Below are positions 1-64,000 of a stretch of 64,000 bases of DNA, piece after piece; the first letter of the stretch is position 1; each line of letters begins with the position of its first letter. This stretch comes from Octopus vulgaris (taxonomy: Eukaryota): positions 126,170,001 to 126,234,000 of the forward strand of contig OX597819.1 of assembly GCA_951406725.2 (NCBI GenBank). Reading direction: 5' to 3'. Position numbers and translations under genes: made by a program. Under the pieces are notes generated by a model, which saw nothing but the letters and a program-made list of their open reading frames with translations, did no database searches and had not been told where the DNA came from.

Positions 1-111
1 CGCACATATATATGTTTTTATCGGCTAAACTGGCAAAATGACCGAAATGTAACAATATATGTTTCAACACACGACTTCACATAAAAAATCTTGCACAACA
101 AATATATAAAC

Positions 112-113
<2 letters not shown>
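1..113 (+). mobile_element. 3' part of a short AT-rich repeat (family X, probable PLE pseudo-LTR) running into (TA)n
   Basis: Reverse-complement match to 46878-46990 (ggctaaactggcaaaatgacc...caaatatataa.cgta) and direct match to 47110-47180. Confidence 0.6.
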
Positions 114-192
<79 letters not shown>

Positions 193-351
193 GCGGGCTT
201 CTTTCAGTTTCCGTCTACCAAATCCACTGACAAGGCTTTGGTCGGCCCGAGGCTATAGTAGAAGACACTTGCCCAAGGTGCCACGCAGTGGGACTGAACC
301 CAGAACCATGTGGTTGGTAAACAAGCTACTTACCACACAGCCACTCCTGCG
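193..351 (-). mobile_element. SINE-A (tRNA head + CORE-like domain), 5' half
   Basis: Minus strand has A box tggctgtgtggt, B box ggttcagtccc and CORE-like caccttgggcaagtg; many copies in the window. Confidence 0.9.
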
Positions 352-1000
352 CATGTATGCAAATGTCAAAAGAATTTCTAAATGGTTCCATGAAGCAAAA
401 ACAATGACATTAATACATTGTATATGAAATCTAGAATTATTATAAAAATATTGTTGGTAAATGTGTCAACTTCTCTGACTTCCTAGTCTCATGCTATACG
501 GAACAATTCATCCGATGGATATTATACGAGTATGTGGTCCCTTCTAAATAACACTATTATGTTAGTGTTCATTATCTTTGTGAAAGCGTGTTGTCAATAT
601 CCGGCCGAGGAAGTGTCAGAAGACAGGGACATCGGGTAAAAAAGGCTTATACATAGAAACGACTGTACGTGAATATGCATGTGGTCCATTGTATTGTATT
701 ATAATGTTTATTGGTTATTTCGCTCTGTGGCATGAAAAGTATACGGAAGTTTGTAGAATGAATATTTGTCAATCTTAATTCGAGGTGAAAAGTTGGGCGA
801 AATATTGATTTCAGTGGAATTCGAAGAGAACATAGGTGAAAATGTGAAATCTAAACTCCAGTACATTCTAAGAAAGATGAGGGGTAGTTTCTCTCTTTTT
901 TTTTTTTCTGTTGAAAGACTGCTCCAGGGTTAACTCCTGTCTCAGCGGAACAAATTTAATGATTAAAAAATCAAGAACAAAAACACAGAATTATTATATT

Positions 1001-1416
1001 TATTTCTTTATTGCCCACAAGGGGCTAAACACAGAGGGGACAAACAAAGACAGACAAAGGGATTAGGTCGATTACATCGAACCCAGTGCGTAACCGGTAC
1101 TTATTTAATGGACCCCGAAAGGATGAAAGGCAAAGTCGACCTTGGTGGAATTTGAACTCAGAATGTAACGGCAGACGAAAGACCTATTTCTTTATTACCC
1201 ACAAGGGGCTAAACATAGAGGGGAAAAACAAGGACAGACAAACGGATTAAGTCGATTATATTGACCCCAGTGTGTAACTAGTACTTAATTTATCGACCCC
1301 GAAAGGATGAAAGGCAAATCGACCTTGTCGGAATTTGAACTCAGAACGTAACGGCAGACGAAATACCGCAAACCATTTCGCCTGGTGTGCTAACGATTCT
1401 GCCAGCTCGCCGCCTT
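1001..1416 (-). mobile_element. SINE-B (tRNA head + Nin/Deu-like domain), partial dimer with target site duplication
   Basis: Two tandem 3' parts (1001-1182 and 1183-1416). Domain reads gcctttcatcctttcggggtcgataaattaagtac on the minus strand. ac(a/g)gaattattatatt flanks both sides. Confidence 0.88.
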
Positions 1417-2352
1417 ACGGAATTATTATATTGCCAAAACGGTTATTTATTCTTTATATAATTATGTATTTATAAAAGTATCTATCAAAATGTTTAAAAA
1501 GCAGTTTAGGAAAAGACCTCCCATCTTAGCTTCTTAATTTACTTTCCGAAAATGCTTGTAATTACTGTTTTAAGCTTTACTAATATAGATAATGAAATGT
1601 AGACTTATGTTTCTTGAAACTCGCAAATGGACGAGAACAAAAGCTTTTAATTAAATTGAATCAATAACAATGTTTTATACAATAACATTCTCTCAAGTGT
1701 TGTATGTCTCTCAGAAGACCGCATTTCATCCCTCAGAAAGCCGCAGATTCCCTACCCTGTCCTACGATCAGCAAGAGATAATTACTGTTAAATCGGAGTT
1801 TACTGAAAGAAATATCTTCCTCGTCATTCACAGGCTGCATTGGTACTTGTTCTCACCAGACAGGGGAGAACATTGTGTTAGAAAGATCACAAGCAGAAAA
1901 ACGTCACTTGAATAAAAAAAAAAAAAAACGACTTCATTCACATTATATCCCTTTAAACGCTGTTCCCTTTTGCGCGAAACCGTCAAGTAGTTATACATAA
2001 AAATAGTCAAACATAGACTGAAGAAATTTTGCCTTAAGCCACTGATTCAAATCGATATTCTAAATATACATAGAACAATTCTGGCATCTGTACTCATATA
2101 TATATATATAAGTCGAAGCAGGGGCAGCTGAAGAAGGGAGATGTTCCTTGTATTGTATGTCTTGTACTCTGTTTTTTCGTTGTTAAAAAAAGGCCGTTTC
2201 CTTGTTTTGCTTTTATGTTTTCGTTTCTCGTTGTGTTCTACGATTTTTTGTGGTGTCCTGTACCCATATATGCATGTATATATACATATAGATGTAGGTA
2301 TGTACATATATGTACGTACGTATGTATGCATGTTTTTTTTTATTAAATTGTT

Positions 2353-2536
2353 TGGCTGTGTGGTAAGTAGCTTGCTTACCAGCCACATGGTTCCGGGTTC
2401 AGTCCCACTGCGTGGCATCTTGGGCAAGTCTCTTCTGCTATAACCCCGGGCCGACCAATGCCTTGTGAGTGGATTTGGTAGACGGAAACTGAAAGAAGCC
2501 CGTCGTATATATGTATATTTATATATATATATGTGC

Positions 2537-2577
<41 letters not shown>

Positions 2578-2762
2578 TGTGTCTGTGTTTGTCCCCCTAG
2601 CATTGCTTGACAACCAATGCTGGTGTGTTTACGTCCCCGCCACCTCGCGGTTCGGCAAAAGAGACCGATAGAATAAGTATTGGGCTCGATTTGCTCGACT
2701 AAAGGCGGTTCTCCGGCATGGCCGCAGTCAAATGACTGAAACAAGTAAAAGAGTAAAAGAGA
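2353..2762 (+). mobile_element. SINE-A, near full length, with internal (TA)n(TG)n and an (AAGAGTA)n tail
   Basis: Matches the other SINE-A copies. Confidence 0.92.
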
Positions 2763-2959
2763 GATATATATATCTTTCAACGTGTTCTATATTTCAAACG
2801 TAACATTGCTAAGCAATCTTCATTTTTCTGTTCAGACTTTGCTTCATTTCCTGCCTATATTTCAACTAAATTCAGATATAAACGCTATAAACTTTTACGA
2901 AGCAACATTAAAGAACTTGTAATGCCAACGCCCAGTACTTTACAGAGTGCTAGTAGTAC

Positions 2960-3000
<41 letters not shown>

Positions 3001-3226
3001 CTTGCTTCTACTGCTATTGTTGGCCTTGTCTCTTATTGGTGTTATTTAGTGTTCGGTCTATTGTTGCTATGGCTCACACTGTTTTTTTCCTTTCTTCCAG
3101 TTTGTTTTCTTTGTTGTTATGAAAGTATTTATTCCGATCTTGTCTCTTTACATATTTGTCAAAAATTACTCGTTACTACAAAAGCACCACCGCCGCCACC
3201 ACCACCAGCACCACTAATATTATGAC

Positions 3227-3262
<36 letters not shown>

Positions 3263-3399
3263 CATCATCATCATCATCATCAACACCAAAATCCTTATCA
3301 ATAACATTATTATATCTATCACAGGCTTGTAAACTTCCCACCCTATGGTTTGAATATATATTGAATATATTAATTTCATGCCAATATCAGCAGTAGGAA

Positions 3400-4140
3400 A
3401 GCTCATCTCTTTAAAGAAATATTCGTTAATGCACTCCCTTACAATAATAAGCTCCTGGCCAACAGTAATTTCAAAAATAGTTTAAGCCCCTACAATCAAC
3501 AGTACAAAACCGAAAATAGACCCAAGAAGATTACATGCACCCACCCCTGATTAAATTTGTATGTTAAAACTAACGTTGGCAGAAAATTCCTGGCCTTAAT
3601 AGACAAGCATTTCCCGGATAGCCATAAATAGAAGAAAATTTCTGATAGACGTTCTGTGAAAGTTTTATACAGCTGCTGTTTCAACATGAGAAGTATTACC
3701 AACCGTAGGTCACACCAGGTGCTTACTCCAAAATGTAATGCAGAGACCCAGAAACACTGCCCGTTCGACCAGGCATGTATGGTTTACGAAGCCTAAGTAA
3801 CCACAGTGCTTCAAAATAACGGAACTCAAAAGAAAAAGAATATTAGTGTCTGCAAAAGTAACTTTGAAAAAAAGATGTACCAACGACCAGTTCTTTTTCG
3901 ACACGTAAAGAAGAAAAAACTCACTAAGTTAGCTAGCCATGTGTGGGACCTGAAGGCCAACAATACACCACACACAAGGAAGTCAAGCATCAATTAACGC
4001 CATACGTTGAAGTGTGGAGGAGGTGCTGACTTCGTATTGCCGAAAAACTTCGTATCCTTTTTAGATTTTAGAATTCCATCACCTACTCAATTCTTCATCC
4101 GAAATTTTTATTAAATATCAGCATCTGGTCAATTTTCTGA
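3400..4140 (+). pseudogene. Decayed Penelope-like element: RT thumb, linker and GIY-YIG endonuclease
   Basis: Manual translation gives KTNVGRKFLALIDKHFPDSHK*KKISDRRSVKVLYSCCFNMRSI, CPFDQAC/MVYEA, TKLASHVWDLK, IAEKLRIL and LLNSSSEIFIKYQH. These are PLE C-terminal motifs interrupted by stops and frameshifts. Confidence 0.8.
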
Positions 4141-4734
4141 ACTGGAAAAAAAAATCCAAAAAACATTGTCTCCGTGCTAGGCATGATGTCTCTCAAACTT
4201 TAACCTTTCCTCTTTGAATTACTTACATCAACCATGTTAATTCCAATTTTAAGTCTTATCTCCATTCTCTCCATATTTCTTGATTCTTTTTTCTCATTTC
4301 CTCTTTGTTTTACGTTTTTCTTGTGGTTCCTTTTTCGTTCTTTCTCGCTTTTTCTCTAAGAGTAGCAATATTGCACGTTCGATAGGAATGATTACCAGAA
4401 AATACACATAATTCTCTAAAAGTTTGACCGATCAGGGCATGAAACTTGGTATTTTGTCTGCTAAACAACTAATGTCATATGAAGAAAGGAAAAACGGAGA
4501 AAAACACATTACGTGAATTTCTTTCCGGTTGTACCTATTTTCCATTTATAATAAATGCCTCACTTCCTAAGATGTTTAATATATCTTCGGTTGTGTAATA
4601 ACGATGATTTTGAGAAAGAAAATAGCGCTATACATGATTATCACTGTCTAGAAATCTTAAGAACTTCTAAATAGGAAACCAAAAAAGAAGGAACTAAATA
4701 TGTGTATTCTATGCATCTTTTCCCTTATCTTTTT

Positions 4735-5010
4735 TTTTTTACTTGTTTTAGTCGTTTGACTGTAACTATGTTGTGGCACCGCATTGAAAGGTATTAGTGG
4801 AGCAAATCGATCCCAGGACTTAATTTTTAAAGCCTAGTTCTTATTCTATCGGTCGCTTTTGCCAAAACTGCAAAGTTATGGAGGACATAAACACATCACC
4901 GGTTGTCAAACAGTGGTGGGGGACAAATACAGAGACACACACGCATATATATATACATATGCGACGGGCTTCTTTCAGTTTCTAAGCAAGCTTCTTACCA
5001 CACAGCCATG
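4735..5010 (-). mobile_element. SINE-A, diverged and internally deleted
   Basis: Similar to the SINE-A 3' half, joined directly to a head fragment. Confidence 0.8.
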
Positions 5011-5331
5011 CCTCAGAGGACATCACATAAGATATAAACATTGATTTGTTGCTTGTTTACTCTAACTCAATCTGTTGATTTTGATCCCCTTTAATCGATA
5101 TAGTTTTGATAGTCTTGTGAGCATGTGATGTAGTAAACGAAATATTTTGTTTTGCTATTCATATTTACATTAATCCTTTCCCATTTTTGAATTATTCCGT
5201 TTTACCCTGTTCAATTAATTCAAACGTCCCACAACGAAGGTTTCTAAATTGGACAATGGAGTTCACACTAGTCTTTGCAAATATGTAGAATATGATACGC
5301 TAGTGTGTATGTATGTGTGTGTGTGTATGTA

Positions 5332-5409
<78 letters not shown>

Positions 5410-5591
5410 AAAGACCGAAACGTTTCTGCTGATTTCATTATTTGGCTGTAAAGACTACATCCACTCTGATGTTCATTATCTCTTTTGTACAATTTGAAAC
5501 AGCTCCACAGGGAGGTTTTGTCGACTAATCGCTTTGATATTGTCTCTTAATCAGAGTTTTTTGAAGGCCTACTGTATTTAATAATGATGAT

Positions 5592-5646
<55 letters not shown>

Positions 5647-5994
5647 TTAATAATATTAATAATAATAATATTAATAATAATAATAAAATGTCGACAGAAG
5701 TCTGGTTTAAGCACCACTCATAACTTTTTTTTATTTTTGAGAATTTGCAGACACACGGGAATTCATACAATTATGAAAAAAAATTGTGTGTGATTTAAGG
5801 CTCATTTAGCTGTTACTTAAGGATTATTTAGTTGCACAACCCACGACCATCTTATACCTTCCTCATTTTGTTGTCACTGTGACATGTATTGATGTTTTTC
5901 AATATTTTTCTTCTCATAAACACATTTAAGGGAATGATGCTGCACCCAAGGGTGATCCATTGCTGGGATTTAGGGGAAAAATTCAGGTCTCTCT

Positions 5995-6402
5995 TTCTCT
6001 TTACTCTTTTACTTGTTTCAGTCATTTGACTGTGGCCATGCTGGAGCACCGCCTTTAGTCGAGCAAATCAACCCCGGGACTTATTCTTTGTAAGCCCAGT
6101 ACTTATTCTATCGGTCTCTCTTTTGCCGAACCGCTAAGTGACGGGGACGTAAACACACGAGCATCGGTTGTCAAGCAATGCTAGGGGGACAAACACAGAC
6201 ACACAAACACACACATACATATATATATATACATATATACGACAGGCTTCTCTCAGTTTCCGTCTACCAAATCCACTCACAAGACATTGGTCGGCCCGAG
6301 GCTATAGCAGAAGACACGTGCCCAAGATGCCACGCAGTGGGACTGAACCCGGAACCATCTGGTTGGTAAGCAAGCTACTTACCACACATCCACTCCTGTG
6401 CC
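5995..6402 (-). mobile_element. SINE-A, full length
   Basis: Matches the family from tail (ttactctttt) to head (ccactcctg). Confidence 0.92.
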
Positions 6403-6729
6403 TATTTACCCGTTTTTCTTGCACCTTTTCTATTTTCTACTATTCTCTCCTTCTCCACATCCATCTCCTTTTTCCCACCACATGGTTTCTCAACCTGCTA
6501 AACATAGTAGCTAAAATACTTTCAAACTACGCATAAGCGTGATTGTGATTGTGGTTTCCCTGTCCACAGAAAGAAGACGGTAAGGTTACGGTTTCCCGTT
6601 CAAACCCGACCTGGGACTCAACAACAACGGACATCAATAACCACCGTTTTCACATCTATCTCTGCCGGGTCATCGCCCTCAACGTCTTCAAATACACTCT
6701 TTACCGTTCACTTCCACAAATCTATCTTT

Positions 6730-7667
6730 GCCCCTCCTCCTTCTCCTCCTCCTCCTCCTTCTTCTCTTCCCCTCCTCCTGTTTTTACTCCTGTTCTTCCA
6801 CTTCCGCACTCCTTTCTTCCCTTCCTCCTTTCCTCCTTCTCCTCTTACACTCTCCCTCAACTTCCACTTCCTCACTCCCTCTACTTCCTCCACCTCCTCT
6901 ACCTCTCCCTGTTCATCATTCCCTCTTCTTCCTCGACATCCTCCTCTCCCCCCTTCTCTTCTTCCTTCTCTTTCTTTTCTTCCAGTTTCTCCTTTCCCCT
7001 CTCCTTTTTTCTTCCCCTCCCCTTCATTCTCTTCTCCTTCTTGTTCTTCCTCTCCTCCTCTTCCTTCTCTTATTCTTGTTCTTTCCTTCCTCCTCCTCAC
7101 TCTTCTTCTCCTTCTTCTCCCTTTCTCTTCTTCCTTCTCTTCTTGTTCTTCTACTCTTCCTCTTCTTTCTCTTCTTGTCCTTGTTCTTCCTCCACCTCTT
7201 CTTTCTCTCCTCTTGTTTTTGTTGTTGCTGTTCTCCTTCTTCCCCTTCTTCTTCTTCTTCTTCTTCTTCCTCCTCCTCGCTTTCTTCTTCTTCTTCTTCT
7301 TCTACTTCTTCTTTCTTCCTTTTCTTCTTTTTCTTCTACTTCTTTCTCCTTTTTCTTCCTCCTTTTCTTCTTTCTCTCCCTCCTCCTCCACCACCACCAC
7401 CACCACCCTCCTCCTCCACCACCACCACCACCACCCTCCTCCTCCACCACCACCACCACCACCCCCTCCTCCTCCACCACCACCACCCCACCCTCCTCCT
7501 CCTCCACCTCTTCTTCCACTTCCTCCTCTTCCTTCCGTTCTTCATCCTTCTACCCATCCACCGCCACCACCGCTACCACCACTACCATCAACGCCCCCCA
7601 ACCCACCACCGCCATCGCCACAGCCGTCGCCATCGCCTCTTCCTCCTCCTTCTCCTCCTCCACCACC

Positions 7668-7699
<32 letters not shown>

Positions 7700-7760
7700 C
7701 AACACCAGCACCACCACTGCCACTACCAAAGCCGCCATCCCACCACCTCTCCAGCCTTTG
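6730..7760. repeat. About 1 kb of low-complexity pyrimidine/C-rich sequence: (CCT)n, (CTT)n, (CCA)n, (CAA)n
   Basis: Direct inspection; the plus strand has very little G. Confidence 0.95.
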
Positions 7761-8095
7761 ATTTCCTTTTATCATTCGTCTCCCTTTTTCCGTCTATTTT
7801 TCCTCTATCTCTTCCCCCCCCTTCATATCCCCATCGTCATACTCTTCAAACCTTTCACCACCACAACTACAACCATCCCTTTCTTTAACCCCCGCTATTA
7901 TCATCCCCACCCTTTCCATCTCCACCATCATCGTCACCACAACCACTCACCCACCCCTATATTTTGCCCTTTCTAAATATGTCAGTTCCCGTCCTTCTTC
8001 CTCCCCCTTTTCTTCCTCTTATCACACCTCCTCCCTCAGCTGTGCCTGTTGCTTCACAAAATAACTGCCCTACTCTATCTCTCTACTTGTTCTAG

Positions 8096-8128
8096 CAGTG
8101 GCATCTTCCCACAATGCAAAGCAGCCAG
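8096..8128 (+). other. Candidate 33-nt (or 30-nt NAGNAG) microexon of an unidentified host gene
   Basis: Polypyrimidine tract ctctatctctctacttgttctag, then 33 nt open in all three frames, then cag|gtgagg donor. Confidence 0.25.
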
Positions 8129-8339
8129 GTGAGGGCTTGCTTATAATGACAGCACACTGCTACCTGTAATAGTGTGCATGAGTTAGTGTCTTCATGACTG
8201 TCTAGCTTGAGGTGTTTGAGTATTATTTATGGGCAGGGATATCTAATTACTTCTCCCTCCTTTTCTTCCTTTCTTTCCTTCCTTCCTTCCTTCCTTCCTT
8301 CCTTCTTTCTTTCTTTCTTTCTTTCTTTCCCCCTCTCTC

Positions 8340-8570
8340 TCTCTATCTCTATCTTATCTATCTCTCTTTCATGCGCACATATTACCTCTCCTTCTCCTCC
8401 CCCATCTCTCTCTCTCTCTCTATCTATCTATCTTATCTATCTCTTTTTCATGCGCACATATTACCTCTCCTCTTCCCCCATCTCTCTCTCTTTTTCTCTC
8501 TCTCTCTATCTCTCTCTCTATCTTATCTATCTCTCTTTTATGCGCACATATTACCTCTCCTCCTCCCCCA

Positions 8571-8602
<32 letters not shown>

Positions 8603-8745
8603 TATCTTATCTATCTCTCTTTCATGCGCACATATCACATCTCCTCCTCCCCCATCTCTCTCTCTCTCTCTCTATCTCTATCTTATCTATCTCTCTTTCA
8701 TGCGCACATATTACCTCTCCTTCTCTCCCATCTCTCTCTTTTTTC
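8340..8745. repeat. Minisatellite, 5 units of about 80-90 bp with core tcttatctatctctctttcatgcgcacatattacctctcc
   Basis: Core recurs near 8352, 8430, 8521, 8604 and 8681. Confidence 0.9.
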
Positions 8746-8869
8746 TCCCTCCCTCCCAAGCGTATATATTATTAGCTGAAAAGGAGTGGCGGAGCTCGGC
8801 TGACGCCGAAAGACGCCGTCTACATTCTTTACCCCCTTATCCTCCCAAAAGCCGTACGAGGGTGCCTTT

Positions 8870-9860
8870 AGACCAAGCTTGCGAACCTGTCCAAGGATGA
8901 GGACAAGATTGCGCCTCATCGATGTGCACCTGGCGCCCTTCCGCAGTGCACCATGTCACCTTCTGATTGATAGCCTCGGCGAAATCGATGCTACCATCCG
9001 GCGCTCTGCTGAACTGATCTACAATGGCAACTTGCGAAACTACTCATGAAATTGGGTGGCCTTGGAGCCTGGCGCTGCCTGTCTGAATTTCCTCAATCTT
9101 TAGTCGTACTCTCATTAGCGAGGGACTCGGTGAGATGAACCTGATATGACCCGGGACTTGCAGTCGATGGGATCGTTGATGTCCTCGTCGTCCCCTATAC
9201 TATAGATGTCACACGTAACTGAGACGATATCAAGTGCAAGCCCACCTTCAAGCAGATTGAGATTCCCTAACACCTCCTCACCTGCTTCAGATCCACTTCG
9301 CAGCCAAAAAGCTGTGTGTGGTACAATTCAGTGCCCTCCTCATCAACTCTACTTCATGATGAGTGCATTCGTATCGAGTGGTCAAGCGCCTCGATCTCTG
9401 CGTGTGTGAGCCGCACAAATGCCGTTGTGAAGCTGTAGTTGAATTCGGCCTTCATCCATTATCTTGCGGCCATGGTGCGGGCTGGATCCCTCGACACGCT
9501 GCTCTGAACGATATCATTAGAAAGGGCCACGACGCAGCTGCCTTTCTATCACAACTGGGTCCAGTAGGTCTTGACCACGGGGATGGTAAACGCCCCGACG
9601 GAATAACCCGCTTCGCATACAAGGGAGGTAAATCATTAATCTGGGACGCGAGGTGCTCCGTCTCCAGCCTTGCTGCATCAGTCGCAAATCCAGTTGTCGC
9701 CGTCTGCAATGCGGAGGAGAGGAAGGTAGCTAAGTACCGGAGTTTGGCCGGCTGATATCTGTTCGTACCGATCACCGTCCAGACTTTAGTTGTTCCTGAA
9801 CCTTTAAAATCTGGTTGCTGTCTGTTCGTACCGGTCACCGTCGAGAACCCGATTGATTTC
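8870..9860 (+). pseudogene. Decayed CRE-clade non-LTR retrotransposon, 3' part (zinc knuckle + restriction-enzyme-like endonuclease)
   Basis: ORF 9363-9755: HKCRCEAVVEFGLHPLSC..RHAALNDII..DGKRPDG..GKSLIWD..AEERKVAKY, followed by FVP. Upstream LRSAPC and GGLG thumb motifs. Confidence 0.8.
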
Positions 9861-9999
9861 GAACCCCTCAAACCACGCCTTTTCAGCCGTAAAAGAAAGA
9901 GAATGCATCGCAAAATTTGATCCAGAGTAGGCAGATTCTGAAAAAGCAACAACACAAGCAATAACTGCAGCAACAATATCAGTAGCAGTAGTATTAATT

Positions 10000-10345
10000 A
10001 CTTCTTGTTTGGGCACAAGGCCAGCAATTTTTTAGGCGAGGTGTTAGTACTTTATTTTATCGACCTCAAAAAGATGAAAGATAAAGTTGAGCTCAGCGAG
10101 ATTTGAACTCAAGACGTAATGGGACAAAAGAAATATAACAAAGCATTATCTCCATCACTTAAACGATTCTGTCAATCCAGCGGTCTTCTAACGATGATTA
10201 TTTCGAGCTGAGGCACAGGGCTTGCAATTGCTGAGGGTGGAAGGTAATCAATGACAGTAAACCTGTATTTAAAAGGTACAGTATTTTTATCGACACTCCA
10301 AAGGTAAAAGTCAAAGCTGATCTCGATGGGATTTCCACGCAGCAC
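10000..10345 (-). mobile_element. Two diverged SINE-B-related copies with the alternative tail (ggcacaaggccagcaattt)
   Basis: tactttattttatcgacc..aaagatgaaag..atttgaactc motifs. Confidence 0.7.
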
Positions 10346-10449
10346 GGAATTTATTCTGGCTGTTTGCCGGAGGTGCCCTCCTGGGGCTACAAGCTACAGT
10401 AGCATTCACCCTTAAGGGTTAGCCATATTTAAGTGGCAAATATACTTCA

Positions 10450-10500
<51 letters not shown>

Positions 10501-10501
10501 C

Positions 10502-10536
<35 letters not shown>

Positions 10537-10602
10537 TATATATAATGTATGCATGTATGTATATATATATATATATATAAATATATATATAATGTATGCA
10601 TG

Positions 10603-10656
<54 letters not shown>

Positions 10657-10710
10657 GTATGCATGTATATATATATATATGTATGTATATATATATATAT
10701 ACATACATAC

Positions 10711-10741
<31 letters not shown>

Positions 10742-11299
10742 TATATTTATGTATGTATGTATGTATGTATGTATGTATGTATGTATGTATGTATGTATGT
10801 ACATACTGTTTGCCGGACTAAATTCCGTAAGATACATTGTCTGATGCAAGAAAGTTACGTAATAAAGTGAAAACGACGAGATGTTTGTGTCCAGAATACC
10901 TTTGATCTTTTATGCTCATTCAATGATACCCTGGGCATCAACAACAACAATAACAGCATCAATGGCCGATTTAACGAGAAGCAAAAGACACACAAAATAA
11001 ATGAAAAGTCTTGTTTGAGAAATGAGGTACTTTTTGTTTCGTTGTTGTTTCCTTTTCTTTTTCTTTTTAATTTTTTAAAAATATATGTGACACCTGCTGG
11101 CGATGGACCAATGGCTGTTTTACAAGCGATAGGCGGTGTGAGCAGAGTACGTTTTATAATCATGATTCATATATTTTTTTTTTGATATTTTAATGACTGC
11201 TTCTTTTGTGAGAAATATAAAAATTAGCTAAAAAATTCAATGTTCTCTTTTTCTGTGTGTTGACACCTGTTGAAGATATCTATTCAATGGTGTTATATA

Positions 11300-11353
<54 letters not shown>

Positions 11354-11929
11354 TGTGTATGTACGTGTATATATATATATATATATTGTGAAATTTGATT
11401 TAGTATTTCTAAATTGAATTTTTCCCTGTAAGTTAGGAATAATATTCCCTGAAATAATTATTATATATATATATATATATATATATACACGCATGTATGA
11501 ATATACATGTGTGTGTGAATGTATGTATATATAAATGTATATATATATATATATATGCATGCATGTATGTTTGTATGTATGTATGTTTGTATGCATGCAT
11601 GTGTTGTAATACAACATCCTTGTTAAATTGGAGAAAGTTTGCCTAAAGATAAACTGTGTTATTTGAAGGACAGGACATAAAACAGAAGAATACATATATA
11701 AAGTTTGATTTATATTGATAAAACTACTAAGTACATATACGAACATAAGCACACACACACATACACATACATATACACACGGACTCACACACATGTGCAT
11801 GTGTGCGTGCATATTTAATTATTATGTGGTCCACTAGATGAGCTTTCTGTGATAGGCGCACGATTCTATGAATCCATATATAGGAACACACACTCACATA
11901 TATATATATATATATAAACACATACATAC

Positions 11930-11965
<36 letters not shown>

Positions 11966-11971
11966 ATATAT

Positions 11972-12032
<61 letters not shown>

Positions 12033-12061
12033 CATATATATATACACACATATATATATTT

Positions 12062-12182
12062 ATGTTGGCTTGCTTCCCAACGACATGGTTTTGAGTTCAG
12101 TCCAACTGCGTGGTACTATAGCCTCAGGCCGACCAAAGCCTTGTGAGTGGATTTGATAGACGAAAACTGAAAGAAGCTCGTC

Positions 12183-12184
<2 letters not shown>
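12062..12184 (+). mobile_element. SINE-A 5' fragment within (TA)n
   Basis: Matches the family head. Confidence 0.85.
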
Positions 12185-12236
<52 letters not shown>

Positions 12237-12561
12237 GAGCAAAAGGGCCCCCGTCCAATGGACGGTGCTGAGTTGTCAAACATTTAAACCAAATTTTCTC
12301 ACAACAACTTGTTCGACCGACCCATTGAGAAACACTGATTTAACCTAAATCTGAGTCACCAGCCAAAGGAGAAATAAAGATAAACCTTTTCTATTCCAAA
12401 GTTTATCAAGTTTCCCACGGCTTTATTGATCGCATTCTCACCTGGAATCGCCTTGATACCGTCGGCATCTACATAGAAAATTTGAGCGCAATTGGACGGA
12501 GGATGCCCGAGATCCTAGAAGCCACACGCACACAGACAAAACGGATTTTATATAAGAGATA

Positions 12562-12613
<52 letters not shown>

Positions 12614-12711
12614 TTGTCCCTCTACCATCGCTTATATATATATATAGATATACATAAGGAGAGTTTACGAAAACAGATGTATTAGTATAACACTCAAGAA
12701 TAGAAAAATTC

Positions 12712-12745
12712 TTTTACGTTTCGAACCTACGCTCTTCTACAGAAA
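12712..12745 (-). ncRNA. Minimal hammerhead-like motif with variant core CUGUAGA, in a pLTR-like repeat (12655-12790)
   Basis: Minus strand: uuu CUGUAGA a gagc guag guuc GAAAC GUA aaa. Same repeat family as 61630-61820. Confidence 0.55.
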
Positions 12746-13089
12746 GGGACACAGAAAAAAACAAGGAGAGAAAAAATGTTTGTAGTGGCATATATATATA
12801 TATATATATATTTTATATATATATATAACTAATGTAGGATAAAATTTTTTTCGGGAAAAAAATTTTATCAATGGCCAGCATATCAAAAATACCTTTAAAG
12901 GTTAAATTTATAAATAATTTACAAGACAAGGGCAAAAGAAAAATTCCAATGCCAAATATGCCGAAAAAAAGACAAAAATTGTCAATCACCATTATAATTT
13001 ATGTGTCCCGAAACAAACCGATAGAAATCTCTAAAAAATTCGTTATTTCCGTATTGGTCCAATTTCGTAGTTAATTCATAAGAATTTTC

Positions 13090-13200
13090 TCCTCCATGGA
13101 CCCTTAGTAAGGCATGTGTTAAATTTGAATGAAATTGGTTGTGTAGTTCTCAAGTTTTAGGGAAATACACAGACAGACAGACACACATTCTCAGTTTTGT
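13090..13200 (-). mobile_element. Non-autonomous Helitron-like 5' fragment
   Basis: Minus strand reads tatacaaaactgagaatgtgtgtctgtctgtc..caaccaatttcattcaaattt, the same layout as the 20122 element. Confidence 0.5.
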
Positions 13201-13209
13201 ATATATATG

Positions 13210-13258
<49 letters not shown>

Positions 13259-13260
<2 letters not shown>

Positions 13261-13505
13261 ATAAATATTAGGGAATAAATCCAAATTTACAGGGAAAAAT
13301 CAGATTTAGGATTGAATCCAATTTTATAGTAAAATATTATATAATATTAATTAGAGACAAAACCACTATTATGCAAATCAAACAAAGAAAGACTTAATCC
13401 AATACATAAAAAATTTTATATAAATTAAATAAAATTAAATTAGCCACTACAATTGTTTCGTGTCTCTTCTAAGGACATTCATCAGGTGGTTTTCAGATCT
13501 TCTAT
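13259..13505 (-). mobile_element. Family-A PLE pseudo-LTR with tail, ending at (TA)n
   Basis: Homologous to 19845-20042, 21177-21340, 23175-23415, 32042-32210 and 49231-49494; contains a hammerhead. Confidence 0.8.
13444..13489 (-). ncRNA. Minimal type I hammerhead ribozyme
   Basis: Minus strand: ccac CUGAUGA aUGUC cuuagaaga GACAc GAAAC AAUU GUA gugg. Stem I ccac/gugg; palindromic helix III ACAAUUGU. Confidence 0.85.
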
Positions 13506-13867
13506 TCAATTTTAAGTTATGCATACACACATACATACATATATATTTGGAATTTACAAAAGAAACGAACAAAAGACGAACACGGGTATGTAAACAGCAA
13601 ACAGGTTTATTAGTTTAAACGCTCCGGACTTAGGAAAATTTATATATGGAGTACTACTCATTTTAAAAATAGATATAGGGGATACAAGAATTCATTTATT
13701 CACCCCTATATAAAATATTCCACGATATTAGCATCATACATTAACCACCTCATACATTCTAACATTGAGTAACATTGAATCAACACCATAGAACACATAC
13801 TAAATCGTATAGGCTTTGCATCAAGGAATCGAGTAGCATACTATACGCTAGTAATAGAAATAAAGAC

Positions 13868-14860
13868 ATTTCCTTTATTAGGCACTCAGGCCACTAACTC
13901 AGAGGGGACACTACAAGGACAGACACAACACCACAGTGGGGACAAAAAACACAAAACGAATGAGTATGAATATTATATAATAATGAAAGATGAATGGCTG
14001 CATGGGCCCCACTCCTCATGCAGTACCATTTGAACATTTGTATACACAGTCACTATCTATTGTTTTTTCTTTCCTTAATTATCGTTTTTTTCCAAAACTT
14101 TTTCCTTTCTTTTTTCCTTCTTTTTTTGGAAAAAAAAGCAATTAATTTTACTTTTATTCCTCTTTAACGCCTCATGTAAGGCTCCAGTTCTAACAGGTCG
14201 ATTACTGGTGAACTCATTGATTACTCATTGAACTCCACCAGTGCTCCGGCTGGGTCAATTTTACTTCCGCACATGTCTCTCAGTTTCTTATAGGTTTCCC
14301 TATCCACCACAATGGCCTTCACACTCTCTGGGTACACGTCGTTTGGTAACTTTACCCTTATAATCTGCTTTAACTCTACTATTGTTTTCTCCATCTCCTC
14401 GTTCTTGGAATAGGTCACAAAATTCCATTTGTAACTCCCTCCTCTCGGCTTTCTCTTTTCTTCCTCCACTACCCTTCCTATTATAGATTCCTCTATACTC
14501 TTCTCTGAGTCTAGGACCTTCTCTTTCTTCGTCTCTGCTGTAACCAGTTTCTCCATTTCGTCCTCTTGTAGTTGAATTCCTGAGTCTTCCCTCAATTTAC
14601 CTTTCATCTTCATATTTGTTTCCTCCTTCTCTGACTCTTTTTCACACATCTTCTCAATTATTTTTCTCTTTCCTTTTCCGTCTCACTTTTATCATCTTTC
14701 TTTCTCGTTACCTCTTTCTTTTCCATCTCTTCTTTCTTCTTTTTCTGATTAGTCGGTGGTGGGCTTACCTTACCGCTCCTCCTTCTTTTTCTTTCCACTA
14801 GTGTGAATTCTTCTACCGCTGTTGTCTCATTATTCTCACCTGTTACTGTCTCTCTCTGTG
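13868..14860 (-). mobile_element. Probable LINE remnant: charged ORF1-like reading frame (14221-14860) plus a 3' UTR sharing the SINE-B tail
   Basis: Two adjacent E/K-rich ORFs separated by one stop. 13868-13924 resembles the SINE-B 3' end, including AATAAA. No catalytic motif seen. Confidence 0.4.
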
Positions 14861-15898
14861 CAAAGCATTTGAAAGAGATGGAAATCCGTTGGTGCCAAAT
14901 CAGGAGAGTACGGCGGGTGTGGCAGCACTTCCCAGCCATGCGTTTGAATAGCATTCTTGGTCATATTGGCGTTATGAGGGCGGGTGTTGTCGTGCAGCAG
15001 AAGAACTCTATGCTGCCGATTCGGTCTTTTCTCTTGAATAGCCGTATTGAGTCATTCTATCTGTTGACCATAGAGCTCTGCCTTGACCGTTTGGTTCCGT
15101 TCAAGCAATTCGTGATGGATAATCCCTTCCCAGTCGCACAATACGCACAACATCGTTTTACGCGGATGAAGATCTTGTTTCACGTGGGGTGTTGCTTGTT
15201 TACCATTCCTTACGCTGCTTCATATTCATGTACAGGCACCATTTCCGTCGCCAGTAATGATTCGGTAAAGAAATCGTTGATTGTGTCCATGAGTGACAAG
15301 CAAGCAAACCAGCGGAGATCGTGGCTCGTTGAATTTTGTTGTTGTCACTTAAAGTATGCGGAATCCATGCTCCATACTTCTCAAGCTTTCCCATCAAGTG
15401 AAGATGCTTTTCTATAGCAATGTGGGAACATTCCATTTTCTCTACCAGTTTCCTTGTCATTTGATAAGAATTTTCGTGCAAAAGTTGGTTTAATCACTCT
15501 TCATCGAACTCAACTAGATGGCCAGAACGTGATGTGTCTTTAAGGTTAAAATTTCCATTTTTGAACCTGGCATACCAATCACGAGCGGTTCTTTCAGCTA
15601 TGGCACTCCCTCCATACACAGCACAAATGTGGTGAGCAGCTTTTGTGGCCTTAGAACCTTGATTAAAAACAAAAAGAAGGAGGTATCGAAAATGCTCGTT
15701 TTTCTTAACTTGACATTCCATTTTAATGATCTGAAAATAAACAAAAATTAAATAAAATTAACTAGAAAAAAAAACACAACAAAATAGATTTCAAAATAAT
15801 TCAAAAATAGAATTCTCGAAAAAAAAAAATTCCAAAATTTAAAAACGCAATAAATTCGAGATTAAAAAAAAAGGCGGGAACTTAGTTGCCAACCAAAT
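14861..15898 (-). mobile_element. Mariner transposon, 3'-truncated, with frameshifted transposase (ATG at 15721)
   Basis: MECQVKKNEHFRYLLLF..ICAVYG..WYARFKNGNF..RSG, WIPHTL, KWCLY, HPPYSPDLAPTDFHLF. 5' TIR tttggttggcaactaagttcccgcc at 15873-15898 resembles mellifera-subfamily TIRs. Confidence 0.92.
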
Positions 15899-15907
15899 AC
15901 ATACATA

Positions 15908-15947
<40 letters not shown>

Positions 15948-16065
15948 TGAAAGAAGGCCACGGATGACCCATTTTTTTTGCCTGTCCTTCTAATAGTTGC
16001 TCTTGTCCACCTTTGTATCGTCTGACTGTCCGAACGCTTTAATGATCTCGATTGCATTTTGTTCC

Positions 16066-16114
<49 letters not shown>

Positions 16115-16286
16115 TTCTATATATATATATATTAATAGTTATCACCAAGCTAATATGGCAGTGCAGAAATATAGGACGAATGCTGCCGTTGATCAGCTCC
16201 AAGAGGCCATCGCCTCTAGCTAGCTGTGTGACACACGAACCTGTGTCCATTATAACCTTCGAACATGGGATATATATCTATATCTA

Positions 16287-16373
<87 letters not shown>

Positions 16374-16386
16374 CGGCGTAATAGAG

Positions 16387-16489
16387 GTAATGCAGTACGA
16401 TCGTTTCATGCAACTCCATTTAATTGAACAATGCAATCATTGCATTGTTCAATTAAATGGAGTTGCATGAAACGATCGTACTGCATTAC
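16387..16489. repeat. Perfect 51-bp-arm palindrome with 1-nt loop, inside a (TA)n-flanked unit (16373-16598)
   Basis: gtaatgcagtacgatcgtttc...c...gaaacgatcgtactgcattac. Confidence 0.95.
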
Positions 16490-16848
16490 TCCTGGGTATC
16501 CTTGTTGCTTATTTTGATTTTAATCACCTTACTTTGATATGGATAATACCGTACTAATTCAGCAAAACTTTACATTCAGATGAATATGGTACTTCAGTAT
16601 ATATATATATATATATATAAAATGCACATTAAGTACAGGAAATCACCAACGTAAGCAAACGAGAGACAAGTACCGGACAAAATACCAAAAAAAAAAACAA
16701 TAAAAGCAGAACATCATGAAGAATTGGTGCCGTATGTGTTTTCTGTTTGCCTCTGTGTGTGTATGTGGAAATTCGTTAGTGCAAAATCAGGAGACTATAT
16801 ACATACATATATATATATATATATATATGAAGTGGCAATTAACTTTAC

Positions 16849-16949
<101 letters not shown>

Positions 16950-17019
16950 TAAATGAAAGAATGGAGTGCAGTCATCTAAAAGTTTTTGTTCATCATGATG
17001 CTGACATAAGTTCCTTGGC

Positions 17020-17100
17020 TTTCCTGATGAGAAGGCGGCATAATGCACCCCTTATTCCTTCGAAATTAGGAATATGCAGTCTTCGAAACATATGTCGAGA
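17020..17100 (+). ncRNA. Type I hammerhead ribozyme with long helix II, in (TA)n-flanked fold-back unit 16951-17300
   Basis: uuuc CUGAUGA gaaggcggcaua ... uaugcagucuuc GAAAC AUAU GUC gaga. Helix II pairs 11/12; helix III is the palindrome ACAUAUGU. 17-bp inverted repeat at 16951-16967 and 17130-17146. Confidence 0.85.
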
Positions 17101-17305
17101 ATAAAGGAATTTTGTTAAATCGTCGTTCAACTCCATTCTTTCATTTATTTGTATTAAAAAAACACACAAATTTCCACACGAAAGCACGTGATCTCTGTCC
17201 TTGGCATGTAGCTTCAACCGTGTTTTTCTGACGTGAATTTGCTACCCGGGTATCGGTTAACCGAATTATCCATACTAGGATAATTCATTCAACTACTTAA
17301 ATATA

Positions 17306-17380
<75 letters not shown>

Positions 17381-17394
17381 CATATATATTGTGA

Positions 17395-18040
17395 GTGAGA
17401 AAATGACAAGGTCCCATGAGTCTATGAAACTTTATGTTTTAAGAGGTCGAATCAAGAAATGGGGGCAGTTTTACACTGGAAATTATGCCAGAAATAGGGA
17501 TTTTAAACTGGAAACACTTGGTACAATCATCGAGTCGAAAAAGTACTAGACTCAGAGAAATGTCAGTTTTTGTGGGACTTTCCAATTCAAATGGACAAGA
17601 AATTAGAAAACAATGGATCAGGTATTACAATCATAAATAGGGTAAAGCGAAGTTGCTTATCGACCCATCATGCGCGTTTGACTCTATAATCGTGAAGAAA
17701 GAAGAAGAAAAATATATCTAGAATCCCCTAAACTTTGGGGAAGGAAGAATTGGGATCATGCGAACAGTAAATGTCGTGTCTATAACTGGTGCGCTGGGAA
17801 CAGTAAACCAAGTTATAGAAAAACGTCTGAGGGAGATTGAAATTGAATATTCGGTAGAGCACCTACTGAAAGTTTGTCTCTTAGGGACAGCAAGGATTAT
17901 CAGGAGGGTTCTAAGCACGTGAAAGACTGTTGAAAATTTGTAATTACCTAAGGTTACAGATAGTAGTCCGCTATTCACATAATCCCTACTACGAATGAGA
18001 CCGGACCTGAAAAAAACAAAAACAAAAATACTAATAAAAA
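17395..18040 (+). pseudogene. 3' end of an R4/Dong-clade non-LTR retrotransposon (REL endonuclease), 5'-truncated at (TA)n
   Basis: Manual translation gives LHWKLCQK, WYNHRVEKVLDSEKCQFLWDFPIQMDKKLENN, IDPSC, KEEEK, ITGALGTV and LLKVCLLGTARIIRRVLST*, with the stop at 17922. Confidence 0.85.
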
Positions 18041-18059
18041 TATACACATTATATTAATC

Positions 18060-18372
18060 GCTTCAAATTTTGCCGCAAGGGCAGCCATTTTTGAGGAGGA
18101 GATGTGTCAATTACATCGACCCCAATGTTTCACTGGTACTTAATTTATCGACTCCGGAAGGATGTAAAGGCTAAGTCGACATCGGCGGAATTTGAACGAA
18201 ACACACACACACATACCACACGAACACACAAATATATATATACGACAGGCTTCTTTTAGTTTCCGTCCACCAAATCTTACTCACAACGCTTTGCTCGGAC
18301 CGAGGCTATAGCAGAAGACACTTGCCCCAGCTGCGACGGAGAGGGTCTGGATCCAGAGACATGGGGTTGGGA
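18060..18372 (-). mobile_element. SINE-B fragment (18060-18198) joined to a SINE-A 5' half (18215-18372)
   Basis: Family motifs. Confidence 0.8.
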
Positions 18373-18619
18373 AATATATATATTATCGTTATTATTATTA
18401 TTTTTCATGATTTTTCATGAACTAACACTGAATTACCCGAACACTTAAAAGAACCACTCGAGGAAAACGCCTCGGGACGCCTGCTGAATAAAATCTGAAG
18501 ATTGAAGTTTATGCTGACATACATGATGTAGAAAAGCGAGAAAAGGTAATTTAAAATTACGCTTATAGTGATGAGAAGCAATTATTGGTCGTGAAAGTTA
18601 TGCGAATATGTGTATATGT

Positions 18620-18686
<67 letters not shown>

Positions 18687-18688
<2 letters not shown>

Positions 18689-18857
18689 CGCAGGAGTGGC
18701 TCTGTGGTAAGTAGCTTGCTTACCAACCATATGGTTCCGAGTTCAGTCCCACTGCGTGGCATCTTGGGCAGGTGTCTTCTGCTATTGCCTCGGGCCGACC
18801 AAAGCCTTGTGAGTGGATTTGGTAGACGGAAACTGAAAGAAGCCTGTCGTATATATG

Positions 18858-18899
<42 letters not shown>

Positions 18900-19123
18900 G
18901 TGTGTGTGTTTGTGTGTCTGTGTTTGTCTCCCTAGCATTGCTTGACAACCGATGCTGGTGTGTCTACGTCCCCGTCACTTAGCGGTTCGGCAAAAAAGAG
19001 ACCGATAGAATAAGTACTAGGCTTACAAAGAATAAGTCCTGGGGTCGATTTGCCCGACTAAAAGTGGTGCTCCAGCATGGCCGCAGTCAAATGATTGAAA
19101 CAAGTAAAAGAGTAGAGTAAAGA

Positions 19124-19125
<2 letters not shown>
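18687..19125 (+). mobile_element. SINE-A, full length, flanked by (TA)n
   Basis: ggcgcaggagtggc head through aagagta tail. Confidence 0.93.
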
Positions 19126-19159
<34 letters not shown>

Positions 19160-19167
<8 letters not shown>

Positions 19168-19300
19168 TCAGCCGAAATTGCGATGATGATCCAGTTCCTC
19201 ACTGATGACTGAGGGCTTCGAATGTCCCGTCCTGTGGTTCTTGTGTCGTCTTCTAGGTGTTTCACGTTCTTGTCCCAGTTTGTATATATTTTTTACTTTT

Positions 19301-19305
<5 letters not shown>
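19160..19305 (+). repeat. (TA)n-flanked dispersed repeat; also at 33139-33270 (+) and about 29200-29325 (-)
   Basis: Shared taatcagccgaaattgc...gaatgtcccg...cgttcttgtcccagtttgtat. Confidence 0.75.
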
Positions 19306-19339
<34 letters not shown>

Positions 19340-19671
19340 GAGTAGGTTTAGAGTTAGTGTGATAAGTTTAATGAAACAAAAACAAAGAAGCGGATACCAG
19401 TGGTGAATAGAAAGACAGAAAGATAGATGGGAAGAAGAAGAAGGGATAGACAAAGTTAGGGAGAAGGAGACGGAGGTGTAACCAGCAGAAAGAGATACAG
19501 AACCGAAGACACAAAGAAAGAAAAAGTAAAAGGAGAGAAATGAGAGACGAAAAAGCGATAAAATAAAGGGCCAGGAAGATGGACTGGTGAAACACTAAAT
19601 ATCAAACGGCAGGTAGGATACATGGGTATACGTGAATAGAGAAATGTATATACGTATGTATATGCGTATGC

Positions 19672-19717
<46 letters not shown>

Positions 19718-19844
19718 TAAATTAAAATAAATAAATAAATAAATAAATTAATTAATTAATAAATAAAATAATATATAAATATAAAAATATACATACATAC
19801 ACATATATATATATTTGTATATATATATAAAATTTATAAGTTTA

Positions 19845-20039
19845 AATTATTTAAATAATTTTTTATTTTTAACTTTTATATTTTAAATTAATTTTATGTA
19901 TTGGCTTATGTTTTTCACTGTTTGATTTGCCTAATAGTGGTTTTATCTCTAATTTAATATAATATTATATATTTATACTATAAAATTGGATTTAATCCTA
20001 AATCTCATTTTTCCCTGTAAGTTTGGATTTATTCACTAA

Positions 20040-20042
<3 letters not shown>
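19845..20042 (+). mobile_element. Family-A pseudo-LTR fragment (hammerhead absent)
   Basis: taatagtggttttatctctaat...tggatttaatcctaaatct...ggatttattc. Confidence 0.8.
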
Positions 20043-20121
<79 letters not shown>

Positions 20122-20124
<3 letters not shown>

Positions 20125-20501
20125 ATATAAACGGCAGTTTGTCTGTGCGTGTTTCTGTGTGTCTGTTTGCTTGTACCCTCACCCTGACCACGGCTTTCAA
20201 CCGATTCTGATGAAACTTGACACACACATAGCCCAATGTCATAATTCAAAACTAACGCAGCGAAAATTTTGAAAAGTTCCCCCAGTTCTGAAAAAGAACG
20301 ATAAATTCGACATGGGGTCGAGAATCAGGAATACGAACCACAAACTGTCTAGGGGACGCAACTCCACCTTTTCTAAATCTCAAAAAAAAAATTACCATCA
20401 TTTTTTTCCATTTTTTTGCTATTTTTTTGGCTATAACTCTCTAAAAATGCTATATAGTTATTTCCCTTACAAACCTGAGCAACGCCGGGCGATACTGCTA
20501 G
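20122..20501 (+). mobile_element. Non-autonomous Helitron
   Basis: 5' TCTATATAA, 3' GC-rich hairpin cctgagcaacgccggg followed by CTAG, inserted between A and T. Second copy at 52148. Confidence 0.85.
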
Positions 20502-20932
20502 TATATATATATGTCTGTATGCATGTATGTTTGCAATCACACCATATACAGACATAATTTATGGTAAATCTTCGATATTCTCATTATGTGGTGTGTATGT
20601 GTGTGTGTTCTTTCTTTTATTCTTTTTTGTTTGTTTCAGTCATTTGACTGCAGCCAAGCTGGAGCACCGCCTTTTATACAAGTTCATTTAAAATTTTTCC
20701 TGTTTGTTCAGTTCCCATAAACTTACTGTATTGACTAAGCTATAGAGTCGTCGAGTTGTGCACTCTCACTCAGTCAGTGGGTTAAATATTTCGCGCACTC
20801 ACACAGAGACACAAACACACACATTTATGTATGTATACACACACATACACACACACAATGTATGGAGAAAGTATGATCAACGAACGACCAATGTGTATAC
20901 ATATATGCCTGTGTGCATCTCTATCTGTGTGC

Positions 20933-20977
<45 letters not shown>

Positions 20978-21151
20978 TCTGTAAAATAATATGTTACAAT
21001 TACTCAAAAGTCAAGATAAAACTCTGACTTTCAGATGCCGAAGTGGAAATACCCAACACCATCTCTTCGTTTATCTGGCCATCTGAAAAAATTCCTCTAT
21101 TTACACAATATTGAGGTCTCTTTCTTTCTTTTGTTATCTTACCGTTTTTAC

Positions 21152-21186
<35 letters not shown>

Positions 21187-21273
21187 TATTAGAGACAAAA
21201 CCACTATTTTGCAAAACAAACAAGGAAAGACTTAATCAATACATAAAATTTTAATAAATAGTAAAAAAAACCG

Positions 21274-21316
21274 CCACTACAATCGTTTCTTGTCTTGATC
21301 GACAATCTTCAGGTGG
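21274..21316 (-). ncRNA. Minimal type I hammerhead ribozyme (left arm)
   Basis: Reverse complement of 23196-23238. Confidence 0.88.
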
Positions 21317-21577
21317 ACTTCAATAAGAACATACTTATCATCAACATCATCATCATTTAACATCCGCTTTCCATGCTGGCATGGGTTGGATGGTTTGGCA
21401 GAAGCTGGCAAGTTGGAGAACTGCATCAGGTTGTTCCTGTTGGCATGGTTTACAGAAACATTGGACATTCTTCATAATGCCTATCACTTTACAGTGTGTA
21501 GTGGATGCTTTATATGTGGCACCAGCATGGGTGCTTTTGATGTAAATCAATAACATAACTGAAATTAATTTGACTGT

Positions 21578-21619
<42 letters not shown>

Positions 21620-22896
21620 TGGACACATTTTCATTCTGTAATGTGAACGTTTTTAGTTGGATGCAACTCTGTTGAAGAATGTGGAGGCAGCGTATAGATT
21701 TGAACTCAGAGCCCGGAGAATCGGAACATGTGTCGTAATATATTCTATGGAATGTCCCAACAAGACAGCCGATGTGTAATAGAGGCGCCGTTGTTGATTG
21801 AAGAGCACTTATAATGCAAATTAAATTTTTAAAAAAAGTGAAAGCGGATAGACGGAACATAAACCAACAGTTTGCAATTTATATTGTTTGTATTTCCATA
21901 TTGTGGGTATAAAAACCTTTATCAAGAGAAAATGGATGATGGGGATGAAATGATATATTTTACTCACATATATATGAAGCGTCTGCGATATGAACTGAGT
22001 CATATATCATATATAACCAATCCAGTTTATATAACTCGCGTCTGTTGTCAATATATGGATTCAGATTAATAATAAGGATAATCTCCTTAATCCCGAAATT
22101 ACGTTTCCTTTTCAAGTTTCGTGGTAACAGCGATGATATCGGTAAGGTATTTCCTCAAGTGTTTCTTTACTGACGTGATAGAAGCTGGACTTGATAGAAG
22201 CTGGACGTGTTTTTCGCTGCTCTGACCAACCCAGCGAGACAACGGAAAAACTGGAAGATCTACTGTTTTCTGTTTAATAATTTCGAAAAGTGGAGTGTGG
22301 GGTTTCCTTAATATTAAAGAAGAGACAAGTCCGCACAAATACATCAGTAAAGAAACACTTGAGGAAATACCTTACCGATATCATCGCTGTTACCACGAAA
22401 CTTGAAAAGGAAACGTAATTTCGGGATTAAGGAGATTATCCTTATTATTAATCTGAATCCATATATTGACAACAGACGCGAGTTATATAAACTGGATTGG
22501 TTATATATGATATATGACTCAGTTCATATCGCAGACGCTTCATATATATGTGAGTAAAATATATCATTTCATCCCCATCATCCATTTTCTCTTGATAAAG
22601 GTTTTTATACCCACAATATGGAAATACAAACAATATAAATTGCAAACTGTTGGTTTATGTTCCGTCTATCCGCTTTCACTTTTTTAAAAATTTAATTTGC
22701 ATTATAAGTGCTCTTCAATCAACAACGGCGCCTCTATTACACATCGGCTGTCTTGTTGGGACATTCCATAGAATATATTACGACACATGTTCCGATTCTC
22801 CGGGCTCTGAGTTCAAATCTATACGCTGCCTCCACATTCTTCAACAGAGTTGCATCCAACTAAAAACGTTCACATTACAGAATGAAAATGTGTCCA

Positions 22897-22934
<38 letters not shown>

Positions 22935-23195
22935 ACAGTCAAATTAATTTCAGTTATGTTATTGATTTACATCAAAAGCACCCATGCTGGTGCCACATAT
23001 AAAGCATCCACTACACACTGTAAAGTGATAGGCATTATGAAGAATGTCCAATGTTTCTGTAAACCATGCCAACAGGAACAACCTGATGCAGTTCTCCAAC
23101 TTGCCAGCTTCTGCCAAACCATCCAACCCATGCCAGCATGGAAAGCGGATGTTAAATGATGATGATGATGATGATAAGTATGTTCTTATTGAAGT

Positions 23196-23238
23196 CCACC
23201 TGAAGATTGTCGATCAAGACAAGAAACGATTGTAGTGG
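23196..23238 (+). ncRNA. Minimal type I hammerhead ribozyme (right arm)
   Basis: ccac CUGAAGA uuguc gaucaa gacaa GAAAC GAUU GUA gugg. Full core and perfect helices I and II. Confidence 0.88.
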
Positions 23239-23415
23239 CGGTTTTTTTGACTATTTATTAAAATTTTATGTATTGATTAAGTCTTTCCTTGTTTGTTTTG
23301 CAAAATAGTGGTTTTGTCTCTAATAATATTTTATAATATTTTACTATAAAATTGGATTTAATCCTAAATCTGATTTTTTTTCCCTGTAATTTTGGATTTA
23401 TTCCCTAATATTTAT

Positions 23416-23494
<79 letters not shown>

Positions 23495-23948
23495 CATACA
23501 TACATACATACATACATACATACATACATACATACATACATACATACACATATATATATGGGTTCGTGTGTAAGTATAATAGATGCATAAAATTGTCTGT
23601 ATGTTATGTACCTACATATACATAAAATCATACGGCCATATATAGGTTAATATAATCGACAAGCATACAATGAACAGCATCTACTGCACACATGTTGATA
23701 TCCCTACCTGGCTGTCTGTATATCTGTCTGTCTGTATATCTGTCTGTCTATTTGTCTGCATGTATGTATTATGTGTGAGTCTGTTCCTCTGTAAATGAAT
23801 GTATTTGTAAGCCTGTCGGTGTATCTTGTGTTCTCTTATTGTATATCCCCCAACAAGTAGTGAAGCTACCACAGGTAACTACCCTCCTGTGAGAGAGTTT
23901 ATGTGTGTGTGTGTATCGTTTTATGACATATATATGTATATATATATA

Positions 23949-23989
<41 letters not shown>

Positions 23990-25118
23990 GAGTAACGTAG
24001 GAGAGAGGAGTGACAGGTAGTATATGAAGTATTTCAGAGATTGTTAAAGAGAAAAAGAAAAATAAACATACGAGTAGGAGGAGAGAAGAGGAACAAGAAA
24101 AGAGGGTAAGATAGAGTAGACAGAGTAGTAGAGAAGGTACATGTGTAGGAGCGAGAGAAAGTGAGAGAGTGAGAGAGAGAGAGAAATAGGGGGGGAAAGG
24201 GGGAGAAGTAGTTTGGAAGAAAAAAAGAGAAAAAGAACCTGTTAGTCACAAATAGAAATCCTAGACATAGAAACTTCCATGAGAAAGAGGGAGAAAAGGA
24301 GAGTGAGAGAAAGAAAGAGAGAGAGAGAGAGAGGGAAACAGAAAACGAGAGAGAGAGAGAGAGAGAGAGAGCAATCAGTTACAATTATTGTTGTTGTTGT
24401 TTAGTCCCAGGTCAATTCTGATCGTGTTGACCTATGATCAAACATATTGCTAACCGTGACCATGCCGTTTTTCTAGGACTTTCCTTATTTAGGGTTTGAT
24501 TTCAGAGTAGATTTAGCTGCTGTTTTGGTGATCGAGTGCCTGGTAGGGCGCTCGTTAGCTCAGTGTTGTAGAGCATTAGTTGGGAGAGCAAAAGAGATCG
24601 GGAGTGGGTATTAGAAAGAGGCTGTCGAATGATATGCCGAAGCCTTAGACAGTGAATGTATGAAGAGTAAGTAGAGAAAGGGTAAGAGGAAGAGCTAGGG
24701 TTGGAGAAATGGGTGAAGTTAAGTAATAGGCTGAAACTTTAGAGAGTTAGTGAATAAGAGTGGGAGGGAGAGAGAGAGAAAAGGAGAGAGGGAGAAAAGG
24801 AGAGAGGGAGAAAAGGAGAGAGAGAGTAAGATTTGGTAATGGGGTAGAGAGAAGCTATTGGGGTAAAGAACAGTAGCAAAATGGGTGAGAGAGAGAATGA
24901 TTGAGAGAGTGAATGAGAGGGAAAAATAAGATAGTGTGTGATTACACGTGTTTGTGTGTATGTATATGTATGTGGGTCTTCATGCGTTTTGTGTGTATGT
25001 GTATATGTGTGTATGTGTATTTGTGTCAGAACAAGATAAGGGTAGTTAGGTGATAGGTAGAAACCAGAGCTTTAGTAAATAAGAGGTGGAGACAGAGTGA
25101 GGGAAGACAAAACTAGAA

Positions 25119-25151
<33 letters not shown>

Positions 25152-26019
25152 GTATGACAGAGATAGAGAGAGAAATTGAGATAGAGACAGATATGCATAG
25201 AGAGAAAGAGAGAGAGAGAGAGCAAGAGACAGGGAGGGCAAGAGACAGAGAGAGGTAGTGAATAGTTAATACTATGTATGAGATGTGTAGTGTTGTGAAG
25301 TCATCCATACCAACTGAAATCTGGCCAGGTAGTTTTTAATTGTTTTGTTTTTCATGTTTATCTCTGGTTAGTTTCTTTATTTCTCTCTTCGTTCTTTTGC
25401 TCTTCTATGTGTCTCTGTGCCTCTGTCTATGTAAGGATTGGTTATCGCTCCATTCCATTGCCAAATGTCTTGCTGAAGAATGTTTTCGCAAAATGCTCAC
25501 TGGAACTCTACTAAGCTCTGCTTAGTTATCTATCGATATATCTATAAACAATGTCATTCGTATACAGGTCGAAACGGAAGAGCTTCTCTCGCTATACAAC
25601 CACCGCTCAACCTAATAGAAACAACAGCCAAATTTACCTCAAATTGCCACTACTGTCTTTAAATAAGGAAACGACAACACTGGGTAAATATAGTCCTAGA
25701 CATGTTACTTCAGAGAAAGAGAAAATAGGTTTTAAAAAGACACACCAAAATATATACGGCGGGATGGTTACATCTGGAACGTCTTTTACTCATAGTTGAG
25801 CTCAGCTGGGGACGTTCGGGGGTTAATCAACAGTAGCAACATCATCATTAGCAACAACAACAATATCTGCCGCTAAACAGACCAGAAAATATTGGGACCG
25901 CGGTCCCGGGTAGCTGAAAGCGGTTCGCGGTTGCGTCGAACATAAAAAGAACAGCGATGACGACGCAACGAATAGAACTTCCACAGCAATAACTGCTACT
26001 ACTACTACTACTACTGCTG

Positions 26020-26080
<61 letters not shown>

Positions 26081-26384
26081 AACAATTGCAAAAATATCAA
26101 TGATGACATAAAACAAGGCAAAACAAAAAATATAAAGTAACAATAACAACAGTAATAATGATAATAATAATAATAATAATAATAATGGGAAATAATAATT
26201 AATAGTAATTAATTGTAATAATAAGCATATTCATAATCATACACAGATCTTTCGATTATGCCAAATGTTTCGATTTTTTTTTCTGTGACATTTGTTGTTG
26301 TTGTTGTTGGTACATTGTTACCTGAGGAAAAAATGACGGACGGAATCAATGAGATGCAACTTCTAGTATATTACAGGTGCTATA

Positions 26385-26426
<42 letters not shown>

Positions 26427-26742
26427 ATAATTAAGGGTAAAATCAATTAGTTGTTAATTAATTTCACCAAGTAGTGTTCAGTATGTAAAAGGACCATTCA
26501 AGGCGTATTCAAAAATATTAGTTTATATAATTAAGGGCTCAGTAAAATAATTTACTTTGCCACATACAGACATTTTTAGAAATAGCAGCCAAAAAGTTTC
26601 TTTAGCCATTTCTACTACTTTAAGAAAAAATCTCCCTGATAGTGCTTACTCAAAAATAATTCATGTAGATCTGGAGGGAAAACAACAAAATATCACAAGT
26701 ACAAAGATTATTTGAGAACGCTCACGTTTTCTAGATTAGCCG

Positions 26743-26791
<49 letters not shown>

Positions 26792-26982
26792 CATATATAT
26801 ATTCCACATTTCCACTTTACATCCCAGCGGGGAAATGAATAAAAGACATTGAATGAACTCACCGAAATAAGGAGAAAAACATAGCGAAACTGTTCGATTT
26901 CGAATGTCGTCGTCAGATACAATTTTAAAATATAACCACCTCGGACATTGCTAATGTTCATTTAGTAGTAGTAGTAATAGTT

Positions 26983-27021
<39 letters not shown>

Positions 27022-27433
27022 AAGTTATAGTAGTACGAGTAGTAGTAAAAAATTTGGATAAGGGTGTAACAGAAAAAGCAGGTGTTTAAGAAATGGAACT
27101 ATTGTTACAACAATAGTTACAACCAAAAAATAATTTCTACTGTGAGTAAATTACCCTTAAACACAATACACAGCCTCATACACAAACACTCATGCATTCC
27201 CTATGTGCATAAAGTGTGTATAATACACTAACGCATTATATATCATACATACGAACATAAAGATATGCATACACATACACATACATATACACATACATAT
27301 ACACATACACGCATAATCTATGTGAGGATGGTTCTATAAATATACTTACATACATGTATACATTTATAATATATATGCATATAAACATCATATACATGTG
27401 TGTGCGTATAATCATATATACATATACATATAC

Positions 27434-27480
<47 letters not shown>

Positions 27481-27700
27481 CATATGTATATATATTGTTA
27501 ATATTTAGCAGCAGCAACAGTGTGACAGAAGGGCCGAGTGTTTCGTGCGTTGGCAATTATTAAACTCTCGGGCCTTGAGTTACTCTTTAGCTTGTGCTAA
27601 ATATTCATTCAAAAAAATATACACATGCTCATATCGTGAATTCTATTTCTTCTGTTTGCGTCACCAAAACTCTCTTTGTATATACATATATATACATATG

Positions 27701-27828
<128 letters not shown>

Positions 27829-27933
27829 TATATACGTCCGTACATAGACGAATATACATCTATATTTATATATATTTGCATATACATATATGTGTATGTG
27901 CGTGTGTAGTATACATATGTATATATATATATA

Positions 27934-27991
<58 letters not shown>

Positions 27992-28143
27992 TATATATGT
28001 ATATATATGTATATATATATATATATCACCGTGATCACCGTGACCGACCACACTATCAGATGTTGCTACACATCGCTGGTCCCAATGCGCTTCGCATTGT
28101 TTTAGCCATCAACTGACGCCACCCCGCTGGCTAAGCGAGCAGG

Positions 28144-28192
<49 letters not shown>

Positions 28193-28840
28193 ACGTATAT
28201 CTACGCATACCTACACTCACGCTTACAAACGTATATCGATGAAATGTAGGCACATTTAGATTGTTACTGATATTACATATATTACATCTAATGTACCATT
28301 AAAAATAACAATATGTATTGAAATATGAATCGATTCTTTATTTGTAAGAAATGCAGTCTAATCACAAATACTAGTCTGTGAGATTCCATATCGGTCAATA
28401 GTGATCCATAATATCTTGCAACTGGCATTACTCTGCTATTTTTTTAGACTATTATGTAATACTCTTTAATGTCTAAAATCTAATGGTACGGTATAAGGAT
28501 ATCAGTTGTTCTTAGATAATTCTGGTTCTTTTTTCTAGACGAATGGTTTGTGGCACATTAATTACTCGTAAGTGGTGGTCTCGCATTAATATCTAGTATA
28601 ATTCTATGAATATATAAGAATTAGTGTAGATACAAAAAAATACATGGTACAAAGCGCATATGTGTTTGTGTGTGTCTGTGTCTCTGTGTTTGTGTGTGTG
28701 TTTGTGTATGTATGTATGCACACACACATACACATAAACTTAGACTTAGATAATTTTTTAAAATTCCACAGACAATGGATCAAACGGAAAGTGCAATCAC
28801 ATAACGCGAACATGCTTTTTCATTTTCACTTATTGTCCAA

Positions 28841-28859
28841 AAGTCATAACAAATCCATG

Positions 28860-28893
<34 letters not shown>

Positions 28894-28911
28894 CGTGGAT
28901 TTGTTATGACT

Positions 28912-28912
<1 letters not shown>
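28841..28912. repeat. Short inverted repeat with a (TA)n loop
   Basis: aagtcataacaaatccatgtaaat (TA)n atttacgtggatttgttatgactt. Confidence 0.9.
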
Positions 28913-28948
<36 letters not shown>

Positions 28949-28950
28949 AA

Positions 28951-28983
<33 letters not shown>

Positions 28984-28992
28984 ACGTTCTTG

Positions 28993-29055
<63 letters not shown>

Positions 29056-29483
29056 TATGCTTAAACATGATTAAATATGATTAAATATCATATAAATATG
29101 ATAGAAAAATATCATTGAATTGGTCGAACTTCGCTCTATAACTTAAATTATACACTTAATATACTTATATCTGTGTGCTGTGCATGTGTGTGTGTAATGA
29201 AAACAAAAAATGGACAAGAACGTAACAAAACGTCCGGACAGTTAGACGATACAAAAAAAGAACGGGTCATTCGGAGCTTTCTATCCTGAATCGAGTTCCA
29301 CATCGTCTTTGCAGCTTCGGCACGTCTGTCTGTATGTATGTATGTATGTATGTATGTATACGTACGTATACATACATATATATACACGTGCAGAGAGGAG
29401 AAACAGAGTACATATATCCATCGATGTATGTATGTATGTATGTATGTATGTATGTATGTATGTATGTATGTATGTTTGTATCT

Positions 29484-29578
<95 letters not shown>

Positions 29579-29974
29579 TATATATGTATATATAAATATA
29601 AATATATTTATATATAGACACTTATTTACAAACACTTGTATACACACATCCATAAAGACATTGGCAATATGTATATTTTTATGCGTTTATGTTCATATAT
29701 ATATTATATATGTGTATATATATACATATAGGTACATATGAACATGTATACACACACATGCACACACACAGACGTCCAATTCAACTAGTGAACGGCACAC
29801 GAGAAACACATCAACCAAAACTACTTCAATTTTCCTGGGTTAATGACCTCAGGAATGATGTTTATTCAAATTACAAATGAAAAAACAAACAAATTTGTAC
29901 TCTTAATGCACGTTTGGAGAACCAAGTAAAGAAAGAAGAGAAGAGAAATTATTTCGTACATGTATACACACACA

Positions 29975-30011
<37 letters not shown>

Positions 30012-30317
30012 GCACACACACACACATACATATAATACTAACACCTACATGTATACACACACATACGCTCACATATTTCTACGTATGGCTCGTATTGTAC
30101 ATAAATTTACAGATTTATATATGTATATATACTTTTAAGTACACATACAGAGATAACTGTCCATCGTTATTGTATGTGAAAGCAGATACATATATAGACA
30201 TACATATATCACACATCATGCATACACACACATAAACACACACATATACACCTGTATGAGTGTGTCTTTGTGTGTATATATTTTCATACGTATTACATAA
30301 ATGTATTATATAATATA

Positions 30318-30611
30318 CTAGCACTATGACCCGAATCTCCGACCAATCATATACAGCTAGCTGGCATTCAATTGGCGTATCAAGTTTTGGGCATTTTGAT
30401 TGGGTTTTGGATAGAAAATTTACAAAAATGCCACTTCTATTGATTTTTTAATGACTTTGCGAGGTGACTGGGGAAATGTAAATATGTGTACGACCACCCT
30501 TGGTCAGTTTTAAATGACCATAGAAAGTGCAAGCCCTCTAACTGAAAAATTGTGGATTTGTATAAAGGACACACACACAAGCAGACATTTTGCCGTTTAT
30601 ACATATAGAGA
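30318..30611 (-). mobile_element. Non-autonomous Helitron, second family
   Basis: Minus strand starts tctctatatgtataaacggcaaaatgtctg and ends cgggtcatagtgCTAG|t. Confidence 0.75.
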
Positions 30612-30866
30612 TATGACCATTATAAATATATGTAAAATTAGAAATATTGCATTTCTAAATCTCTCAGAAAGACATATATAGTAGCAGCACGAGAAAGTGA
30701 TGGTTTGTTGCCAACTTAATGTGGCAATCCCATGAAAAGAGAAGAATTCTACTGTAATATAACACTATGAAACAGCGTTTCCAGTTGGCTATGTGACACA
30801 AGCGTTCTGTGTCCTTAAGTTTCAAACGGCAGAGATAAGCACCTCTTCCCAGCAAAGCCAGCATTT

Positions 30867-30903
30867 AGAGACTAGTTTCAGACTCATTGCTCTTCATCAG
30901 TCT
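30867..30903 (-). ncRNA. Minimal type I hammerhead ribozyme
   Basis: aga CUGAUGA agagcaaugagucu GAAAC UA GUC ucu. Confidence 0.8.
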
Positions 30904-30923
30904 GGAGCAAGCCAAGTTACTCT

Positions 30924-30960
30924 AGACTGATGAAGGGCAATGACTCTGAAACTAGTCTCT
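30924..30960 (+). ncRNA. Minimal type I hammerhead ribozyme
   Basis: aga CUGAUGA aggg caauga cucu GAAAC UA GUC ucu; helix III is the palindrome ACUAGU. Confidence 0.85.
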
Positions 30961-31132
30961 GCATGCTGACTTTGCTGGTTGGAGGTGCTTATCTCCCCTG
31001 TTTGAAAACATAAGGACACAGAACGCTTGTGTCACATAGCCAACTGGAAATGATGTTTCCTGGTGCTAAATAGCAGTTGCATTCTTCCCTTTCCTGGGAT
31101 TGCCACATTAAGTTGGCAACAAACCATCACTT

Positions 31133-31285
<153 letters not shown>

Positions 31286-31536
31286 TAATAAAACTTAGTT
31301 TCTGCCATTATCGGCCCAGGCTATGACTAACTAACTCAATAGTACCACCTGGAAGAGTCTTTTAGTTAATTATTTCGGGACACCATGGGCCACTCAAGCA
31401 GAGAGTTGTTGTTGGTTGAGACGTATCTAGGTGTAGGTGGTTTAACCGGTATTTCCTGGAGGAATTTCTCCAGGTACCGTTTACATATATTTGTGTGTGT
31501 ATAGTTTAGGTCAATCAGTAAGTTGTCTTTAGTTTC

Positions 31537-31593
<57 letters not shown>

Positions 31594-32041
31594 CCATATT
31601 ACAAATGATTCTATACATATATAATTCTCAAACAATCTGTCTCTCTATATTTTTCATATGCACACACACGCTCTCGTGCACACTTACAAATGTGTGTGTG
31701 TGTGTGTATTTATGTGTGTGTGTGTATTTATGTGGGTGCGTAAGAATTTCAATTGTAAGCTGAAATAAATTCATTCCACTCTACCTGAGAGTGTTGAGCA
31801 CTTCACAACAATATATATCAGTTTGAAATACATCATGAATCATAGACATGTGAGTGTTTGTGCGTGGAAGTGTCTCTCCACGTCCCTCTCTATTGTTCTT
31901 TGCCCGTGATTGTTTGATATGATTTTCGTATTTAACACTCTTACATATTTCTCATACAGGATAATCTTGCGACTTTAAATACTCTGACTACATATGGAGC
32001 ACCTCATAATATGCTTCATATATATATATATATATATATAT

Positions 32042-32210
32042 TAATTAGAGATAAAACCACTATTAGGCAACTCAAACAGTGATAAACATAAACCAAAACA
32101 TAGTTTTAATAGTGGTTTTATCTCTAATTTAATTTATATTTATACTGTGAAATTTGATTTAATCTTAAGTCTAATTTTTCCATGTAAGTTTGGATATACT
32201 CCCTAATATT
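32042..32210. mobile_element. Family-A mini fold-back (inverted repeat of about 22 bp plus tail)
   Basis: attagagataaaaccactatta ... taatagtggttttatctctaat, then the family tail. Confidence 0.8.
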
Positions 32211-32311
32211 ATGATTATTATTATTATCATTATTATTATTATTGTTATTATATATATATATATATATATATATGTGAGTATGTATGTATACATATATACA
32301 TATATACACAC

Positions 32312-32388
<77 letters not shown>

Positions 32389-32603
32389 TATGTATGTATG
32401 TATATAATTTTCACATATTGCAAAGAATTCCGCGCTTTTCATTGGATTTACCTTTTGGCTAATCAACAGCCGTTTTGGGATAGAATGACTACATCTATCT
32501 ACATAATGAATCATATAATCTACTCACTCTCTCCAACGTAATCAGTTCAATACACCATATAATATATGTGCTGGATAAAATATATATGGTGAAATTTATT
32601 TTA

Positions 32604-32642
<39 letters not shown>

Positions 32643-33340
32643 AAATGAGGGCGAGAAATTAGATATTAATTTAATTAACATCGATTTCACACCAGTGGTC
32701 TAGCATTTAAAAAAAACTGAAGGCTCAGTAAAATTGTATTATATACATATTAGAGGGAAACCACTATGTGGATACCCTCATGCTAGAAATAGATCCGCTA
32801 TGGTCATACCACTTAGAAATGTTCTCAAGAAAAAAATTCAGCAAAACAACCAAAAGATAATCGAGCAAGACAAAAGAAAAAGCAATAAAAATATGGATTA
32901 TTCGCATATGCAAATAATATATATACATATATAAACTTGTTGTACTGTTTATTAGTCGTAAGACACCCGCTGTTTTTGTCCTGTTTTTACCATTATTGTT
33001 TTTTGTATTTTATATTCGTGTGGCATCGTCCGTTTTTCTGTCCCTGTTTCGTATACATTCGATCCTTCTTCCAAGAAATCTTATGCTCGTAGATTAGTTT
33101 TTCCTTGGGGCTGGCCGGATCGGAGCGACCTCAAGATTAATCAGCCGAAATTGCTAGGATGATCCGGTTCTTGACTCAAAATTGAAGGCTTTGAATGTCC
33201 CGTTCGTGTTTTTTTTGTATCGTCTTCTAAATGTTTTACGTTCTTGTCCCAGTTTGTATTTTTCTACATAAGATAATATATATATATATATTGGCAGGTT
33301 GGTTGGTCTGAGGCTTGACTTGATCATTGTGAGGCTCAGA

Positions 33341-33371
<31 letters not shown>

Positions 33372-33696
33372 CTGTATATTTTGAACATAGCCTATATTGT
33401 TATATCAGTAGTTATTCTTTATGGCGGTGGCCCTCTTTTTACTCTTTTATTGCTCTTTTGTTTTGTTGTCTTTTAATATATTTATTTATTTATTTATTTA
33501 TTTATTTACCTATCTATTTATTATATTTGCTGACTTTCGTATTACCGTCTTCCTCACTCTTGCGTTGGATGCATGCATACATATATATATAGAGATACTT
33601 ATATGCTTACACACATACATACATACATACATACATACATACATACATACATACATACAAGTATTATTATCATTATTATTATTATTGTTATTATTA

Positions 33697-33778
<82 letters not shown>

Positions 33779-33839
33779 CATATATAAATATATATATATA
33801 TATATGTATATAAGCATGATACACACACATGTTTATATG

Positions 33840-33922
<83 letters not shown>

Positions 33923-34024
33923 GTATATGTATATATATATATGTGTGTGTATATGTATGTATGTATATTTATTTATATATATAAATATAGAAAAATATAT
34001 ATAAATATCTATAAATCTATATTC

Positions 34025-34059
<35 letters not shown>

Positions 34060-34816
34060 ATATACATTTTATATTTATGTATACATTTGCCTGTAATTTT
34101 GAGTTTGTGTGTATATATGTATAACATATGTGTGTGTGTATGTGTTTGTGTGTATCTTTATTTGTATGTATACTTATGTACATATATACTTATTTACGTA
34201 TATATCTATTCTAATTCTCCTCCCCGTTCCTGTGTGGAAGATTATTGTTTATAGTTGCTTGTTTACTGCAAGGTACACGACGTTTCTCTTTTTTCTTTTT
34301 TTTTTTACATATATGAGTAGACTGACTGAGGTTCTGGTGGTCGGCACCCACTGCCGATCAACCCTCGGACTTCCTTTGGCAAGTAATAAAAGGGGACAGT
34401 TAGACGGGGATGATACATCATGTCTGTTTGCTTGTTCAATTGTTGAATGAACAAACAACCCCATATGGAATAAACAAACATCTGCATGAGCGAGCTCTCT
34501 TTAAATTGCTATATAGCAACACGCGTATGACGAGCTGGTTGTTTCGTTATAAAGAGCGTTACATTATCCATAAACAACAAAACAGTGTTGTTCTTGTGTG
34601 CTCTGCCTCTGTGCTGTCCTTCTGTGTTGTATACAGCGCTGCTCTATCATATTAGTTTTTCTGTTATATATGTGGGTTTAGGGTATAAGGTAGCCCCTTG
34701 TGCAGAGTGTAATTATTGCTGATCCTGTGTTAATGACATGCGCACTGATGTAATGTAGCATGAGGTTTTGTTATTGTTGTTCAAATTCACCGCAGCCCTG
34801 CTGGAGCAGAAACCTG

Positions 34817-35245
34817 GGATCTTTTCGGTTTGAACGGCAGTTTTTTCTAGCGGTGTCATATGTAATTGTCACCCATAATTATGACCCTAGTATCGATCTA
34901 TTGCATTTCAATCTGTTTTAGGGTTAGGGTTAGTTAGGGTTAGGGTTAGGGGTCAGGGGAAGGGTATCTTTTTTTTTTCAGAAATGTAAATAAACCCAAT
35001 CTGTTTCTTAAACGAGGGAATATTCATACGGCACAGAATGCTTTTTAACTCAATAGACGTCAGTGATTGGTTGAAATTGCAGAAATTGAAGAAAAAAAAC
35101 AAATGTCTTACAAACTATAGCATTTTCTCAATAAAGCCAAGAGAAAAAGATGTTTTATAAACACATTCTACCAGTATACGAAGTTAAACATTTTTTAGTT
35201 ACCTAGAAATTATGTTAAAAACTGCTGTTCAAACCGAAAAGATCC
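34817..35245. mobile_element. MITE-like non-autonomous DNA transposon with TIRs of about 29 bp and internal TTAGGG repeats
   Basis: ggatcttttcggtttgaacggcagttttt and aaaaactgctgttcaaaccgaaaagatcc. Flanks gaaacctg/aacacctg may be a decayed 8-bp TSD. Confidence 0.85.
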
Positions 35246-35604
35246 AACACCTGAAGAATACTCAATCAAATGTCTGTTATTTTTTTAAGATGGTAGAATG
35301 TGAGCTGAAGGAAGTTTGGTTACTATTTTTAGCAGGTCGAGCACACTATATAGTGGTTCTCTCACTGGTGCCTTCATAGTATGATGTGTTTCTTGTTGAT
35401 GTTGTTCAGGCCTATTTCAAGAAAATCGAGCATATTTATGATATAAGGCATTTCAGCCGTGCCCATCCCATCGTCTTTGAGGCATCTATGACTATGTTCG
35501 TCAAATAATCCTTCTCTCTTGTAATTTAACAGGCAGGGTGTGATTTAACTGATGAATTTGGTTGCTATTTCCATTAGATCGGGTGACTAGTGGTTGCTCA
35601 ATCA

Positions 35605-36023
35605 TTTACTCTCTCTTTACTCTTTTACTCTTTTACTTGTTTCAGTCATTTGACTGCGGCCATGCTGGAGCACCGCCTTTAGTCGAGCAAATCGACCCCG
35701 GGACTTATTCTTTGTAAGCCCAGTACTTATTCTATCGGTCTCTTTTACCGAACCGCTAAGTGACGGGGACGTAAACACACCAGCATCGGTTGTCAAGTAA
35801 TGCTAGGGGGACAAACACAGATACACAAACACACACAGACATATATATATATATACATATATACGACAGGCTTCTTTCAGTTTCCATCTACCAAATCCAC
35901 TCACAAGGCATTGGTCGGCCCGAGGCAATAGCAGAAGACACTTGCCCAAGGTGCCACGCAGTGGGACTGAACCCGGAACCATGTGGTTGGTAAACAAGCT
36001 ACTTACCACACAGCCACTCCTGC
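35605..36023 (-). mobile_element. SINE-A, full length
   Basis: Family match. Confidence 0.93.
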
Positions 36024-36499
36024 ATCATATTTTTTATATTATAGTGCAAGGTTGTGCTGAGGCCCACAGTAAACTACACTGATGTTTAACCGCAGGCCTG
36101 CTCTATCCAAGCAGGACTGTGATCAGAAGCATTCTCGTCTTTTTTCCTACATGCAAGGAATCCGGACCAATTATCCGATGTATCTACATATTGTTTAAGG
36201 AGGTGCTAGGGTTCTGGTTTATGAGTGATTTGTCTGTTATTTCTAGCAGGTCAAGTGACTTTGTTAGGAATTTAAAACCATCATATCGCCTTTCTGCTAT
36301 AAAACGGATGGTTAAAGTTTACGTAAGAATAGAACACACACGAAATCATACACACCCACACACACAGAGGTTATCCATAATAAATGTATACGCACAATGA
36401 ATGATTAGGAAGTCAGTTTACATTAAACACAATTGGTTTTCAAAATTTAATAGAATTTACAAAAAGAATATGAGTTTTTTGGGTTTGAATATTTTTTTT

Positions 36500-37320
36500 T
36501 TCAAATAGCTGACCGTTTTGCTCCCGGCACTGATAATAACATGGAACAATGGAATCAGAAACACCAAGAACATTTCTTTCGGTTTTTGTTCATACTCTCG
36601 TTCAATGGCTGCCTTTAATCAATCAGCTACAATTGCTGGTTTTGTATTGTAAATTTATCTTTCAAGTATCACCGTAAAATGTCTAGCGGTGTGAGAACCG
36701 TCGAACGTGGAGTATATTCTACTGAACCTCTTCGTCTAAACCTCATGTTAGGACCAGCCATCAAGTTAGTCCCTTACACTATGACAGTCGTGTAGGAATG
36801 GCTCATCTTACTGGCAATAAAGCTCCACATCTTCAAAGTCTTCTCGAATGCTTGGCATGACAGACTGTCGCTGCATATTCAAGTCATAATTCCATGAAAA
36901 AAATGCCTAATTAATCCAGGTAAATGAACATGATGATCCACCCAAATAGGTGAATTTTCAGCCTCATCACCTCAAGCAATCTTTGTTGGAGAGTGTGCAG
37001 CTTCGACATGTCTTGGCAAGTATCGTTGCTAAACCCCATTTATCGATCCGGATCATCATCGTTGACAGAATGGATTACTTTTGGAATGTTACATTTCTAA
37101 AAACCGTTTCAAAATTTGACGAACGTTTGATTAAGAAATTCATAACTCACAACACGTTTGTCGCATAGATTTATTTGTACGCTTTCTTGCTTTCTGCGTT
37201 TCGTTGATGATCGCGATCTTCAGGAAGGTTTTCTATAGACATTCTGATCAGTTCCATTTGCTTAAAACTTATAACTATTTAAAATGATGGTAAATAGCGT
37301 TGGCAGATCTGTTTAAAACA
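36500..37320 (-). pseudogene. Highly decayed Tc1/mariner-superfamily transposase
   Basis: Minus-strand fragments KSMRQTCCEL*IS*SNVRQILK, DDDPDR, DEA, RRGSVEYTPRSTVLTPLD (a degenerate WPPRSPDLTPLD), YLKDK and LKAAIERE. Confidence 0.7.
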
Positions 37321-37472
37321 CACTCCTTTGAATCTCACAGTAGTACTTTAGGATAAATTTATTTGTTCAAAGTTCAGGCTGGCTATATAAAATCTAGAAA
37401 ATAATACAAGGAAAATTGAGTTTTCAGCTATTAAAGTGTGTATACAACTTTAGGTCACTCATATATTTATAC

Positions 37473-37618
37473 AGGCACAGGAGTGACTCTGTGGTATGTA
37501 GCTTGCTTACCAGCCACATGGTTCCGGATTCAGTCCCGCTGCATGGCACCTTGGGCAAGTGTCTTCTACTATGGACTAGGGCCGACCAAAGCCTTGTAAG
37601 TGGATTTGGTAGACGGAA

Positions 37619-37658
<40 letters not shown>

Positions 37659-37863
37659 TGTGTCTGTGTTTGTCCTCCCGCCCCCACCGTCGCTTGACAA
37701 CCGATGTTGGTGTGTTTACGTCCTCCTAACTTAGCGGTTCGGCAAAAATGACCGATAGAATAAGTACAAGGCTTACAAAGAAAAAGTCCTAGGGGTCGAT
37801 GTGTTCGACTAGAAGATGATGCTCCAGCATGGCCGCAGTCAAATGACTGAAACAAATAAAAGA
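37473..37863 (+). mobile_element. SINE-A
   Basis: Family match. Confidence 0.9.
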
Positions 37864-38029
37864 ACATATATATATATGTATGCATCTATGTGTGTGTGTA
37901 TGTATGTTTATACATGTATGTAGCCATATATATCTGAGGATATATATGTCAATATTGCGATGATGTGTTTTCACATCATCTCAATATTCAGAGCTATGGG
38001 TTTCTTATAAATAACTGTAGAGTTAGCTA

Positions 38030-40260
38030 TATTATAGTGCCAAGACTAGAGTGAAACCCTCGTTGTGATTCTGGATAGATATCATTTACAAAGTGTTTGA
38101 TGATCCTGTCAAGAATGAGTCGAGCAAGAAGCTTACCTGCAATAGATAGGTGCGATATTCAACGTTGATTATCTCAAACACTTCTCTTTTGTTTGTTCTT
38201 ATAAAGATGTTCAATTGAGGCATCTTCGAAATCCTGTGGTACACAGCCTACCATCCAAATATCTATGAAGAGGTCATGCAATTTCTTGAAAAAGCTTCCG
38301 TCCACCATCCTTGTACATTTCAGGAGAGATAGCATCTCTGCCAGGTGCTTTACCAGAAGAGATCTGTTTAACAGTTTACCACTTCTAGGAAGTTTGGCTC
38401 CAGAGAAAAACCGGTATTTCAGCGTACTGTGGAATAGACATCATGGAGTCATCAATTGTGACTGAGGTGGAGTTCAACATGGCTTCGAAATGATCTTCCC
38501 ATCGTTTCAGGATGTCAGATTTGTAAGTTAACACCGTTTCTCTATCGGATGAAAAAATAGGAGCAACACCGTGCTTTTGAGGACCTTACACTTTCTTGAG
38601 GTCATCATAAGAGGCTTTAGAATCCTTTCTGTCTGCAACCTCTTGGAGTTCAGTAGCTTTGGAAGACCACCAAGCCTCCTTCATCTGTCTCAGATCAGGT
38701 TGGACCTGCACTCTGCATTTCTTATAAGCATTCTCTTTTCCTGGTGAACTCTTATCATTTATCCATGTCTTATGAGAGTTGTACATTTTAGTTATCAACA
38801 GGTGGACATCTGTGTTGTTATCACTGGACCACCCTTGATGTTTACGAACAGGAAGTCCAATAACCTCTACAGATGCAGACTGCGTCTCCCAAGATGCAGA
38901 GCCTTCCAAGATGATTCTATCTCATCTCTGATACCAACAGTGTTCAACTTAATAGAGGGCTCAGCCTGCTTTTAAGCAGTTTTCAAAGGCAGAATATTAA
39001 TGCACTTAGGCATTGATGACTTTTGTAGTCTTGTGTGTTTCAGATGGAGAAGAGAATGATCAGAAAGGTAGCAGGTGTTATGAAAGGAATGTGTAATGTT
39101 ACAGTCTCTAATATCTCGCTTCTTAGTGATAACATAGTCTATGAGATGCCAATCCTTAGATCTAGGATGCATCCAGGTCGTCTTGCAACAATTTCACTGT
39201 TGAAAAAAAGGTATTTGTGATGCTTTGACTGAATTCTCTGCAGATGGAGAGCACACGCAGACCGCTGGAGTTCCTTCGACCTACACCATGGAAACCAAAT
39301 ACATCCTCCCATGCCTGATAGTAAGTACCAACACGAGCGTTAAAGTCGCCCATAATGATAGGTTTATCTCTATGGTGACTATTGGAGATGACATCACGGA
39401 GGTGGTTGTAAAATTCGTCCTCTTCCTGCTCAGTGCTAACCATAGTTGGAGCAGAGTAACTGACAAGTGTAGTGCGAGTGTTATGATCAAGTTCCAACGT
39501 TAGTGACATGATGCGGTCAGAAATACCTTTGGGTAGAGAAAGAAAGGATCTAGCTATTTCTGTCTTGCTGGCAAAGCCAACACCAAGATGTGGAGCGGCT
39601 CCTCCTCATTTATTCCACACCAGAAAAATACTCATCTCTTTACTTTCTTCTGAGATGAACCTGCAAGACGGGTTTCGCTGAGTGCAACTATGTCAATATT
39701 GTATTTCTTTACTACCCACAAGGGGCCAAACAAGGACAGACAAACGGATTGAGTCGATTACATCGACCCCAGTGCGTAACTGATACTTAATTTATCGACC
39801 CCGAAAGGACGAAAGGCAAAGTCGACCTCGGCGGAATTTGAAATCAGAACGTAACGGCAGACGAAATACGGCTACGCATTTCGCCCAGCGTGCTAACGTT
39901 TCTGCCAGCTCGCCGCCTTAAATATGTCAAAATTGTATTTCTTTAGTTCAAGGGCAACCAGTGCTTTTTTTCGTTCTGGTGCTGAGTGATTGTCTTGGAG
40001 AGTGCACACATTCCAAGAACCAAGGTTAATATTCTTAGATTTCTTCATGCTTTGACTGCGTTGCTGAATAACCGGACAGCTGCAGCGGGCTGCCAAGTTT
40101 AAGGTGAGTAAGCAATGTTTAGGGGTCCTTTTCTCGCCCCCCCTCGCTGTTGGGGAAAGCAGTGCTGTGTCTATATAGACCTGCTTTGTCACTACTGGAG
40201 GATATGGACAGTACAGTTACAAGTTTTGTGCTGGGATGGCCATCACCCAATGGTTGCTAA
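38030..40260 (-). pseudogene. Decayed RTE-clade LINE (AP endonuclease through the start of RT), interrupted by SINE-B
   Basis: INLGSWNVCTL..ERKKALVALELKKYNFDI/VALSETR, SAPTMVS..IIMGDFNARVG, MHPRSKDWHLIDYVIT, SDH, GKLLARLILDRI..YPESQRGF. Confidence 0.92.
39705..39920 (-). mobile_element. SINE-B inserted in the RTE element, TSD of about 23 bp
   Basis: tatgtcaa(t/a)attgtatttcttta at 39689-39711 and 39923-39945. Confidence 0.92.
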
Positions 40261-40496
40261 CTCTGTAGAGATGCAGCAAGAGACTTCTTGTAATATCCTT
40301 TACCTGTCTCTGCCACTTTCACTTTCTCGCCAGGGGACTGTTATGCTTTTGCAAGCTGGAGCTGTGCAGTATTGAATGAATAAATGTAAGTTGTCAGATA
40401 ACCCACACATATGATTTGATTTAAGGTTGAAGTTGGCTTGTGTAAAACCACCCAAACTTTTTGGAAGTGACAATAGCAAGAATATGGCATACATAT

Positions 40497-40709
40497 ACTC
40501 TTACTCTTTTACTCTTTTACTTGTTCCAGTCATTTGACTGCGGCCATGCTGGAGCACCGCCTTTAGTCGAGCAAATCGACCCCGGGACTTATTCTTTGTA
40601 AGCCCAGTATTTATCCTATCGGTCTCTTTTGCCGAACCGCTAAGTGACGGAGTCGTAAACACACCAGCATCGGTTGTCAAGCAATGCTAGGGGGACAAAC
40701 ACAGATACA

Positions 40710-40761
<52 letters not shown>

Positions 40762-40892
40762 CATATATACGACAGGCTTCTTTCAGTTTCCATCTACCAA
40801 ATCCACTCACAAGGCATTGGTCGGCCCGGGGCTATAGCAGAAGACACTTGCCCAAGATGCCACGCAGTGGGACTGAACCCGGAACCATGTGG
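40497..40892 (-). mobile_element. SINE-A, 5'-truncated
   Basis: Family match. Confidence 0.9.
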
Positions 40893-41181
40893 ATGCCTTC
40901 ACCACGGTTAAGGAGCCCCATCATCTGCCACCTAATATATGAAATTAAATACTTGAAATTTAAAATGTAAATAAAATAAGATAAAACAGTATATACATAT
41001 ACACATATTGTTCTATCACCTTTGTGATGGGTATTTATTTTTCATCCCGCATGGTGTCCAACAATCCCCCTCTCCACCAAGCAAGTTCGGTGGGATTACC
41101 AGTTTAGTCACCGATGCACCCCCCCACACACACATGCACACATACATACATAAATACATACATACATACATACATATACAT

Positions 41182-41234
<53 letters not shown>

Positions 41235-43291
41235 AGATAAGCCACCCATAATTGGATACATCTCACTCACCCAACAAGAACTCACTACTTGAACAAAACT
41301 TGACTTAAACAGGATTCGAATAATCCTATCAGGTGGTGCTATTAAGTTAGACATGGCCTGGACCAATCTCTGGTCGAAACATATCTAAGTTTTATCTAAG
41401 TTTATATATATTAATAAAAGGGATTCCAACCTTATCTGATTTTCACGTTTTATTTACAATCTTATAATGATATAATATAAGATAAAATAATAGAATAAAA
41501 TAAAATAGTAGAATGTTAAATGTTCATTCTGATTGAACTAGTACTTTCATGCATTAAATTCTGCAATCTTCAGGTTCATGTAGTAGTGGTGACAGTCATG
41601 CTTCACAATTTTTGACTCTCTATATATATATGATGGATTCTCTTGTGAACGACAAACGAGGGTATAGTAAAATAAAGCGTTAATCATGTTCTATGGACTC
41701 GAATGCGTCCCTTAGGGTCTGCTGGTGCCTTGGAAACATTTTGGCAAATGGAACTCAGTTTTCTTGAGTCCTTGTGGATCATTTATTATGTGATTTTTTA
41801 AAGATGAAGGATGAATTTATTTTGCAATAAATAAATTATTGCAAAAACGACAAAAGCTTCATTTGAACCCCCCCCCCCCCATAATCGCAGAATGAAAAAC
41901 AGGCATTAGAAACTATAAAGACACTAATGAAATGTCCCAATATAAGACCTGCAGGCTAGAACCAGTTAATGACTGATTTAAGATTGTCGCCAAATACTGG
42001 TACTCGAGCCCACCAATATTCTCCGACTGACAGGTAGATCGAACCCATTACATGAAATCGAACCCATTATATGACTGCTACTTATTTTGTCGATCTAAGA
42101 AAAAGAAAAATTCATTGTCGGCTCGGGAGGAATTTGAACTCGAAAAGTAAATTGCTGTAAGGTAAACCACGGGGCATTTTATTGGACATTTTAATATTGG
42201 TGACCTTAACACTGTGTCAGAACTTTTTGAGGCGGAGCAAGAGTACAGTCGATCAAACCGGTCCCTGTACTCTGGAGCTTTAGTTACCGACCCCGGATTG
42301 ATGTAAAGCAAAGTCTCAAAATTGTCAGAGTGGGTGGGATTTGAATTCGGAATATTAAAAGATGTAAAAGCAAACAAAAAAAAAAAATTATCCAAAGATC
42401 CACCTCTTCAATATTAACTACAATTCAGTTATAACAGCAAAAAGAAATTGAAAATAAATTTAAATTCATCACCGAACGTTCTGCTTTCTGATTATAAAGG
42501 CACACATTGCAAATGGGTCTTCACTTTTGTCGATGATGAATATTTTAGTTGTCCAGTCAACTAAACTCCCTACACATTAAAGTACTGTGTAGACAGTTAA
42601 ATATTCCACAGATACGTGTCCTTTAAAATAATTCTACGACTGTATCAGCGTGGAACAAGGCGGTCCCTTTGAATTACAGATACCAAAGTTATTGTCCATC
42701 CGACCGACCCTCACGTAGATCCCATTTTCCGAATTTCATTCACACAGCTAGAATTTATCATGCAACTTCTTTCAAGATAGCCCCAAATAGGATCGAACCC
42801 GTGGCGTCATGGTTGAGAAGCGAACTTCTAAACCACTCAGATCGACACCTGCGTCCTAACATATAAACACAGACACGGGTATGTTGAGGGTTCCTAATTT
42901 TAATTTATGTATGTATATTCTTTTTTCTTTACCTGACTTGTTATATATTTATTTCTATGAGGAGACGAACACAGAGCCAGCCAGACAAATACATAAGGGA
43001 AATTAAATAGAGATAAAGAGAGAGAGGATAGAGAGTGGCGAGGGAGGAAGAGAGTTAAATAGATAGACAGAGAGAGAGAGGGGGAGTAATGTGTGGGGTT
43101 GGGTGAAAAAAGGAAGGAGACACCTGAATGAAAAGCTAGTCAAAACTGGGATATTATTACTCTATCACGATTAAGGACGAATGAGGAGAGTAACGTCGCT
43201 AAATGTCCCCTCTCTGTTGTTGAATCGTCACTTTTTTGGGGTCAGTGAAATGTTTTGTAAACCTTTTCACATATCGTTTGTGTGTGTGTGT

Positions 43292-43351
43292 GTGTATGTA
43301 TGCCGATATAAATCTCTGGTGTGTCTGTGTATGTAAGATGTATGTACACAA

Positions 43352-43403
<52 letters not shown>

Positions 43404-43605
43404 ATGTGTGTCTGTGCATGACCGATGTATGTTACCTGTATAAATGTGTGCGTGTGTGTATGTGTGTGTGTGTGTGTGTGTATGTATGTCGATATAAATC
43501 TCTGGTGTGTCTGCGTATGTAAGATGTATGTACACAAGTATATCTATATATATATCCATGTGTGTCTGTGCATGACCGATGTATATTACCTGTATAAATG
43601 TGTGT
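43292..43605. repeat. Tandem duplication of a unit of about 185 bp with variable (TA)n/(TG)n
   Basis: cgatataaatctctggtgtgtctg and tccatgtgtgtctgtgcatgaccgatgtat each occur twice. Confidence 0.9.
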
Positions 43606-43887
43606 GTGTGTATGTGTGTTTGGATGTGTGTGTATATATGTACGTAACTGTGTGCATTAGCCCATCATGGACACTGCATAAACTTAATTATTTTCAGCTG
43701 CAAGTAGAGAATTTTGTGGATGTTATTGTTGTTGCTGTTGTTGATTTTGAGATCTAATGAGTATGCAAATTAGAAATATTATTGTTTTTGTTGTTGATGC
43801 TATTAATCACTTGTTTGTTCTGTTGATATTAGCTACACACATTGCCTACCTGTTGCCCGGTCAACATTTTCACGGATGATACATACA

Positions 43888-43926
<39 letters not shown>

Positions 43927-44015
43927 CACACACACACACATATATATACATACATACATCATACATATATATATATATATATATGTATGTATATATATAG
44001 ATATGTATATATATG

Positions 44016-44054
<39 letters not shown>

Positions 44055-44230
44055 ATACACACACGTATATGCCTTATATATATAAATATGTATATATGAA
44101 ACCATGTGTGTATATGCATGTACACTCATTGCTAAATATAATGTTATTCGTGATATACATACATGCATATATATACACATACGTACGTTCATATGTACAC
44201 GGATGTACACGTATATTCATGCATACATAT

Positions 44231-44286
<56 letters not shown>

Positions 44287-44318
44287 AAATGATGAGTAAT
44301 GGTATGTGACAAAGAGGA

Positions 44319-44393
<75 letters not shown>

Positions 44394-44577
44394 ATATTTA
44401 TCTATCTAGCTATCTATCTGTCTATCTATCTATCTATCTATCTATCTATATAATATATACATGTATATACGTATGTACACATATTTGTACATATCTATAC
44501 ATGCATATAAATGATGTATATTTATATATCTATATACACATGCATATCATAATCTGTCTATCTATCTATATAATTTT

Positions 44578-44608
<31 letters not shown>

Positions 44609-44676
44609 CATACATATATATACATATATATGTACATATATATACATATATATACATATATATATATGTATGTATG

Positions 44677-44708
<32 letters not shown>

Positions 44709-45501
44709 TATATGTATATATGTATGTTTGTGCATATATTTATATATACATACATATACACATACACACATGTAAATGTAATGCATTTACGTGCATTTAT
44801 GTAGGTATATATACCTCATATATTATATATAGGTACATACAGATATACGTATGTGTATTTATTTATGTGTGTGTATATATACAAACTGTCCACCTGTGCG
44901 AGCGGGACAAAAGAGTTGCTTATATGTGGTAATTTGCCTTGCTAGAAATAGAAGAGAAATGTTCTTTAGGCCACACCCAACAGTCTTTGATTAAAAAAAA
45001 AAGAGATCCCTAACCATTTATATCGGTACTCACTGCCCTTAAAGCAAAGCACGATGGTTATACCTGAACCCTGTTGGTTATCGGCCTGCTCCTTTATCCA
45101 GGGACGTCTCGGTATAGGACAACGATGATAATAACAGCGGTGATACCACAACATATACGAACATATATGCGGTGACACACATTGACACATATTCAAACTT
45201 ATATTCAAATAAAGAGTATTTAAGGAAGCGTTGATCGAATTTTCCCTGTATGGTGCTTCTCTTTCTCTCTTTCTCTCTGTCTGTCTCTCTCTTAACTCTA
45301 TCCCTTCTCTCTCTCTCTTTCTCTCCGTCTCTCTTTTCTGTCTCTGTTTCTTCTCTTTTTGCCATATTTCTCATCCTATCTGTCCCTCCCTTTGTGAATC
45401 TCTTGCTTTCTCTCACTCTGTATCTCTCTGCCTTTCACTCCCTTTCTTTCCCTCTTTCACATTCTACTTGAACAAAAAAATGACAATACACAACTGCACA
45501 T

Positions 45502-45549
<48 letters not shown>

Positions 45550-46433
45550 ACAACACACACAGACACACAGACACACACACACGCTTACTGAAGCAACAAA
45601 TTTTTTAATTCATAATATATGTGTATAACTCATTCACTCTCTCCTTCACATGTGTGTATGTGTGTGTATGTATTTGTATGTGTGTGCATTTGTGTGTATG
45701 TGTGTGTGTGTGCATGCGTGTGTATGAATATACACACTGAGTATTTGTCCTGCGTATTAGCGTTTATTCAACCACATTTAATAATCTGTATTGGCTCAAT
45801 CGAAATATGTAACACTACAACAGGATGTAGTATCATAGCAGAAAGAGCCTCTGTGTACCTTTATCAAATGACATTTTCTCTTCTGTTAAAAATATCTATA
45901 TTGTCCACCAATCCCATTTCCCAATAACACAATACTCGTATTTGAATTTTCTTTACATTCTGCTGCACTACAAAATAAGTAATCTAAACCTAATCATTAG
46001 CTTTGAAGAAAGTAAAGCAAGTTTGAATCTGATTAATTGCAATTTGTAATTGCTTTATGGATCCCTCTACCGAGCAACAGAATTCAGAAAAGTATTATTT
46101 ATTAAAATTATTATTGAGCGTTCAACCTTGTAACAATTATGCAGGTAAGTTTGCCTGCCAACATTTCATTCCCGTTTTAATAAATTCACGCAAGGCCTCT
46201 ATATATACATATACATACATACACATACATGTATGTATATATATATTTATATATACATATGTATATACATAAATATATATATACATATATATACATATAC
46301 ATATATATACATATATACATACATATATACATACATGTATATTTATATGCATATATAAAAATGTGACCGCGTGTGTACAGTTGGCGATTTTTTTCCTCCG
46401 TCTTCCCTCCCTTGGATCTTTCCTTTTCCTATG

Positions 46434-46466
46434 TTTCTGATGAAGAGCTCTGCTCGAAACGTTAAA
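46434..46466 (+). ncRNA. Minimal hammerhead ribozyme in (TA)n-flanked pLTR-like unit 46358-46560
   Basis: uuu CUGAUGA a gagc ucu gcuc GAAAC GUU aaa; helix III reduced to the palindrome ACGU. Confidence 0.75.
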
Positions 46467-46554
46467 TCCTTCTTCTTTCTTTCCTTTCTTGAGCGGCCAA
46501 TAACACTATACTTGTTCAACATACTCGTGTTGTTGTGTTTTCATGTTTGGATTA

Positions 46555-46603
<49 letters not shown>

Positions 46604-46877
46604 TTTGTTTTTGTTGTTTACGTTTTGGGTTCAAATTCAGCACCGTGGTCAGCTTTATTCATCATTCCTCTGGAATCGATAAAATGAAATAAGAGCCATG
46701 GATCGATATTATTACTGTTCGCTCCCCATCAAATATGTAGCCTTGTGCCTATGCTAGAACCTATTAGAAAGGAGTAGCTCAAAGGTTGGTGGTGAGTTAA
46801 GAGAATCGTTAAAACATCAGACAATATACAAATCGTTGGAAAAAGATTTTTAAAAATTCATTAACTATTATTTATTT

Positions 46878-47181
46878 TACGGTTATATATTTGTTTTGCA
46901 AGATTTTTGATGTGAAATCGTGTGTTGAAACAGATATTGTTGTATTTCGGAATGGTCATTTTGCCAGTTTAGCCAATAAAAACACACGCACTATATATAT
47001 AAAGCAAAGGACCACTGATGCGGTCACAGGAGTGTGACGAAGAACTCTGGCCGAAATAAGATTAAGATCAATGTAAAAAATAAATAACGCTGAAGCAAAG
47101 TAACACCAAATATATAGTGTGTGTGTTTTTATTGGCTAAACTGGCAAAATGACCATTCCTAAATACAACAATATTTTGTTT
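46878..47181. mobile_element. Family-X fold-back: arms of about 70 bp (46928-46997 and 47110-47180), spacer of about 110 bp, left tail
   Basis: atattgttgtattt.ggaatggtcattttgccagtttagccaataaaaacacac and its reverse complement. Confidence 0.85.
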
Positions 47182-48332
47182 TATTTAACAGAATGTCACT
47201 AACCCTTGTGGAAGAAGTTTGTGTCTCGTGTATATTTTATGTCTAGAGTGTATTTTGAGTGTAAACGCTTTCGTTCTTCAACTTTTCAAACATGCGTTAC
47301 GGGCTAAAGCATAAGTAGGATGTTTTTTTGTCTGTGTGTGTAATGGTGTTAACTATTTCCGGTTCAGTTTCGGATGTGGAATTTTTACGAAATATTCTTT
47401 TGCCTTTCATAGTTGATTATTTTCATATTTTGTTTGTAAAAGGAGAATGTTAGATTTTTTTCATTTGCACAAATGGAACACTTTCTTTGATTTGTTGTTT
47501 ATGCACTTTTACACGACTGGATAGCTTTGTCCTTGTTTCTCCAATGTAATTCTCATCTACATTTTCGGCATTTGATGCGGTAAACGAGATTTGTTTCTTT
47601 TGCAATTCATGTTTGCAATCTCTATCAGTTCCTTCCTATTTTGAATGTTTTAGCTGTTCCTTGCTGTTATTTCACATGTCTTACAACGAGGGTCTCCACA
47701 GTTTGTTACTTGCATTATTTCTTTCTCCAATGTGAAACCCACCTCTGTTTGAAGTCTCTTGAGATTTGGTGGTTGTCTTCAGCTATTGATGATTTGTGAC
47801 TTTCTAACTATTTGTCGGAGAATTGATAATTGATGTGGAATTGGAAGGTATCGCTCGGCTGCATGTAGGATGCTGTGTTTCCTAGGATTATGGGTGACTA
47901 CAATGAAAAACTTGTACTTGTATATTCATTTTCATCGTTAGAATTAAGTGTTTCTCCGTCACGTAAAGATCACGACTTTTTGGCTTTGGTTATGGCATGA
48001 TTTATTAACTTTTCAGGTTCTGTTTTTGAAGGAGCATTTTTAGTCCTACCAATCGTTTCTCACGTCTGTTCGTATCCTAATTACTGAGCTTATATATCTT
48101 GCCATATGAATGGGACGTTCGTTTGGGAAGTGTAGCAAGATCTAAAATCAAAATATTGGTGTGTGCCTGTGTCCTTTCAGAAGAGGTCAGTTGCAGGTAT
48201 TTCATTTCCTTTAACTATTAGAATCTTCAGAAAAGGGAGTTCCTTTTCATTCATAAATGCTGTTTATTAATTTGAGTAATCTTGTAATGTCCTAACTTTT
48301 GCTCCAAAATATGAAGCAGTCGTCCAAGAAGC
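47182..48332 (-). pseudogene. Decayed Neptune-type Penelope-like element (RT C-terminus, Zn-finger linker, GIY-YIG), 5'-truncated at (TA)n
   Basis: FLDDCFIFW (RT catalytic motif), TDLF*KDTGTHQYFDFRSC, RQPPNLKR, CGDPRCKTC, NLVYRIKCRKC/ENYIGETRTKLSSRVKVHKQQI. Confidence 0.9.
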
Positions 48333-48340
48333 TGTATATG

Positions 48341-48414
<74 letters not shown>

Positions 48415-48488
48415 TATAGATGTGTGTACGTATGTATGTATATATATATGTATATATATACATAAATATACATACATACACACACACA

Positions 48489-48993
<505 letters not shown>

Positions 48994-49170
48994 GTATTAT
49001 TAATTTATGCTAAAAATAATTCTACCTTTGCCCATGTAATACAGTAAATGAATTAATTGCATCGCAATTCTTAACATTTATGTATTAACTTTGTTGGGTA
49101 CTTCACTAGCAGTATATTGGATATGTGTTATCCCATAGGGGGTTGAATTTGCAACCCCTATCTCAATTTG

Positions 49171-49230
<60 letters not shown>

Positions 49231-49233
<3 letters not shown>

Positions 49234-49484
49234 AATATTAGGGAATAAATCCAAACTTAGAGGGAAAAATCAGATTTAGGATTGAATCCAATTTTATAGT
49301 AAAATATTATATTATATTAAATTAGAGACAAAACCACTATTAGGCAAATCATACAATGAAAAACTTAAGCCAATACATAAGATTATTTAATTTATATTAT
49401 TTAAATATAAATTAAATAATCTTATGTATTGGCTTAAGTTTTTCATTGTATGATTTGCCTAATAGTGGTTTTGTCTCTAATTTA

Positions 49485-49494
<10 letters not shown>
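49231..49494. mobile_element. Family-A fold-back: perfect arms of about 90 bp (49308-49398 and 49404-49494) plus left tail, (TA)n on both sides
   Basis: Direct reverse-complement comparison. Confidence 0.93.
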
Positions 49495-49558
<64 letters not shown>

Positions 49559-50138
49559 AGGAAAAGAGGAAAAAAATCTATCAGAAAGGAACTCTATCTC
49601 TCTTAAAAAAATCTTTTGATAAGCATAACAAATGCGCAACCGGTAAAAAGAACTTTCACCTAATTAAATTACTTAAATTACTTAAATTATTTTGTCAGCA
49701 TTTTCTTCATTTCCTTTTTTATATATATAATATATATAGATAAATTTAAGGAGAGGAGAAAACAAATTCAAAGGCCGATGTATATATTCATTCAATTCAT
49801 ATTAACGAAATTCTCCATGGTATACAAAGTACATACATAGATGCATTCACCTATATGATATATAAAAATTTCCAAGAATTTATAAATACATACATATACA
49901 CGATAATTTATAAATATATAAAAATTCATACACATATAAAAATTTACAAACACATAAAAATTCATAAATATATTTAAAAAAATGTAAGTCCATAAATGTA
50001 CTTACGAAGTCCGAATGAAGAGGATGATAAAGCGGATGTAAAATGATACATAAGGAGTCTGGAACAAGCATGAAGTCTTTGTATAAAGTCTATGTATGTA
50101 TGTGTATGTATATATATATGTATGTATGTATGTATGTA

Positions 50139-50245
<107 letters not shown>

Positions 50246-50256
50246 GTGTGTGTATG

Positions 50257-50287
<31 letters not shown>

Positions 50288-50714
50288 GTATGTATATATA
50301 CACACTGAAAAAAAAAAATGTATATTTTTACTAAAGCTTAACAAGTAACTCTTCATCGTTGTTGTAATCTGAATTCCGGCAACAAACTTTTACTCGTTTG
50401 CCAGAAAATAGTTCCTTCTTCCTAGCAATAATTAATATAATAAAAATGTTAAGATATACACGTCCAATGTACTTTCCATTTCCAAATAAGAAATATATTT
50501 CTTTACTACCCACAAGGGGCTAAACATAGAGGGGACAAATAAGAAATAACAATGATGATTGGCCGGGGCAGATGCCTCAATCTGATTGTAAAATTGAGGC
50601 ACAGTTAAAGTGAATGATAATGGCCAATTTTTCCTAAAGCTGAAGAATATCACAGATTGTTAACATCAAACGAGATTAACATCATTAAAATGCCACATCT
50701 CTCTTCCTTGTTTT

Positions 50715-51145
50715 TGTTTTTTACTTGTTTCAGTCCTTAGACTGTGGCCCATGTTGGGGTACCGCCTTGAAGAATTTTAGGCGAACAAATCTATCCCAGT
50801 ACTTAATTGTTTTTAAGCGGCGAGCCGGCTGAAACGTTAGCACGCCGGGTGAAATGCTGAGCGGTATTTCGTCTGCCGTTACGTTCTGAGTTCAAATTCC
50901 GCCCAGGTCGACTTTGCCTTTCATCCTTTCGGGGTCAATTAAATAAGTACCAGTTACGCACTGGCGTCGATATAATCGACTTAATCCGTTTGTCTGTCCT
51001 TGTTCGTCCTCTCTGTGTTTAGGCCCTTATGGGTAGTAAAGAAATAGGTACTTATTCTATCGGTTTCTTTTGTCGAACTGCTAACTTATGGAGACGTAAG
51101 CACATCAACACCGGTTTTCAAGCCGTGGAGAGTGGCAAACATAAT
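50715..51145 (-). mobile_element. Old SINE-A 3' half with a nested SINE-B (50815-51048, plus strand)
   Basis: SINE-A motifs resume after aaagaaatag. Confidence 0.85.
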
Positions 51146-51210
51146 GCCTTACATGGACCTTTTGTGTGAGAAATGCCTTACATTGAACTTTTGTGTGTGT
51201 ATGTGTGTGT

Positions 51211-51251
<41 letters not shown>

Positions 51252-51940
51252 TGTGAAGTCAAAAAGTAGTCAGATAGCTTGACACATCTTAAATTCGATC
51301 GCTTAGCTTGTATTGTAATATAAGAGAGCAATATTTGATCTCTGGGTTAATAAGGTGACACAAGATTCTCAAAACATTGGAATTTGAAGAAATAACTTGA
51401 TCAAATTTGATCTCATGACAAATAATATTGATAAGTGATCAAAAATATATATAAGCTCTTTGGAGAGCAATCTATTATCGATTTCACACTTGCATACATT
51501 GCAAACTTATTCAAAAGAGCAAAAATTTTGATTAAATCTAATCATCAGTATATAACTGAGATTTGAAGTGGAAAAAAAAAACAAAAAAAACAAAACAATA
51601 AAAGCAAAAAAAAACAAACAAAAAAAAAAAACTAAAGGCTTCAAACAACATATTAAACAGCAATCTAACCATGTCTGTGATCTCACTGCAGATTCAACGC
51701 TCGGTTTGTTAATTGCATAGACGTTCTTACTTGATTCCATTTCTTACTATGGCCTTTTCACTGGAACTGTTAACGTGGTTAAGGTCAACAAACTTAAACT
51801 AAAATAATTATGCGGCAAAGAAATGCGGCATTAACTCAGTTACTAATATTATCTTAACCATTTTGGCAAGTGCGGGAGGCATACGGGACATATTTTATTC
51901 TTAATTTCTTGTCTGAGAGAGACATAAATTTTATGCAATA

Positions 51941-52105
51941 GGCGCAGGAGTGGCTGTGTGGTAAGTAGCTTGTTTACCAACCACATGGTTGCGGGTTCAG
52001 TCCCACTGCGTGGCACCTTGGGCAAGTGTCTTCTGCTATAGCCTCGGGCCGACCAAAGCCTTGTGAGTGGATTTGGTAGACGGAAACTGAAAGAAGCCTG
52101 TCGTA

Positions 52106-52158
<53 letters not shown>

Positions 52159-52776
52159 GGCAGTTTGTCTGTGCGTTTTCTGTGTGTCTGTTTGGTTGTA
52201 CCCTCACTCTGACCACGGCTTTCAACCGATTCTGATGAAACTTGACACACACATAGCCCAATGTCATAATTCAAAACTAACGCAGCGAAAATTTTGAAAA
52301 GTTCCCCCAGTTCTGAAAAAAAATCGATAAATTCGACATGGGGTCGAGAATTAGAAACCCAAACCACAGACCGTCTAGGGGACGCAACTCCACCTTTTAA
52401 CTCTCAAAAAAAATTTACCATCATTTTTTTTCTATTTTTTTGCTATTTTTTGGCTATAACTCTCTAAAAATGCTTTATAGTTATTTCCCTTACAAACCTG
52501 AGCAACGCCGGGCGATACTGCCTGTATATATATATATATATCTATCTATCTATATGCGTGTGTGTTTTTGTGTATCTGTGTTTGTCCCCCTAGCATTGCT
52601 TGACAACCGATGCTGGTTTGTTTATGTCCCCGTCACTTAGCGGTTCGGCAAAACAGACCGATAGAATAAGTACTGGGCTTACAAAGAGTAAGTCCCGGGG
52701 TCGAGTTGCTCGACTAAAGGCGGTGCTCCAGCATGGCCGCAGTCAAATGACTGAAACAAGTAAAAGAGTAAAAGAG
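51941..52776 (+). mobile_element. SINE-A, full length, with a Helitron inside its internal (TA)n
   Basis: Head 51941-52105, 3' half 52560-52776. Confidence 0.92.
52148..52524 (+). mobile_element. Non-autonomous Helitron (same family as 20122-20501)
   Basis: High similarity along the whole length; terminal CTAG altered. Confidence 0.85.
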
Positions 52777-53069
52777 TACCGTACCTTGCCGAAATAGTGA
52801 TGAGAGAAAATTACGTAAATGTACAATATTGTACGCGTTAAACGTAAAACTTTACGCTTATTTGAAGAAAATAAATTACTGAAAGAAACCACTCAGACGA
52901 TCATTCCGCATCCATTTAAACGCATAGAGCATCTATGAACGTTGGCTGTAATGGAATTGCAATAGATTCCTCAGAGAGATCATACTGAGTACAAGAGTGG
53001 TTCTCTGCCTCATCCTTTTCTTAGGTATGGAGTCTAAGTTTTATTTGGGAGCGGGATTAATAAGGTGTG

Positions 53070-53231
53070 TGCAGGCGTGGGCTGTGTGGTAGGAAGATTG
53101 CTTTCCAACCATAGAGTTCCGAGTTCAGTCCCACTGCGTGGTACCTTGAGCAAGTATCTTTTACAATGGCTTCGGGTCGACCAAAAACCTTGTGAGTGAA
53201 TTCGGTAGACGGAAACTGAAAGAGGGCCGTC

Positions 53232-53233
<2 letters not shown>
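53070..53233 (+). mobile_element. SINE-A 5' half, diverged
   Basis: Family match. Confidence 0.85.
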
Positions 53234-53272
<39 letters not shown>

Positions 53273-53313
53273 AACATACATACATACATACATACATACA
53301 TACATACACACAA

Positions 53314-53373
<60 letters not shown>

Positions 53374-53412
53374 AATACTAAACACCGTAGAGACATGTAC
53401 GGTGGTGGGGCG

Positions 53413-53681
53413 ATAGAATGGTGTTGTATACCGTCAATCTCACTCGAACGTGACAGTGGGGGGGGGGTACACCACCGCTGTTTAGCCCTAGGAGCCTCGA
53501 CGCCTCCTGATGGCTTTTGACACATTTTACCTGTGTCCTTATATACAAAAAAAATAAATGTATATAAGGACACAGGTAAAATGTGTCAAAGCCATCAGGA
53601 GGCGTCGAGGCTTCCTAGGGCTAAAAAGCGGTGGTGTACCCCCCCTACTGTCACGTTCGTGTTAGATTGACAGTATACAAC

Positions 53682-53689
<8 letters not shown>
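53413..53689. mobile_element. Fold-back unit: GC-richer arms of about 133 bp, 11-nt A-rich loop, left tail from 53369, (TA)n on both sides
   Basis: 53413-53547 mirrors 53559-53689. Confidence 0.92.
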
Positions 53690-53729
<40 letters not shown>

Positions 53730-53733
<4 letters not shown>

Positions 53734-53925
53734 ATACATAAATATGTTTAGATATACTAGGGTGCTACATGAGCACCTGCTTCACTAAAAATAAAAGTCA
53801 AAATATTTCTAGGCCACAGAAGAATCCCTAAATTAATGGCTTACAAGTAGTTTGACTTCTGAGTTTAGTGAAACAGGTGCTTATGTAGTACCCTAGTATA
53901 TGTAAATATATTTATATATCTTATA
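53730..53925. mobile_element. Diverged fold-back unit next to (TA)n
   Basis: atatactagggtgctacatgagcacctgcttcactaaa and tttagtgaaacaggtgcttatgtagtaccctagtatat. Confidence 0.88.
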
Positions 53926-54047
53926 TATAATTATTATTTTGCCTATATGGCTACTAACGTTATTATTTTTAGAAATAATATCATTCATTTATATTTATGT
54001 GTGTGTGTGCACGCGCGCATGTCTCTCTCTCTCTCTATCTATCTATC

Positions 54048-54096
<49 letters not shown>

Positions 54097-54165
54097 TCAT
54101 GTATGTATGTATGCATGTATGTATGTATGTATGTATGTATGTATGTATGTATGTATGTATGTATG

Positions 54166-54227
54166 TATAACTAATGTAAGATAAAACATTTTTTCCGAAA
54201 AAACATTTTTATCCTACATTAGTTATA
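54166..54227. repeat. Short fold-back; the same motif starts the unit at 12826
   Basis: tataactaatgtaagataaaa ... ttttatcctacattagttata. 54431-54605 is the reverse complement of about 12917-13090. Confidence 0.85.
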
Positions 54228-55175
54228 AATTGAATAGTGTTCACTTCCGGATTCTCTCACTCTGTGAAAGTTTCTACTTCGAATCACACGTGTCTTGAGA
54301 TGTGCCGAAGATTTTCTATTTTGGATATATTTGGGGTACTTAGGTCTGCTCAGGACTTAGTGCTTGCTTTTTCCGTGGGTATGAGTAAGTATTTCATTTA
54401 TATTTCGCGTATTTGCCGATGAAGAGGGGAAAATTCTATGAATTAACCCCGAAATTGGACCAATACGGTAATAACGAATTTTTTAGAAATTCCCTATCGG
54501 TTTGTTTCGAGACGCATAAATTATAATTGTTAATTGACAATTTTTGTCTTTCTTTCGGCATATTTGGCATTAGAATTTTTCTTTTGCCCTTATCTTGTAA
54601 ATTATGTATGTATGTATGTATGTATGTATGTATGTATATATTTATGTGTGCGTGTCTGTGTTTCCCCATCACCATCGCTTGGCAGTCGATGTTGGTGTGT
54701 TTATGTCCCTGTATCTTAGCAGTTCGGCAAAATAGTCTGATAGTGTCACACGTCATCAACGGTTGGTCGAGAGATAGAACGTCATTTGATATCAGAGAAT
54801 AATTCCAGAAGATCTGATGTTTATTCCTGACAGCTCTACGAACCTAAAAATGCATTGCAAAGTCCCCTGTCTTGGTGCACAATGAAATGCTGACATAACA
54901 TTTGAATTCACAAACCATGAGATGCCAGTGCAGCAACTTATTTGCCTGGTTACCTTCCATTTTAGTTCTTCTTGCTTCTTTATTCTTGTATTATTTTACT
55001 GGTTTCGCTTATTGAAATATGTTCACACAAGGGCACCAACGTGAAGGAGTTTTAGCCTATCATAACAACCCCACTACTTACGTCAGCATATGTATTTCAT
55101 TACAACGTTCAGGCAGATTCGAGCATGAATATCTTATCGCTGTTGGTTTTCGTCATCAGAGAACACCTCATACAT

Positions 55176-55315
55176 GTTTCTTTACTACCCACAAGGAGCT
55201 AAACACAGAAGGGACAAACAAGGACAGACAAAGGGATTAAGTCAATTATATCGACCCCAGTGCGTAACTGGTACTTATTTAATCGACCCCGAAAGGATGA
55301 AAGGCAAAGTCGACC
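55176..55315 (-). mobile_element. SINE-B, 5'-truncated
   Basis: Family match. Confidence 0.88.
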
Positions 55316-57634
55316 TGCTTCGGATCGCTATTTTGTTTCTCAAGACAGTACTGTTTTCTCCCTTACCACTGGCAGTTCTGTGTCAAATAAAAGAAAAGGC
55401 AAAGCAAGCTACGGACATTGATACACACTTACAAACATCCATCCATTCATCCATCCATCCACCCATCCATCCATCCATCCAACTATGTGAATATGTATGT
55501 GTGTTTGTGTGTGTGGATGTGTGTATAAATTCTTTTCTATCCATCATGAATTCCTTTCGTTTTTGTAAGAACAAACTGGTGTTATTTTCATCCTGAAATC
55601 GTAGGCAAACATCCACATAATACACGTTGAGATAGCTTAATAGATTGTATATTTTAAACGAAAAAGTTTTTCTTTTTTCATTATACATAATTCATATTAC
55701 AAACGTTAGCAAAAGACATGATTTTCTTAAAACGAAGGTAGAGGAAGATCATTTTTTTTTTACAAAATGAGCGCTATAACATCATAACAGCGCTACACTG
55801 CAACACACAGTTCATCATGGCATCAAATATATAGTTTACACCTGTACGATATTTAAGTGAAATGCCGGTTTTAAGGATATCACTCCACTAAATCACGCGA
55901 ATTTAGAAGATATTTTGACTTTCTACCATCTTTCTTTTTCTAACAGACGCAAGACTATTCACTAATATACTCTTAAACACACTCTTTACGGCTCCTTTTT
56001 CTTGCTATCTCTCTCTCCTCTCTTGCTTTCAAAATATTTCTCTACAACCTTTCTCCTTCCTACAGAATGTATGTGTGTGTGTGTGTTTGTGCGTGTGTAT
56101 GTCTGTGTATTTGTGTGTGCATGTGTGTGTTAGAAAGGGGAGAGGGAGAGAAAGAAACCAGTCTTTGAATGATGAAAACGTAAGTATAGAAACAGACATA
56201 CGCACACATACATACATAAATATGTGTATGTATGCATATATGTACAATGCACAGTTTCCTACGACAAAATTTCGCTAAAACATCCCGGGCCTATAGAAGT
56301 CGATACTAGCCCATGTTACCACACCTTTGGGCGTCTCCGAAAACACGTTTGCAAAGGCACACACCTGACGGGCATCTGCACAGCTCTCATTTTCTACATT
56401 CCATTCACAAGGTATCGGTCAACACGAAGTTGTATATGAAATAAAACAGTTAAAAGCAGGCAGTCCCGCTGCATATTTTCTCTTCTGTCAGATGGCGTGT
56501 GTCTAACGCAAACTATATAACTCAATTTTTTGTTCCAATGAAATTTAAAGCAATAATTACTTTTAGACTTTGTATGTTTCTGTAGTAATTTTTTCCTTTT
56601 CTGTTTACAAAGCTGATCTCTAAATAGCGACCTCCACCACCTTTTCTCTCGTGTTAAGCAGTTCATAACAAATACTACAATATAGTGATTCCCGAAAACC
56701 TAAGATGTGGGGTGGTTAATTCAACATTGAATACACACAGGACAATGGAGGCATGTAGACAACATCGTAAGAGGTCATACGAGACTTTAATGATCTTCCA
56801 GCAAGGAGAGTTCCATTTGAGTAGTCATCCATGAAGTATACAATGTGTTTGTGCGTGTAAATTTTTTTGGCTTCACTACTTTTTTCCTCTTCATAGGCTC
56901 TTGTTTGTTTTTGTCTTTTTTTAAATATATTTTTTTTTAATGTTGGACTCATTCAACTCTTCACCAGTCAAGAGTTTTTTCAGCAGTTTATAAAGAGAAC
57001 CCGTTGACTTCGAACGTGTCCCCTCCCCTCGTTCAAATTACGAAATCGAAAGTATGTTTGTACTTGCTCTATTTTGACGAATGCCACATGGTGCGTGACG
57101 CGGGCGAGCCAAGCGATTCGCCAATGCATTTGAAATATTTTCTTTTACTTCCGTCCTTAACATGCTTCGGGGGAGAAAATGTAAACAGTGAAACATAATA
57201 ATAATAATGAAATTATTAGGCATAGTGCTCAGGTGCACTACAACTTATAAAAGGTGCATGTGCAATACATAGAATTATGTACAAAAGTCAGGAAAGTGAA
57301 CAGTGTGTGCATGCGTATGAAGGTGGGGGATATCAGGTGTAGTGTTGGAGAATTTCAGGAACCATGGAGGTTTTAAAGGATGCAATGTCTCGGCAGATAT
57401 AATATACGTAGACAAAAAATCCTGATCCATTGAAATTATCCAGACAATTTGTAGACAAAAATCTCTCTCTTGGAATATTCAAAAGAGCTAAAAACAAGAG
57501 AAATAACTCCAATTAGATCAGTTGATGGCAATTTCTGGACAATGGTTTTCTCCTTACATGAATATAGGGATCGCGGACCAATTGATCATAAACATTACTT
57601 CCATGACTATCACGTTCTTTTATCAGGTCCTGTA

Positions 57635-57890
57635 TACCTAGATACATATTATCCAATGGATATCTCTATTATTTTCCAAAAGTGTAGCCTGCGATTTTAT
57701 GGAGATTTCGCTGCTAGTTTTACCTAGATACATATTACTCAATGGATCTCTTTATTATTTTCCAAAAGTGTAACCTGCGATTTTATGGAGAATTCGCTGC
57801 TAGTTTTACCTAGAAACATATTACCCAATGGATCTCTATTTTTTTCCACAAGTGTAGTCTGCGATTTTATGGAGAATTCGCTGCTATTTT
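57635..57890. repeat. Tandem repeat, 3 x 86 bp
   Basis: tacctaga.acatatta at 57635, 57721 and 57807. Confidence 0.93.
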
Positions 57891-58339
57891 TAAAAGTTCG
57901 ATTTTCAACATAGAGCTTCTTTGATTGGTTTCTTATAGTTTCGGATTTATGCTTTGGTTAGAAAAATAAAAAAAGGCTTTTTGTATGTAGGTAGGTGTAC
58001 TGCGTTAAAATTCTGCTAGCAACCGTATGGCGCTACGATAGCCACAAAATAAACATTTACCTGTCCGAAACGTTTGTATATCCTTCCTGCTCATTGTGAA
58101 AAGCATACGAACTTAAAAACCTCTGTATTTTACCGTTATTAACATTCTTGGTGTTGTTATTCGCTCACCTTTTGGCACCGCCAGCTTCTTGTTGCATTTC
58201 GCTTTACAGTGCATTCATTTAGAAATTTAATATGTCAACACGAACTATTATTAAAGCACTGATCACACTAACACAAATATGTGTGTATACATACATACAT
58301 ACATACATACATACATACATACATACATACATACATACA

Positions 58340-58435
<96 letters not shown>

Positions 58436-58543
58436 CTTTATTTTAAGCAGCAGAAAATTCAACAAAATCTGTTACTCTGAGTTTCTCGTTGCCGTTCATC
58501 AGAGTAACAGATTTTGTTGAATTTTCTGCTGCTTAAAATAAAG
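58436..58543. mobile_element. Fold-back with 45-bp perfect arms and an 18-nt spacer containing a hammerhead core; tail to 58614; (TA)n on both sides
   Basis: Minus strand across the loop: CUGAUGA acggcaacga GAAAC UCAGA GUA acag. Confidence 0.9.
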
Positions 58544-58612
58544 CATATTACTCTACCACTGGTATTTGAGTACTCTTTTTTCCACCTTGTTTCACATTTA
58601 TGTGTTTACTCC

Positions 58613-58739
<127 letters not shown>

Positions 58740-58850
58740 CTTAGAATAACTTAGAAAGGTTTTGGCCAGTATTGGCCCAGGTCATGTCTAACTTAATATA
58801 TATATATATGTATATAAACATACATACACATGTATGTATGTATATATATG

Positions 58851-58896
<46 letters not shown>

Positions 58897-58898
<2 letters not shown>

Positions 58899-59200
58899 GG
58901 TGGCATTCTGTTGGTTACGACGACATGGGGGGTGTTCCAGTTAATACGATCAACTGCTTCTGAAATTAACGTGTAAATGGCTGAGCACTCCACAGACACG
59001 TGTACCCTTAATGTAGTTCTCGGGTAGATTCATTAGTGACACAGAATGTGAAAAGGCTCAAAAATGAGTAGTAGCACCATTTGGCTTACAGGTACCACTC
59101 ATTTTGGGGCAGCTGAGTGAACTGGAGCAACGGGAAATGAAGTGTCTTGTTCAAGGTCACAATGTGTCACCGAGAATCGTATTTACGACCTTACGATCGC
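58897..59200 (-). mobile_element. Older SINE (family D); related copy at about 42570-42850
   Basis: Minus strand ttgtgaccttgaacaagacacttcatttcccgttgctccagttcactcagctg follows a decayed tRNA-like head. Confidence 0.65.
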
Positions 59201-59269
59201 GAACCGAATACCGTAGCGACTCTAGTCACGCACGAGCTTCGACCAATAACAACACACACGCACAAACAT

Positions 59270-59642
59270 TCTTTTATTTGTCTCAGTCCTTTGACTGCAG
59301 CCATGCTGGAGCACCACCTTGAATGGGTTTTTAGTGGAACAAGTCGATCCTCCCCCCAAGTTATTTTTTAAAGCCTAGTGCTTATTCTATCGGTCTCTTT
59401 TGCCGAGCCGCTAAGTTACAGGGACGTAAAAACATCAATACCGGTTGTCAAGTGGTAGTGGGGAACAAACACAAACACTAACACACACATAGATACCCCA
59501 GACGCACACACACATATACGCACACACACATATACACACAAATATATATATATATACGACGGGCTTCCCTCAGTTTCCGTCTATCAAATCCACTCACGAG
59601 GCTTTGGTTGGCCCGAAGCTACAGTAGAAGACCCCTTCCAAG
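59270..59642 (-). mobile_element. SINE-A, diverged and 5'-truncated
   Basis: Family match. Confidence 0.87.
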
Positions 59643-60110
59643 ACATCAAAATGCTTCGTGGTATATCCTGGAAGTATATTTATATAACATTCGACAGATA
59701 TTGTATTATTAGCTAGGATTCATTCAACCTCAACGAATGGCCTAGAAAGTTACATATTTACGTAAGCTAAAAATATATGTTGCGGGATGGAGACTTTAGT
59801 CAAACTTATTGAAGAAATTTACACACACACAAACACACGTGAACACACATACACATGTATATATATTATATTATATTATATTATATTATATTATAGTCAT
59901 ACTTCTTAGAGTCGTTAATCTGCAGCAAATGTGTAGTATCCACTTTAAAAGTTTTAGTTGATGGTAAGGACGGAATACTTGATGTTGTTTAGTACTAGGT
60001 CATCAAAGATGAACCCGTGATGAAATTCTTTCGAGCCGAGACGATCAACAATATCTTGTGTTTTATGTACTATAAAAACAGTATGGCGAAATTGCGGATG
60101 GATTTAGCAG

Positions 60111-60416
60111 TTGTTGTTGTTTGTACCTTCTCGAGCCATGCCTGGCTCATAAGGGCCGGTTTCCCGGTTTCTTAGCGTATAGGTTCCCCACCTGGACGGG
60201 ACGACGGTCTGTCACAGGTGAGCTGCAAGATGTAGGAGGAATGAGTAAGGGAAAGTTGTGGCGAAAGAGTCAGCAGAAGTTTCGCCATTACCTTCTGCCG
60301 GAGCCGCGTAGAGCTTAGGTGTTTCGCTCATAGACACACACATCGTCCGGTCTGAGATTCTAACCCGCGGGTCCTCAACCGCGAGTCCGCTGCTCTAACC
60401 ACTAGGCCATGTGCCT
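60111..60416 (-). mobile_element. SINE-C, tRNA-derived, with (AAC)n tail and TSD tagcagtt
   Basis: Minus-strand head ggcacatggcctagtggttagagcagcggactcgcggttgaggacccgcgggttagaatctc carries A and B boxes. Confidence 0.8.
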
Positions 60417-60946
60417 AGCAGTTAGATTTAGCAAGTCGTGTAACTACATAGAAGTGTAAATACTTAGTGGCTCTTATCGATCTAAGACGATTTTTTTCTG
60501 GTGGTTATAATACCGGTTTCGTAAGGGGATAAAGGTATGGTCTACTTAACTAAAACGTAAAGAGACGTAACTGAATACCAATGGTACTATCTCAGTTACG
60601 TATGTATGTATATAGATATACACACCAGCACACCCACATACATATTTGTGCATGTGCACGTGTGTATGTCTCTATAGATGTGTATATTTATGTGTCTTTA
60701 TATATGTATATGTGTGTGTGTGTGTGCACCTGTGTATGTGCGTGCATATTGACAAATTAGAGATATGATAACTAGAAGCCTACTACTGGTGGCCAATTAC
60801 AACAGTACAACTTGTGCACGATCAGGCGTTCCATGATTAAGCCGGCAACCGAACAACAAGCCTACAGAATAAAAAACAAATACAAAGAGAACAAAACTTG
60901 ACAAAGAGCGGGTGGGACTAGGTGAGTCAACGATCATCTAATATAT

Positions 60947-61180
60947 ATATTTCTTTACTAGCCACAAGGGGCTAAACACAGAGGGGACAAACAAGGACAG
61001 ACAAAGGGATTAAGTTGATTATATCGACTCCACTGCGTAACTGGTACTTAATTTATCGACCCCGAAAGGATGAAAAGCAAAGTCGACCTCGGCGAATTTT
61101 GAACTCAGAACGTAGCGGCAGATGAAATACCGCTAAGCATTTCGCCCGGCGTGCTAACGTTTCTGCCAGCTCGCCGCCTT
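60947..61180 (-). mobile_element. SINE-B, full length, 16-bp TSD acgatcatctaatata
   Basis: TSD on both sides. Confidence 0.93.
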
Positions 61181-61541
61181 ACGATCATCTAATATAATGA
61201 TTCTCAAACCTTATTGCCCTTAGACTCTTTTGCTTCTTATTTGACTCTATTAGCCCGTCTTCATCTTGCCAGTCAATGTTTAAAAAAAACTCCCATTATA
61301 TTTTTGTAATCAGATATTACTGAGAGTTGTATAAATTAGTAAAATACATTGTTTTGAAGAAGTATAACCAGTTTAATGTACAAAATCATATTTGAACCCT
61401 CAGGTCAAACTGAACCTGGTTGACAATCACGGATCTAATAGTATGTATAAATGCATGTGTCTGTGTGGGTGCGCGCGCGTGTGTATATATGCATATATAT
61501 GCCTGTATATATATATGCATGTATATGTATATGTATACATA

Positions 61542-61608
<67 letters not shown>

Positions 61609-61689
61609 ATATATATATATATATATCGTTATGATAGATCGTTAGCCACTACACATTTTTTTCTCTCCTTGTTTTTTCTTCTGTGTCTC

Positions 61690-61723
61690 TCTCTGTAGAA
61701 GAGCGTAGGCTCGAAATGTAAAA
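61690..61723 (+). ncRNA. Hammerhead-like motif with variant core CUGUAGA, in (TA)n-flanked unit 61627-61818
   Basis: ucu CUGUAGA a gagc guag gcuc GAAAU GUA aaa. Confidence 0.5.
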
Positions 61724-61813
61724 GACTTTTTCTATTCCTGAGCGTTATACTAATACATCTGTTTGTTTTGTACACCACCTGTCTTCGTCTTTTGTTTTTT
61801 TTTCGTAAAATCT

Positions 61814-61866
<53 letters not shown>

Positions 61867-62019
61867 GGTATATTCTGTTAAGAACGTAGCAGAGAACAAT
61901 ATAAAGCTTGTCCACTTTCAGATTTCACCTTGTGCCTTTCAGTAGTAGTACCATACGTACTTTCAGGCTTGCGTTTGAGCATCTGTAGTATGTGAATAGA
62001 AGGAGTACAGTTGAACATC

Positions 62020-62298
62020 TATTTTTCAGCCACTACAATTGTTTCTGCGCAACATAGTTGTCCAGGCGTGCAGGTACTCGATTATGCAATCGTTTCCCTG
62101 CATTATGAGATCTATATGTGTTTCCTCAGGCGATATTTATATATTGTCTCCGTAAGTTGAAATTACGGAGACAGTATTTACATACCTCATGAAGAAACAC
62201 AGCTAGATCTCATAATGCAGGGAAACGGTTGCATAATCTAGTACCTGCACACCTGGAGAACTACGTTGTGTAGAAAGAATTGTAGTGGTTGAAAAATA
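62020..62298. mobile_element. Diverged fold-back, arms of about 135 bp, degenerate hammerheads near both outer ends, left tail from 61864
   Basis: Centre tgtctccgtaa gttgaaa ttacggagaca. Right arm cac CUGGAGA..GAAAG AAUU GUA gug (62250-62287); left arm minus strand GAAAC AAUU GUA gugg. Confidence 0.85.
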
Positions 62299-62349
62299 AA
62301 TATCCAGCCGTACTCCTTGTTGACTCCAAATCTTTTCAATTATATATGT

Positions 62350-62560
62350 GTGTGTATGCGCGTTTGTCCCCACATCACCGCTTGACAACCGATGTTAGTG
62401 TATTTATATCCCCATAACTTAATGGCTCAGCAAAAGTGACAAATATAATAAGTGCTGGGCTTAAAAATAAGTCCTGGGGTTGATTTGATCGACTAAAACC
62501 CCTAAAGGCGGTACTCCAGCATGGCTGCAGTCAAATGACTGAAACAAGTAAAAGAAAAAA
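62350..62560 (+). mobile_element. SINE-A 3' half
   Basis: Family match. Confidence 0.85.
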
Positions 62561-62568
62561 AAATAAAG

Positions 62569-62615
<47 letters not shown>

Positions 62616-62869
62616 GCATGTGTATGTGTATTTACGTATGTACATCTCTGTCTATACAATGGCATGTATGTGTGCATGTATGTGTAAATGCGTTTGTATG
62701 TTTACATAGGGGTTTGTGTAATTCTCCTTTCATAATTTTGGGGTTATATAGAGTGTTTTAGAAATAGATTTGATGTCTTTTGTGACGCAATAAGGCGACA
62801 GTTTAGGTGTAGACATCAAACAAAGGACTGTTGTCGCTAAGTTCAAGTAGTTAATTGGTATTAAACAGC

Positions 62870-63340
62870 TGTAGTGAATCCTTTAACGATTGAATGACAG
62901 AGATACCCCTGAGTGATTTTAACTTCATACAGGGCTTGAAATCGCACTTATTTTATCAACGTCCATAAGTTGAAAGGCAAAGTCGAGTTCAGCAGCATTT
63001 GAAGTTCAGAACGGGAAGAGCCGGAATAAATGCTCCCAAGCATTCTATCTACCTCAACGAATAGCCGACGAGTTCACGCTTTTGCCAGCTTTCCGACTTA
63101 ACAATAACAACAACAACAACAACAATAATGGTTTCAAATTTTGGCACAAGGCCAGCAATTTCAGGAGTGGGAATAAGTCCATTACATCGATACCAAGGTG
63201 CTTACATGGTACTTATTTTATCGACTCCGCAGCAATGAATGGCGAAGTCGACCCCTGCGGAATTTGAACTCTGAACGTAAAGACGGATGAAATGCCGCTA
63301 AGCATTTCACCCGAAGTGCTGACGATTACACCACCTCAAT
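62870..63340 (-). mobile_element. Two SINE-B-related copies, the second with the alternative tail and (AAC)n
   Basis: aaaggcaaagtcga and ggaatttgaactc motifs; ttggcacaaggccagcaattt. Confidence 0.8.
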
Positions 63341-63425
63341 AACAATAATCCTTTCTTCTATAGGCACAATTGTTGTAATTTAGTGAACCATTCGTATACC
63401 CATCTGTGCAAAAATATATATTATA

Positions 63426-63526
<101 letters not shown>

Positions 63527-64000
63527 CTATATATATATGTATATATATATATATATATATAACTATATATATATATATATATAATTATATATATATATGC
63601 ATGTGTGTGTAGTGTAGTGTGTGTGTATGTGTGTGTGTGTGTCTGTGTACTTGGAAATAGATACGTGGTGTTCAATAAAATAATAAATAGTAAATAATAT
63701 ATGGTATGTATATATACTATATATATCGTCGGTTTCCCTGTATGTCTCCACTGTCCTGTTTTTGTTCCCAGTTTTGACCTTCCATAAGTACTGAATATTA
63801 TTTTAGAATTTAGTGGAGCAGCTGTCTCTGATGACTCATATTGTCGTTGAATGCTCGAAATGAGGAGTAGATAGACAACCGACAACTGATGGAGAGCTAT
63901 TTCTCTGTCTTTACTTGTCCTGTTCTCCATTCTTTTGTTGTTTAAGTATTTAACCCGTTTGTTCAAGTATTTCATAATGATGTCTGAACCGTCGGTGATG

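Follow-up and report, generated by a model that had tools for sequence, protein, structure and literature searches.

The insertion form described for Penelope-like elements (PLEs) consists of an inverted, 5′-truncated copy together with a one-sided tail of 30-40 bp (PMC8557442, in its available sections). The hammerheads listed in the available part of its supplement sit close to the 3′ end in sense orientation. The Hydra-clade table there includes Penelope-13_HM, with an inverted copy of 966 nt. Large and variable inverted PLE ends have been reported in Drosophila (PMC2377424). The origin of tandem and inverted PLE structures is still listed among the unsolved questions (PMC8557442). In vitro, a PLE protein was able to cut both DNA strands and extend them, with synthesis beginning at two sites, one at each border of the tail; the RNA it used was mostly uncut, and hammerhead cleavage was not needed (PMC11167929, as excerpted). 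A single minimal hammerhead gave no cleavage in the work excerpted from PMC4209133.

The capture of host DNA by PLEs has been reviewed (PMC6431247). In Adineta vaga, Penelope capture is represented by an intron-keeping NRPS gene between Pen3a pLTRs, by unique spacers in Pen1 and by an inverted N1 piece in Pen2a (PMC3846280). Antisense self-priming was proposed to explain both head-to-head repeats and intron retention, and the accessible text of that paper leaves open the choice between an antisense and an unspliced sense template (PMC3846280).

The window analyzed here is a single stretch of 64 kb of DNA, and at 21177-23413 it contains an inverted repeat in which apparently spliced host sequence is joined to ends of one element family, called family A. 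With the canonical endonuclease-bearing PLEs (Penelope/Poseidon, Neptune and the Hydra clade) it shares the inverted 5′-truncated copy at the 5′ end, the one-sided tail, a sense hammerhead close to the 3′ end and (TA)n as its target; it differs from them, as they are described in the sources available, in that the duplicated kilobase is host sequence rather than element body, the tail is 78 bp instead of 30-40 bp, and no reading frame is carried (PMC8557442; PMC2377424). In common with the Adineta vaga capture, host DNA would have been moved in trans with element ends as the only cis signal, and there too non-element sequence is possible in the inverted part. The Adineta vaga cargo lies between two direct pLTRs with all introns kept, whereas here there is one end, and the apparently spliced cargo is mostly duplicated in the inverted arm (PMC3846280). 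Non-LTR retrozymes, as presented in the accessible part of the preprint, are likewise non-coding, PLE-derived and hammerhead-bearing, but they are short head-to-tail tandem units, in contrast to a single head-to-head insertion with host cargo (bioRxiv 10.64898/2026.07.22.740005). Self-alignment revealed no direct family-A tandem at the 21177-23413 locus.

LINE-1 enzymes also copy spliced RNA in trans, giving processed retrocopies, and 5′ transduction and twin priming are known from them as well; in twin priming two priming events occur at one break, with the result that the 5′ part is inverted without being duplicated. The present locus differs in having its 3′ kilobase twice and neither a poly(A) tail nor a defined target duplication. 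At the 3′ side of the insertion the family-A tail gives way to (TA)n, with no LINE-type poly(A) tail, and since the site lies inside (TA)n a target duplication cannot be defined.

Structure of the Inverted Repeat

The features of the locus are as follows, with positions numbered from the first letter of the window.

21154-21176, no strand: (TA)n tract on the left side of the target, from the sequence.
21177-22173, minus strand: left arm, an inverted copy of 22344-23335 without the tail, starting at the family-A inner end site (arm alignment; the inverted arms at about 32026 and 49499-49508 share this end site).
21274-21316, minus strand: minimal type I hammerhead motif, left copy, the mirror of 23196-23238, with its core at 21312 (minus).
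22174-22271, plus strand: putative exon A, a member of a multi-copy sequence family lying wholly in the spacer (contig matches to 22184-22273).
22271-22272, plus strand: probable exon-exon junction (acceptor in the donor contigs, departure of exon-A-like contigs at GT, join in run X10).
22272-23175, plus strand: putative exon B, which in the host transcript would be the last exon or an untranslated portion (contigs cover 22272-22895).
23190-23335, plus strand: right copy of the pLTR-like end of family A; the copies at about 13.3, 19.9, 32.1 and 49.3 kb are 79-87% identical to it.
23196-23238, plus strand: minimal type I hammerhead, right copy, with its core at 23200 (plus) and a predicted cut after 23234.
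23336-23413, plus strand: the 78 bp that separate the inner end site from the outer one, a tail present in the right arm only (comparison of family end sites).
23414-23490, no strand: (TAT)/(TA)n tract, then (CATA)n, on the right side of the target, from the sequence.

In the BLASTN alignment the inverted arms, 21177-22176 and 22341-23335, are 99.1% identical over 1005 columns, which confirms in the assembly the near-identical arms of about 1 kb reported in the initial annotation. Each arm is about 995 bp long, and the two differ at 4-5 positions. Five differences can be named: 21263/23249, 21344/23168, two TG units at 21580-21583, a single base of an A/T run (21831/22685) and, at the junction, 22174/22343. 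The true identity of the arms may exceed 99.1%, because the first four of these all lie within homopolymer or microsatellite runs and the fifth is at the junction. The spacer measures 164 bp, or the 170 bp originally given if the junction is set at 22173/22344, and contains a 16-bp tandem unit at 22177-22206; the fold-back point shows a short tandem unit and an overlap of 2 nt. The extra tail of the right arm, first put at about 80 bp, and the (TA)n tracts said to abut both ends were also found.

Public sequencing runs were searched for these sequences, and 19 of the 24 rows listed contain part of 22177-22890. Four runs were compared over 22130-22895: X1 and X2 (DNA, organism A), X5 (DNA, organism B) and X10, which is taken as RNA by guess, none of the listed runs being recorded as RNA; other runs guessed to be RNA had small shares and were not used. 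For the contig matches 25 of 48 pieces were listed, and contig depth was not taken as copy number. The contigs of the four runs, which can show presence and not absence, do not cover 22130-22181 and contain no joint, and 22174-22183 had no contig match among the matches listed. Since the fold-back junction is not covered by the run contigs, the hairpin as a whole is known from the assembly only. The best share of words from 22177-22890 in any run was 0.83, where about 0.87 is expected if the element-specific words are missing, and this is compatible with a rare or private insertion.

Family-A Ends and Their Hammerheads

Likeness to family A begins at about 23190. This leaves about 146-155 bp of family sequence in each arm, somewhat less than the outer 165 bp or so given in the initial annotation. 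The hammerhead described there as intact is core-complete in both arms. At 23196-23238 it has a helix I of 4 bp, the core CUGAAGA, a helix II of 4-5 bp, GAAA, and a short self-complementary helix III that pairs fully only as a dimer, between two molecules. The hammerhead descriptor found 7 cores in the window as against a mean of 0.03 in 30 shuffles. No Rfam match reached the gathering score in the window, hammerheads were absent from the 48 weak matches, and in free folding the monomer did not adopt a hammerhead fold (z 0.47-0.77). Given the silence of Rfam and the folding of the monomer, "intact" is to be read as core-complete, with activity only predicted.

The outer ends of the insertion lie on the two end sites of the family. 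Direct arms reach the outer end site in all five family-A loci of the window, and inverted arms stop 78 bp earlier, at the inner end site, in the three loci that have them; (TA)n also lies beside the 3′ ends of the other four loci. At 49228-49508 there is a small near-perfect family-A hairpin between (TA)n tracts, with arms about 97% alike, a loop of a few bases and the tail on one arm. The hairpin at 32026-32220 is older; its tail-less inverted arm contains 48 nt of 5′ sequence that the tailed arm lacks, and the two are joined over a 4-nt overlap. A solitary family-A end is found at 13256-13495 (minus), with a hammerhead variant at 13485 (minus) that has the same layout, other loops and a strictly palindromic helix III loop.

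A search with Pfam of 105 filtered frames from the window (frames under 55 aa or of low complexity left out except for two added by hand, six dropped) revealed no RT or GIY-YIG endonuclease domain of the PLE type. The family-A motif had no locus in three microbial and viral collections, and four 12-letter family-A motifs are absent from the supplement to PMC8557442, in the part of it that is available. Because no family-A coding frame was found, the designation "PLE end" is founded on non-coding features, and agreement with the Hydra clade is limited to the layout of the hammerhead, its place on the sense strand close to the 3′ end and the preference for (TA)n.

Several other observations were made on the sequences of the window. 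Its repeats suggest that it may come from an octopus-like genome. A GTAAGT-like splice-donor motif is present in the tail of two of the five direct family-A arms (e.g., in the 20017-20022 region and at 23385), with one-letter variants in the other three. Further matches to the hammerhead core at 17024 (plus), 30927 (plus), 41573 (minus) and 46437 (plus) are unrelated to family A and are probably ends of other element families. An inverted repeat at 48585-48993, not of family A, has 111-bp arms (99%) around a 187-bp spacer, with its left end against (TA)n; adjacent palindromes of about 275 and 190 bp lie between (TA)n tracts at 53413-53689 and 53731-53922; and 46934-47174 has 65-bp inverted arms (97%) around 111 bp, with related sequence at 13-92. 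A broken mariner-type transposase is present at 14839-15757 (minus), with HTH_48, Transposase_1 and DDE_3 pieces in different frames, and 38586-40216 (minus) is probably a broken LINE remnant, whose endonuclease match is weak and, at E 0.0013, falls short of the curated cut-off.

The Cargo, Its Donor and a Probable Splice Junction

In each of the three DNA runs, among the matches listed, 22272-22895 is matched by one contig of 1119-1128 nt. All three of these donor contigs extend about 475 nt upstream of 22272 into other sequence, in which the letters just before 22272 are 18 pyrimidines in 20, followed by TAG. The last 30 letters of this flank are absent from the 64-kb window. An acceptor this strong occurs at 8 of 127,934 window positions, or about 2 in 10,000 over three registers, by a threshold set after the site had been seen; AG plus GT alone would be met by chance about once in 100.

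On the other side of the boundary, 22184-22273 is matched in each run by at least several distinct short contigs with 0-4 other letters and different flanks. Most of the exon-A-like contigs that reach the end match through the GT at 22272-22273 and then diverge; one contig of X5 diverges after the G. In X10 a contig of 224 nt (depth 2.3) matches 22272-22469 and is joined at 22272 to a third partner of 26 letters, which is absent from the window.

The acceptor in the donor contigs, the departure of the exon-A-like contigs at GT and the change of partner in X10 at the same base lead us to read 22271|22272 as an exon junction, most likely on the plus strand, in the sense direction of the element as marked by its hammerhead; the direction of splicing and the right hammerhead are on the same strand (plus). 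Relative to the donor, a GT-AG intron would have been removed, with AG and its pyrimidine tract present in all three DNA runs and GT on the side of exon A. As the GT fits either side of the junction, a template switch over 2 nt is formally possible. The inner 830 bp or so of each arm, initially taken for ordinary genomic DNA, is thereby better described as part of a probably spliced sequence, and the probable splice junction indicates an RNA step. The broader proposal of a PLE-mediated capture of non-element DNA gains support, in that the donor has a different upstream flank in all three DNA runs and this flank is absent from the window.

Over 624 bp the cargo has no substitution and one 1-bp indel relative to the contigs of organism A, and three substitutions relative to the contig of organism B; the right arm lacks one T that is present in the donor contigs and in the left arm. 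The want of substitutions relative to organism A indicates that the capture is young. No third copy of the cargo is present within the window, and the other family-A copies there carry none of it.

Within exon B lie a (CA)n run at 22899-22932 and, ending at 23175, a piece with a (GAT)n tail. The frames of the cargo had no protein family or close protein match by Pfam and protein comparison. A 59-aa frame across the junction gave 8 weak matches, with 31-46% identity to repeat proteins, and was rejected as chance. Spliced leaders are short and conserved. Exon A, which is at least 88-98 nt long and varies between copies, was therefore dropped as a candidate trans-spliced leader. The family to which 22174-22273 belongs occurs with varied flanks in organisms A and B and could represent either a first exon common to a set of related genes or a piece of a mobile element.

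Proposed Mechanism

We consider it probable that the hairpin arose in one event, in which a spliced host RNA with a PLE end at its 3′ terminus was copied by a PLE enzyme acting in trans. The reverse transcriptase-endonuclease would have been supplied by an autonomous element elsewhere. Its template would have been a host RNA in which exon A had been spliced to exon B and the 3′ portion continued into a solitary family-A end; splicing and sense orientation are strongly suggested by the junction, and the presence of the family-A end at the donor, with read-through into it, is assumed. By analogy with the published in vitro work, the enzyme would cut the (TA)n tract and DNA synthesis would be primed from both broken ends. 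A cDNA of about 1240 nt, running from 23413 to 22174, would begin at the outer start site and another of about 995 nt, running from 23335 to 22344, at the inner one; the two would then be joined head to head. A lone minimal hammerhead would leave the RNA uncut, again by analogy, and the upstream host part would be carried along.

The geometry of 21177-23413 fits self-copying of one cDNA as well as double priming, and the differences between the arms, being in simple runs, do not choose between them. Two primings are favored by the hairpin at 32.0-32.2 kb, in which the tail-less arm reaches 48 nt further 5′, a result that later loss of DNA could mimic.

Alternative Origins

The explanation that survives best after this one has two steps: a LINE turned the spliced RNA into a processed copy that stops at (GAT)n, next to a family-A end, and a PLE later moved the whole as a hairpin. 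A (GAT)n tail does close the cargo, immediately ahead of the PLE end. Tails of this kind terminate LINE and SINE copies. Further, it is the keeping of introns that is known for PLEs (PMC3846280; PMC8557442, in the sections available), and on a two-step origin the PLE template need be neither spliced nor sense. Two events would be needed, however, in a time too short for any substitution relative to organism A over 624 bp, and the single contig that each DNA run has for exon B passes 22272 without a break and enters the intron-like flank. We regard this origin as unlikely.

Less likely again is a template switch. Here the enzyme would have started on PLE RNA and changed, close to the hammerhead, to a spliced host RNA unrelated to it; the resulting single cDNA would have copied itself to give the second arm. 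Jumps and self-priming have been proposed for PLEs (PMC3846280, as excerpted), and self-copying would give the same cargo-to-PLE junction in both arms, as is found. The second arm, however, would have to stop at the inner end site, as inverted arms do in all three loci, and the 32-kb hairpin does not fit simple self-copying.

In favor of a fold-back artefact of assembly, four of the five differences between the arms are in simple runs, where consensus errors are common. Long palindromes are also a known artefact of long reads. Against this, the outer ends lie on the two end sites of the family, with different flanks, and a junction that passes directly from one locus to the AG acceptor of another could not arise from genomic reads. 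An artefact is for these reasons very improbable.

The last two explanations are, in our estimation, likewise very improbable: a local inverted duplication of DNA at the gene's own locus by replication template switching, which could draw on the 2-nt overlap and the short tandem unit found where the sequence folds back, is opposed by the absence of the donor's upstream flank from the 64-kb window, and a DNA event of this kind would neither drop an intron nor stop at a PLE end site; and membership of the whole unit in a multi-copy non-autonomous PLE family with an old captured sequence as its body, suggested by the multi-copy nature of exon A and by the non-autonomous PLE derivatives described in the accessible parts of PMC8557442 and bioRxiv 10.64898/2026.07.22.740005, is opposed by exon B, which is one long contig with a non-element upstream flank in each of the three DNA runs, and by the other family-A copies in the window, which are without cargo.

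Significance

The hairpin layout is the ordinary form of a PLE insertion, and the apparently spliced cargo is the surprising part. PLE capture of host DNA was already known with introns kept; a spliced cargo in sense orientation is apparently the new element here. In the literature searched, where subscription papers are thinly covered, no case was found in which a PLE had copied spliced host RNA. The spliced cargo hints that PLEs can copy mature, forward-strand RNA, which is a debated point. As splicing marks the template strand, a head-to-head insertion of this kind is a natural test of which strand served as template.

This is a single event, known from the assembly, and a two-step origin would remove most of its mechanistic value. 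For the more general proposition, that PLE enzymes can write a spliced sense host RNA with one solitary element end twice, from two start sites, and so produce processed retrocopies as kilobase hairpins, we consider the case evenly balanced. If it is true, head-to-head PLE repeats need no antisense template and intron retention is not obligatory. PLE end sites around host exons provide a searchable signature with which events could be counted genome-wide. There would then be a route to young hairpin copies of host transcripts, and each such event would plant a possible source of double-stranded RNA matching the donor gene.
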